The notes beneath the pieces are model-generated. The model was given only the letters and a program-made list of their open reading frames with translations. It searched no databases and was not told the DNA's origin. From Antechinus flavipes (taxonomy: Eukaryota), in contig NC_067401.1 in the NCBI RefSeq assembly GCF_016432865.1, positions 41,292,001 through 41,356,000 on the forward strand: a DNA stretch of 64,000 bases, in the 5' to 3' direction. Each line of letters opens with the position of its first letter. The first letter of the stretch is position 1. Position numbers and translations under genes: made by a program. Positions 1 to 64,000 of the stretch are shown in pieces.

Positions 1-93
1 GGGGTCTCCTCTGAGCATTGAAGTAGGGGATTGAGAAGGCTAGAATGTGTGTTTCCTTCTTAATGTTCTCTCCTTTTTTTTTTTTTTTTCCAG

Positions 94-279
94 AGGGCAA
101 GGGCAGCATCAGAAGCCAGAACCATGGACATGGTGTGGTGGTGGTGGGGCTGGCCCATAGCACTGATATGAGCTGGACTTCTCTGACATGAAGAACCTCA
201 GATCTGAGAAGTTAGACCTTGGATGAAAGAATGGATCCAGAATAAAAGCATGGAAGAAACCAGCTTTGTGGGAAATAAA
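94..279 (+). other. Probable terminal exon of the upstream gene (ANKRD35 by synteny)
   Basis: Long T tract plus CAG acceptor at 91-93, then AATAAA at 241-246 and 274-279. Gene identity is inferred only from the recalled mammalian order ANKRD35-PIAS3; no protein match was recognised. Confidence 0.4.
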
Positions 280-1186
280 GCAGGAGGCAGTATGGTGTTC
301 TCTATCATTGCTTCTTTGGTCTGGGGCCAGGGTAGACATGCATTTCCTAGCTCCTTTGGGATTAGCCACAAATGACTTCTCCCCCTAGGTGAGGTCATTG
401 ATGTGACTCTCTTGCCAACACTTTCATATGGAGATAACTACAGTATCTTCTCTTCCTTAAGGCCACTGAGTCACGATGTGCTTTTTGTCTAGTGTGGAAA
501 GACATCAAGGTAGAGAACTAGCTTCTGTTCCAACCAGAGTGAAGTGTAGACAGCTCTCCTATCCCCCACCAGTTCTTTTTTCAGCTAAGACAATGGAGCT
601 TCTTTTATTTTATAAAGACTTGTACTACTTCCTCCTGTGTACCCCCCCCCCAAAGCTACCATTTGGCTGAGTGAGAGTATGGCCCCTGTAGCCTTGGAGG
701 TTGGTCTGACAGCCCCAACACTGGTCCCTTCAAACTCTAATGGAGGCACATGATAGGGGATAAAGAGCTGGCCTTGAATCCAAATTATGGGTTTAAGATC
801 TGTCTCTGAATACCAGTCATATGGACTTCAGACAATTCACTTAAATTCTAAAGTCTATTCTCTATTCTCTATTGGTAAAAGGAGTTTCCTTACTTGGGAT
901 TTTCTTATAACAATAAAAACACAAGCCCAGGTCTATCATCTGATGGGTTAAGTAGGGCTTTGGTTGACAGTGAAGGAATCTTTGCAGCCTGTCTCCTCCA
1001 AATCCACTTTACACAATCCCCAAAGGCCTTTGGGGCACATGAATCCCAAGAGGAGGTGGGGTGTGTGAAGACAGTGGCTGGCATGTGTTGGGGAATGGGG
1101 ATTGATGTGTTGCTGAACAGAACTCATTTGCCTGTACTTTGGCTGGTAAGCTTCAGGTTTAAACATTTCCATATGGGAGATGACAG

Positions 1187-1189
<3 letters not shown>

Positions 1190-1221
<32 letters not shown>
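1190..1221. repeat. (GT)16 microsatellite
   Basis: Directly visible. Confidence 0.97.
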
Positions 1222-1228
<7 letters not shown>

Positions 1229-2189
1229 TGGGAGAGGAGAATGGGGAGGTGATACTTGAAGGAGAAGGGCTGTGGGAGTGTGTAGGGTGTGTTCAGCTAC
1301 TTTCTCCAGGACTGGGATGGGGGAGGAGCAGCTGCGAATCTGGATCAGCCCCCCAGGGACTGTTCCTGTGGTCCATGAGTAGGTCAGCTCGGGTGTTGGG
1401 GGTGGAGAGTGCTTTAAGCCATGGGGGAATGGGAAGGAAGGATAGAATGGAGGAGTGGGAAAGATAGGTAAAACATCTCTAAGGAGAATGTCCTATAGGT
1501 CCTGCTCACTTGTGATCATCCCGATAGAATTTCTCCTATTGCGCTTGAGCTTGTTTTTTATTCATCATTATATGTCCTGAGTTCAAATGAAAAGGAGAAA
1601 AAACTGAAGCAAGGTAAAAGTTTTTTTTTTTTTTTTTTTTTTTTTTAGAGGCGTGGGTCTGAACAAGGTTTATAGACTGAATCAGGAAGAGCTCTGGTAA
1701 TAGAAATCAAACCTCTAGGGTTTCTGGAAAGCTTGGACCAGGATACAGGGATTTGAGGAAAGGAGGATGGCTGGTAGTCCTCCCCACATCCCAAACCCTA
1801 AAATACCATTTTATTTTAAAATAAACATCTAAGATTTTTGGATGCTGGAATTCATTTTATAAATAAACTTTTTCCTCAATGGAAGGCACAGTAATCCCAG
1901 TCCTCACCCTGTCTGCTTGGCTGATTGTTATTAAAGTGTTGTCTGTACTGGGGGTGAATGTGAGATCTTGGATTCAAAACAGTGAATTGGAGACAAATTA
2001 CCTTGAAAGAAGCAGCAGGACATGACTCTGTTTATGAGGTGTTTGAGTCTGGCTGGCTAGATTGGATTGAATCAAAAGGAAGCAACCTGAAAATCTGGAA
2101 AGGGAGGAGGACTTCCTCAGGGCTAACACATAATGTGTTAGGTACCACACAAAATTTATTAACAATAGCACTTACATGGTGCTTTAAGG

Positions 2190-2407
2190 TTTATAAAACA
2201 CTTTGGAAATATTGTCTCATTTTATCCCCACAACAACCCTGAGAGGGAAATGCCTTTATCACCAGCCCCATTTTCCAGATGGGGACACTGAAGCAGAGAG
2301 AGGTGAAGAGACTTAGTTGCCCAAGGTCACTTAGTAAATATGTGAGGCAGAATTTGAACTCAGGTTGTCCTGGCTCTAGGCCCATCACTTTATCCACTGT
2401 ACCACCT
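2190..2407 (-). mobile_element. CORE-SINE (MIR/Mar1-like)
   Basis: Reverse-strand core (cccattttccagatggggacactga...cccaaggtcac) and tRNA-derived head (gaatttgaactcagg...tccactgtaccacct). Confidence 0.8.
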
Positions 2408-3649
2408 ATCTTTATAGAAAACTTGTTCCAGAACCTAGTGAGCTAGACTGTCCTCAGTCTATCTTACCCTCCTATGGGGGAGTGGAGGTGGGCATGTCAG
2501 AATAGAGCATGATTCAGTGGAAGGATTTTTAGGGGACAAATAGGTCAACTTCATCTAACAGATGAGGAAACTGGGGCCCAGAGAGATAAATTGATTCACT
2601 AAGATCACACAATGGTGAGAGAGATAGAACAGAATAGACTCAGGTCCTCTGATTCCAAATCCAGCCTGACTTTCCAACGAACCTTCACCACAGGGAGATC
2701 AACTCTAGGATACTCCTTTGCATCCCACATGGTGGCTAGGAAAAATCCTTCTTTGGGATAAACTATATGGAGTTGGCCTGGGTGAATTCTGTAGCTTTGA
2801 AATTCTACAGTCCTATACTAGAAGGACTACTACTCCTGTCCACCTATGATGTGAATACATGGTCATCAAAGATGGCCTTTAGACTGAGGTAGCTGACAGA
2901 GCCAGCCACCTAATTTTTAGGGCTGCCCATAAATTATTTGTCAAGTCAGAAACAGGCTTCAATAAGGAAAGAAGCTAGTTAGTGACATCTGTCTGTCAAG
3001 AAGAGCCTCCTGGGAAGCAAGAGAGGATGGGGAGGTCCCAACTAGTTTAAGTTTTCCCTACATTCACCTCACCTCCTCCATCCTTCAAGAAGTGTGAGTA
3101 CCTCGGAAAGGTATGTATTCGGGGGAGGGGCAGTCAAGGTACCCCTATAATTAAAGCTTTCTGGGCTTCTTTTCAGGAAGGGTTTCAGTAGGATGGGCAT
3201 GGGGCTATCTAGAAAACAACACGGGGCTTTGGCCGCACGGGGCACAAATGATGCCTCCGAGACTTCCTATATCTGTTAGTCTGGGCAAGTCATAGCCTCC
3301 CTGGGTCTCAGTTTCCTTATCTGTAAAATGAAGTGGTAGGATTAGAATGTGGCTTCCGGCTCTAGAACTGAGCTTTTAGGAAGCTGGTGAGTCCACTGAT
3401 ACATTGTAACCGAGGTAAGTAACCCTGTGTGCGGAGCCGAAGGTGGGATGGCCTGGAGGTGTGAGGATGGGGACTTTCCCGAGCTTTTTTAGGTGACCTT
3501 TGCTGTACTTGATGCGCACCCTCGCCTCCACCCCAGTTTTCAAGTCTTCATCATTCTCCTTCCACGAAGCTCGAAGGGATGGGAGTTTTAGGGGAGGAAG
3601 AGATAGGGAAGAGGAGAACGTCTACACCCCAGGCTCAAGACTCCTAGAT

Positions 3650-5060
3650 TTAACTCTCGATTTGTCAATAGAAGGGGTTAATCCCCCCCCCCCCTCCTCG
3701 CCCGGCCTCGGGGTCCGCCTTCAGCACCGCCCCCTCTCCCGGGCCCGGACGGGTTTGCCCCGGAGGGGGGCGGCAAGGAGGCGGCCCCGGCCGGAATCTA
3801 GGACCGGACTGAGCTTCCTTGCACGGTGTCCGAACTGCCGGACCCAATCCGAGCGGAGGGGAGCGCGGGAGTGCGGGACCGCAGTTGATTACCCTCTCTG
3901 GCTACCCCACCTTCCGGTCCCACGCCCGGAGCCCCGGGGCCCCCTCCCCCATCCCTAGAGCCGGAGCTGGTAAGTCCCGCCCCCAGCACCAAACTTTTTG
4001 CTCCAAGGTTTCGGGTCCTCGGCCGGACCCTGAACAAGAACTTGGAGGTGGGGGTGGATGGGGAAAAGGGGGGCACAGTAGAACTCACGGCGGGCAAGTC
4101 CAGGAGTTCAGAGCCCCCCAAGGCAGAGCCGGAGTCTTGCAGACCCTACTCCCTAGGATCTCCTGCAGTTCTGGATCGCCCCTGCTATCCGGACTCTGAG
4201 AATCTGTGACTCCTTCACTGCTTCCGTGTCCCCAGCCCCGACTGAGTGCCCGCGGAGCCCCTCATCTCAGGGTCCGGTGTGTCCCTGAGTCCGAACGCCC
4301 CGTCCACTTTCCCTCCAGCATTCTGCCCCCGCAGGCACTCGCGGATGCCCCGGGAGGACTGTGTAGTCCCCGAATCTCCCCAGACGGGCTTCGGAGCCCG
4401 CAGCTGCCCCCGCCTTCCCCATCCCCCTCCACGCCAGATGTGCTGCGGCTGCCGCTTCCAATTGTGGGGGAGGGGGAGGAGGCCGAGGCCGTGGCCTGGC
4501 CGGAGTCGAACGGGCGGGGCTGGGAATGGGAGGGGGAGAGGCCAGGAGAGGAGGCCGAACGGGGCGGGGCGGGGCGGGCGATGTTTGCGGCCGGCCCCGG
4601 GGTGGGGAGTTGCGCGCCGGTCCCTGGGCCTGGGCTCCGGCGCCTGCGATGTCTCAAGATGGCGGAGCTGGGCGAGTTAAAGGTACCGGACCCCCGCGGA
4701 GCCTCCCGAGCCCGAGCCTCGCCAGCTCGGGCGGCGGGGAAGCGGGGGGAAAGCGGCAAGGCAGGGATGCGGGAGGCCCGGGGGCCGAGCCCGAGGGCGG
4801 CAGGAGAAGATGCGGGCGCGGGGACACCTGGAGAGGATGGACTTTGGGGGCAGGGACGCGGGGGACGAGGCGGGGGTCCCGGATTCGGGGCGGCGGCGAG
4901 GGCGATGCTCAGGGAGTCGGCGCCGTGGGCAGAACAGGGGCGGGGGCCTCCGGGGGCAGGGATGGAGGGGCAGGGCCCGCGGGGGGCAGGGCCACGGGGG
5001 CGGGGCTGGGGGGAGTCTAGCAGGGGCTCGGACCTTCGGGAGCAGGGGCATAGGGGAGCC
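3650..5060. promoter_or_regulatory. PIAS3: PIAS3 CpG-island promoter
   Basis: Dense CpG; CCAAT at 3844-3848; three tandem GGGCGG Sp1-type boxes at 4561-4578; surrounds coding exon 1. Confidence 0.85.
4659..4682 (+). CDS. PIAS3: PIAS3 coding exon 1
   Basis: MAELGELK; donor GT at 4683. Confidence 0.93.
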
Positions 5061-8000
5061 AGCGCTGTTTGGGCAGGGAGAGCACTAGCCCGGTAATTGG
5101 CATCTACGTAGCACTTTGAAATGGATAAAGCGCTGCAACGTACGTTATCTCTTCGGAGACACCCCACCGCTCCTGGAGGGAGGTTAGTACCGTACATACA
5201 TCGGGTTAGAGGGGAACATCCTCATTTGGAGGGGATGCGGGGAGATGGCTCTGTGGGAGGGCACCGGGAGAAGATGAGGCTGCGGGGAGGGCAGAGATGT
5301 CGGTTTGAGACGGTGGGAGGGCACAGAGTTAGGGTGGGAGAGAGCTGAGCTGGAGGGATGGAACTGGGGGAGGAGGGCAAGGCATAAGATTGTAGGAGTC
5401 CCAGGATTGTAGGGATGAAGCCGTGGAAAGGTACAGAGATGCAGGGAGCTGGCGGTGGGAGGGCACAGGGAGAGAATTGTGGGAGATGGAGGAGAGGTGG
5501 GGATGGGGCTCTAGGAGGGCACAGGAATATCCGGGGGAGGCAGAGCTGGGGGAGACAGCTGTGGGGAACAGGCAGAGGTGTGTGAATGAGATGGGAGAAC
5601 ACGAGGCATCGAGGATTGTAAGAGGGCCGATGTCAGGATGCAAATGTGGGGCTGTGGAGGTAAGAGAGAAATCTACAGGTGACAGAAGAAAGGAGGGGAG
5701 GCTCCATGTAGCGGTGACATGGAAGGGATTGCTTTCGGGGGAAAGGCCGCGAAATTGGCAGCCACATTCCTCAAAGAGCGCCCCGTCGTTAAGCTGTCCT
5801 CTGGTTGGTAGGGGGGAAGGCGGGCAGGAAAGGACAGGAAAGGGAAGCTTCCGAGGTGAAGGATAAAGGATGAGGAGACCCAGCCATTTACTCAGGACTG
5901 GCAGTGTCTCAGCCGAGATTCCCTTGTGGACTTGTCACCCCTTCTGCAGACTGGAAAGGAAAAGGGAACACCACTGATGAAGCACCTACTGGGTGCTGGG
6001 CACTCTGCTAAATGCTTTCCAAATGGTCTGTCCCTTGATGGATCCTTATATTGTCCGGAAGCTGCCCCTTCTCCTTTTGGAATGAAGCAATGTGTGGGGA
6101 CCCATTTTAGGTCTTGTTATGGGTGTCTTTGGTACTCCCTGTCAGGCGATTTCCCATTCCATTCTGCCTAGATGCTATCCCCTCCCTCTTCCTCCTCCAT
6201 CCCTAAGCCTCCTCCTCTCTGGGGGATCAGGTCAGAGCTTTACCATCTGGATCTCAGCAGGGGAGAGGAGCCACTCCTCCTTTCTTCAGGAATCGCTCCA
6301 GTCCTTCTACCCTTTATTAAAGGAAGGTCCCAGTTTATGTCAAATGAAGTACTCTGGTCCAAGGGGGAAAGCCAGTTCCTGGCAGCATCCTAGCATTGTG
6401 ATTTTTCTGTGCCCTGTGCTCTGGGCCTTAGTTTTCCTTCCCCCTGAAATGGGGAGATCTTGAGGTAGGGTCATGCTGTTGAAGGTGAAAAGGGATTTGA
6501 AGGGTATTGAAATCTTCCCTAGAAGCCTTGGCCTCCAGGCTTACATGGAATGAGGCATAAGTGGGGGCTGGGATTTACATAGAGATCCTCCAGCCACCTG
6601 GCCCTAGTCTCTCTGTTCCCCTCCCCCCCAGGATCTAACCCCCACTCTTCCTTCCTGTGTTACTTCCCTTTCTCCCTCTTTCCCTCCCTCTCTCCCTCCC
6701 TTCTTCCCTTTCTTCCTTCTCTTCTTCCCCCGCTTCCTTCTTNNNNNNNNNNNNNNNNNNNNNNNNNNNNNNNNNNNNNNNNNNNNNNNNNNNNNNNNNN
6801 NNNNNNNNNNNNNNNNNNNNNNNNNNNNNNNNNNNNNNNNNNNNNNNNNNNNNNNNNNNNNNNNNNNNNNNNNNNNNNNNNNNNNNNNNNNNNNNNNNNN
6901 NNNNNNNNNNNNNNNNNNNNNNNNNNNNNNNNNNNNNNNTTCTCTTTCCTTTTCTCCCGCTCTTCCTTCTTTCCCTTCTTCTCTTCTCTTCGCTTTCCTC
7001 CCTTCCTTCCTTCCTTCTTCCCTCCCTCCCTTCCTTCCTTTTTCCTCCCTCCCTTCCCTTTTTTCTTCCTTTCTCCTCCCTTCTTTCTCCCTTCCTTCCT
7101 TTCCCCCCTCCCTCCCTCCCTTCTTCTCTTCCCTTCCTTTCTCTCTCCTTTCCTCCCTCTTTTTCTTCTTTCCTCCCTTTCTTCCATCTTCCCTTCCTTT
7201 TTTCTTCCCTCCCTTCCTTACTTCCTTTTTCCTCCCTCCCTTTCATTTTTCCTTTTTTCCTCTTCCTTCTTTTTTCTCATTCCTTTACCTTATCTCTTAG
7301 AAAGCTGGGGTGGGCCTGGGAATCTAAAAATAAGTAAGAAAGAGGAGAAAGAAATTTTAAGGGGAGGGTTAGGAGCTTTGTGCTGCTGCCTAGTGTTAAG
7401 ATTAGGGAGGGAAGGAGGGAGGTGATGGGGAAGAGGGGAGATTACTGTTCCATTTCCAACTCTGTTTATGCTGGTTTTTCTGTTAGCTACCAAAGGGAAA
7501 GAGGTATGCTTAGGTGGCGGATGTTGGGGGGTGGGTTGGGAGACACCGAATGGGACCTGTTGAAACAGGAATTGGGAAGGACACCAATTGGGGGGGAATT
7601 CCAACCTCTTCTCTTAGAGTTGGGCCATCTCTTTCAGAGGCCCAAGCTATTCCATCTAGTCATGTGAAGTCAAGCTCTCTTTCTCTTTTTTGCTGAGGAA
7701 TTAGGGGTAAGTGACTTGCCCAGGCTCACAGCCAGGAAGTGTTCAGTGTCTGAGGTCACCTTTGAACTCACATCCTCCTGACTTCAGGGCCGGTGCTCTG
7801 TCCACGGGGCGGCCGCCTGTTAAGGGCTCTTCTCAATGATTCCTCAGCAGAAGGGTCTCCTTGGGATGGGCATCCCTCCTTAGCAGGGAGGTCGAGCTGT
7901 GGCTAATCTCAGACTGGGATCCTTGCCCCCAGCTCACCTGTGGCGCCTTCTCTTCCCAGCACATGGTGATGAGTTTCCGGGTGTCTGAGCTCCAGGTGCT

Positions 8001-11000
8001 TCTGGGCTTTGCAGGACGCAACAAGAGTGGGAGGAAACACGAACTACTGACCAAGGCCCTGCAGCTTCTCAAGTCTGGCTGTGGCCCCAGCGTCCAGATG
8101 AAGATCAAAGAACTTTACCGACGCCGCTTCCCCCGGAAGGCCCTCGTCCCTTCGGAGCTCTCACTGCTGTCTTGCCCCCAGGAGCTCCGCCCATCGTTCC
8201 TCCTGGCCCCCTGCCCCCTGCCCCCTCCAGCCTCCTGCCTTCAGGACCCCTCCTGGGGGGGCCCAAACGTGAGGCTGATGTCCATCCTTCCCTGCCCCAG
8301 CCAGTCCACCCTGATGTCACCATGAGGCCGCTACCTTTCTATGACATATACGGGGAACTCATCCGGCCCACCACTCTCGGTACGGAAGCTGCCCTGATCG
8401 CCTCCCCTGTACTTCTCCATTTACATTCCCCTTCTAAATAAGGAACCGAGCTCTTGGTCAGCGGCTCGATGGACTTAAATGCTGGGCCCTGGCAAATCAA
8501 GGCCTAGATTCTCACTAGCTGTACGACTCTGGGCAAGTCACTTAACCCTGTTTGCCTTAACCTACTGGAGCAGGAAATGGCAACCATCTTAGCATCCTTA
8601 CCAAGAAAACCCCGTGGCCAGTGTCACACCTTGGTCCACAGGGTCACACAGAATGGCACAACTGAACCTCAGCGTCCCAAAGCACCACTGGTTCTCAGGC
8701 AGGGGAGGCTTGCTTCCTTGGGGGGGGGACACCTACCTGCACAAGTAACTGTGTCTCTCTTCTCTGTGTACCTAGCATCCACAAACAGCCAGAGGTTTGA
8801 GGAGGCTCATTTCACTTTCGCATTGACGCCACAGCAAGTGCAGCAGATCCTCTCCTCAAGGTACCTGGACCTCCTCCCTCCGAGTCCCTTGTCCTTGGCC
8901 ATGTTTTTGAATCCTGGCCTTTGGGCCTCACATCTTGATCTGATCTGCCTTCTTTGTCTAAATTGGCTTTAGTCACCTTGCCTTCCCATCTGTTGCCCTC
9001 ACCCATCAGTTCTTTCCCATCTCTTTGTCCATCTCTCAGGCTTCTTTCTAGCCCTCTAGATTATCTCCTTCCTGTACCCCACCCTCTCAAATCTCTCCTT
9101 CTCTTTGTTTTAGGGATGTCCTGCCTGGGGCCAAGTGCGACTATACAGTACAGGTCCAGCTCAGGTGAGACATCTCCCAGAAGACACCCTTCTCACTGGG
9201 AAACACTGGTCCATGTCCCCTCTGAGTGGTGGTGGTGATGGTTTATAAACAGGAATTACAAAGGACCCAGAGAAATTTTGAAAATTCGATCTCCCGTGCT
9301 TGAAGTCTCAAAGCAGCTTTTCTTGTTTGCTATGAGACACACGCAACTTGATTTATCACAAAATAAATAGTCGTGCTATATGTAGAGTGGCTTTTTCTAA
9401 TGTCAAAAATATATCCATTTCAAAAAGTATAATTATAATGTTCCTCATTGTATTATCCATCTCAGATGTTGCTTGCCCATCGTCTAGGCCTTTTGTCAGG
9501 AGATTTTCATTCTTTGGAGGTAGATAATTCTTACATTTGGGGTGAAGGAAGTTTCTCTCTTGAATTTTGTAGGCAAGAAATATGTTTTATTCCTGGATTT
9601 GGCCCTTAATTTTTACCTATGTCTGCAGACTCACAGCTACAGGAGCTAGAACTCTGGACAGTAACTTCCTGTACCTTCTCTCCCCCTCCCCAAATCTTTC
9701 ATCAGGTTCTGTCTCTGTGAGACCAGTTGCCCCCAGGAAGATTATTTTCCTCCTAACCTCTTTGTCAAGGTTAATGGGAAACTGTGTCCCCTGCCGGTGA
9801 GTGACCCCTTCCCAGCCCCTTTCCCCACAACTTGTCCCGACAACATCCCCTTCCCAGGTGGTCCCCTTTTCCAAAGAGTCCCATCCCTACATCCTCATTC
9901 TTTCTGAATATTCTAAATGGGAATATTCTCCCAAAGGGGGTACGTATAACACTAGCCTCCCAAGGTCAAGTTTTGCATAAGATATGTGCAAACTCTGAAT
10001 TGCAGCCCCGAGACCAGGGCTGCTTCTGCCCTGACCTTCCCCATTTCTCTAGGGTTATCTTCCCCCGACCAAGAATGGGGCTGAACCCAAAAGACCCAGC
10101 CGACCTATCAACATCACATCCTTAGTCCGACTTTCAGCCACTGTCCCCAATACTATTGTGGTCAACTGGTCGTCTGAGTTTGGACGGGTGAGCTGGGGGT
10201 CTGGGGGTGAGCCGCGTGCGGGGGAAAAGCGGAGGGAGCCTGGGCCGTGTGGTGTCCGACGGGTGTTTCAGGGGAGGGGGATCGTTCGCAGACCCCCCTG
10301 CCACTGGGGAGTAAGTGACACAGTAACGGGGAACAGATGCTGACATTCTCCCCAGAATTATTCGCTGTCGGTGTACCTAGTGAGGCAGCTGACCTCAGTG
10401 ACGCTGCTGCAGAAACTGAGAGCAAAGGGCATCCGCAACCCAGACCACTCTCGGGCACTGAGTAAGTTCTCTCGCTGATCCCCGACCTTTCCTGGGGTCC
10501 CTTGCCCACCCAGCCCCGTTCCGTGCCTGCCCTCGCCGGCCCGACTCCCTCATCTTGGTTCTGATCTCGTTTCAGTCAAGGAGAAGCTGACCGCCGACCC
10601 TGACAGTGAGGTGGCCACCACCAGCCTGCGGGTGTCACTCATGTGCCCGGTGGGTACGGGAGGGGGAGACCCGAGATGGGCCCGGGGTGGGGGGCGGAGA
10701 AGGCCGAGCTGACTCCCGGATAAGGTGTCCCAGAAAGGGGAAGGTGGGCAGAGGAAACACGCTGAGAAGCCCTGCTTTTCCCCAGTTAGGGAAGATGCGC
10801 CTGGCTGTGCCGTGCCGGGCCCTCACCTGTGCCCACCTACAGAGCTTCGACGCTGCCCTCTACCTGCAGATGAACGAGAAGAAGCCCACGTGGACGTGCC
10901 CTGTGTGTGACAAGAAGGCTCCCTACGAATCCCTGGTCATAGATGGGTACGGCCACGTCCGCTCCCACTTGTCCAGGACGCCCAGATAAACCCCCTTCTT

Positions 11001-13049
11001 TCCCTTGACACGGAGAGCCTGGGCACTGATGGGTCTGGACACCCCGGCCCAGCCAGACTCCCCCCGGAGATCTCTCGTTTCTGCCCCAGTAGCCCTCCGC
11101 AGGTAGTCCACGTCCTGAATGCCCGCTTTTCTGTCGCCCCAGGCTGATGGGCTTTCTCCACCAACCACATCCCCTGATCTCCTCCTGCCTCCCCCCATGA
11201 CCTCCTCCTTCCTTCTCCCAGATTGTTCATGGAGATTCTGAATTCGTGCACTGACTGTGATGAGATCCAGTTCATGGAAGATGGATCCTGGTGCCCAATG
11301 AGGCCCAAGAAGGAGCCACCGGAGGTTTGCCCCACAACAGGCTATGGCTTAGATGGTGAGTAATGGGATGATTCCCTGCTCATTCCCAAACGTGGTGAGG
11401 GGTCAGATGGTATCAGACCATTTCTCCCTCCGGTTAGTGATTCCCATCCTTCCACTATCTCCAGGTCCCCCCTTTGGCCCTGGCCCTGAGGGCAAGCCTC
11501 CCGAGACCAAGAAGAAAATCGAAGTTATTGACTTGACACTTGACAGCTCTTCAGATGAGGAAGACCTGCCCCCTCCTAAGAAGCACTGCCCAGTCACCTC
11601 GGCGGCCATCCCTGGTCCCCCTGGAGGCAAAGGGTATAAAGAACTGGGTTGAGAAAGAAGTTGGGGTTTAGAGCAAGAAGTCCTCCCAAGATCACTGGGG
11701 ACGTGTGGGGATGAGGGGAAGAAGGGAGGATATGTCAGCTTTTCCGTGTAGTGGTTAGGGGTCGGGGCTGGATGGGAAACCAGAGGAGGGGGGGGATTTA
11801 GGGAGACTTCCGAGGAGCTGACAGCTTCCTCTCTTCTTATAGAGTACTGGCTACCAGTCACCAGCCATCATCTGTGCTCCGGAGCCCAGCTATGGGCACC
11901 CTGGGCAGTGACTTCCTATCCGGCCTCCCTCTTCCCGAGTACCCACCAGCCTTTCCACTGGGGGCCGAAATCCAGGGTATGACCTCGTTCCAAATATGGC
12001 TCCCTCCAAAAGAAACCCCCCTGCCCTTTTTTGCTGCGGGATTAGGTAACGATCCTTGTATGTCCTGCCCCTCCAATATCTCTAACTTCCCAGGGAATTC
12101 CCACATCTGGGGAAGTTTTAGGTAGCAGAATCGGGCTGATTTTCTTTTTCCCATTTTCTCACAGGTTTGGACTTATTTACTTTCTTTCAGAATGAGAGTC
12201 AGGTAAGAATTCCTTCCCTTTCCACCACAGTGTCCAGTCTCTGTAGCTTCGTATAGGTTTGTTTCTAACTCTTACAAGGGCTCTTTTTAACTCTCGTTGC
12301 TGTGGGATGAGATTGAGGGGATGGGCAGACAGTTGATTTCCTTTCGAAGGGACAGAATTTGATTTTAGGGCTAGAAAAGATTCCTCAGTGTACAGATTAG
12401 GAAACTGAGGCTCAGAAGGTCATGTGGCTGGCGAGGCTGGACCCAGAAGCTAGCTATCCCAAAGCCCTTGGTCCCAGAGTTCTTTCCATGGCCCCACCCC
12501 CCCACGTAGCAGGTCACACCCTTCTCGTGCCCAGACATTCCATGCATTCTGAACGCCCACAGCGTTGGAGGAGGCCGGAGGCGGTGGGATGTCTCTAGCT
12601 GGGGATAAATGCTTTCCCGCTCATGGTGAGCCCGTCTTTTCAGAGAAAAACCCTCGAGTGGATTAGACAGCCTTCTCTGGGATCTCTATAAGTGTGGAGG
12701 GAGTATGTGGGAAGTGTCTGAGGGGTGGGAGGTTGGGGAAAAACGAAAGTCTTAGCTATTCTCTCCCCCGATTCCCCCTCAGCACTACAGTCCTTCGGTC
12801 ATCACCTCAATAGACGAGCAGGATACCCTTGGCCATTTCTTCCAGTACCGGGGCACCCCTTCCCACTTCTTGGGTCCACTGGCTCCCGTTCTGGGGAGCT
12901 CTCACCGAGGATCTCCTCCAGCACCGCCTCCTGGCCGGGTCAGCAGCATTGTGGCCCCCGGAGGGGCCCTGAGAGATGGACACGGGGGACCCCTGCCTCC
13001 AGGGTCTTCTCTGACCGGTTGTCGGCCGGACATTATTTCCCTGGACTGA
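4659..13049 (+). CDS. PIAS3: E3 SUMO ligase PIAS3, 14 coding exons, with a 1-nt frameshift in exon 2 in this sequence
   Basis: join(4659-4682,7960-8379,8776-8860,9114-9164,9706-9796,10053-10187,10356-10461,10576-10649,10786-10946,11222-11355,11465-11633,11843-11976,12165-12202,12783-13049) = 1889 nt (1890 nt, 629 aa, if one base is restored near 8172). All introns GT-AG. Recognisable SAP domain, PINIT region (PNTIV), SP-RING, SIM (IEVIDLT) and C-terminus DIISLD*. Confidence 0.96.
6640..7300. repeat. Polypyrimidine (C/T) low-complexity tract spanning an assembly gap (N 6743-6939)
   Basis: Nearly pure CCTT/CTCC/CTTT-type sequence on both sides of 197 Ns. Confidence 0.95.
7688..7825 (-). mobile_element. 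Short marsupial tRNA/CORE SINE (WSINE1-like)
   Basis: T tail, aagtgacttgcccagg, tttgaactc...tcctcctgacttcagggccggtgctctgtcca. Confidence 0.8.
7960..8379 (+). CDS. PIAS3: PIAS3 exon 2 (SAP domain; frameshift near 8172)
   Basis: [26 protein letters not shown]...ELSLLS, then a frame switch to PPGAPP...[10 protein letters not shown]. 420 nt where 421 are needed. Confidence 0.93.
8776..8860 (+). CDS. PIAS3: PIAS3 exon 3
   Basis: [27 protein letters not shown]; AG/GT flanks. Confidence 0.95.
9114..9164 (+). CDS. PIAS3: PIAS3 exon 4
   Basis: [16 protein letters not shown]; AG/GT flanks. Confidence 0.95.
9706..9796 (+). CDS. PIAS3: PIAS3 exon 5
   Basis: [30 protein letters not shown]. Confidence 0.95.
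10053..10187 (+). CDS. PIAS3: PIAS3 exon 6 (PINIT region)
   Basis: [45 protein letters not shown]. Confidence 0.95.
10356..10461 (+). CDS. PIAS3: PIAS3 exon 7
   Basis: [35 protein letters not shown]. Confidence 0.95.
10576..10649 (+). CDS. PIAS3: PIAS3 exon 8
   Basis: [24 protein letters not shown]. Confidence 0.95.
10786..10946 (+). CDS. PIAS3: PIAS3 exon 9 (SP-RING)
   Basis: [53 protein letters not shown]. Confidence 0.96.
11222..11355 (+). CDS. PIAS3: PIAS3 exon 10
   Basis: [44 protein letters not shown]. Confidence 0.95.
11465..11633 (+). CDS. PIAS3: PIAS3 exon 11 (SIM and acidic tract)
   Basis: [27 protein letters not shown]. Confidence 0.94.
11843..11976 (+). CDS. PIAS3: PIAS3 exon 12
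   Basis: [44 protein letters not shown]. Confidence 0.94.
12165..12202 (+). CDS. PIAS3: PIAS3 exon 13
   Basis: [12 protein letters not shown]; 38 nt, donor GTAAGA. Confidence 0.92.
12783..13049 (+). CDS. PIAS3: PIAS3 exon 14 (terminal)
   Basis: [24 protein letters not shown]...[10 protein letters not shown]. Confidence 0.95.
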   Translation, partial: HYSPSVITSIDEQDTLGHFFQYRGTPSHFLGPLAPVLGSSHRGSPPAPPPGRVSSIVAPGGALRDGHGGPLPPGSSLTGCRPDIISLD

Positions 13050-13751
13050 AACTCCGGGATTCTGGACCTCCTCACCCACTTCTGGCACCAAGTGGGGACC
13101 GCAGGGGAGCCCTGTCCCTCAGCCCCTCAACTGATTCCCTTGGGGTTTGTGGCCAGAGGCTACAAACAGAAACTCGTGGACACACGTTCTTGGCCCCCTC
13201 TCTGCCCGGACTCGCACCCAAAGGGTTAATATTTAACCTCTTTAAAAAAGACATTTTGGGTTTATTTTTGGAAATGCTCTTCAGATGGAGACATGTAAGC
13301 CAAGAAGGGGCAGAGAGATGTAAGAATTGTGCCTAAAAGTTGGGCCTAAAAGATTTTCCATTCTTTTCTTCCTTTCCCCAATCGCTCCGTGCCTCAGGTC
13401 TAACTCTGAAGCAGCCGGAGTGGGAGGGGGAATGTGTGGATGGATGGATAAGAGATGTCAATTGGTCCCCCTTAAAACACCTGATAGTTCTCCTATGTCC
13501 ATTTGTTCCCCTTCCACATATGGGACAGACAAATGGAGAGAAAAAGACAGGGCTTGAGATCTCTATTTTCAGTTGCAGCTTTTTGTACATAAATGAGAAA
13601 AACCAAAAAAACTCCAAAGATGATGACCCTTAGCCCATTCTCAGTCTGACTGAGGACGGGATGAGGAGATCTACCTCCTCTGCCTCTCTAAAGATGGATG
13701 GGAGAGGAGGTAGTTTTGTCCCGTTGCCTGGCTCTCTATTTATATATAAAT

Positions 13752-13757
13752 AATAAA
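13752..13757 (+). terminator. PIAS3: PIAS3 proximal poly(A) signal candidate
   Basis: AATAAA about 700 nt after the stop codon. Confidence 0.5.
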
Positions 13758-13991
13758 AAGTATAAATATATATATATTTAAGTTGATGATGATTCCCCAA
13801 GGTCTCCCTATCCTGGGGCCTGAGTTTCCAAAGGGAACCATAGTTTTAGAGTTATGGTCATGGAACTCATTCTGCACCTTTTGGGAGGGGGCATTCAGTC
13901 CCCTTCCCCTAAATTCACCTTTCCCTCTTTTATGAACCTTTCTTTTAATTTAATTTCATATTTCCAAAATTGTAGCAATGTTCTCACCGAC

Positions 13992-13997
13992 AATAAA
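13992..13997 (+). terminator. PIAS3: PIAS3 distal poly(A) signal candidate
   Basis: AATAAA followed by GGTTGTG and other GT-rich sequence. Confidence 0.6.
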
Positions 13998-14102
13998 GGT
14001 TGTGAATCCCATGTATGTCCGCAGGGAAATGGATGACTCACTGCGGGGCTCTCCAGATGTCTCTTCGTGGTGGTGGGGAGGCTGGCGTCCGGTGTCCCAG
14101 CT

Positions 14103-14151
14103 TCACTCTGATCCCGGCTTCGGGGAGACGGGGGTGGGGTTCTTTGGGGAT
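14103..14151 (-). CDS. NUDT17: NUDT17 exon 8 (terminal coding part)
   Basis: Pyrimidine tract plus TAG acceptor; (R)[15 protein letters not shown]. The tail is poorly conserved, so the boundary rests on splice signals. Confidence 0.7.
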
Positions 14152-16305
14152 CTACGGTGGGGACGACAGGACAAACAGGACGGGTGAAGGGCTGATAAAG
14201 CTGAGGATGAGGGCAGCAGGCGCTCCTTCCCCTCTGCCCCGCCCTAGTTCAGACACTACAACTGAACAGTGAGACCTGCGCGTCTCCTCTTCCCTCACCT
14301 CTTCAGATGCTGTAGCCACAGGCCAAGAGCGAATTTGGTTCCTGTGCTGACCCTCTCCTCGTCCTCCCTCATGCTCAGAGACTTCCGGAGCAGGGTGGAC
14401 GTAGGCAGGTCCAGGCTCTGGCTCGCGTCCCCCTGCAGCTCCACGATCCTGGGGGCAAGGGGCAGAGGTCAGCGACCCCCGGAGTCGCCTTCGGTACCAC
14501 AGTGGGCTGGGCGGAGAGGTGGGAAGGGCCCCTACTTACTGAACGCAGGGCGGCAGGTGTGCGGGGAGGGGCTCCGGTGCATCTGGTGCCCCTTCGGAGG
14601 CCGCCACCGCCGCCAGCACATCGGGCTTCAGCCAGACGTAGGCACTGACCTCCTCCTGGTTCGGTTGGACCCGTTCCTGGGGGTCAGACACTTGATCTCA
14701 GGGGCCCTGGGCCACAAGTGGCTCAGCAGACGTGCCAGAGGGCTTGTGGGGGGCTTTTATTCCCCGATTACTCAGCCCCATTTCCTTGCCCCGCTGTCGA
14801 CTCTACCTGTAGCTGCTTCTCTGGTTCCTGGGAAGTCACCAGCACGTAGAGAACGATGTGGTGATGTCGAGGGTGGCCCTGGCTCAGCATGGGGGGGTAG
14901 GCAGACTAGGAGGGGGGAAACAAGGCAGGTGAAGACTTCTCGGATCAGGAAGCCCCAGTGCCTTCAATAGTCAAATTGTAAAAGGGGAGCGGAAGGTGGA
15001 GAGAAAGGTCACAGGCTCCAGGAGGATGAGACAGCTGGGCTGGTCGGGGCCTTTCAGTGGGGTTGGGGGCCCCGGCGCTGCTCCCCGGGCAGAGGGCTGA
15101 TGGATTCACTCACCTCCCACAGTCCCAGAGGCGACCAGGAGTACTGGCCTTGGGGCAGCTGTAGGCCTGTCTCCTCCCTTAGCTCCCGGAGTCCCCCATC
15201 CAGCAGCTGGAGGTCAGAGAAAGCAGGCTCAGGTGGCTGCCAGAGTTGACATCTGCCGGCAGGCTGCTTCCCCCGAAGGCTCCCGTTCTCCTCCCCCCTC
15301 TAATACAGCGGGAGGCCGCGGGGAGTGCTCCAGGATAGCAGGCATTCATTCATCCATCCCCCCAAGGTCGCGGTTCTACAGCTGTAGTTACCTCCTCATC
15401 CAGTTCCACGTGTCCACCTACAATAACAAGGGGGTGGTGATTGCGGGCCCTGGCCTGGGTGGGCCCTTTCACTATCCCCTCTTCCCCCCATGCACTGGGA
15501 GACCGAAATCCTGCAACTACAGCGGAGTCGGGGTCCCTGCCATTCCCTTCCACCCGTCCTGGTCCCCCGTGCTGGGGCATCAAAGCCCCTGAGACGTGTT
15601 TGGGTTCCATGCGGTTGGGAAAGAACCAGGGGAGAGGGGTGCCGGCCTCCCCTCCTGGCCTGGGGGTAGTTAAGGCTCAGGTGCCAGGTTCCCAGGGGGT
15701 TCACCTGGAGGGACCCAGAGGTTGGGGGCCGTGTGCATGCTCGAGGCCCTCCGGGTCAGGAGCACGGTCTGGTCCCGGGACTGCAGGATGACGGCCACCG
15801 CCAAGTCCACTCCGCGGTCCGGCGGCTGCTTCAGCAATGGAGCTCCGGGGGGCCGCTGCTCCAGGGCCAAGAAAGGGCAAAACGGGGGGCGCTGGAGGGA
15901 GCAGGGAGGAAGCCGGGGTCACTGAGTTGGAAGCTCATAAGGACCGAGGCTCTCTCCAGGCTCCGGGTTGCTCTCAGAGCCTCATCCCTTCGCCGAACCA
16001 TCCTTTCCCACGCTGGATCTTTTCCCTTCTCCCATGCACCATGGGTCCCTCCCCTTGGCTCGGGACCCCTAGCTCTTCTCCCGCCCCCTCCCTCTCTAAC
16101 CCTTTCCCCGGACCTGCAGCGGGAGCTGCGCCGTGGCGCCGGAGAAGGAGCTGTCCGAGAGCAGCAGCCGCCCCGGCTGCAGGCCGCAGTAGACTTGCCA
16201 GGGGCCCGGGCCGGCGCCCAGGCCCAGGCGGCCGCACACGCTCCGCGCGAAGCCCGCGGGTTCCGGGCGTCCCGAGAGGAGCAGGAGCACGCGGGCCTGC
16301 GCCAT
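14103..16305 (-). CDS. NUDT17: Nudix hydrolase 17, 8 exons, 310 aa, intact
   Basis: complement join(16114-16305,15705-15891,15392-15417,15114-15206,14807-14905,14540-14676,14299-14448,14103-14151) = 933 nt. Strong Kozak context (gccgcctccaccATGG). Nudix box [23 protein letters not shown] fits GX5EX7REUXEEXGU. Confidence 0.94.
14299..14448 (-). CDS. NUDT17: NUDT17 exon 7
   Basis: [22 protein letters not shown]...[19 protein letters not shown]. Confidence 0.93.
14540..14676 (-). CDS. NUDT17: NUDT17 exon 6
   Basis: [27 protein letters not shown]...LPPCV. Confidence 0.93.
14807..14905 (-). CDS. NUDT17: NUDT17 exon 5
   Basis: [33 protein letters not shown]. Confidence 0.94.
15114..15206 (-). 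CDS. NUDT17: NUDT17 exon 4
   Basis: [31 protein letters not shown]. Confidence 0.95.
15392..15417 (-). CDS. NUDT17: NUDT17 exon 3 (26-nt microexon)
   Basis: (G)GHVELDEE; TAG acceptor, GTAACT donor. Confidence 0.9.
15705..15891 (-). CDS. NUDT17: NUDT17 exon 2
   Basis: [13 protein letters not shown]...[24 protein letters not shown]...PNLWVPP. Confidence 0.94.
16114..16305 (-). CDS. NUDT17: NUDT17 exon 1
   Basis: [25 protein letters not shown]...AQLPLQ. Confidence 0.92.
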
Positions 16306-17619
16306 GGTGGAGGCGGCCGGGAAGCAGCTCACGCAACCCCCCTGGCGGCCAGTCCGGAGCCGCGACAGACCCCGCCCCTCCCCGGGCGTGGGACGGAAGG
16401 AATCCGCGGCCTCTGGACCGGCGCTTTACCCGCCACTGGTGCCCTGGGCTCCTTGCCCGACCCCTGCTGGGATCAAACGGCGGCAGTCCCTCGCAGTCCG
16501 GACCTCCTGCTCGCGGCCCTGGGCGTCAGCCCAGCCATTCTGTCTCCATGCTGTTTCACCCGCCGTCATTTAGCGCGCCTATTATGCGTTAGGCTCTCCG
16601 CACCGGAGGCCTTTGCAGACTAAAGGGCTTCTGCTCCTCCCGAGTTTTCACAGCCAACCCTTCATACTCACTCAAGTATCCTTTGTATTTGTTTTTGACG
16701 AGTCCATAAGGTCTCCCCCAACAAAATGGCAATTCCTTGAAGGCAACAAGGACTATTTCGCTTTCTTACCTCCAATACCCAGAACGTTGTGGAAATGTAG
16801 TAATTGCGTTTGGATTGATTGCTTAATAACGGGCATTTATGTGGCACCTAAAGTTGGCACAGCTCTTCGTACGTTATTTCACCCTGTGGTGCTTTATTAG
16901 ACCCATTTAACAGACGAGAAACCGACTAGGAGAGAGAACTCAACAGATAAAGCCATTTGTAGGAGGTTTGAGCTCTACACATATTTCCTTTTCCTTGAGC
17001 CTAGTAGGATCTGAAATATGGAAATGACAGAAGAGGGTATGATATCTTTGGGGAACCGCAAAAAGGAGTTTGATTGAAGTATCATGCGTGTTTATGTAAA
17101 GGACCTCATGTGAACTCAATCTAGAAAGGCGGATGGAACCCAGGGGCTTTTAAGGACAAACAGATGCTCATGGTTTGTTGTAAGATAAGGGAGTTAGGGA
17201 AGCTGCAAGGGAGCAGCAGGGGCAGGCGTGTGCTTTGGCGCTGTCCATCTGGCAGCTACATCAAGTGTGGATTAAAGATGAAGCTGGACTATTTGCCGCA
17301 CCCCGTGTAAGAAGTGCTAAGCGCCTGAACTGCTATAAGTGGGAAGAGATGTAGAAATCCTGCCGCTGATTGGACACAGATAATGGAGAGTGAGGAATGG
17401 AGGGTGACAAAAGCCTGAGGCTGGAAAGCCGGTAGTGCTCCGCACAGGAAAAAAAAAAAAAGTTGAGAGGAAGGTGGGTTTAATGGAAAGATTCCACGTT
17501 AAGTTTATGGGATGCCCAGGGTGGAGCTTTTTCATATTCGTGTCCCTGTCATCATGGGCACCATTTCCTAACTAAATCAGTGACATTCAGAAGAATATCA
17601 GGAAATATCTATTTACACA

Positions 17620-17770
17620 CTTTTTTTTTTTGAGGCAATTGAAGTTGTGACTTGCCCAGGGTCCCACAGTTAGGAAGTCTGAGATATAATTTGAACTCTG
17701 GTCCTCCTGACTTCAGGGCTAGTGTTCTGATGCCTCACCTAGCTGTCCCCAAAGAGATTTTTTAGATTAG
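17620..17770 (-). mobile_element. WSINE1-like SINE
   Basis: T tail, gtgacttgcccagggtc, tttgaactctggtcctcctgacttcagggc, cacctagctgtcccc. Confidence 0.8.
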
Positions 17771-18514
17771 GAAGATGATATACTTAAGTGCTAGAACCTT
17801 TAGGTGACAAGATCATCCTGAGTGCAGGGTGGATACATAAGGGGTAGATTATGATGTCTCTCAGCAAGGAGCCTGTGCAAATGTTATATATCCAGTATAT
17901 TGAACACAAACAAGTCATAAGACAATTTAAACTGGAAGCGATCTTAGCACACTCGTGTAACCCCACTAGAGTGTTCTTGGCAAAGATATCCTTTTCAAAC
18001 TCTTTTTACATTTGAGGAAACTGAGGAAAATAGGAATGTGGCTCACTCGATCACCCAGCTAGTGTTCAACACCGGATTTGACTTCCAGCTCAACATGAAC
18101 CATTGATAACTAGCTATCATGAGGTTACTTTTATTAAAAAAAAAAAAAAAAAAAAAAAAGACATGATTGAAAAAAAAAATCTAAACAAAAGTCAGCTCAG
18201 GGTGTGTTATTTGCCTATCAGAATGCTGGCTAATTGCAGCACCAGTCTCTGGCTTTCTATAAGGTGCCTTAAAGTGGCACTTGCTTTTCCAAATCTCTTC
18301 ACATGGAGTGCATCCCTTTGGCTCCTCACATACTCACTGAAGTAGGCAAGCGCAGGTGATATTTTTGTTTCATGAAGAAAATGGGATCCAACTTTTATTG
18401 TGAACTGAAGGGTGCCAAGCAGAAGCTTTTGTATTCTCGATCCAGTCCTATTCCTTTGATGTCTTATCTTTTGCCCATACCTTTCTGTACCTAATTGTAC
18501 TTGGAAAACCCTTT

Positions 18515-18720
18515 AGTCAATAGATATTTATTAAGCACTTACTATGTGCCAGGTTCTGAGCAAAACCGTGGAGACAAGGAAGCAAAATAAAACAGTCAGC
18601 AAAGGGGGAGAGAGTGGTGCTGACTTTAAGGGAGACAACATGCAAAAGCTTCATGAATAAACTATAGAGGGGATAAATGGGAAATAATGAACAGAGGGAA
18701 GTTCCTAGAATTAGAGGATG
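18515..18720 (-). mobile_element. L2 LINE 3' fragment
   Basis: atttattaagcacttactatgtgccagg, the reverse complement of the L2 3' end. Confidence 0.7.
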
Positions 18721-19176
18721 AGCAAAAATTTCCTAAAGGAGGTTGGGACTTTAGCAGGTCCTTCCTCTGAAAAGACTGCTCCTCCCCCTCTCTCTTCCCC
18801 TCCCCCACCCCCCCATGCCAATCCTGGGGCTCACCTCTGCAGAACTTTTTCCATCCCCATTGAGAGCCTCTGGTCCTTCACTTTTAGGATCCAGATACAA
18901 GTCTTAGAGACATCCCATTATCGAAGGTTTCCATAGCACTTCATGTTTGCCAAAGCACTTTGTAGCTATTATCTCATTTGATTCTCACAACTATCAGGTA
19001 GAACCTACTGGTACCCCCATTTTACAGATGGGAAAAGTAATTAATTACTTAGCCAGGATGGCACAGCTAACTTCTGAGGCAGCATCTGAAATCAGATTTT
19101 GTTGATTCCAAGTCCAGCACCCTAACCATTATGCCATCCAGCTGCTGGCCAGGAACGAAAGCAGCATGGAGCAGGA

Positions 19177-19182
19177 TTTATT
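19177..19182 (-). terminator. POLR3C: POLR3C poly(A) signal candidate
   Basis: TTTATT on + (AATAAA on -) about 400 nt after the stop codon; further candidates lie near 18130 and 18395. Confidence 0.4.
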
Positions 19183-19580
19183 CCATTATGGATGATGCAG
19201 AAAGAGATGTGGAGAGCTACCTCACTGCACAGCACTCCGAGGCAGCTGGGGCATTTGTGGAGCTGGGGGCACGCATGTGGCACCTGGTGAAGATAAGCTA
19301 ACTCAGGGAGAGGCAACTGCGCTCCTCCCAACACCAGGGAGCAGGTGGCAGCAGGTGGCAGCAATGGCCGGGCGCCCAGGGGGCAGGCGACAGTCTCTAC
19401 CAGCCATGGTTCCCAGGGGCCCACACTGAAGGTGCCGCCTTTCTATCTGACAGAGGGGAGGCAGCCTTTGCTGTCTGGGGAATAATGAATGTGACATAAC
19501 ACACCACGTCCATGTCCTACAAGGATGACCCCATGTCCTTCTATCCTTCCCCATGCTCCCCTGGAAGACTCCCCTTTGGG

Positions 19581-19662
19581 TCAGGATCTTTTCATGGTGC
19601 TCTCTGCGTAGGACTCCAGCACAAAGATGGTTTCATCCACTTGGATCTCACTGGCATCCAAC
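19581..19662 (-). CDS. POLR3C: POLR3C terminal coding exon
   Basis: LDASEIQVDETIFVLESYAESTMKRS*. Confidence 0.95.
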
Positions 19663-22600
19663 CTGCAGAGAGAGGGAAGCCTGTTTGAAGGGACGTGGCT
19701 CCCCGGGGGATGGCAGGGGACAGTGGTTGCGCTAGCAGGAGGCAGTGCTGCTTAGTGGGTAGAAGGCCTGGGTGTGAATCCTGCCTCCAGTATTTGAGGT
19801 GTAAAAGTTGGTTAAATGGTGTAATTTCTCTGGACCTCGGGTTTCTTATCTAGAAAATGGTGGACAGTCCAAGTACTGGCCCTTGCAGAGGTGTGGGAAG
19901 GACAAAACAGGGAAATAGAGGTAATCCTAAAGTGCCTGAAAAATGTTAACTCCTCTGATCACCCATGGCCCTGAGAAACTGCCCAAAGCTCCTAGCGATG
20001 CTCCGGGGGAACCCACTTGTTGACGTTGCGTTTCAGACTCTCCAGCTGCTGGCGTTCAGGCGCCGTGATCATCTCCTCGATCTCCTGGAGCTGGGCCTCC
20101 TCGGCTCCTGTGGCCTGCATGGAGGCAAGGATGGCTTCTACCCGCTGAGACTTCTCCAGCAGTCGCCTGCCAGGCATGGAGAGAGCCAGCATGAGTGGCT
20201 GCCCGCTGGGTCCCACACTTCCCTTTAGAGAAAGCTTTCTCCTTCTAGGAGCTTTTTAACCTGAAGCCTGGCTTTAGCCTGGCTTCTAGAGGACTTGCCC
20301 TGGAAACCCCCCTGGAAATGGAGCGGCCTCAACCTGAGAGCCCTTAATCCCCCCGCCTCCCACTACAGGATTTATATGGAAGCGTCTGCCTGGTAAACTT
20401 CCCATGAAGTTAGAGGGGAACATTGTGCCTCCAGCCAGAGCTGCCATCCCTGGTCAGGAGCCCGTGGCCCTTCCCTGCCGGCGAAGCTGCTCCATTCTCC
20501 TTTCCTTCTATCCAGGCCCCGTCCCGTCTCAGGGGCGCCTAGAGGGGAATGTCTCTGGACTCCGGGAGCAGCAAAGATGGACCAAAATGTCACTTACTTG
20601 TTCTCTCTGGTCTCAAACTGCCGCCTTTCGATCAAGTTGGCAATGCTCTGGGAAGAGAGGAGAGACACTATGTACCAGCCTAGGAGCAGTTTGGGAAAAG
20701 TGGGCTGAAGCAAGGGATGCCATGGTGGTGACCCCCTTGAGGGAGACGTGTGGGTGGGTACCTTGTAGCAGCGGCGCAGCAGCATCCGGGCAGCAGACAG
20801 CGAGTTCACCGTATACAGGTAGAAGGTCCGGGAAGGCGCGTGGTCCGGCGTCTTGGGGATTTCCTGTATTGCAGAGGGCAGAGCAGACGTGGCATCCCGG
20901 CACCCACAAAGATTCTTTCTCATCAGGCCCCGGCTGACATCCTATACGTATTCCTGCTTCATCTCTTGTCTGTGACTGCCACCAGTGGGGGACACTTTCC
21001 TTCCCAGGATTCCTGCACCCCCTTTCCCTTGACTTCCAAGCCAGTGACACTGGGCTTCTTAATTCTGTATCTATATCTATATATATCTTGGTATAAGACC
21101 CTTCATCATCTTCTCTCTCCCAAGACAAGAGCTAGAATGTTTTTCATCCTGATGTGTATCTCCTGGCCTTCTTCCTCCTCACCTCCACCTCCTGGCCTCC
21201 TTCAATTTGCAGGTAAAATCCAACCTTTCTTCATGCTCCTTTTCTAGCCCCATTTTTTGCTAAAGGCTAGAGCCTTCTCTCTGAGGCTCAGCTCCACCCA
21301 GTACGTATATAAGGTGTGTGCATGCTACCTCCTTCACCCCCTAGAATGAGCTTCCTGAAGAGAGGCCTGGCCATCTCCTGGCACACAGTACAATGCTGCA
21401 TAAATTCTGCCTTCTGACAGGGCAGGAGCTTCCTGGGGACACAGCCCGTGGCTCCTCCTTCCTGCAATCCCAAAGCCTGCTACCAAACCGCCATAGGGCG
21501 ACCACCTCAGGGAATACCCGCCTGCTTGGCAGTACAGTCACTATGCCCTGGTTACCTGTAAGGAGATAAGGTTTTCAGACAGCAACTTATACAGCATGTC
21601 CTTGGCTTCTTTAGCAGGAATCATGGCAAAATCTTCCACCTGTTTCTGCTCCAGGTGCTTTTTCCGCAAAACGAGCCGGAATATCCTGGCACAGCGAGAT
21701 CCAAACCTGGAAGAGGATCAAGGGAGCCCTAAAGCTAGGAGATATGGCACTGGTCCTGCCTCCCATCCAATGGTCAGGGGCTGCCCCTCACTCTCCCAGA
21801 GGCTAATCTTCTATTTTTGTATGAGTGGAGAGGAAGGCATGAGATCCTTCTGAGCTCCAAAAGATCTGCTGAAGATCAGTACCTGGGGCTTGGGATACAG
21901 ATGGGGTACAGCCAATGACCAGACTGGAGACCAGTAAATCAGCATAATAAGAAAGTGGGATTAGTGTTGGGGTCCATGGGAAAGATCTCCACCCAGCTCA
22001 TAATAATGCATGTGCAAGGAATTAGCCTTGAATCACACTAACATGATTCTCAGGTTCCTTTCTGCTCCCCAGGGTCCCCATCAGTTGCAGGAAGGGAAGG
22101 CGGGACAAGGAAGAGAGAGCGACAGTGTGCCTCTGTTCTCACACACAGAAGGGAGTTATTCATTCAAAGCTGCTTCTTACCTTTCTTGCACAATGGACTC
22201 CAGCGTTGCCATAGCTAGGGATGCCAATGCCTTGTGGAGATCTGGGTGGGAGCATTAAGGTCACTGAGCCAGCTTAGGCCTTGTGGGCTGGTCCTGGCTC
22301 TGCAGGTGGATGTGGTTATCATATTGTCTGGACTAGCCATTTGGGGATTGTGAGCAGGCTGTTTTGTGGGTTCACTCACACTATGTGAATGTGGCAAAAC
22401 TCTAGTTCAAAACAGAGCACACCAAAAATTTCTGCTGAACCTGGGCTGACCCCAAGACTTGGCCAAGAAGTTGTTTATTTATTTATTTGGGGGGGGGGGT
22501 GTAGGGAGGATTCTTGCCACTAGATTATATTGTCATTAAACTTTAAAGAAAAATTTGACGTGCAGAAAGAAGTTCCAGATTCAGTGTTCTACTTAATTGT

Positions 22601-25600
22601 GTCTTTTTCTGAATCCCAAGGGAAGGGACAATGTTTCATTAACCAGGATTGCCTAGTATGCATATCTGTGTGGGAAGGATACTGATGACATACATTCCTC
22701 CACCGCTGTCACCCGACTTCCCAACAAACTCCAGCTGCAGGAAGAGAAGAGATTGAGCCTTTTCAAGAGCCCTATGACAACATTATAGGGAACAAAAATG
22801 GTCAGAGGCTTTTGGTAGGCAATCCTCTTGGAAAAGGTTAAAGTGGGAGGATTGCCTGGGACTGGCTGAGAACAAGATTAGAGGAGAATGGCACCAGATG
22901 TCAGTTGTAGAAATACTTCTGGTGAAAAAACAGAAATAGGAAAAAGTCGACTTACTGGGTCATCTGCCAGAAGAGTCAGATACTGATCAAGAACTTGCTT
23001 TGAGATATTATATCCAACAGGGAGAGATCTGAAGATCTGGAGGATAATAAAAGAGTAGTTGGTAGGTGTGTGTTCTTAGCAATTGCTGACATCAAGATAA
23101 ATGACGCCCTGAGGGACAGGGAGAAGAGTCAATTCCATAGAGATCTGAAAGGGAAGTCCTTAGGCTTGGAAGTATTCTCGTAGAACCAGCAGGAAACATA
23201 CTAATGGACAGTCACAAATTGGTCAGGGAGGGAAATCAGGTAATGTTATAGGTTATTCAATTTTGTAGGCTGGGACATTGGGCACTGAATCGTATCTCAT
23301 CAGTTATGGTTTTTGGTGTGATTTATAAGCATTTCCTAATTTAATCTCAATATGCACCTTATCTGTCTCTCTTCATGCATTCATCTAGCTAAAGTGCCCA
23401 GCTAGCTGTTGGCCTGTGTTGGCAGGGATGGTGTCCTCATATAATTTTTTTAAAGGCAACTGGGGGTTAAGTGGCAGGGTCATGCAGCTAGTAAATGTTT
23501 GAGGCTGTGTTCAAACTAAGATTCTCTTGTCTCTAGGGCTTGTGTTCTCCCCACTGTACCACCTAGCTGTCCTTGGTGCCCCCATATTTAAAGTATTCCT
23601 TCCTCACCTATGCCCCTTAGAATTCTCAACTTCCTTTGCTGCCTTTCCAGGTTTCCTTTTCAAGTTACGCACAGGCTGTCCCTAAAATCTTTTTTTAGTC
23701 CAGCTTTTTAAAGGTTTGGTAGCTTTTGGAACTTTTGGGACACTTTTTACCTATTTAATATGCTTTGCATTTACTTATCTATGTACAGATATACATATAG
23801 TGAATTTCCCCCCCAGGGCAGAATGAATACTAGTACAGATAGTTTTTTTGTAGAACATGCTTAGCACCTATGACAATGTCTAACACAAATGTTAAATCCA
23901 TGTTGGATAAATCGATCTGAAAAAAATAAAGCTTTCATTTCTTTCTGCTTCTACTTCCCACTCCATCCTGAGTACCTGCTCATCACAAGAAGATTAAGTG
24001 CATTACACAGCCACCTAGAGAGAAAGGCAAAGCTGTGGTAAGGGCAGTAAGGCACTCACCTCATTTGAAGACAGGGGTTGAGTGAAGGGAGCACCAGAGG
24101 AAGTGGTGATTTCGCTCATTCGCAGCATGGTCCGGACAATCTCGCTGCTGGTCTATTGGAACAGTGTGACATTTAGAACTCTGTCCCAAGGTCCCTGTTC
24201 TGCCCTGCACCTACAGTCACATGCAGCAAGGCAGGAGAGACCCATCCCTTTCAGATACCTGATCCATTCTATTGGCTACTGCGCTCACAATAGACTGGTC
24301 TCGGAAATGCTGGTGGAATCTATCAAGGTTGGCCTGCCAGTAAATGCCATCATCTGGAATTGGCTGTGAATGGAGAGGCAGAGTCAAGGAGTCAGGGGAA
24401 CTGTAGGCATGAACTCTTTTCGAAAAGCACAGAGCTCCTGGAAAATGCACGGGGTGATTTCAGAACAGAGTATTCTCCGTTGGTCTGGCCCGGCAGAAGA
24501 CTTCCCTTCTGATGCTGCTCCGTGATCAGTGAGGTCAGGCCCTTCTATCTCTTATCTGAGCAGCTCTGCCATCCTTGGGGCATGTCCACTCCAGAACTGG
24601 CCTGTCTGGAGAGGAGTGGTCCCAGCCACGAAGCTCTTTGCTTTTACCTCTTTGCTCTCTGCTGTTTGTTTGGGCCGCTTGGGCCTAGGTTCTCCGGCTG
24701 CATCGTCATCAGATGATCGTCTCCTCTTTCCTTTTCCTGCCAGATTAAGACAATTCAGTTATTGTCCTTCTGCAAGTAGAAGGGACTAAACATAAAGACA
24801 TGGGTGGGAGACTCTCAGTCTTTTAGAGATGTAGAAGTTATTTCTATAGAAGTTCTGAGGAGCCCCAGAAAACTGAAGATTTTCACCTGGTGACTAACGG
24901 ATGGAACAGGGCTGGGAAGAGCTGATTCTCAGCTTTGAGGGCACTGACCACAAGGGAAGACACTTTCTGAAAGGTACACCTCATGTCTCAAAAAGCCAGA
25001 TAGGTCTGGCAGGACACTCCTTACCTATAAGGTTTAGTTTGGGGACCAGGTACATGTCCTTCTCATTGATGCTAAGTGTTGGGGCAGGTGGTGGTGGCTG
25101 AGCCTCAGCACTTTCTGGGGGATCAGGAACGAGGGGGCATCGCTGTACAAAGTGTGTGTCTGCTAAACGGCAAAATGTGCTGGATACCTCTGCATAGTCC
25201 ATGGTTTTCCCATCTGTAACAAAGACAGTAGAGAGCAAATGGGCTGGGCTGTGATTGCTGAAGATCCACAGAAAGACCGGGGATCAACTTACCCTCCATG
25301 GTCTCCGTGAGTCGGTCTGCTACCTTCTTTACCACGGCCGACATGGTCATCTTCCCATTGAGCAGGAGTTCCTCCACGATCAGCTCTCCCGTGTCACTGT
25401 ACAAAGTCTTGGCTGTGTAGATATAGCGGGGATACCTCAGGATGCGCAGAATACGGCTGCAGTGGGCTTCATATTCCACAATGCCCCGTTTGTGTATCTG
25501 GTATGTCACCAGGTTATGTTGGATAAGGACACACAGGGCTTTTTTCACCTGGCAGGCCCAAGAAAAAGAAGAGGAAACACAACTCATGACAGTTCTAGTA

Positions 25601-27153
25601 TTCTTGAGAGGGACATGTCGGTGAATCAAAAAACACTTATTTGGTGCCACCATGTGCCAAGCATTGGAGACATAAAGGAAGGTGTTTAGATGGGGGAATG
25701 ATGGTGGTAATAATATGTATCTAAATAGGTAAATACAAGACACAGAGTAGATGAACAAAAATCATTGTTCTAGCAGATTAGGAAAGAGGGAGAGACTGAG
25801 GATGGATTTCTGTAGAGAATGATGTTTGAGCTGAGTCTTGAAGGAAGCCAAGGATTCAGAGACAGAGATGAGAAGGGAAAGCAGGTCTGTTTTATCAGCT
25901 AGGTGACCTGGCAAGTGGCTTAATCTGAGTCTTAGTTTTCTCTGCCAAATGGACATCATCATAACTTTAGCATCTTCTTCATAAGGATGTCGTGAGGTGG
26001 AAAAGAGCACTTTGCACACCTTCAAGAATCTCATCAGTGATTTGCTAGGAACTCCCTACTTTCTTTCTACCAAAAGAACAAACAGAAGCCTTTCCCATCT
26101 TGGTGACTCTTTCCTTTGATTTTTCCCCTTGAAAGCAATCATCCTTTATTTTATGGGTTATATCAGCAATTCTCAAAGTGGGTCTGGGTAGCCTTACAGG
26201 TCCTGAGACCCTCCTGGGAGTCACTGAAGTCAAGAATATTTTCAAAATAATACTGAGATGTTTTAATTTTTATACAGCAAATATCAATAGACACCATCCA
26301 CAGAAATAGAAGCTCTTGGGGGAATTTCTCTCAATGTTTACAAGTGTAAAGAAGTCCAGGGACTTAACAAGTTTGAGAACAGTTGGTATAGTGTTAAAAG
26401 GACAAAAAAGTGATAGCTTTACATCCTGGATTTTTATCACTTGGGAATCCTAAGAGCTGGGGCAACTCATTTAATATATTTGGCCCTGAGCTTCCTCATC
26501 TTTAAAATAAGGAGGCTGGAATAAATAATTCCTAAGATTCCTTCCCACTATAGATCTATAATCTCATTTCCACCTGCCTGCTCTTATTTTCTCTAACTTT
26601 TCTAGCAAAATTAGCATTGGTAAATTTTCTTAAGATCCAATTAGTCTTGGTATTCATACCTCATTGCCCTCTGACCCTCTGTTGGAAGGCAGAGCTATGA
26701 AATACTTCAACCTACAGCAGTAGGGGAGACTTCATTCCCATTGGATTTAATTCATTTTGGATTTCTTTTTACTCCTTTCCCCTTCAACTTTCTTTAAGAT
26801 ATTGTTTTCTCCAATTAGATTTTAAGCTCCCTGAGGGTAAGGCTTGTCATTCTTTTTTTCCTATTTACATACCTAATTTAGCCAGGAGCTGGCACATAGA
26901 AGGGGCTTAATAAATATTGATGACTATTGACTATCAGTAGATTCCCCTTTCAACAAGACTTCATTTGGATCCCAACTGGGGCAAAGCAGATGTTGTACAG
27001 ACTTACCTGATCTAGTGATGTCCCTGTGTCATGAACAATTGCTCTCAATGGTTGGCTGCCTGTTCTGATGAGATGAGTTCCGATTTTATCCACTATCTCT
27101 CCAAAATGTTCTTGGAGCAGCAAAGAACATAATTTAATTTCTGCTTGAGTCAT
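19581..27153 (-). CDS. POLR3C: RNA polymerase III subunit C (RPC3/RPC62), 14 coding exons, 535 aa, intact
   Basis: complement join(27007-27153,25293-25548,25025-25213,24648-24736,24259-24363,24060-24152,22956-23036,22683-22734,22181-22241,21556-21706,20762-20863,20598-20647,20017-20166,19581-19662) = 1608 nt, from MTQAEIKLCSLLLQEHFGEIV to STMKRS*. An acceptor 20 nt upstream of the ATG (exon starts at 27173) implies a non-coding first exon near 28250-28330. Confidence 0.97.
20017..20166 (-). CDS. POLR3C: POLR3C coding exon 13
   Basis: RLLEKSQRVEAILASMQATGAEEAQLQEIEEMITAPERQQLESLKRNVN. Confidence 0.96.
20598..20647 (-). CDS. POLR3C: POLR3C coding exon 12
   Basis: SIANLIERRQFETREN. Confidence 0.95.
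20762..20863 (-). CDS. POLR3C: POLR3C coding exon 11
   Basis: EIPKTPDHAPSRTFYLYTVNSLSAARMLLRRCYK. Confidence 0.96.
21556..21706 (-). CDS. POLR3C: POLR3C coding exon 10
   Basis: FGSRCARIFRLVLRKKHLEQKQVEDFAMIPAKEAKDMLYKLLSENLISLQ. Confidence 0.96.
22181..22241 (-). CDS. POLR3C: POLR3C coding exon 9
   Basis: (N)LHKALASLAMATLESIVQE. Confidence 0.95.
22242..22682 (-). other. POLR3C: U12-type (minor spliceosome) GT-AG intron of POLR3C
   Basis: 5' splice site GTATCCTTCC; branch site CCTTAAT at 22260-22254, 12 nt before the end of the CAG acceptor; no long pyrimidine tract. Confidence 0.85.
22683..22734 (-). CDS. POLR3C: POLR3C coding exon 8
   Basis: LEFVGKSGDSGGGMYVI; followed by a GTATCCTT donor. 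Confidence 0.95.
22956..23036 (-). CDS. POLR3C: POLR3C coding exon 7
   Basis: IFRSLPVGYNISKQVLDQYLTLLADDP. Confidence 0.96.
24060..24152 (-). CDS. POLR3C: POLR3C coding exon 6
   Basis: TSSEIVRTMLRMSEITTSSGAPFTQPLSSNE. Confidence 0.96.
24259..24363 (-). CDS. POLR3C: POLR3C coding exon 5
   Basis: PIPDDGIYWQANLDRFHQHFRDQSIVSAVANRMDQ. Confidence 0.96.
24648..24736 (-). CDS. POLR3C: POLR3C coding exon 4
   Basis: KGKRRRSSDDDAAGEPRPKRPKQTAESKE. Confidence 0.94.
25025..25213 (-). CDS. POLR3C: POLR3C coding exon 3
   Basis: GKTMDYAEVSSTFCRLADTHFVQRCP...MYLVPKLNLI. Confidence 0.95.
25293..25548 (-). CDS. POLR3C: POLR3C coding exon 2
   Basis: VKKALCVLIQHNLV...VADRLTETME. Confidence 0.96.
25590..25900 (-). 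mobile_element. L2 LINE fragment in a POLR3C intron
   Basis: cacttatttggtgccaccatgtgccaagcattggaga...gtttgagctgagtcttgaagga. Confidence 0.65.
26164..26385. mobile_element. hAT-Charlie-type non-autonomous DNA transposon
   Basis: Degenerate terminal inverted repeats cagcaattctcaaa ... tttgagaacagttg. Confidence 0.65.
27007..27153 (-). CDS. POLR3C: POLR3C first coding exon
   Basis: MTQAEIKLCSLLLQEHFGEIVDKIGTHLIRTGSQPLRAIVHDTGTSLDQ. Confidence 0.95.
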
Positions 27154-27599
27154 TGTGTTATGAAGTTTCAGTACTAGGAAACTGGACCTAATAAAATGAT
27201 TAAAATTAAAAATGTTAAAAATGAAAAAAAAAAAAAAAAAGGCCTCTGCTACCTCGTCTTCTTAAGTAGAGGTTGAGGAGAGATTTCCCAATGATAAATT
27301 TACTGGGAGTCAAAGAAGTGCAAACTAAGTGCAGCAGGAGAAGGCAAGGAAAAAGTTAAATGATGGAAAATACCTAGGTAGAAACTGGATGATGACGACG
27401 TTTGGCTCTTTAATAGTAAATTTTAGAGCACAAATTCACACTCCTGGGTAGCATTAAAGTCCCAGAAAAATAAACAAGAAATGAATGAAATCGCACTTAT
27501 TAATAAGTACTTACTAAAGACGCACTGACTAAGGTATAAAGCAACTGAACTGAGTTCTTAGCATGTGAAATAGAACAAAAGACGGAACAAAAAAGAATG

Positions 27600-27780
27600 A
27601 GAGCAATTAGGTGGCCCAAAGGATAGCGCATCGGCCCTAGAGCCAGGGGATCTGAGTTCAAATCCCACCTCAAGAACTTGATAGTGACCAGCTGTGTGAT
27701 CCTAGACAAGTCACTTAACCCTGACTGATTTGCCAAAAAACAAAAACAAAAAATGACAGAGAAACAAAAAAAAATTAATT
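27600..27780 (+). mobile_element. WSINE1-like SINE
   Basis: A-box-like ggtggcccaaaggatag, B-box gagttcaaatccc, core gacaagtcacttaaccc, A-rich tail. Confidence 0.82.
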
Positions 27781-28679
27781 CTGTAAAGAAATGGAATGTT
27801 TAAAACTCGAAAGCTCTTTCTAAAGAAAAGCCCCAGTCCTTCAAAGGAAGAAAAGTTCTTTATGGAGACCAGGGGAAAGAGGTGAAAAAAGGCGGGAAGA
27901 CTGGATGCTGGGACGTCCAGACGGGAGTGGACCCCGAGACACCGGCCTTGGGAGAAGGGCAGTGTGTGTCTACAATCAGGCACCGTGTCCCATCGAGGGC
28001 CCATCCCTGGCTCTGCTCCAGGCCATATCGACTCTAAGTTCCTTGAGGGCAGGCACCACAGCGCCTGGCACATATGTTTAAGAGAACTAAATTGAATTGC
28101 TTCCTTCCATCTCCTTCCCGGTACACCCCCTAGAACAAGATGGATTTCCCTCCTTTGCCTCCCCGTTCTCGCGATTAGTTCGGGCCCAGTCTCTGCTTCC
28201 GGTTCCGAACGCGGAACCTTGTTGCTTACAATCACGATTCCGTCCTCACTCGTATAGTATCTGAGACAGTGCGCCGGGGAGACCACCTGAATAGAACTCT
28301 TCCGCGTTGCTCACAACTGCTTCCGGGTCTTCTGAGGCCGCAGGGGCTCTCACGCTCTTTCCGCTCCCGAGGGCGGGGGTAGAGCAGGAAGGGATAAAGA
28401 GTATGCCACTCTACACGCCCTCCCAGTTCTTCGCGATTTCCGGGCAGACGAGTCCCTTCTTCTCACTAGCCCGCAGGAGAACTGACGTTTGGGAGCCGTC
28501 GGGCTGGGGGGTTAGCGGGAGGCGCCGCTCTACTGGCCGCGCCGGAAGAGCCTCTCTTTCCCTCGCCTCGTTGGTCGCGGGCTTGGGGAGTGGTTTGGCT
28601 GTAGCCGGCGCATCCCTCTCGTTGGTGCCTCAGCGGAGTCACGTGACACGGGACCGCTGGTGCTGCCGGCTCCGGCTAG

Positions 28680-28709
28680 GGAGGAGGAGGAGGAGGAGGA
28701 GGAGGAGGA
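28680..28709 (+). repeat. (GGA)10 trinucleotide repeat in the RNF115 5' region
   Basis: Directly visible. Confidence 0.95.
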
Positions 28710-28762
28710 CCGGGCTGTGGCAGCGGGCGGGAGGGCGGCCGGCCGGACGGGCACGGGAGAAG

Positions 28763-28864
28763 ATGGCGGAGGCCTCGGCGGCTGGTGCGGGCGCGGGCGC
28801 CGCCGTCCCCCCGCACCGCTTCTTCTGCCACTGCTGTAAGGGCGAGGTCAGCCCCAAGCTGCCG
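28763..28864 (+). CDS. RNF115: RNF115 exon 1
   Basis: MAEASAAG...RFFCHCCKGEVSPKLP; donor GTAAGA. Confidence 0.95.
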
Positions 28865-31800
28865 GTAAGAGACCCGCCCCCCATCCCCCGCCCCGGGGCT
28901 CCCACGGGAGATCCCTCGCTTCTCAGCGGGGAGCCCGACCCCGACTCTCCTTCCTCTCCCCCAGGCTTTCCCTTCTCTGCCGTGGGAGGGGGATCCTGAA
29001 CCTCTCCTCTCCCCGTATCCGCTTCTTCTCCCCTTTCTTCTCTCCCAGTCCCTCCCTGTCCTTGGACCCCCTCGCCCCGGGGAGCTCCGTGCCGCCTTCT
29101 CCTCGGGGCTCCTTTGTGGGCACCGTGCCCCCCCCTCACCTCTCCGGCTTCTCGCGTTTCCCCGCTCCTGCACTCCTGGTCTTCATCCTTTAGGGTTTCT
29201 CCTCTACTTTATTCCACGTTTCCTTCTCCCCGCCTGCGGGTGAGGATAACGGATCCGCGCTCCAGGGGGTCCTCTCGGGGGGGGAGGGGAGGTGCAGAGG
29301 CGGCTGGGGGCTGGAGGGGAGCCTCGTGAAAGTGAAGGAGCCCGGCTGCCCTCCCCTCTCTGCACTGCCTGGGAGGGCTGCCTTGTTTCAGCAGGGGACC
29401 TCGGGTCCTGGTGTCAGGCAGCTCTTCTCACCGTTCCACCCCCACCCCCCTCATTGAAAAAAGTGCTGCAGGAGCAGAATGTAGGCTACTGCATTCTCTG
29501 ACGTACAGCTGGTGTTCACCTGGTTCTGCTGGACTCCCTCTTTGTCCTCCGAAGGGAAGCTGCCCCCCGCCCCCGCCCCGGGGCTTGGTCCGCGGTGCGG
29601 GCACACACTGAAGCACGTTCCCTGGGCGGCTTCGGGCTCTTCCTGTGCTTCCGAGGGGCCCATGCTTCCCTCCAGGTACGGGGTTAAGGGCAGCCTCCAG
29701 CCCAGACACAGCGCCAAGTGCTCTTGGCAAAGCCGGGACTCTCAGCCGTCCCAATGCTGTGGGCAGGGAAGTGTCTGCCAGCGGAAGGTCCTGCTCCTGA
29801 ATTTAATCTAGAAAGAATTGGGCTTGAATTTGTTTTCTTCTGCTCTGTTTCCCCCACACCCTCCAAAGCCATCTTCAGTTTCATCTCTGCTGCTCGATCT
29901 TGGTTGCTGACTTGGCAGTTTTCCCACAGCGTTTTGATTCCTTTGGGAAGAGCAGCTCTCTTGCTCTCCCTGTCAAGCCGACCTGGAAACCTTCGTTGAC
30001 CTCAGGATCAGGGAGAAGGAATCTCAGCTCTGGTTGGGCCTGTGTGATCTGTGCCATGCTGTGGAATTTGTGGAGCAGCCGCAGCCTCTCCTCTGTTCTG
30101 CTCTTTAACCTCCTGTTCTCCGTATTACTGTAGGAGCCTGAAATGGAAAACTCAAGGAAACGTTTAGTACTTTTGCTGTTTCCCTGTTTGTTCCCTAATA
30201 CAACTATCTCTCCCCCCACCCCTTTGAATATTCTAAGGTGTTTTCTAAAGGCGCAATAGAAATAACAGTGTCATGCAAAGGAATCCACCAGACTTTTTTA
30301 GTTTTGGCATACTCTATATAGTTGGGTTAGGCCTCAGTAAAATACTTACCAAGCGCCTGCTGTGACTAAACAAGGCATAGGTACTGTGAACACACTTGGC
30401 AATACCAAGAAATGTTACAGAGCCCCCATCCTCAAGGAACTTGGAAGACTGAAGAGAGCAGTTCTTGCTGTCTTTTATTGTTAATTCTGAGTAAATGTTG
30501 GCAGTGATAAACACTAAAGGAATTAGGAGAGAAAAAACTAGTTTTGAACTGGAATTGTGTAAGAAGTGACAGGGCTTTAGTAGAGTTTTGGGAAGGATAA
30601 AAAAATTTTAGGAAGGAGGCAGGTGGAAGGTATCCCAGGTGCTGGGAAATGCTGCATGTAAAGGTGGAAATCCGAAGAGGGAAATACATAAAGCATATTT
30701 GGGTTTGATTATCTTTAACTCTTCTTGCTTTTCTGCTTAGTGTTTTGCCCTTCTTAGAAGTAGGATAAACTGAATCATAAATGGTTGTGTAGAAAACAGT
30801 TGTCCGAGTTTAGGTTTGTAATTTAGTTGTGCTATATTTGTTAATGAATCACTACAGTCTAGGGTCAAAAACTATATTTCTAACCTTTTGAGAAGATATA
30901 CCTTGAGTCACAAGGAAAACACACCAAAAAGTATCGGGATCATTATAATCTGCTAACTCCTAGTAGAAAAGCACCCCAAAGTATATGATAGGTCATTAAC
31001 AAAATCTTCATATGGAAACAAAAGGAAGGGCTAGGAACTGGTCCTGTGATTTCATTGGTCTCAATAGAGGTCAGCAACTCCTGCAGCTTCTTTTCTGCAG
31101 GTGGTGTGATTTGTCTTGGATCACATAACTGAGGTGGGATAGACATAGGATTTGAACCCACTTCTTTCTAGCTTAGAGGCTGGCTATTTGTCCATTGTGC
31201 TATGGACTGATAGCGCTTCAAAAGTATTGAACTCTTTTCACATCTTTTTTAGTGACCTTGAGTGCTATTATTATGCCTCTGGATGAATGAGGTAAGCTCA
31301 GCTCAGCTTCACATGCAAAAAGGCTTTTTAAAGTTTGGTTGATATTCCTCCTGGGGAGCTGATTTTTACTGTACTAGTTGGGTGACTGCAGCACCATCCC
31401 CCCACGAGATCTGTCCTCTCTGTGCATCAGGGACTCTATCAAATTTCCATTGGCCTTTAATGAGCACCTTGGGTAGGTTTTTGCAGTATTGGTAGAGGGG
31501 ACTGCCCTAAAGCTGTACTATTTCATTGTCATTGTGCCTGGTTAGTTTAAGAGATGTGGTTATGATGAATGAACCAACTTTTACAGATCTGTATCCTTCT
31601 GCATCATGTTAGTAATGCAAGATAATGATATATTTTAAATCAAAGGTACAAAGCACTAGTGCATAAGCCAGTTTCATCTCATTTTAGCAAGAATTAGAAA
31701 GATCTTCTTCCGGGATTTAGGTCATCTTAGTGTTTCTGAAAGTGTTTACAGATATCAATAGCTATGAATTATAGGATTTCTCTCTGAAATTGCCCCTCTG

Positions 31801-34800
31801 TATTTGGTCACCTTTTTTCATCATTTAGTGTGTTTTACCATTCTGAAAGATTGGCTGATAATATTTTAATGGTCCTATCAAAAGACAAAGTTGTTCTGGG
31901 TCTATGCTCACTCATAGGCATAGGAAATGTTCAGAGGGTTGCTGCATGGATAGGCTGAAGCCTGTTAGTAGGTTTAGTCTAGTAAAGAAATCCCTTCATC
32001 CCGAGTCTTTTGTGCATATGCTTTTGGTTCAGATCCACCACAGCTAAAGAGAACAAGAATTCATTTTGAAAGCAGAGAATAACAGACACAATCATGGGTA
32101 AATTATGAAGGGGATTTTAGAACTGAAAATGAAATTACCTTCAGTGATTCTGGCAGCACATTTTGCTTCTCATTTGCTTTTCTGTTTTGAGAGACCACAT
32201 TATTACAGTACACGTTCTTTTTCTAAGTAGAAACATTTTCCTCCTTAAATAGGACAAAAGTATGAAGAATTTAGTTGGTTCTAATCCTAGAATTTAAAAT
32301 ATATTCTAAAGAAGAGATCTTGAGTATCTAACATTTCTAGTGCTTTTATGTTGAAAAAAACCTAATATTTGCCTCATTGTCCTAACCATCAAAGTGACAG
32401 AAAATAAATAGGGACCTATTAAACCCATTACTCATAGATCTCAGAGTCCTTTACAAACCACAACAAATATTTTAACCTTAACTGAAAATCATTTTCTATA
32501 TAAGACACACAACTGTGGAACTTTATGCATAATCTAGCTACCATATTGGACCCATTTGAAAATCATTTTCATTAGAAAAGTGTTGTCTAGAATGGCACTG
32601 TTCTAGGTAGGCAGCTGGTTGAGCAGTTTGAAGAGTGATGAGAGTTTTAAGGTAACTTTTATAATAACTTGTACAGAAAAACTTTGCCTTAACAAACCAC
32701 AAGGAAATATACATTCTGGAAAAAGTTGTTTTTCAGAGGCTATGTGAGGATTAAAGTCTAAGCTAGATGAATTTCCTTTTTGCGGTTTCCATAATTTTCT
32801 GAGAAAGCCAATAGGTAGGTGATGTCTGACACTGAACTTAAGAAGCAGTTTAGTGGTTTGAGATGGGTTTGAGGGTCTGGAATTCCTGAAGACTGTTGAA
32901 ACTCTTGCTTATCTCATTGGGAAGGTTGCTCTATTATGAGTTGAACCAATGTTCTCTAGTTAAAATATTTTAAATGAGAAAATGAGTGTGAAACAAGGCT
33001 TTGGGAACCATATGAAGGGGATAGTTCCAGATATGTGTGGTAGCATGTAAATTTTGGGAATATAATCAGATAAATGTGTTGGCATATGTCATCCAGAAAA
33101 CAAGTCAGGAAATTGTCAGAAAATAGTCTGGGTCCCATCTTCTTAAACTGTGGTTTGGAACACCATGTGGGGTCTCATGACTGAATGTGGGGGTTGAAAT
33201 AATGATTTATCATCAGTAAATGTTTGATTTATAGACCTGTTTTATATATTTATAGACTCCAGATCATGTAAAAATTTATTAAGTGAAAAGTTTAAGAAGT
33301 CTTGCTGTAGGTAACACTTAGACAAGATAGAAACATAAATATATTACAGATAAAGACATTACAGACTTGTCTTTGGGACCATCATATAATGGAATAGTCA
33401 GAATGCTGAATTTTCTTATGTGCCTGGAAATGAAGGTTATATAAGGGTTATATCTTCACGTTTAGAAGATTTTATAATCTGTGCCTCTGTTCAGAAGAGG
33501 ATGGGTTAATGACTAGAGTGCTGAATTTGCAAGCATGGGCCCTTATTGTGTTCTCAAACACTGTAAGATCACTTAATTATTCAGAATCTCAGTTTCCCAG
33601 TCTGTAAAATGGCAGTAATATTTGTACTTGCTGCTTCATCAGGTCATAAGGATAAAGGGTTGCAAACTTATATTAATGTTCTATAAATGCAAATTATATG
33701 GAAATGGAAAAGAAAGGAATTCGTCACTTTATACTTTACTTGGGGATCAAATTGGAAAAAGGGCATAGGAATAAATAAGTTGGTGAATTCTGGACTTTTC
33801 TCTCTCATACTCTTGATATCTAAGGTTTCATGTTAGTGTTTAACTCTGACTTCTAATTTTGGATCCCTACAGAGATTTCTTTTTTATTTAAAAAAAAAAT
33901 CTTTTTTTTTTTTTAAACATAACAATCACTTTCTTTTAATGCTTTCCCCTTTGAATCTTTTCTTGTAACAGACAGCAAAGACAATTTAAGCAAAGCTAAC
34001 TGACATTGAAGGAGTAAGGTATGTTAATTAACAATTTTCTCATTCTGAGATTGTTCATTATAGTTCATCATTTAGCATTATTTACATTATTGCAATAATG
34101 AGATATGTTGTTTTCATGGTTCTGCTTTCTTTTCACCTTGTCAGTAACCCAGGACTCTATTTTTCTTATTTGTTCATGATGTTGGAGATGAAGATGACAC
34201 AGATGACACTGTTTATAACTTGAGTTGAAGTTACACTTACTAACTTCATGCAAGACTTTCCAGGTTTCTCTGAATTTCTTTCTGCGTGTTGTACAATATT
34301 TCTTATGATGCATTGCATTCTGATACCACAAATTTTCCAGCTGTTTTCTAGTCAATGGATACCCATTATTTCCATTTCAAGTATTTTTGCATTCACTAAG
34401 TTTATGGTTAGGAATACTTTGTCACATCAATTGCCATAGTTTCTCTCAGTGACTTCGTTGGGGCATATGCTTGGTAGTGAGATCATTTTGTCAAAGAGTA
34501 TGAATCTGATTAGACTTTTAGATTGAAAAGCTGAACTTCAGCCAAGGGCCTAATAGAAGTATTGTTCAGATCTGAGACTAGAATTCAGTAGTTTGTATTT
34601 GCTGATCCCTTGCAGCAATATCTGTTGTCGCTGTAGTTCCTGAGACCAGAGGATTTGGATCACTCTTCTCAGGTTACACACCGCAGAAGTGATATCTAAA
34701 AGAAGAGTATCCAAATCTTTGTTAGTTGGAAGCTAAATGAAATAGTAACGTTGCACGTAACTTAGTAAGACAGCTAGAAATACCAGTTTGAAAACAAAAG

Positions 34801-37800
34801 TAGAAAACAGACCCCCCCCCCCCTCCCTTCCCCCGTAGACCTTCAGTCAGTATCTTGTCATGATAGACACCGAGTCTACTTTGTGTGCTCTGTGCTGCTG
34901 AGAATGCCTTCATCAGCCTAGGAAGGTGTGTCCTTGTGTCTAGCTCTTGTTCTTGAAAATGACACACTGGCTATAATTTGAACCAATTCAAGCCAGCTTA
35001 TCCTGTGAATGGAGAGAAGTTACCTGATTAACCCCTTTACTCTGACATACCCACTTATGAAATGATCCGGTGGTCTACTTACTGGGAGCTTAAGTGCTTG
35101 GAGAGAACGCGAAAATCCTTGGCTGCATAATAGCCTAAGACTGAGAAATACTATTATTCACATACCTTGAGCAGTTCCTGAAGAAAGACAAAGCCCTGAG
35201 CATAGCTTAACAATTTTTTGTAGTTCTCAAATGATTTCTTTACACATAAGCAATTGATTAGTTCATTAAACAAGGTATTTCATTATTTTTGGGGGCTCTT
35301 CTATTGTTGGAATGAGAGAATAAGGTACATTTCCTCTCATACTATTTCTTTGGTTGGTTTTATTTTTCTGTTAGCTATTAGGGCACTGACTTTGGAATAT
35401 GGTTAGAGCTGAACTCATTGTGTGTGTTTAGAGCAGAAGCTTGATAAGGTCTTGGCAAAGGTCTTAGGGGTGATACCTAAAATTTGTTTTGAGCTACAAA
35501 GTGTTGGTTTGAGAAAATATTTTGTAACATTAGCATTTGAGTCACGCAGCTCTCCCACTTTAGTATCCCTTCCTCCTCCCTTTGAATCCCTTCCCCTTTC
35601 TTGTACCCTTCCCTTATTACTCTTTTTCCTTCTCCCTTTTCCTCTCCCATTTTTTAATGAAGTGAGAGAAGAATCTCTGTAAAACAAATATGTCAATTGT
35701 TTCCTCTTTGAGCCAACTCAAAACCCTTGTCTCAGGATTGCTGAGAGAGTATGTTTGTAAGTCACACTGTTTACCTGTTTGTGTGATAACATACTTGTTA
35801 GTAAGACAGCTATGTCAAATCAGCTTTCGCTGCTTGTTTTGGGTTGTTCACTTTCAAAGTCAGAAATAGATTGTTGAAGTGCTGGTAACATAATGATGAA
35901 TTAAAAATACACTTTAAATTTGTCAGGCTTAGTGTGATAAATCACCAGAAATTATTGGTTTTTTATTTTAGGTGAAGTGTATAAACTGAATAAAGAGATA
36001 CTTATGTTTTACTGTTGTGTCAGAACCTTTTAAACACAAAAACCATTATTAAATAAGCTGATTAAAATATAGCTTGAATAATTTTCTCCCCTATAAAACA
36101 TACTAGGTATCATAATATCAAAAAATGGGAGGAATACATACTCTGTTTATCTCCCAGGATTTTTGTGAGACTATGCAAAGTTTTATACAGATGTAAAGAA
36201 GCATTGGCTTGTTTAGTTTATAACCAAATTTCCATTCTCCAAATAAAAGAATTGCTATAGTTGTTTTTGTTTTGCCTTTATATCTATATATTTTGGGGTT
36301 ATTGTTAATATCTTTCATATCATTGGTGTTAGTTGGTATCATTAGTACAATCATGACAGCCTGCAGTATAGTGAAAAGAGCCTCAGGAGTCTTGGGTTTG
36401 AATCCTTCCTCTGACAATAGTTTCTGCCTTATTAGATTGTTAGGAGGTAAATGCTAAGCAAATCTAAAGGGCTATATAATCTGAATAAATAGGTACAAAA
36501 ACCTTGGGGTGGTGGAGCTAAACTTTGTGAAGTTCTAGATATGATATATAAGGTTTAGGAGGAAAAAAAAATTCCTGCCTTGTAAACTCCTTTGCACTAT
36601 CTGTTTGATTCACACATATCAGGTACTATGGAAGAATAAAGTTTATAAGATTACCAGAGTATTTCTTGCCAAACTCTCGCTTACTGTGATCACTTCTTAG
36701 CTTTTATTTTTTAATGAAATTTATATTATCCAAATTCATTCAATTAATTTTTGTATATGTGCATAAAGCCTATTAGACACAGGGTGCCTTTAGTAATTTC
36801 ATCATTGTTTAAAAAAGGGGTCTAAGTTTCTGATTTAAAAAAATCTTTACACTCTACTGAAAGGGCTTAATGTTTGAAGCATGAAGCAGAGCTAATTAGG
36901 AAGGAGAATGAAGTGTGCACAGCTCAGATCACTTGGAGCTTCAGAAATCTGGGATGAAAGTAAAACAAAAGGGGTAATATTAAAAAATGGATTTTTTTTG
37001 ATGATATGATAGTAAACAATAACACTTTTGAAGCCAGCCAATGACTTGTCCAATCTAACAGTTTTATTCCCGATTTAAACAAAATTGTTTTTATATTTTA
37101 ATGATATAAAGATGAATTCCTCCCATCTTATCTGTCTAAAGGGGGAGGTCTTGGCTAAAAATTAATTCTTGACACATTGCTTGACAGTACAACTCAAAAT
37201 AATATAGCTTATACATAGGTCATCAGACTTTTTGTACACTTAGTTCAGAGAATTGTAAGAAAAGGTTTCCAGAAGAAACTTTAACCACATACTTTGGAAC
37301 TGAGAGCATCATTCCAAATTTTGCACAGTCACAGGGTCAGCTATTTCCATGGGTATTTCTGCAGCAGGCCCCTATTTATCTTTTAGTAGCTCCAAGTAGT
37401 TATGATAGGTATCAGTGATTTTGTGGAGAATACCATGGTCACTTAATTCCTTTGGGCCTCCGTTTTGGTTTTGGGTTGGTTTGTTTGTTTGTTTGTTTTC
37501 CCTAAGATGAGTTTGAAATAAATTTCTTACTTTTCTTCCAGTTTTATGATCTGATGGTTCTGTGATTTGGTTTTTCAGGTTATTTGGCTTCTAGCTAAAA
37601 GGGAGTTTCTTATGTTGTTGTTATTGTTTTTATCCCCTAGTACAGTACTTTAAACCTAAGATATCTGCTGAAATAAGCTTGACTGGAATTTTATGATTAA
37701 TTTAGAAACATTAAGAATCTATGGCGTCAAGGCCACAAATATTTTAGCTTCCTTAACTCTCTACTACAAGAGGAATGGCCAGTATTTAAGATACTAGGAT

Positions 37801-40800
37801 TGAAGGTGTGATAACAGAGCTACTTTGTTCATTACTGCCTTAAAACTTTGCCTCTGTAATTCACTTAAAGAATATTTGCTACATGTTGTTGAATAACAGT
37901 GTCAGATCCTTGATATGAATTCAGCTGGTAACTGTGAAGTGAAATAATTGCCTTCTTAATTCGGTTTTACAGGTACACTTGTTTCCTTGAGCTTCTTGGT
38001 TTTAAAAATGTTTTTAACTCATTATCTGCTGGCTTTATAATAACCCCCAGGGTGCTATAAGTGTGCCTCTGTGAGACACCATATTTATGGAGCAGTCAAT
38101 AACTGAATCCCAGGTAGAATTTTATATTGATGAAAATTTCTGCAGGGCAGTTGGAAGCTTTTGAGTGGATAGTAGATTTGAGACCTATAGAGTTGGACTA
38201 TTCTGAACTCAGAAATTTCTCAGGTTTTTTCTTCAGTTCTCTTTGAATGTCTTGTTGGATGTGTATAAACTTCATCGCTAACTAGAAGACAATCAACTCT
38301 TCTTTCTATAGGAAGATACCAGCAGGATTTTTTCCCCCCAACGATAACCTGTGATTTCATTAATATGGGAACTCCAAGTATGAAATTGTCCAGGGTCTCC
38401 CAGCTAGGATGTGAGACAGGCAGGCCTTGAACAAGTCTGCCTTACTTCAAGATTGGTCATCCCTCCAGTTTATCTGCTATTTCCCAGAGGATAAGGTTAA
38501 TTACTACCATTCTTGCTAAGGGGAGATATTAAGTTAAAGATCTGACACCAAAATTTCTTTTGTTTCTCCTTTTTTCCTTTAAAAAAAGTTTTACTCCCTT
38601 TGGCCTTTATGTATCATTTTGTGATCTTTCAGTCACTTTAGTCACGACCCCCATTTTTGACCCCATTTGAGGTTTTCTTGGCACAGATATTGAGTGGTTT
38701 GCCATTTCTTCCTATAGCTCATTTTATGTATAAGGAGGTACTGAGGCAGACAGAGTGAAGTGACTTACCTAGGGTCACACAGGTTTCTGAGACTGGCTTT
38801 CAATTCACATCTTCTTGCTTCCAGGCCCGGTACACCATCTAAAATAGCAGTGATGCTGCTCACATCTTAGACCTCATTAGTTTCTGATTATCCTCTATCC
38901 AGCACATCTTCTGTTACAAAGATTTTAAAACAAAATAGCATTTTTAATTATAGAGGTTAATTCCATGCTTTCATCTTGCTGCCATTCTGTTTGCTTCTTG
39001 TTGGCCTATTGTATTTGGCATGATAATTTGCAAAGATATTATGATATATTAATTCTTATTCCAATGAGATGCTGAATGAGATATAATTAAGAAGGTAAAT
39101 TGTACCTGGAAATTAATGTAGTATATTTCAAAACTAAATGTAACTTGGGGATTGCTAAAATGCAACTTTTCCTTTCTTTTGGTATGAGTAAAGTTTTCAA
39201 CAATTGAATATTTTATACCATTAGAGAAGTTGGAGGGTTTTTTTGTTGTTGTTGTTGTTGTTGTTGTTGTTTTTTTAAGAAGGGATGAAATGGTTGCTTT
39301 TGATATTTATTATAGTTAAAACTGTTTTCCTAGAAACTTTGCCTCCCAGCCACAGTACTGTCTTCCATGCCCCAAGTTTGTGAGTGGCACAGTATTGTGC
39401 AGTAGAATGATACCACTTACTTCAACTCAATAGATGTTGCTAGAAATATCAAGTCTAGATCTCCAGATAAATGAGACCACTTAAGTTTGAGCTAAGTAGT
39501 AGGGAGTGGTCCTGGGTCAATTTTAATGAAACCACTTAACTGCCCCAAAGTGTGGATCCCTCTCAGGAGAGTTTCAGGGCTCACCCCAAAGTTCAAGGAG
39601 GACAGTTTCAGGGTTCCCCTATCAGTAAGATACTTTCTTTTGTCTCTTCCAGAAATTTCTTAGGGTATCTCTTGTCTTTTGCTTTGTAGCCAAGGGAAAA
39701 TTCCCTGAGACTTTTTTTTTAATTCCCCTATGGAGGATTTAATACTGAAATGCTTCCATTGAAATGAATGTTTAGTGCTGTACCTCTGTGATGACATCCA
39801 GCTGATATTTAGAAAGAACACTGGAGTTGAGTAGAGAAGGACCTTATTTTTATTTTGCTGAAGAAGAAAGCTCCTGTGTCCATAAAAGAAATTAAGGAAG
39901 TCATCAGAAAAAAAAAAAAAAAACCCAGTTGGCCCCTAGTGTTCTATTTGGGGTCCAATCCAGCAAGTGCTTATTTACCTAGCATTCTGCTGATGCTGGC
40001 AACTCAAAGACAAGAGGAAAATTAGCCCTACTCTCAGGAAGTTTACAGTCCAGTATGAGGTTTTTGATTGTACTTTATCTACAGGAAAACTTGAGCCAAG
40101 AGCAAGTCCCAGCTACTAAGGAAGGCAGGAAAAGTTTTCCTAAGAGTGTGTATGGGTGAGCCTTGAAGGAAGGGGAAGAGGCTTGAATTCCAAGCTTGAG
40201 ATACATGCAAAAGCATGAGACAGGAGAATATGAAATACCTGGAATAATGAATAAATCAGTTAGACTAAAATGTAGAATGCTTGAAGAAAAATAACATTCA
40301 GTAAATCTGAAAAGACAGGGTGATATCAAGCTGATGAATGTGTATCTTATCCTTGAGCAATAGGAAGCCATTGGCAGTCCTTGAGGTCAGACCTTTGTTT
40401 TAGGAAGGTTATTTTAGCAGTTGTTTGGAGGATGGATTGGAGAAGGGAAACTAACAGTTAATCTTTTAGAAAAATAGTCTATTTAATAAGGAACATGTAC
40501 CCTTATTGGGTCATGTCGTAACTCTTGAGTGTTAAGCCAATTGTTGGAGAGTTTCACTTCAGTTTCTGATGTTGAACCATTTGACAGTGCCATAGACTTT
40601 GGTGGTGAGAACTTCCCTTTTTGGGTCTTCAAAATATGTGACTGTAGTCTCAATTGGAACAGTTACCTGCCTCTATCTTCATGGGGCTTGTTTCTTTTGA
40701 CTTTCTTATGTTTGTTGGAACTATTTTGTTGGCATCATTCCAACAAATGGTTGTTGGATGGCTCTGCAGCAGTAGTGTCTGAGTTCAGTGAGAAATCATG

Positions 40801-43800
40801 TTTATACTATTATTTGCCTTCAGAGTTTCATGAAGAAAGGAGTGGTCTGGGATCTTTCTGCTTTCTTTCATTTTGTTCAGTAGCATTTGGCAGCTTCAGT
40901 CATAGCTATCTTTTAGACTTGCCAAGCCCTTCTGCTGCAGCTCCAGTGTTGTGGCAGAGGCCACTCCTCCCTTTCCCAGGTCTCCTCATTGATAGGACGC
41001 AAGCTCTGCCTCACCCTCCCCCCCTCTCCCCCCCTTCTCAGTCCAGACTCAGCTTTACCCATTCACCAGTGATTTCTGAATTACAAATCTGGTGGCCTTT
41101 TTGGAATCCTCATTTTCTTTGACCCCTCTGACCATCTTCCTTCCCTGTTTACTTAAGACAATTAGGAAGAAAAATAGAGGAGTGTAATGTCACAAAAACC
41201 TAGAGGAAGGTATCAAGGGGAAGAGATTGATCAGCAGTGTCAAGCTGCAGAGAGTTCAAGAAGGATGAGAACTGAGAAAAGGCCCAGTAAGATCTGGCAG
41301 ATAAGAAATCATCTGGGAATGGGGTGAGCAGAGCCAAGCGGCAGGAAGAATACATTGAATATTACCTCCAATTCTGCCAGACAGAGCTAGAAAATTCACA
41401 AGACTGAATCCTGATAGGGCAATCCAAGAAAACATCATAGTGAGTCATTTTTCTAGCCCTGGTCATCATAGGGAGAGAGACTGTGCTCACTGGAGAATGG
41501 GTGTGGTATAATACACTTTGTTACAACACTGTGGTGTCAAAGAGAGGTAGTGCTTCATGGCAAAAGGAGGTCTCACTCCATACTGGGGAATGTTTTTATT
41601 AACGAAATGAGAACACTAGAGGGGAAAAAGTGGAAAAGAAATAAGAGCTACTGAAGAAAAATTAGAGGTACAAGAGTTATAAAACCTTACTCATGTAACA
41701 AACTCCCTAATCTTTAGAATGAGCCAAATAAAAACGCATCTATATGAGATAACAAATATCAAAATGAAGTCAAAAGATTGAAAAAATAGAAGACGACATT
41801 ATGCTTATCCAAGAGATTGAGGAGAAAAAGAAATTTAAGCATCATTGGACTATCTGAATGCCATTGATGTATTTGAGATACAGCACCAAATGATGAGATT
41901 GAAGTGAGCAGTTAGCATCAAATGTTGAGGTTGGTCACGTTAAAGTGGTTGATATAGACCCTAGATGATGGTAGGCACCAAATTTTAGTGTTCAGTCATA
42001 TGAAGAATTCACAATGGCCATCCTCTTTGACAAAAGGTAGTTTTATTTCAGAGAAGAGGTTATAGACAAAATAAAGAGCTACAGCAGACACCAGGAATGG
42101 TTAAAAATAAAATCAAGTTGGAAGAGCATAAGAGGTTTTATGGAAAGGGCAAGTTCCCTAATCATTTACTAGTAAAAAGGAAACACCCCATGAGGTTGGC
42201 ATGCCTTTATCTGGGAGGCTAGATCATGAAAGGAATTTAGCACCCTAAAAGAGAGTTAGCTATAAGAAGTAGAATTGAGAAGCATAGCAAATTTAGGGGA
42301 GACACCATGTGGGAGGAAAGAGGGAAAAGACTTCATGAGGCAGAGGGCCATGCTTAGACTGACTTTGACTTAATTAACAATTCACATTTTTCCCTTAATG
42401 ATTATGTTCGCTTGAGAGACATAATAAACTCCTGAAGTGTTAAATATGCAATAGATTTAGGAGAACATACAGTTAGCAAGGAAAGGACAAATTCCTTAGG
42501 AGAACTCACAGTCAACCAAGAGAAAGGTAACCCACTATGAGGTGGGACTGGGACTATGCCATTGACTGGCACTCTAAATCCAAAAAGAAGTTCAGTACCC
42601 TAAAAAAGTTACAATGATGTGTGGGAGAGACCTGGGGTATATAATGGGAAGAGACATACCACAGGCAGAACACGTTCCTGGGCTAACCCAAACAAGGTTC
42701 AGAACAAATGGCATAGGCCATGGACAGATTTATAGGAGAACTTTAACCTGGAGGGTTTGATATAACTTGGGTTTCTATTGATATATAAGTCGGGTTATCC
42801 AAGACCCCACAGGGAGTGAGCCTATATGGTTGAGCTGGTCTCTGACAGTGCTCTTCCCTGCTTTCTCTGTCAAATCATCTTACTGACCAGGACTTCTTCA
42901 TCGGGACAAAAAAAAAAAGAGAAAGAGAAAAACCACTCCGCTCAAGTTCCAGTAAAATTTCATTTTCTATAGGAATCCCTTTGCATCTCTCAATTCTAGT
43001 GCACCCCCCCCCCAATTATTTATTGTTTTCTGTGATGTCTCTTGTTTGTACATATTTGCTAGTGTTATGCCATAGTCTTCTTGAGGTCCTCCTACCTCAG
43101 TTACTCTGCCCCAAAACCCCAGGCTATAATCATTCCTTCTTAATGTTTGCTAGGATAAAGGTCTTTCCATTTTAGACATCATTAGAATATCAGTAACTTC
43201 TCCAGTACCTCCCTCCATTTTGTCATTCTAAGTGCCTCCCTCCATGAGGTTATCCCCATCTAGATACCTCCTCCCATTATATCATTGTTCTTATTATCCT
43301 ATAAAAAAATCTTGCTGTCTGATATTCAGGGCTGGATACTTTTCGACGAGAGTCCTATCCAGTCAATTGATTTACTCTCCAATAAATTAATAATCAAATT
43401 GTTCTCTAATCTCTGTCCTGTCTCAGTTTCTCCGGCATTACACTAGCTGGTTATTTCCCCCTTTAGACGGTGAGTTCCTTGAGGGCAAGGACTGCCTTTT
43501 GTTTTTGTTAGCCTGGGTTTTAGTTCTATGTCTGGCATACAGCAGGTATTTGTTGACCAATTGAACTTAGAACTAGAGGGTAAAGTGGAAATGAAAATTC
43601 CCAGGAATATTAGAGCTTCCAGGTCACATAAAAAATGCTACAAGCAGCTAGAAAGAAAGAATTGGAGTTCTGAGGAAACACAATTTAAGGTAGAAGGAAA
43701 TAATTCCATTGGACTTGGGAGAGGGAAAGTTAAGTCTTTAATAACACAAGTGTAGAAGTATGCGACTCTAGAATAGGCACACTTGCAATCAGTAGATAAG

Positions 43801-45250
43801 TATTTTTATATTGTCACCGGAAATGGAAGTCTCTTCCCATTGATTGATTACTATCGAGATCACAGCCTAAACTGAAGTGCCTAATCTTACAATATGAGCC
43901 TCTACTCCTAGTTAAATCATCACTCTGTCTCCTCCCCTCAATTGAATATGTCTTTAATTAAATTCTTCCCTTTCATTTTTGACTAAGTCCCCACCTCTGA
44001 TTACATTTTATAGTCCTTTGCAATTCTGAGTCTCCACCCCATAATTTTTTTCCCCTTGTTCTGTGCTAGCCTTCATTTCTTAAGTTTCAATTTCATTTTT
44101 CTGATTTAAGTTTCATAATTTGGTGGAAACTAAATCTTCATCCAGTTTTCACAGGGTTACAAATGATTTAGCAACCATCACTAATAAGGAGCAGAAAAAA
44201 AAAAACTAATAAGGAGCAGAGAGCTTGGAAAACTATTTCAGAAGGCAAAGGATATAAGATTACTGCTAAGAATAATTTACCAGCAAAACTGAACATAATC
44301 ATTAAAGGGGGGGAAATGAATTTTTAATGAAAAAGAGGACTTCCAAGCATTTTTGATGAAAAGACCAAAACTGCATGAAACTTTAAAGTTCAAATACAGG
44401 AGTTAAAAAAAAAACAAACCCAACTTAAGGTAAATATGATTGAGCAATGGATAGGAGTTTAGACAAGAATAAAGTACTTATATTTAGATATAGGGAGATA
44501 CTGCATATCTTCTCAGAACCCTGTCATTAGGGGTTATAGAGACTATCTGATTAGAACCTGAGAGAGGTTCTTTTAGATTTTGGTGATCTTACAAAGAAGA
44601 ATGGAAAAAGAAGAGAAATTTGCTGGTGGGTGGGGAGGATGAGGAAGGTGAGGAAGAACAGAAAAATTTATCTCACAGAATCTAGGTGTTCTGGTAGACT
44701 TGTTGAGAAAGTGGGAGGAAAGTGTGGGGGTTGGGGAAGAGATTTTTCAAATCTCATTCTCCTTTGAACTGGTCTAAGGAGAGAAGAATACACATACATA
44801 AGCAGATTTGGTTATAGAAATCTTTTCACTGAAGAGGGGGAGAAGGAGGAATTAGAGGAAAGGTACATTAAGGGAGAATTGCTTTATGAGTTACACGAAT
44901 ATTTGGATCTTTTTTTGAAGCTGCAATGAATGGGAATCTGAGAGGATGCCTATCAGTTGGGAAATGACTGAAGAGATTATAGAGTATAAATGTAGTAGAA
45001 TACCACTGTGTTTGTAAGAAATGATGACTTTTGTTTCAGAGAAACATGGAAAAGCTTGTATGATGCAGAGTGAATTGATCAGAACTAGAACAGTTGATAT
45101 AGTGACAATTGTAAAGTCAAACAATTTTGAAAGAATTAGGATCGCTAATCCTAAGAATGACTAACTATGATGCTGGAAAACTAATGAAACATGTTACTCC
45201 CACCTTCTGATAGAGGTGAAAGATTTAGTTTAGAATCATTCATTTTCTCT

Positions 45251-45290
<40 letters not shown>

Positions 45291-48200
45291 TACACACCCT
45301 CTTTTGGTTATAGCCAGTGCAGAAATTTTTTTTTGACTATGAAAAAAGAAAAAAACAAAACCTCAACAACAACAACAAAAAAGAACGGAGAAAGATGAGA
45401 ACAATAATAACTTTACATAAAGCAATTTCATTTGAATGGGAAGCTAGACTGCAGGGAGTTAAAAAAAAAAAAAAGAAGAAAGAAAGGATATGATGGAGGC
45501 ATCAATTTTGGATGGCCATCTCAAGGAGTTTAGCTATGAAAGGAAGGAAAGATATAGGTGGCAGGAATAGATGGATCAAGCAAGAGGGTTTTAGAACAGG
45601 AGAGATATGAGAGTCCTTAATTTAGCATATAGAAGCATATAGCAGATAGGGAAAGATTCAGGATTAGTGGAGAAATGGGTGTGATTGAGTGGACAGTCTG
45701 CTAAAGAATGAGATGAAATGTGATCACTATTGCATATAAACTAGTTTGCCCTGGCAAGGAGAACATAGCTATTTATATGAGATAGGGGTAAAGGAGAAGA
45801 TAGTGACGTGATCTATGATGTGGAGTTTGTCACCAAATAATGGCAGGCACCAAAAGTTGGGGTTCAGTCTTGTGAAGAATTCACATTGGCCATTCTCTTT
45901 GGCAAAAGGTAGATTTATTTGGGGAAGACATAATAGACAAAAAGAAGGGATACATAGGAATGGTAAATATGGAATAGAGTGGGAGAACATATGTAAGACA
46001 AGTTCCTCAGTGGAACTCACAATTACCCCATGAGGTTGGGATATACCCTTTGCTAGCAGACTAAATCCTAAAAGGAACTTATCATCTTAAAATTTAAGTA
46101 GCTTTTAAGGAGGAGAAGTAAAGTTGGAAAGTATAGTGGAGTTAGGGGAGATACTATGTGGCATGGGGGAAAGGGAAGAGAAAAGACACCATGAGACAGA
46201 GTGCTGTGGTGGACTGACCCAAAGGAAGGAAACCATCCTACAATAGGGAGAATTTAACTTCAGGGACATGATTGGTATTCCTGACAGGGCATCACAAGGT
46301 GAGACTGCATGAGACTCCTACTGAGGGTGAGTCTCAGGAGTATGACAAAACTTGGAATTTCAGATCAGACCACCTCCTCAAAGGGTGGGAGCATGAGCTA
46401 AACTAGATCTCTATCTGAATCGCTTGCCTCAGGGATCAATTATTTAGTTTCTCTTGGTCCAAAACAATATTCAGAATATCAATAGGATAAGGCATCATCT
46501 GAGTGATATGCTGTGAGAATGTGATAAAAATAATCTGAGAAAGTGGACAAAGGAAAAGTAATGAGATTTAAAGAAAGGTGGAAAGGTTTTGAAAAGCCTC
46601 TGTAATAGGCTGTTTAATTAGGGTAGTATAAAAGTATTGTCTTGCAGCAGTGAGGGCCTATTTGACATTAAATTTAAATTAGTTGTAGACTCATTCAGCA
46701 AGGGTTTTTAAAATTTTTCTTTAGCTTTAGTCAGCAATACATGAATAAGATCAAAGGTGATTGATAGTGGGAGTAACCTAAGGCTGAGAGTTGGCAAAGC
46801 AAGAGCAAAAGGGCAAGGGGGCAAAGTACTCAAATCAGAATCTGTAAAGGTTTAAGCCAAGACTGAAAATAGCATTTTTAATCTTTTTGATGAGACGAAA
46901 ATATTTTGGTGTAACCATTGCTTTCGTTAAAACTTTCACTCTTTTTTTTGAAAGCAAAAAAAAAAAAAACCCTTCAAAATACTTTGTCTTTCTCAAATTT
47001 AAATGTCTATTTTTATGTAAATTTCACAATGTATAGAATGTTGGTATCATTTTAAATGATATAATTTAAACATATATTGATGATGTTTTCAAAAGGTTTC
47101 ATTGATAAGAATGTGTGGTCAAAATGGAGAATGCAAAAATCATCCACGAAACATATGAATATTATCAGAAAAGAGCAGATGGATATTTAGAACAAGTTAT
47201 AGAAGATCATGGCAGTTTTTAAAAATTATCATTAAATTAAACATGGCACTTTGCCTGACTTTTCAAGGGATGGGATAGGCTTGGGAAGAGAAAGTGAGGA
47301 TTTGGAACTCAAAATTTAAAAAATGCTAAAATTCATATCTAATTGGAATTATTAATAAGATAAATAAAAATGTATTAAAAACCCCAAGTTAAAAAAATTA
47401 TTTGCAACAGAAACTCATTATTTAAAATCTTCCATTCTTTATATATCAAAATGATGGAGGTATCAATTACAGATGTTTAAAGTTTGTCAAATACACAATT
47501 TTTAAAAAGAGAATTAATAATTAACTTTGGACACTCAGAGACTTTGAGAGTATTGGAGGAAAAGAGATATTAAACACTAATTATGTCATTTCTAATTCTG
47601 AATTATGATGATATCTAAAATATTTTGCCTCTGATCCATCTATTTGTTGTTGTTTGTCCTTCATTCTCAAAGATGACCATGACATCAGGAAAGTGATGCT
47701 ATAAGTAATTTGTGAGTAATTGTGTCAGTACAATTTTACCAAATGATAACTTGAAGTCAGTATGCACTGTAATGAATAGTATGTAATGTTATTTAATACA
47801 GTGATTAATTTTAAATCACTGACTGTACTGGACAGAAAATAGGTATTTGACCATTGACTTACTGACCTTTATAGCTTCTGACCATAAAGTACCAGCACTT
47901 AAATCAGTCACTGATAGCATCCCTAATACTGAAAAAACAAAATTCTGAGGTCAGGTAAGGAAATCATTGGGGAGTTCAGATTAAAAAATAGTAATGAATA
48001 TAAATTTGCATAAGGTTCAAGGGTATTTCTCTGTGGGGCATTACTTCAACTGGATCATGACTCATAGCACAGCTTTCCTGCTTTGCCAACAGTTCAGACT
48101 TTAATAATTCTATCTCTTAGAAACAAGAGGGAAAGGGAAATGAAATAATTAAAGCCAGGAAGTATATTTCCTTTTTTAATGTTAGTGAATGTTGAATACT

Positions 48201-51200
48201 TCTTGCTTTTAAGTTGGTTTATACAGCCAGGTTAAAATATACTAGTAAGTATTCCTAAAATCAAACCGTAAAAAAGTATCCATATGTAATATACATTAGA
48301 ATTAAAATTTTTAAATATTACTATATATACAATATATACATGTGTATTTTAAAGTTTAATTTTGAATTTGATGAACACTAAAAAAAAGAATGTTTTCTGT
48401 ATGTGGTATAAAACAAAAAGGAACCAACAGTATTATATATGGCTTGCATTAAAAAAAAAATTATTGAGGTTCATGTTCTTTTTTTAAAATTAATTTAACA
48501 TTGCCTAAAATTTCCCCTTGTATTTGTCCTCCTGTCCTTCCCAGAGAGTCATATCTCATGAGAAAGAATATTTTTTTTTGGAAGAAAGAAGAAAACTCAG
48601 CCAAATAATTTAATTAATTTTTTTAAACCTTGAATATGCATTTTTCATACTTGTGAATTTCATACCTCTTTAGACAGGGGGCCAGGCTTTGTAATTTTGC
48701 TGCTTTCACTTTTCAAAAAAATCATTTTGTGACTTTGTTCTTTCCATTTGTATTGTTATCATTATGGATGTTGTTTTCTTCTGTTTATTTCACTCTGTAT
48801 TTGGTCATATGTTTATGTCTTCTTTTATAATAAGCACAGTAATACTCTATTGCGTTTTTGTACTACAGTTTTTCTTTGTCTTTTTTATAATATACACAGT
48901 AATATTCTATCTTATAATAAACAGTGCTATTCTGTTGCATTCCTGTACTGCAGTTTGGTTAGCCATTTATTCCCCTCATCGATGGGCAATAACTTTGTTT
49001 CTAATTCTTTGTTACTAAAAAATAAAGAAGGGCTGCTATAAATAGTTTTATTTAAGAAGGGGCTTTCTTATCAATGACTCTTTGGGCTATATGTCTAGTA
49101 GTGCAATCTCTAGGTCAAAGGGTATGGATACATTAGTCATTTTCTTTATATAATTCCAAATGACTTTCCAGAATACTTGTACTAATCCACAAGTCCAACA
49201 GTATACTAGCATGATTCTCTTCCCACCTATCCCAGTCCAACATCTTTTCTTCTCTTGTTGTTAATTTGCTGAATGTGAAGTAAAACTTGAGGGTTGTTTT
49301 TGGTTTGCACATTTCTTATTACCTCAACTTGCACTCATATGGTTATGTTTTTATGGTTACAGTTCTTGTGAGAACTGTTCATGTCTTTTCATGATTTATC
49401 TGTTGAGGAATTACTTTTTTTTTTTCTGACCCAATTGGGATTAAGTGACTTGCCCAGGATCACACATCCAGAAAATGTTAAGTGTCTGAGATCAGATTTG
49501 AATTCAGGTCCTCCTGACTTCAGGGCTGGTGCTCTATCCATTGCGCCACTTAGCTGCCCCAAAGAATTTTGATGATGTATCTGTTAGTTTATGTATCTTA
49601 GATATCAAATGTTTATCTGAGAAATTTGATAAAAAGTATTTTTCTCCTTTTCATTTGCTTCCTTTTTCCTAGATGAATTAATTTGTTTATATAGAGGATT
49701 GAGCAGCAAGGTGATATGGGGGTACTGGGGATAGAGGGCTGGATTTACAGTGAGGAAGGCTTTATGTTCAAATGTGGATTCAGGCAGTATAAGTGTGAGT
49801 CACTTAATTACTCTGCCTCAGTTTATTTTCTCTTATGGTGGAGATTATAACATCAAATCAGATGAAATATTTGTAAAGCCCTTAACACAGTACCTGGCAT
49901 AAAATAGGCATATAATAATGCTTGTTCCCTTTCCCCTTGTCTTTTACCTTTAGCTTTACTATAGTACCTATCACATAACAGATGCATCAATTTATGTAAG
50001 TCTTTCCAGGCCTCTCTGAAATCATCCTGCTGGTCATTTCTTACAGAGCAATAATATTCTATAATATTCATATACCACAATTTATTCAACCATTCTCCAG
50101 CTGATGGGCATCCACTCAGTTTCCAGTTTCTGGCCACTACAAAAAGGGCTGCCACAAACATTTTTGCACATGTGGGTCCCTTTCCCTTCTTTAATATCTC
50201 TTTGGGATATAAGCCCAGTAGCAACACTGCTGGATCAAAGGGTATGCATAGTTTGATAATTTTTTGAGCATAATTCCAAATTGTTTTCCACAATGTTTGG
50301 ATTCGTTCACAACTCCACCAACAATATATTAGTGTCTATTTTCCCACATCCCCTTCAACATTCGTCCTTGTCTTTTCCTGTCATCTTAGCCAGTCTGACA
50401 GGTGTATAGTAGTTGATCAGTTTTCTAATTCAGGCTTTTCTGAATCGATCAAGGCTGCTTATGAGAGAATCCAGAGTCAGGTTGATTGTCAGAGAAGCAT
50501 CTTGTCACCACACCTGAACTCCAATTCTTTCTACCTAATAGAAGCCTTATGCTCTTAATGTCAGGCTCACTTTTCTCTTTTAAGCCTCCTCCTCCACTTG
50601 TACCCACTTTGTGGTGGTGATTCTTCATCTGTACGTGACTCTTCATGATCTCATTAGAGTTTGCTTGGCAAACATACTGGAGTGGTTTGCCATTTCCTTC
50701 TCAAGCTTATTCTACAGATGAGGAAACTAAGGAAAATAAGGTTATGCGATCACATAGCTAAGGTGTACTGAGATCAAATTTGAACTCTTGAAGATTTTTT
50801 TTCCTGACTCTAAATCCAGCACTCTATCCACTGTGGCACCTAGCTGTCAGCCAGGAAGGAGTTGAGGTGAGGACCATGCCTTAAACCCAAATTGTTCTGA
50901 CTTATTGACTTGACCAAACTAGGTTCCTGGTCAAGGCCCACTTGGTTATTGTTTGGTCCCTTATTGGTTCAGAGTGAATGGAAATAGCAGTTGTTTCTGT
51001 TTTGACCTAAAACACTGAAGGTCTTTCCCTCCCAGATGGTTTACACTTTTTTTTTTTTTTTTTTGGCCTCATTTTCTGCCTCATTTTTTTGTAATCTTAA
51101 TCTGTGAATGGCTATTTTGCCTTAATCTAACAGACAAAGGGCCTTAGGTCAAATTCTCCCACTGCATCCTGGGCCATCTGTAGTCCTTATCTGTATCTTA

Positions 51201-53636
51201 TCATTGGACTCCCATGGTTTTGGAGGAGAAAGTGAGGCTGGTGACTTTGCATAGCCCTCCCTCACTTAAATCCAATTCACTTGCATGTCTTGGCATTACC
51301 TCCTGATATTTTGGTTCTTTTTGAGAATAACAAACAAAGCTGTAAGATAGGAGGTATACTATATAATGATGACTAATCTTTTAAAGTTTATGATTATCTA
51401 TCCTAGAATTAGAGCTGGCAGGGACATAGTACCGGGCTCTTAAACTTTTTCCACTCATGATCCCTTTTTTGCCCAAGAAAGTTTTACATCTGTCTTGCAT
51501 CTGAGCCGAGGTGTTTCTAGTAGCTTACATGCATGCAGTGCAAAGTGCACATGTTTGTTCAGAACCAAGACTGCAGTGAAGTTGAGCTATACAGCATGGC
51601 CAAGTCTTGCCAGAATCACCTCAGATTCATTGCACATTTGATTTTGAATTAACTTTTGGTTCAGAAACCTTTTACTGTTGCCAAATTTTTTGGGACCCCC
51701 CCCCCCATATTTAGGTACTCAAGACCATATGGGATTTTGACCCACAGTTTAAAAAGATTTGACATAGTCTAGACCTCTTGCTTTGTAGAGGATGTTCCAG
51801 AAGAGTGGGAGAAGCAAAGATTTAAACTTACCAATGTAATTAATGCCAATCAGGATTTGGATCCTTTGTAAAACTCCTAATTACTTCAATTATTTAATTC
51901 AATTCAGTCAACATTTATTAAGCACCTACTGGTGAGATTGAATAGAGCAATTGGCACCAAACGATGAGATAGATGTAGATACCAAATGATGGAGTTCGAC
52001 ACCAAATGATAGGGTTCGGTAGCAATTTACATGTGAAGAACTCACAGGGTCTTTCTCCTTACCCAAAAATAATATTGTTCATGAGAAGAGGTTGCAATCA
52101 AAGTGAAGAGGTAAAATAGGGACTAGGAGTTGTAAATATGAAATAGATTTTAGAGAGCATATAATTAGCAAAGAAAGGGGTTTTAACAATTAACAGTGGA
52201 AAAGACAAGTTTCTCAGTGAAACTCACAGTTAACCAGGAGAAGGGAATTATTCCATGAGGTGCAAGTACACCACTGACTGGCAGGCTAAAACCTAAAAGG
52301 GAATTAGCACCCTAATAGTAGTAAAGAAAAAGACACGATAAGGCATGTGGGAGGAGATAAGAAAGACACCAGGAGGCAGAACACCTTGTCGAACTAACCC
52401 AAAAGAGATGTTGTAGACCATCTAGGAGAAAGTTAACCATGGAGGTTTGACATCATAACTTAGCTTTCTGATTGGATATAGTAATGAGGAGTAGTCCTGT
52501 AAGGTTGAGCTAATCCCCAATCCTGATCTTCCTTGCCTCAGGGAGTAATCTTATTAGTATTTTGGGCTTTCTCTGCCAAAACCACCTTATGACCCACGAC
52601 CTCATCACCTACCATGGGCCAAGCTTTTGTTATTTGGTCCTTGTTCTGAAAAGGACCATGACATTGGGCGGTGATGCTGTGACATGTAAATGAATTGTTT
52701 TGAAGTGAGGAAGGCTGTGCAAAGTCATCTGCCTCGCTTTTTCATTTGGAACCATCTGGGTCCAGTGGTCAGATATAGATCAGGAGGACTGTGGCATATC
52801 CTGGCCTTTTTAAGTTAAAGTCTTTAACAAGTCTCAATTTGACTGAAGCAACCACTCATTCATTTAGCAATTTAGGCTGGGTAAGAATTGAGGCAAAAAA
52901 TGTCTTTTCTTACATAGATTTTGAACTATTTGGGAGGAAAAGAACCCCAGGGTTTCTGGTCAAACCACAATTGCTATTTATGTTCACACTTTGGCTATGG
53001 GACCAAAACAAAAACAGGGTGGACTTTTTGTTGGCCTACCTGTGAGAGCTCATGTGATCTGGATTTTAAGCTTGATGCTTAAACTGTGCCTGGCCCTGAA
53101 CTGAGCAATGTAAATAAAAAAGTCCCTGCGCTCAGAGAGCTTACATTCTAATGGGAGAAGACCACAAGCCAAAGGGAAAGAGCTGATAGGAGAAGGCTCC
53201 TAGGGGTAGGAGCCTGGAGTATCTTTTTGGGGGGAGTTGAAACCAAGCAGAGTGGTTCTGCCTTACTCAGCCAAGCTTGTGTTCTTTAGAAAGGAAGGCT
53301 TGGGGGGAGGGGAAGGGGTTGAATGTTTCACTCCCCATCCTTCCCATCAGACTGAATACAATCTCCCAGAATTGATTGTCTTTATAAGTCTGGAATTTTG
53401 AATATAGGCAGTTACCTAATCATAAGCCTTAAGGTATTGACTTAGAAATCTTCAAATGACAACGTGAGAAGATCCCTATATTGGGAGCTTCAGCTTTGAG
53501 TCTTAGTGTTTTTCTTCCTTTTGTAACTTGATTCAAGTCATTTTCCCTCTCTGAGCCTCAGTAATTGAGGCAGTGCTAGATTACATCCAAGATCCATTCT
53601 AGCCCTAAATTTATGCTATTCTGTGCTTTCCAGTTA

Positions 53637-53675
<39 letters not shown>

Positions 53676-56600
53676 ACCACATGAGACTGCTACGTGTTAT
53701 TTTGAGACACTTAGAGTCAGAAAACCAAACAGACCAGAAATATGGGAAAGCTCTGCCTTCGACCAATTTAGCAACACTGCTGTTAATGTCCTCTGCTGAC
53801 AAGATGATATGTGGTACATCTGTTTCTGTCCCATCCAACATTATAATGTGTTGTTTCTATGCCCATTTATCTAGTAGAAATTTTTCATTGAGTTAGAATT
53901 GAGAAGGAAGATAGATAATTAAGATTTACCCAGATGCCGTATAGATATTTTTAAATGAGTGAAGCAGTTGGAAAAAAGAGAGGCTAATACTTTTGACATT
54001 GTTCACATCTATTTCTTCTCCTTTGGAAATCAGTTCACATATCCTCCAAACATATCAGTATTTGCTTATGTATAACAGAAAGCCATTGCCCAACTGGACG
54101 TGCCCTCTTACGGCATCAGTTTTTGTTTGTTTCCTGGCCTGAAACTGCACAGTCAGCTCTCTGACGACTTTTATTTCCTTTCCTTTATAGGAGTATATTT
54201 GCCCCAGATGTGAATCCGGCTTTATTGAAGAAGTGACTGATGATTCCAGGTATTGTACAAGCTCATGAATAAATCAGATGCTGTGTGATTAATCATTTGA
54301 ATTGAATGAATTGAAGTCAATTTGGTTCTCTTATTCTAAAGAGACTGCAGTGGGGGAGAGAAAAGGGGAAAATGAAAAATGAGTTAGGATGGCTCACTGC
54401 TTAGAATGCTGGGCCTGCAGGCAGGGAGGCCTGACTTCACATCTAGCCTCCCACCACTTTGGGCAAGTCACCAGATCTTTGTTTGCCTCAGTTTCTTCAC
54501 TTGTGAAATGGGAATGATAGCAGCTGGGGTAGGTTTGTTATGAGAATCTAGTAAGCTAAGATTTATAAAGTGCTTATCACAGTGCCTGGCATATAATCAG
54601 CACTATATAAATATTCCATTATTTTCCCTAGTCCAGTGATCCTGGGAATATGGCATTTTCTGGGAAATCCTTATTTCCATACCAGTTAGAATTGAGTTGA
54701 TTATCATTTTGTTCTTAGGATTCTAGGATGCTTTTAGATTTATGATGATCTATTCTGTTGTATGAAAGCCAAGTCGCTATGCTACATCATGGGAGAGTAG
54801 TTTCTGGAGAAGGTAGCAAGCTTCACATATTCATAGCAGCTTTATTTATAAAGAACAGAATTCACTTGACTGTGGAGAAGCCATGTTTTCCTCCCTTTGA
54901 CTGATACTTTAGAGGAACTCAGTTTATCTATAATGGGATCAAATTAATGCCAATTTGTTTAGGGAAACAGATTTCCATTTCTAGTCCCTGGAAGAAAGAT
55001 GGACTGTCATTAAATCTAAGAAGACATTTCTATCCATTTCTGTCCTTATGTGGTGGACTAAGTAGAAATTGCTTAGAAGGGGAAGAACAATGGCAATCTT
55101 ATAGGGCTTAATAGCTTAGGAACGTGCATTTTCTTGTATTATTTTAATAGAACAGTTTTATCCCAGGTGAAATAGTTTCATTTTCATGTTCCCTTTAAAC
55201 TCAGGATAATTAGGTATTGGCTTTTTTTAGCATTTAGTAGTTAGTTAGTTGATTGATAAGATAGTTGAATTAATGATTCTTTCTAGCTAAGTAGCTAAGT
55301 AAACAAGATGATGTATTCAGGCCTATCTCCTTTGAGTCCTGCAGAACCAAAATTTGCTCATAATGGTTAAGGGGTAGAAGATAGGAACTGAACCCCTGGT
55401 TTCCTCCTGTATGTAGCTCCTATTAGGAATAATTCATTCCACAGTGCAGGTTGTCACCTTCTCTGTAGCTTATAGTTTGGAGAGACTTACCTTGAATACT
55501 GAAAGAGGTTGAGACTTGCTCAGTGTAATGCTGCCAGGATGTTTGGGGGAAGATTAGAACCCAGAGTTTCCTGGGCTAGAGCCAGCTAACTGTAACACAG
55601 TGTCTCTCACAGTTAATGAGAGTTGTTAATTCCCTTACTGTTGCTGTTGGCAGAATCTAAAGTTGAAAGCTCCTCCAAACCCAGGGGAAAACTACCACCT
55701 TACAGTATGTACAGTGTTGGTTTGTTTTTACTAATGAGTGGAGAGTGTGTGCATAAATAAACTGGAGTTGCTGACCTCATCCTTTGTCCACTTGATGCAT
55801 GGGTTCAATTTAGGACAGACCTACAGTTTCACAGCTCCCATAACTCGAATTCTGAGGAAGCCGTTTTAGCAAAGCTAAACCTGCATTCTGGCATGACATC
55901 AGAAAAGCGTGTGGGCGGCATGTTAACTTGGGCTGACTTTCTGTTTGTATTCCATATGTATCCAGTGCTTATTGCAGATACTTGGGTCTTGCATGCATTA
56001 AGACCATATCAACTAATGAGATTGGTAGTGTCTGGGCTTAATTTTTTCAAGTTTTTTTTTTTTTTTTTTTTACATTTAAGTTAATTTTTTATACTTACAT
56101 TGGCAAGTGTCTACCTTAAGAAGGGCAAAGTTTAGCTTGACAGTACAAATGAAAAACAGCGTTGGATGTCTAGATTTCATAGCTCTCTCTTCTCTTAACT
56201 TTACAGTGCTTTCCATTTACCACTTTGCACATAGAATGTAAAGCTGGACAGGCACTGCTGTGGCCAAACGCTGCTGACATATGAGGTCTGGTAACTCCAG
56301 AAAGACATCAGTCTGTTGAATGAAGTCCTTCCCCTAGGTTGGAGAGCTATTGGAGAAGGAATAATGGAGTAAAGGTCACAAGCCTTGCTAGTTTGTAAAT
56401 ATTTGACTAGGTAACAGCAATGAGGTTTTCTTTCTCTAGCCTAGCTTTGTACATATTAATTTGAAGGACCTTATGTACTTGCTGTAGATCAGAGGTCAGC
56501 AAGCTGCCAGAGGACCACATCTGGCTCTCTTTTTTGATGTGGTCTTGAGCTTAGAAAAGTTTTTAGATTTAAAATGTAAAAACCCTTCTTAGCTCCCTAA

Positions 56601-58351
56601 CCTTCTTAGCTCTTTGGCATAATTTGCTGATTTCTTGCTATAGATGGTTGTATTTCATGAGTTCCTGTAAATAAATATATTCTCTACAGTTGTTAAAAAT
56701 GGGTCTCATGTTTTAAGATACTTGAGTTTTGAGGATGAAGTTGCACTAAAACTTTTTGGGATATTCTGGATAAAGCTTTTTTTCCAGAGAGACATGAAAA
56801 TTCACCAAACATTTTTACCAGAGAAGTACAGGTATATTGGGCCTATGCAGCACTGGAGTTTAAATTTGAAAAAGACATTTTCCTGTGGCCATGTAGTTCT
56901 TCTATATGTATCTTTTTATTTAGTATTAAAACGTGATGCTTCATTGATTCAAATTTGCCTTGTGAATCCAGTGTTGGACTTTGTTCTCCCAATGAGAGGT
57001 CTGGTGTAGTTTTAGGTGGAAATGTAGAAGGATAGATTTCTATGTTCTAAGTAATTCCTTAACAAGTAAACCATGTTCTTTTCTTAGATCTGGTGAAAGT
57101 CGTTTGTGTTCCTTATGTTATTTCTCCTCAAAGGAAGGGCTATTTAAAGTACATGATACAAGACCCACCTTTTTGCAGTGGTTTAATTTGCTTCCTGAGG
57201 GAAGGAAAAGCTAGGTAATCACTTCTTGAAGGGGGGACTGAGACTGTGATAAGAATTATGCAAGCAGAAGTAGGGCCTCTAATTTTTCTCTTTCTCCTTT
57301 GTGGGACTATAACTTAAAAGAAATCCCTATAGGAGGTGGTTTGTGGGGGAATGTTAATAGCAAGGAGTGGGTGACCGTTGTAGAAAAAAGTATATATATA
57401 TTTTTTAAGGAGAAGTAAATTCCATATTGATGAAGCTGACTTGGCATTGGCTCTGACTTCTAATTCAGTGAATAAGATATTTTTGTTATTGTATCAAAGG
57501 AAGTCCCAGCAATTGCCCATCAGTTTTGTGTGTAGCCTAACCTTCCTTCACTGAGCTGAGGAGATGATGAAATTTGGTGCAGAAATGCTCAGAGTGAAAA
57601 CTGCAGGTTGGGTATTTGGCAGGAGAGAAAGTACAGCTTATCAGGTTATTTTGTGACTGCCAGAGGGACATGTAGCATGAAGTAAAAGTCATCTCAAGGA
57701 CCTCCTTTTTCCAGCCACTGATTTCCTGCCAGCAAGGGAAATAAAGATATTGGGCAGTTTCCTTTGTAGCACACAGTGTGCCCCTTCTGATCTTGTGCTG
57801 AAGTTTTCCTTCGTGCATCCATGTCCTTTTGCTTTAGCAGGTTGTGTCTCAGAATAGGGTAAACTATTCTGAGTCAAAATCTTGGTTCTTTCTGTCCTAG
57901 AGCTTGTGTTTTTTTTTTTTTTTTTGAACTTTTTTTTAAAGTGATACATTGTTGAAAATATGACAAATACTTTTTTTTTCCTTTTGTGTAGAAGAAATTG
58001 TTTTGCTTGCCAATGGATCTCTCGCTGCCTCCTTCTTTTCCCCTCCCCCATTCATCCTTTGGCTTCACTTTGATCTCTCTGTTTGTTTTACTGACATTAA
58101 TTTGTTTGATTTGTTTTCTTTGACAGAATAACCCACATTCCAGCTCCTTGTAATTTTGCAGTTGCCATGTGGTGAATTTTTTTTTTTTTCTTTATCAGGC
58201 TTTTGCTGTCATGTGTCTCCATCTATATTTAGCTTCTTGGAGAGGAACTTATTTCTGGGGATGGGATCACTACTCACTCTTGTTTCCCCTTAGTTTTTTA
58301 GATAGTGGTGGCAGCGGGATAGATGACAGCACTTCAACACAGTTTGCAGAG
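28763..58351 (+). CDS. RNF115: E3 ubiquitin ligase RNF115 (BCA2/Rabring7), partial: coding exons 1-3; the rest lies beyond the window
   Basis: join(28763-28864,54191-54249,58294-58351) = 219 nt: [73 protein letters not shown], including the N-terminal C2C2 zinc finger. No further exon was recognised up to 64000. Confidence 0.95.
33135..33303. mobile_element. Short hAT-Charlie MITE
   Basis: Perfect 11-bp inverted repeat CTTCTTAAACT (33139-33149) / AGTTTAAGAAG (33289-33299). Confidence 0.75.
34060..34510 (-). mobile_element. Old L1 ORF2 3' fragment
   Basis: Degenerate reverse-strand similarity to the L1 ORF2 C-terminal region (compare 49990-50410). Confidence 0.55.
38640..38830 (-). mobile_element. 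Mar1-like CORE-SINE
   Basis: RTE-type tail gagtggtttgccatttcttcc plus core actgaggcagacagagtgaagtgactt. Confidence 0.7.
39243..39271. repeat. (TTG)n microsatellite
   Basis: Directly visible. Confidence 0.93.
41865..42962 (+). mobile_element. Long LTR-like element with internal duplication
   Basis: Ends ...AGTAAAATTTCA; TATATAA at 42782; shares blocks with 45820-46500 and 51930-52620. The 5' boundary is uncertain. Confidence 0.6.
43063..43442 (+). mobile_element. Solo ERV LTR, 380 bp, inserted into an L2 fragment
   Basis: TG...CA ends; terminal inverted repeat TGTTATGCC/GGCATTACA (8 of 9); 4-bp TSD CTAG (43059-43062 and 43443-43446); TATAAAA at 43300; AATAAA at 43381. Confidence 0.88.
44221..45400 (+). 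mobile_element. L1/HAL1-like remnant (ORF1 C-terminus, then ORF2 3' end and tail)
   Basis: About 44225-44400 resembles the L1 ORF1 end (...YPAKLNII...DFQAFLMKRP); about 44930-45130 resembles the ORF2 C-terminus seen at 49990-50290. Confidence 0.55.
45252..45286. repeat. (AC)17 microsatellite
   Basis: Directly visible. Confidence 0.95.
45820..46500 (+). mobile_element. LTR-like element related to 41865-42962
   Basis: Shared block ggcaccaaa...gttcagtc...tgaagaattcaca.tggcca...ctctttg.caaaaggtag.tttattt. Confidence 0.6.
48900..49330 (-). mobile_element. Older L1 ORF2 3' fragment
   Basis: Degenerate parallel of 50100-50400 (gatgggca...gctgctataaata...ggtcaaagggtatg). Confidence 0.65.
49410..49560 (-). 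mobile_element. WSINE1-like SINE
   Basis: ttaagtgacttgcccaggatcacac...tttgaattcaggtcctcctgacttcagggctggtgctctatccattgcgccacttagctgcccc. Confidence 0.88.
49990..50410 (-). mobile_element. Relatively young marsupial L1 ORF2 C-terminal fragment
   Basis: ORF 49853-50293 translates to WKTIWNYAQKIIKLCIPFDPAVLLLGLYPKE...CPSAGEWLNKLWYMNIIEYY, a typical L1 ORF2 C-terminus. Confidence 0.92.
50655..50848 (-). mobile_element. Mar1-like CORE-SINE
   Basis: ggagtggtttgccatttccttc tail, acagatgaggaaact core, atccactgtggcacctagctg head. Confidence 0.8.
50871..51340 (-). mobile_element. Marsupial interspersed repeat (probably an RTE-associated SINE), reverse copy
   Basis: Diverged reverse complement of 52625-53085; family assignment is from memory. 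Confidence 0.65.
51432..51761. mobile_element. Complete hAT-Charlie MITE with 8-bp TSD
   Basis: TIRs ccgggctcttaaact / agtttaaaaagatttg; flanks ACATAGTA and ACATAGTC (7 of 8, central TA). Confidence 0.8.
51930..52620 (+). mobile_element. LTR-like element related to 41865-42962, inside a split L2
   Basis: Tandem accaaatgat units at the 5' end and shared downstream blocks; L2-like sequence stops at about 51928 and resumes at about 53085. Confidence 0.6.
52625..53085 (+). mobile_element. Marsupial interspersed repeat (probably an RTE-associated SINE), forward copy
   Basis: ggaccatgacat...gctgtgcaaagtca...ccatctgggtccagtgg; a short fragment of the same family lies at 47641-47705. Confidence 0.65.
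54191..54249 (+). CDS. RNF115: RNF115 exon 2
   Basis: [19 protein letters not shown]. Confidence 0.96.
54385..54620 (+). mobile_element. CORE-SINE (MIR-like) with L2-type tail
   Basis: gggcaagtcac...gcctcagtttcttcacttgtgaaatggg...acagtgcctggcatata. Confidence 0.75.
58294..58351 (+). CDS. RNF115: RNF115 exon 3
   Basis: [19 protein letters not shown]; donor GTAAGT. Confidence 0.92.
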
Positions 58352-59082
58352 GTAAGTTTTACTTTGACCATGGAGGGGGAGGGGTTCTTTGAGCAGCTTG
58401 TTGGGATCAAAAGTTGAGCCAAAATTCAGTTCAGAATGGAGCACACAGTGGTGTGTGCATGAAAAATAGAGGCAGGATGTGGCCTGTTTGAGAGCCAAGT
58501 TTGGCTTTTGGTGGCTGGATCTTTAGTTGTGTGAGTTTAGTAAGAACGCCATTTCAGAGAAAATATCTTAGCTCTGACACATACTGTCAGAGTCCAATCA
58601 GAGTTCAAGTGTTGATTTTCTTACTGTCTTCTGCTTTTTTTTCTGTGTCATATAGGGTGTGTCAGAAGTTTAGTGTAGTTTTAACTTCACTAGCTTAAAG
58701 CCCTGCTAAAACTTTGGGGATGCATGATGTAGTATGAGAATAATGAGGTTGAACTGGGCTTTTGAATTGGCAGTGTCAAAGCCTTGCCATGACAGTATAA
58801 TTCAAGATGAGCTGGTATTTCCAGGACTACATTTTGGCCCTTGTCATCAGAAAATAAGTTGCCTGTTCTGTGGAGGGGTGCTGGGTTTTAGCCCCCAGAT
58901 CATACATTAATTGGGAGAGTTGAAATTTGGATGGGAGATAAGGATGGAGTATTTTGACATTGTTCAGGTCTCCAAAAGATTTTTCATATGCTTCATTATA
59001 CATGCCTATTACCAAAAAGGAACTTGATTGTAATTTGAAAATAAATGATCACTTTATATGTTTATGATGATAAAATGTTATT

Positions 59083-59117
<35 letters not shown>
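59083..59117. repeat. (TA)n microsatellite
   Basis: Directly visible, one interruption. Confidence 0.93.
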
Positions 59118-59489
59118 CATTTAAATATTTAAATGTGCAGTAATTCTCCTTGAAACTTAACCCATTGTCCTAAAAGAGATTTCTTTGCATCCCTCTTCCA
59201 GTTTTTTGTTTTTGTTTTTTTTTCTTTTTTAATCTTTTAGTTACCACTTCATAGGTTAACCTAGCTTGGAAATAGGTACTGATTTCTGTTTCACTGTTTA
59301 CTATTTCCTGTATCTATCTCTGATCAGATAATAAAGTTGTGATTACAATAATGAGCTTACAGACTAGAAGTAGGAAAGATGAAAGCTTAATTTAAAATAT
59401 AAAATTCCTCTGTAATAGTATTTCACATGATAACTCCTTGTGGCTGGGTTCCATGTGTTAGGAGGGGATTACAGGAGAATTGAGGGGAC

Positions 59490-59910
59490 TTGAAACCTTT
59501 AAGAGGATCTACTGAACGAACGGAGTATGATATCCTAAAGAAGAAAAAATTCTTTGGGGTAGAGGGCTGACAGAAACATAGGTATAGTTTTCAAATATTT
59601 TGAAAGGTTATCATGTGAAAAAGGGTTTAGGGTTGTTTTGCTTAGCCCCCCAAAACATAGGACAGTTGGATGGTAATTATATGGAATCTGATTTTGGTTC
59701 AACATAAAGAGGAATTTCCGAAAAAATTGTCAAGAAATGGAAGGCATTGACACATGAAAGTGTGTTTTCTGTCATTGGAGGTGCCCAAGAAGAGGCTAAA
59801 TGAATGACCACTGTTGTAGGTGATGATGTAGAAGAACCTCATGCTTCTAGTGGGTGGGTAGAATCTGGGACCTTTGGAGGCTCTTCCAACTCTTAAGGTT
59901 AAATGATTCT
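59490..59910 (+). mobile_element. CR1/L3 LINE 3' fragment
   Basis: gttttcaaatattttgaaaggttatcatg...gacctttggaggctcttccaactct...atgattct, a CR1-like 3' terminus. Confidence 0.65.
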
Positions 59911-61404
59911 ATAAGTACCAGCTCAGTGGCTATCTGAGCCTCCAAGTCGTGAGCAAGTAGAGGAGTAACATTAACAAACTCTTAGTCAGATCCTAAGGCC
60001 TTTACTTATTTAAACATGTCTTTAAATTCATGAAAATGAGTAAATGAAGAACAAAGTCCAAAAAGAACTTGTTTGAATGCTCCCTGTCTGATTGTAAGAA
60101 GGCCTTGTTGACATTTGTCTAATCTAATTTGATCCTTACAACAATCCTGTGAAGCACATACTACAATTATCCCTGTTTAAAAGTGAGGCTGCAGTAAGTT
60201 AGCTGACCTGCTCAGGATCACATACAAACTGATATCTGAGGTAGTATTTGAACTCTTCTTGACGCTGGAGCCTCACACCAGCATTGCATCATGGTGTTCT
60301 GTGATTTCCAATTCCCTTCCAAATGCCCAGTTTGAATGTCATTGAATATCACAGCTTGGCACCAAGTAGGAGCTTAACAAATGCTTATTGACTTTCTGAC
60401 TGAATTCCCATGGTTCAAATATCTAGAAAGATCCTGTCCTTTGTTAAGTATTCTTTTATTCTCTTTTGTTGTCTAGGGAGAGAAAAAGCTGAATTAATGG
60501 ATTTGATGATTCTTTATCTTTCACCTCCATGATATCTATCCCATAGTTAGTTTCAGCCCTGGAAGCCTCTTTAAATTCTTGTCTTCATTAATCACTTGAT
60601 CATACAAGTTATATAGTTAGCTGCTGGTTACACACAAGGCAGAAGAAATTTCATCTTTTTCCTCCCTTAAGATCTGACTCTTCTCTTGGGATAAATAAAA
60701 GAAGATTGGTGTGTCAGGTGAGCAGGAATGATTCAGACAGACCAGGAGATACACACTGAATAAGGAGATGATATCTGTGAGTCAATTTCCTAACTATAGT
60801 GATGCTAGATTCAAGACTGGGGCATGAGCTCCTTCTCTAGTGGGGACATAATTATGCCATTCCTCATACTCTGTAGAGTCTTATGATCTTAAGGCACTGA
60901 TTACATTGTATCAGGACATCTGATTACCCCTGTTCAGTTGTACTCTTTTCCCCTTAATTTTGCCCTTCATTGGGATCCTGTGATTTCTTTGTGATTACCA
61001 TTGCTAAAAAATTTAAATTATCTAGTAAGAATATAAAAGGAATTTCTCCTTCCTCCTACTCCTAACAATTAAGTTTTTATCAGGTGCCTACTCTGTACTT
61101 TGCATCATCATCCCCACCAGAGGATATAAAGGAGAGTCCCTGCTGCTGAGAAGTTTATAAGTGTACTTTAGTGGTAGTGGTTTGGGGATCAGGAGTGGGA
61201 ACAATACATTTAGAGAATTTAAGTATTGATTCTATAATAGACACAAAATTGGGGTGGGGGGCAAATGGCAGTGGGACTTTGTACTTTAGGGAAGATTTCT
61301 TGGAAGAGTCTTTAAAGGAAATTAAGTATTTCAGAAGAAATTTGTATTCTGTTGCTTATATTCATACTTATTTGGAAAAAAAGATTGTATAAAGACCCCA
61401 GATG

Positions 61405-61595
61405 ACAATTGATTTTTAACCTTTGTGTCATGGATATTTTCAGCAATCTGGTGAAACCTATAAACTTCTCAGAATGTTAGTAAATACATAAATCAAAATA
61501 CATAGTATTATAATGGAAACCAGTTATAATGAAATATTTTTGCCAAAATATATTTATTTTGAAAAGCAACAGAGCTTATGGATCCCAGATTAAGG
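61405..61595. mobile_element. hAT-type MITE remnant
   Basis: ttttaacctttgtgtcatgga...atggatcccagattaag. Confidence 0.55.
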
Positions 61596-63771
61596 GAAAG
61601 AGTGGTGTAGGATAAGCCTGCGGCTCACCTTTGGCCTAACCTTGCACTGTCTCCCCCCAACAAGAGGTGGTTGTCATGAAATGAGTATTGTCTATGTAAA
61701 GTCGCAGAATCTAGGCTAGTAATTCACTCCTTCACACACTGAACATAGTACTGTTAAAATCAGCTTGGGATTTTTAAAAGAAGGGAAAAATCATTTTTAT
61801 TTGAAAGGCAATATTTGAGAAGTATATCAGGAATAATGGAGGCTGACCCAGAAATACTGTCACTTTATAGGGATTTGGAAAGACTAGAGAGGCTATCCTG
61901 AGATTTTTGTGTTATGTTCCATTCTGAATAACTGATGAAAGAGAATCGCAGGGAGTGAATCCCATAGCTACATGTAGGCTTTGTCAGTCCCTTAAAAGTG
62001 GCTGACTGTTTATGTGTGCCAGTGATAAATGGAAACCAAGACTCTCAGATTATATCAGTGTATTGTTTCAGAGCCAAAGTGGCTGATAGGATAGATGACT
62101 TCAGGGATGAGAGAAGAGCACACTGGGTTTTAGGGAGCTTTGCGCAGATCTTGGTGTGGTTGGTTCTTGGATATTTTTCTAATTATCTAGGAGATAAAAA
62201 AAAGGTCAGGAGAGAGTAAGAGTTGAAGGATATGTCAGAGACACAACTGCCTCTGAATTTGATCTCTGAATTTAGCAGAGTACATACACTGGATCCTTCA
62301 GGGAAATGATAAAGGTCATAGAAGCTAGAATTGGAAGAGATGTAAGAGGCTGGGTAGCCTAATTGCCATCTAAAACAATACCTAGTTGTGAATCCCTTGC
62401 TTGACATTTTCCAGTGATGAAGGAATTGAGGCTTAAAGAGATGAGTGTCTTGCCCAGGGTGATACTACAGGGCCATTTGAATCCAGGTGCTCTAACATAT
62501 CTGTTAGAAAGTTTTTCCTTACAGAACAAAGCTAATCCCTTCTCCCATACAGTGATTTTCAGGTATTTAAGAATGCCTTCCTTTTCCTTAGCCTTCTCCA
62601 GGTCCTGGTTGAAATCCATCACCATCCTGGTCCTCCCCAACAGGAGGAACTTAGCTTATCACCTCTCCAGCTGTGTGGCATCTCATCATGTTCCCCCAGA
62701 TGTGACTTGGTGAGGTCAGAGGGCATTGTGCTCTCTTTCCTTTGTCCTGGGCACTATGCTGCCATAAAGACAGCCTGAGCTATAAGTGGGGGAGGTTAGC
62801 TCTTTGGCTTGTCACATCACACTGTTGACTCATTGACCTCTGAAGCTGTCAACTGCTCTCCATTCGTATGTCCCCGACCTTATACTTGCTTTTTGAAGGT
62901 ACATTGTAGGATTTGACATTTATTCCAATTCAGTTTCATCCTACTAACATGCAGCCAAATAGTTTCATTAAGTAATCTGAAACTTTGTGTCATCTGTAAA
63001 TTTGTTAGATTTGCTTGTAATCCATGCTTTCATGCAAGTCATTGACAAAAATTAGCCAAATAGAGTCAAATACAAAGTTCTAGTGGTAACATGGCATTTG
63101 GTGAGAAGTTGAAGGGACAAGGGAAGAAATTATATGCCATTTAAAGATCTTAAGAAAAGTACTCCGTTAAGCTTTAAAATGACATTTTTGATATCTTGAG
63201 TAGGAAATGGAGGATGTTAGAATTTTATATCCAGTTCATGATATTTCTCAGGGAAAATCCTGTGACATTTTAAAACTGAGGGAATTCTTGAAATAAACCA
63301 TATTTCCCCTCCTCCCCCCTGTATTTTAAAAACTGTAAATCCATCAGATCTCACATTGTGTTGTGCTGCTATATACAGTTGTGAAATTGCCTCCTTCCAT
63401 GCCAGAGGGAATTCATTTCTTCTTACAGTTAGTGTGGAATGAGACCAGAGTCATGGAGGCATTTACTCTGGGGATATTGCTTCCCCTTGAGGACAGATGT
63501 ATTTGAGTTGGATTCACTGACAGTTCTAGTCAGTGAGAATTAAAAGTTCTAGACTCCTCTTGCAGATCTTGCAGATCTTTGAGATAACCAGAAGTTATCA
63601 TTAAGGGAAAAAAAAAAGAAAATTGGTCCAACTTGCCTGATGTTAACTCAACTGAACTTGAAACACTTGTCTCCCAAATGATTCTGGAGAAGTCCAGGTC
63701 ACATCACAGTGACGGTCTGGGGAATAGGTAATAGTTGGATATGGTCTCCTACTATTGCCTAAAGTTCTTAG

Positions 63772-63915
63772 AAGCAGATGGCTCAGTGGATAGAGTGGTA
63801 AGCCTGCAGTCAGGAAAACCTGAGTTGAAATTTGGCCTCGGACATTTACTAGCTGTGAAACCCTGGACAAGTGACTTCACCTCTTTTTGCCTTAATCCAC
63901 TGGGAAAAGAAATGA
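63772..63915 (+). mobile_element. Marsupial tRNA/CORE SINE
   Basis: gcagatggctcagtggatagag...gagttgaaatttggcctc...ctagctgtgaaaccctggacaagtgactt. Confidence 0.8.
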
Positions 63916-63929
63916 TTTTTTAAAAAAAA

Positions 63930-64000
63930 TTATAGCTTTTTATTTACGAGATATATGCATAATAATTTTTCAGCATTGACCCTTGCAAAACCTTCTGTTC
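63930..64000 (-). mobile_element. L1 3' end, truncated by the window edge
   Basis: tttttattt...atgcataataatttttcagcattgacccttgcaaaaccttc resembles a marsupial L1 3' UTR terminus. Confidence 0.55.

What the first reader, a model, noticed from the sequence alone, without database searches (positions are those of the whole stretch)
8161..8325. PIAS3 exon 2 lacks one base: frameshift in an otherwise intact gene
The sequence reads TCA CTG CTG TCT TG CCC CCA where the orthologue pattern (SLLS-LPPG) needs TCT xTG CCC. Exon 2 is 420 nt but exon 3 requires phase 1 (421 nt). As written, the product is 129 aa (SAP domain plus a novel tail) ending at TGA 8323-8325, an NMD substrate. The other 13 exons are intact with no other lesions, which argues for an assembly indel or a very recent allele rather than an old pseudogene. 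The shifted stop overlaps an in-frame ATG in good context (gtcaccATGA, 8322), so re-initiation could yield a SAP-less PIAS3. The uAUG frame does not rescue it because it stops at 7988.
Basis: partly seen in the sequence, partly recalled or inferred. Interest (0 to 1): 0.72.

Follow-up and report, generated by a model that had tools for sequence, protein, structure and literature searches.

The report
One-base gap in marsupial PIAS3
The PIAS3 gene of this dasyurid marsupial assembly lacks one base in exon 2, but everything else about the gene looks fully functional, so the gap is most likely a sequencing-assembly error, not a biological loss.

Summary
PIAS3 exon 2 (7960-8379) is 420 nt here and 421 nt in Sarcophilus, Sminthopsis and Dromiciops. 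The window reads TCT-TG at 8170-8174 where they read (T/A)CTCTG. The missing base is the C that starts the Leu80 codon, not a T in a T run. As written, the frame stops at TGA 8323-8325, giving 129 aa.

The other 13 exons have GT-AG borders and align without gaps to the three marsupials. With the break bridged, both halves of exon 2 translate identically to Sminthopsis PIAS3. Downstream of the break, changes private to this lineage are 22 synonymous to 2 non-synonymous. The intact genes of Sarcophilus (17:2) and Sminthopsis (23:2) show the same ratio, so this is not an old pseudogene.

I favour an assembly consensus error at about 0.88. Earlier scan notes name the genome as Antechinus flavipes. 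That assembly was built from noisy PacBio reads with wtdbg2 and polished once with Pilon. NCBI also flags PIAS3 models as low quality in at least seven other assemblies. A real allele remains possible at about 0.1. Interest is low.

The parts
4659..4682 (+). PIAS3 exon 1 coding part (MAELGELK), with donor GT at 4683. An in-frame upstream ATG at 4581 would add 26 aa.
   Evidence: Identical to Sminthopsis and Dromiciops. The 26-aa extension equals the N-terminus of the 655-aa Monodelphis and koala models.
7960..8379 (+). PIAS3 exon 2, 420 nt here and 421 nt in three other marsupials. It encodes the SAP domain, the Pro-rich linker and the start of PINIT.
8170..8174 (+). The break. The window reads TCT-TG where Sminthopsis and Dromiciops read TCTCTG and Sarcophilus reads ACTCTG. 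One C, the first base of the Leu80 codon, is absent after 8172.
   Evidence: Protein alignment A1 shows SLL(S/T)-L-PPG in all marsupials.
8323..8325 (+). TGA that ends the frame as written. It lies 54 nt before the exon 2 donor and overlaps the conserved frame-B ATG at 8322-8324 (Met of [10 protein letters not shown]).
8776..13049 (+). Exons 3-14: 8776-8860, 9114-9164, 9706-9796, 10053-10187, 10356-10461, 10576-10649, 10786-10946, 11222-11355, 11465-11633, 11843-11976, 12165-12202 and 12783-13049, with TGA at 13047-13049. All have GT-AG borders, compatible phases and no internal stops.
   Evidence: borders read by eye; PINIT, zf-MIZ; ungapped match to three marsupials.
6743..6939 (.). A run of 197 N in intron 1, inside a CT-rich low-complexity tract, 1.2 kb upstream of the break. 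Left as it is.

Best explanation
This is the intact, functional PIAS3 orthologue of a dasyurid marsupial, Antechinus flavipes according to earlier scan notes. PIAS3 is an E3 SUMO ligase and inhibitor of activated STAT3. The assembly's consensus has dropped one base, the C of the Leu80 codon CTG, after 8172. The animal most likely makes the normal 629-aa protein, or 655 aa if translation starts at the upstream ATG. The frameshift, the 129-aa product and the nonsense-mediated decay (NMD) scenario would then exist only in the assembly. Shown: the location of the break, that it is the only lesion, and that purifying selection still acts downstream of it. Inferred: that the missing base is an error of the assembly and not a feature of the DNA.
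For: (1) It is the only lesion. All 14 exons are colinear and ungapped against Sarcophilus, Sminthopsis and Dromiciops except for this one base. All splice sites are GT-AG with matching phases. The exon lengths sum to 1889 nt, so one more base gives 630 codons. That is 629 aa, the length of Sminthopsis PIAS3 X2.
(2) Both halves of exon 2 translate 100% identically to Sminthopsis.
(3) Constraint is not relaxed. Over 542 codons downstream of the break there are 40 synonymous and 4 non-synonymous differences from Sarcophilus, and 46 and 4 from Sminthopsis. Changes private to this lineage are 22:2, against 17:2 and 23:2 in the two intact genes.
(4) The assembly method is prone to this error: PacBio CLR at 100x, wtdbg2, and one Pilon round with 50x of 100-bp reads (PMC9290055).
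(5) Base rate. NCBI labels PIAS3 models 'LOW QUALITY PROTEIN' in at least seven other assemblies. Earlier notes list several other single-base frameshifts in conserved genes of this genome (unverified leads).
Against: The site is not a homopolymer, where residual errors concentrate. Pilon with 50x coverage should usually repair an isolated 1-bp deletion. Its failure here could mean that the reads are mixed, that is, a heterozygous allele. Across 18 kb of clean three-way alignment, the window has no more private 1-bp deletions than Sarcophilus (12 against 14). So there is no independent sign that this stretch is poorly polished. The paper reports high heterozygosity in A. flavipes.
Confidence: 0.88

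Rival explanations
1. A real but very young one-base deletion allele of PIAS3, carried by the sequenced male and probably heterozygous. The assembler happened to pick that haplotype. Its transcript would be an NMD target and a null or near-null allele.
For: The sequence as given. The site is not a homopolymer, and short-read polishing did not change it. Heterozygosity is reported to be high in this species. The 22:2 pattern only limits the age of the lesion to a few per cent of the branch, and a segregating allele fits within that.
Against: Frameshift alleles in a gene this strongly constrained are rare. By my estimate from general knowledge, they are much rarer than residual indels in a once-polished CLR assembly. 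No reads or second individual could be examined.
Confidence: 0.09
2. A real frameshift with a functional outcome. Termination at TGA 8323-8325 is followed by re-initiation at the overlapping ATG 8322-8324, giving a PIAS3 without its SAP domain.
For: The ATGA overlap exists, with A at -3. This Met is conserved and sits at the start of the PINIT region.
Against: By established knowledge, re-initiation after an upstream frame of 129 codons is very inefficient in mammals. The SAP exon part is still under the same constraint (6 synonymous and 0 non-synonymous differences from Sminthopsis). This explanation also requires the allele to be real in the first place.
Confidence: 0.02
3. PIAS3 is an old unitary pseudogene in this lineage.
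For: Only the frameshift itself.
Against: There is no second lesion in 1.9 kb of coding sequence, and all splice sites are intact. Private changes are 22 synonymous to 2 non-synonymous, equal to the intact relatives. Neutral drift would give roughly three non-synonymous changes per synonymous one.
Confidence: 0.01

Closest known systems
PIAS3 of other marsupials (Sminthopsis crassicaudata XP_074119388.1, Sarcophilus harrisii XP_031823276.1, Dromiciops, Gracilinanus)
   Same: Same 14-exon structure, with 95-100% nucleotide identity per exon to the two dasyurids (Sarcophilus, Sminthopsis) and 89-100% to Dromiciops. Same neighbours: an Ank-repeat gene upstream, then NUDT17 and POLR3C downstream. 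Same predicted length of 629 aa once the break is bridged.
   Different: One base fewer in exon 2, 420 nt against 421 nt.
RefSeq 'LOW QUALITY PROTEIN' PIAS3 models (koala, Camelus ferus, several birds and frogs)
   Same: Otherwise normal PIAS3 genes whose assemblies carry a frameshift or stop that the annotators treat as an assembly fault.
   Different: I could not see how the public annotation treats this genome's own PIAS3, because only 15 of the 39 cluster members are listed.
Residual indel errors in long-read assemblies
   Same: A single-base deletion breaks a conserved gene in a CLR/wtdbg2 assembly polished once with short reads. The problem in general is described in 10.1101/2021.07.16.452324 and PMC12007338. 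I saw only the titles and abstracts of those two papers.
   Different: The site is not a homopolymer, and there is no wider excess of private 1-bp deletions in the surrounding 18 kb.

Membership tests
PIAS3 orthologue (E3 SUMO-protein ligase PIAS3) | SAP, PINIT and SP-RING (zf-MIZ) domains in that order | tested here: met
   Pfam PF02037, PF14324 and PF02891 on separate exons. PDB 1v66 and 4mvt matches.
PIAS3 orthologue (E3 SUMO-protein ligase PIAS3) | Exon-by-exon colinearity with annotated marsupial PIAS3, and shared neighbours | tested here: met
PIAS3 orthologue (E3 SUMO-protein ligase PIAS3) | Uninterrupted reading frame | tested here: not met
   As written, the frame ends at 8323-8325. 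One base is absent after 8172.
Unitary pseudogene | Several lesions and relaxed constraint (non-synonymous changes approaching the neutral share) | tested here: not met
   One lesion only. Private changes are 22 synonymous to 2 non-synonymous, as in intact relatives.
Assembly consensus indel | Raw reads of the same animal carry the base that the consensus lacks | not testable with these tools
Assembly consensus indel | Assembly method known to leave such errors | tested here: met
   PacBio CLR, wtdbg2, one Pilon round (PMC9290055). The genome's identity rests on earlier notes, which I did not verify.
Assembly consensus indel | Local excess of lineage-private 1-bp deletions over a well-assembled sister genome | tested here: inconclusive
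   16 against 5 in the PIAS3 region without filtering, but 12 against 14 over 18 kb with clean flanks.

The most novel reading that the evidence does not exclude
The reference male carries a genuine, very recent loss-of-function allele of PIAS3, the inhibitor of activated STAT3. He belongs to a semelparous dasyurid, a family noted for male die-off after mating and for high cancer rates. The allele might give a SAP-less protein by re-initiation at the overlapping ATG.
Probability: 0.1. Interest if true: 0.45.

Novelty: not a real feature. Interest (0 to 1): 0.1.

Why it matters
If the gap is an artefact, as is likely, its only importance is practical. Gene models and loss-of-function screens on this assembly will wrongly report PIAS3 as broken, and the site is a candidate for correction. 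If it is real, it would be a natural null allele of a STAT3 and SUMO-pathway regulator in a wild marsupial. Even then it would be a property of one animal or population, not of the lineage, because the gene shows no relaxation of constraint.

Tried and rejected
- **Reads.** I used only local reading, alignment and scripts, plus proteins and loci already returned by the databases.
- **Motif script.** I read the exon borders by coordinates instead.
- **Word searches.** Searches with exon-sized queries found no dasyurid exon-2 product, intact or truncated, so they say nothing either way.
- **Marsupial PIAS3.** I reached these proteins only through a shark fragment used as query and its cluster.
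- **This genome's own public model.** It could not be seen, because only 15 of the 39 cluster members are listed.
- **Sminthopsis isoform X2.** It is not on record as a gene product. The longest isoform worked.
- **Private 1-bp deletions.** Counting them as a gauge of local assembly quality gave an apparent excess that disappeared with filtering and more sequence.
- **Other private indels.** The three I checked in NUDT17 and the 3' part of POLR3C (14453, 20189, 22302) did not look coding. The first two sit just upstream of what I read by eye as splice acceptors, and I did not map those genes' exons. So I found no second coding frameshift.
- **Literature.** No paper in the library links PIAS3 with marsupials.
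- I did not build or search a joined spliced model. All work was done exon by exon.
- **Human material.** I took no contig for human, and I did not fetch or use the primate PIAS3 cluster listed.

Full report
**What is in the window**

The + strand from 4659 to 13049 carries a 14-exon gene.
- Its exons encode a SAP domain (7960-8172), a PINIT domain and an SP-RING/zf-MIZ finger (Pfam).
- The N-terminal piece matches the solved PIAS1 SAP domain (1v66, E 2e-26).
- The end of exon 2 matches solved human PIAS3 (4mvt, E 2e-15).
- The neighbours in two dasyurid genomes are the same: an ankyrin-repeat gene upstream, then NUDT17 and POLR3C downstream on the other strand.

The gene is the PIAS3 orthologue. 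Earlier notes of this scan call the genome Antechinus flavipes. I did not verify that. The exons are 95-100% identical to both Sarcophilus and Sminthopsis yet distinct from each, which fits a third dasyurid.

**The observation**

- Exon 1 ends in phase 0 (ATG 4659, donor GT 4683).
- Exon 2 starts at 7960 after an AG and ends at 8379 before a GT, so it is 420 nt.
- In the exon 1 frame it reads through the SAP domain to ...SELSLLS (TCT 8170-8172). It then reads 50 unrelated codons and stops at TGA 8323-8325.
- The +1 frame from TTG 8172-8174 reads LPPGAPPIV...[22 protein letters not shown], which is the conserved continuation.
- The two frames overlap by one base, so exactly one base is missing and its place is fixed to within a base or two.
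ATG 8322-8324 overlaps the TGA. The upstream ATG at 4649 reads the +1 frame of exon 2 but stops at TGA 7986-7988.

**Comparison with relatives**

Word searches gave exon-2 products of many eutherians, and all read S(D/E)LSLLSLPPG. A third search reached a 39-member marsupial PIAS3 cluster. From it I fetched the genomic loci of Sarcophilus harrisii, Sminthopsis crassicaudata and Dromiciops gliroides.
- Every one of the window's 14 exons aligns to them without a gap, except exon 2, which is 421 nt in all three.
- At the site the window has TCT-TG, Sminthopsis and Dromiciops have TCTCTG, and Sarcophilus has ACTCTG.
- The absent base is therefore a C, the first base of the Leu80 codon.
- The two halves of exon 2 translate 100% identically to Sminthopsis. 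The 'M' shown there for the first TTG only reflects the translation table.
- The extra glycine in LLGGPKRE (G run at 8254-8260) is shared by all marsupials and is not a second problem.

**Rest of the gene**

I read all borders by eye; the coordinates are listed under parts. All are GT-AG and the phases fit. The exon lengths sum to 1889 nt. One more base gives 630 codons, that is 629 aa, the length of Sminthopsis isoform X2. I checked this arithmetically and exon by exon. I did not build or search a joined spliced sequence.

**Age of the lesion**

Downstream of the break, 542 whole codons can be compared.
- Against Sarcophilus, 40 codons differ synonymously and 4 non-synonymously. Against Sminthopsis the counts are 46 and 4.
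- Codons changed only in the window, where the two other dasyurids agree, number 22 synonymous and 2 non-synonymous. The same count gives 17:2 for Sarcophilus and 23:2 for Sminthopsis, whose genes are intact.
- Neutral drift would give roughly three non-synonymous changes per synonymous one (general knowledge).
The branch is no older than the 4-22 Ma calibration quoted in PMC9290055.

An old pseudogene is excluded.

**Error or allele**

The indirect evidence is as follows.
- *Assembly method.* If the genome is the published A. flavipes assembly, it was made from PacBio CLR reads with wtdbg2. It was polished once with Pilon using 50x of 100-bp reads (PMC9290055). That recipe is known to leave single-base indels that break genes. 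The general background is in 10.1101/2021.07.16.452324 and PMC12007338, of which I saw only titles and abstracts.
- *Base rate in other assemblies.* Among the PIAS3 entries returned, NCBI marks at least seven as 'LOW QUALITY PROTEIN' (koala, Camelus ferus, two birds, three frogs). Such lesions in this gene are commonly treated as artefacts.
- *Other notes on this genome.* They list more single-base frameshifts in conserved genes. These are unverified leads.
- *Rarity of real alleles.* A real frameshift allele in a gene under this much constraint is rare. By my own rough estimate from general knowledge, it is one to two orders of magnitude less likely than a residual consensus error in 1.9 kb of coding sequence.

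Several points count against a confident call.
- The site is not a homopolymer.
- Pilon normally repairs an isolated deletion at 50x.
- The species is reported to be highly heterozygous.
- My attempt to show that this stretch is poorly polished failed. Window-private 1-bp deletions outnumber those of Sarcophilus in the PIAS3 region in a raw count (16 against 5). They do not over 18 kb with a clean-flank filter (12 against 14).
- The three other private indels that I looked at inside neighbouring genes (14453 in NUDT17; 20189 and 22302 in POLR3C) did not look coding. The first two lie just upstream of what I read by eye as splice acceptors, and I did not map those genes' exons.

**Verdict**

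- The most likely explanation is a one-base consensus deletion in the assembly (about 0.88), so the feature is probably not real.
- A genuine young allele stays at about 0.1. The re-initiation idea stays at about 0.02, and it applies only if the allele is real.
- No literature in the library connects PIAS3 with marsupials.
- Interest is low.

Noticed in passing
window 4581-4682: An in-frame ATG at 4581, with no stop before the usual start at 4659, would add 26 aa (MFAAGPGVGSCAPVPGPGLRRLRCLK). The extension is identical to the N-terminus of the 655-aa PIAS3 models of Monodelphis and koala. If it is used, the product as written would be 155 aa, not 129.
   Followed up: partly
window 4560-4686: The 5' leader and exon 1 are 100% identical over about 127 nt between this window, Sminthopsis and Dromiciops, far more conserved than the coding exons. 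The stretch includes the out-of-frame upstream ATG at 4649. That ATG overlaps the main start and would read about 21 codons to TGA 7986-7988 in exon 2.
   Followed up: partly
window 6640-7300: A long CT-rich low-complexity tract in intron 1 encloses the 197-N run at 6743-6939. I left it untouched and cannot tell whether it is an assembly gap or a masked stretch. If it is a gap, exon 2 lies only 1.2 kb from a contig end.
   Followed up: no
window 8254-8260: A run of seven G encodes Gly-Gly in LLGGPKRE. All marsupials examined share the extra Gly compared with eutherian LLGPKRE, so the run is read correctly.
   Followed up: yes
window 14453 and 20189: Window-private 1-bp deletions lie just upstream of what I read by eye as splice acceptors of NUDT17 and POLR3C (minus strand). 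They appear not to be coding. Whether they are real or assembly errors is unknown.
   Followed up: partly
L005 16234-23010 (Sminthopsis): The Sminthopsis annotation has a 770-aa PIAS3 isoform X1. It also has a 381-aa minus-strand gene whose range overlaps the 3' half of PIAS3. Sarcophilus has a 310-aa NUDIX gene (NUDT17) that stays clear of PIAS3.
   Followed up: no
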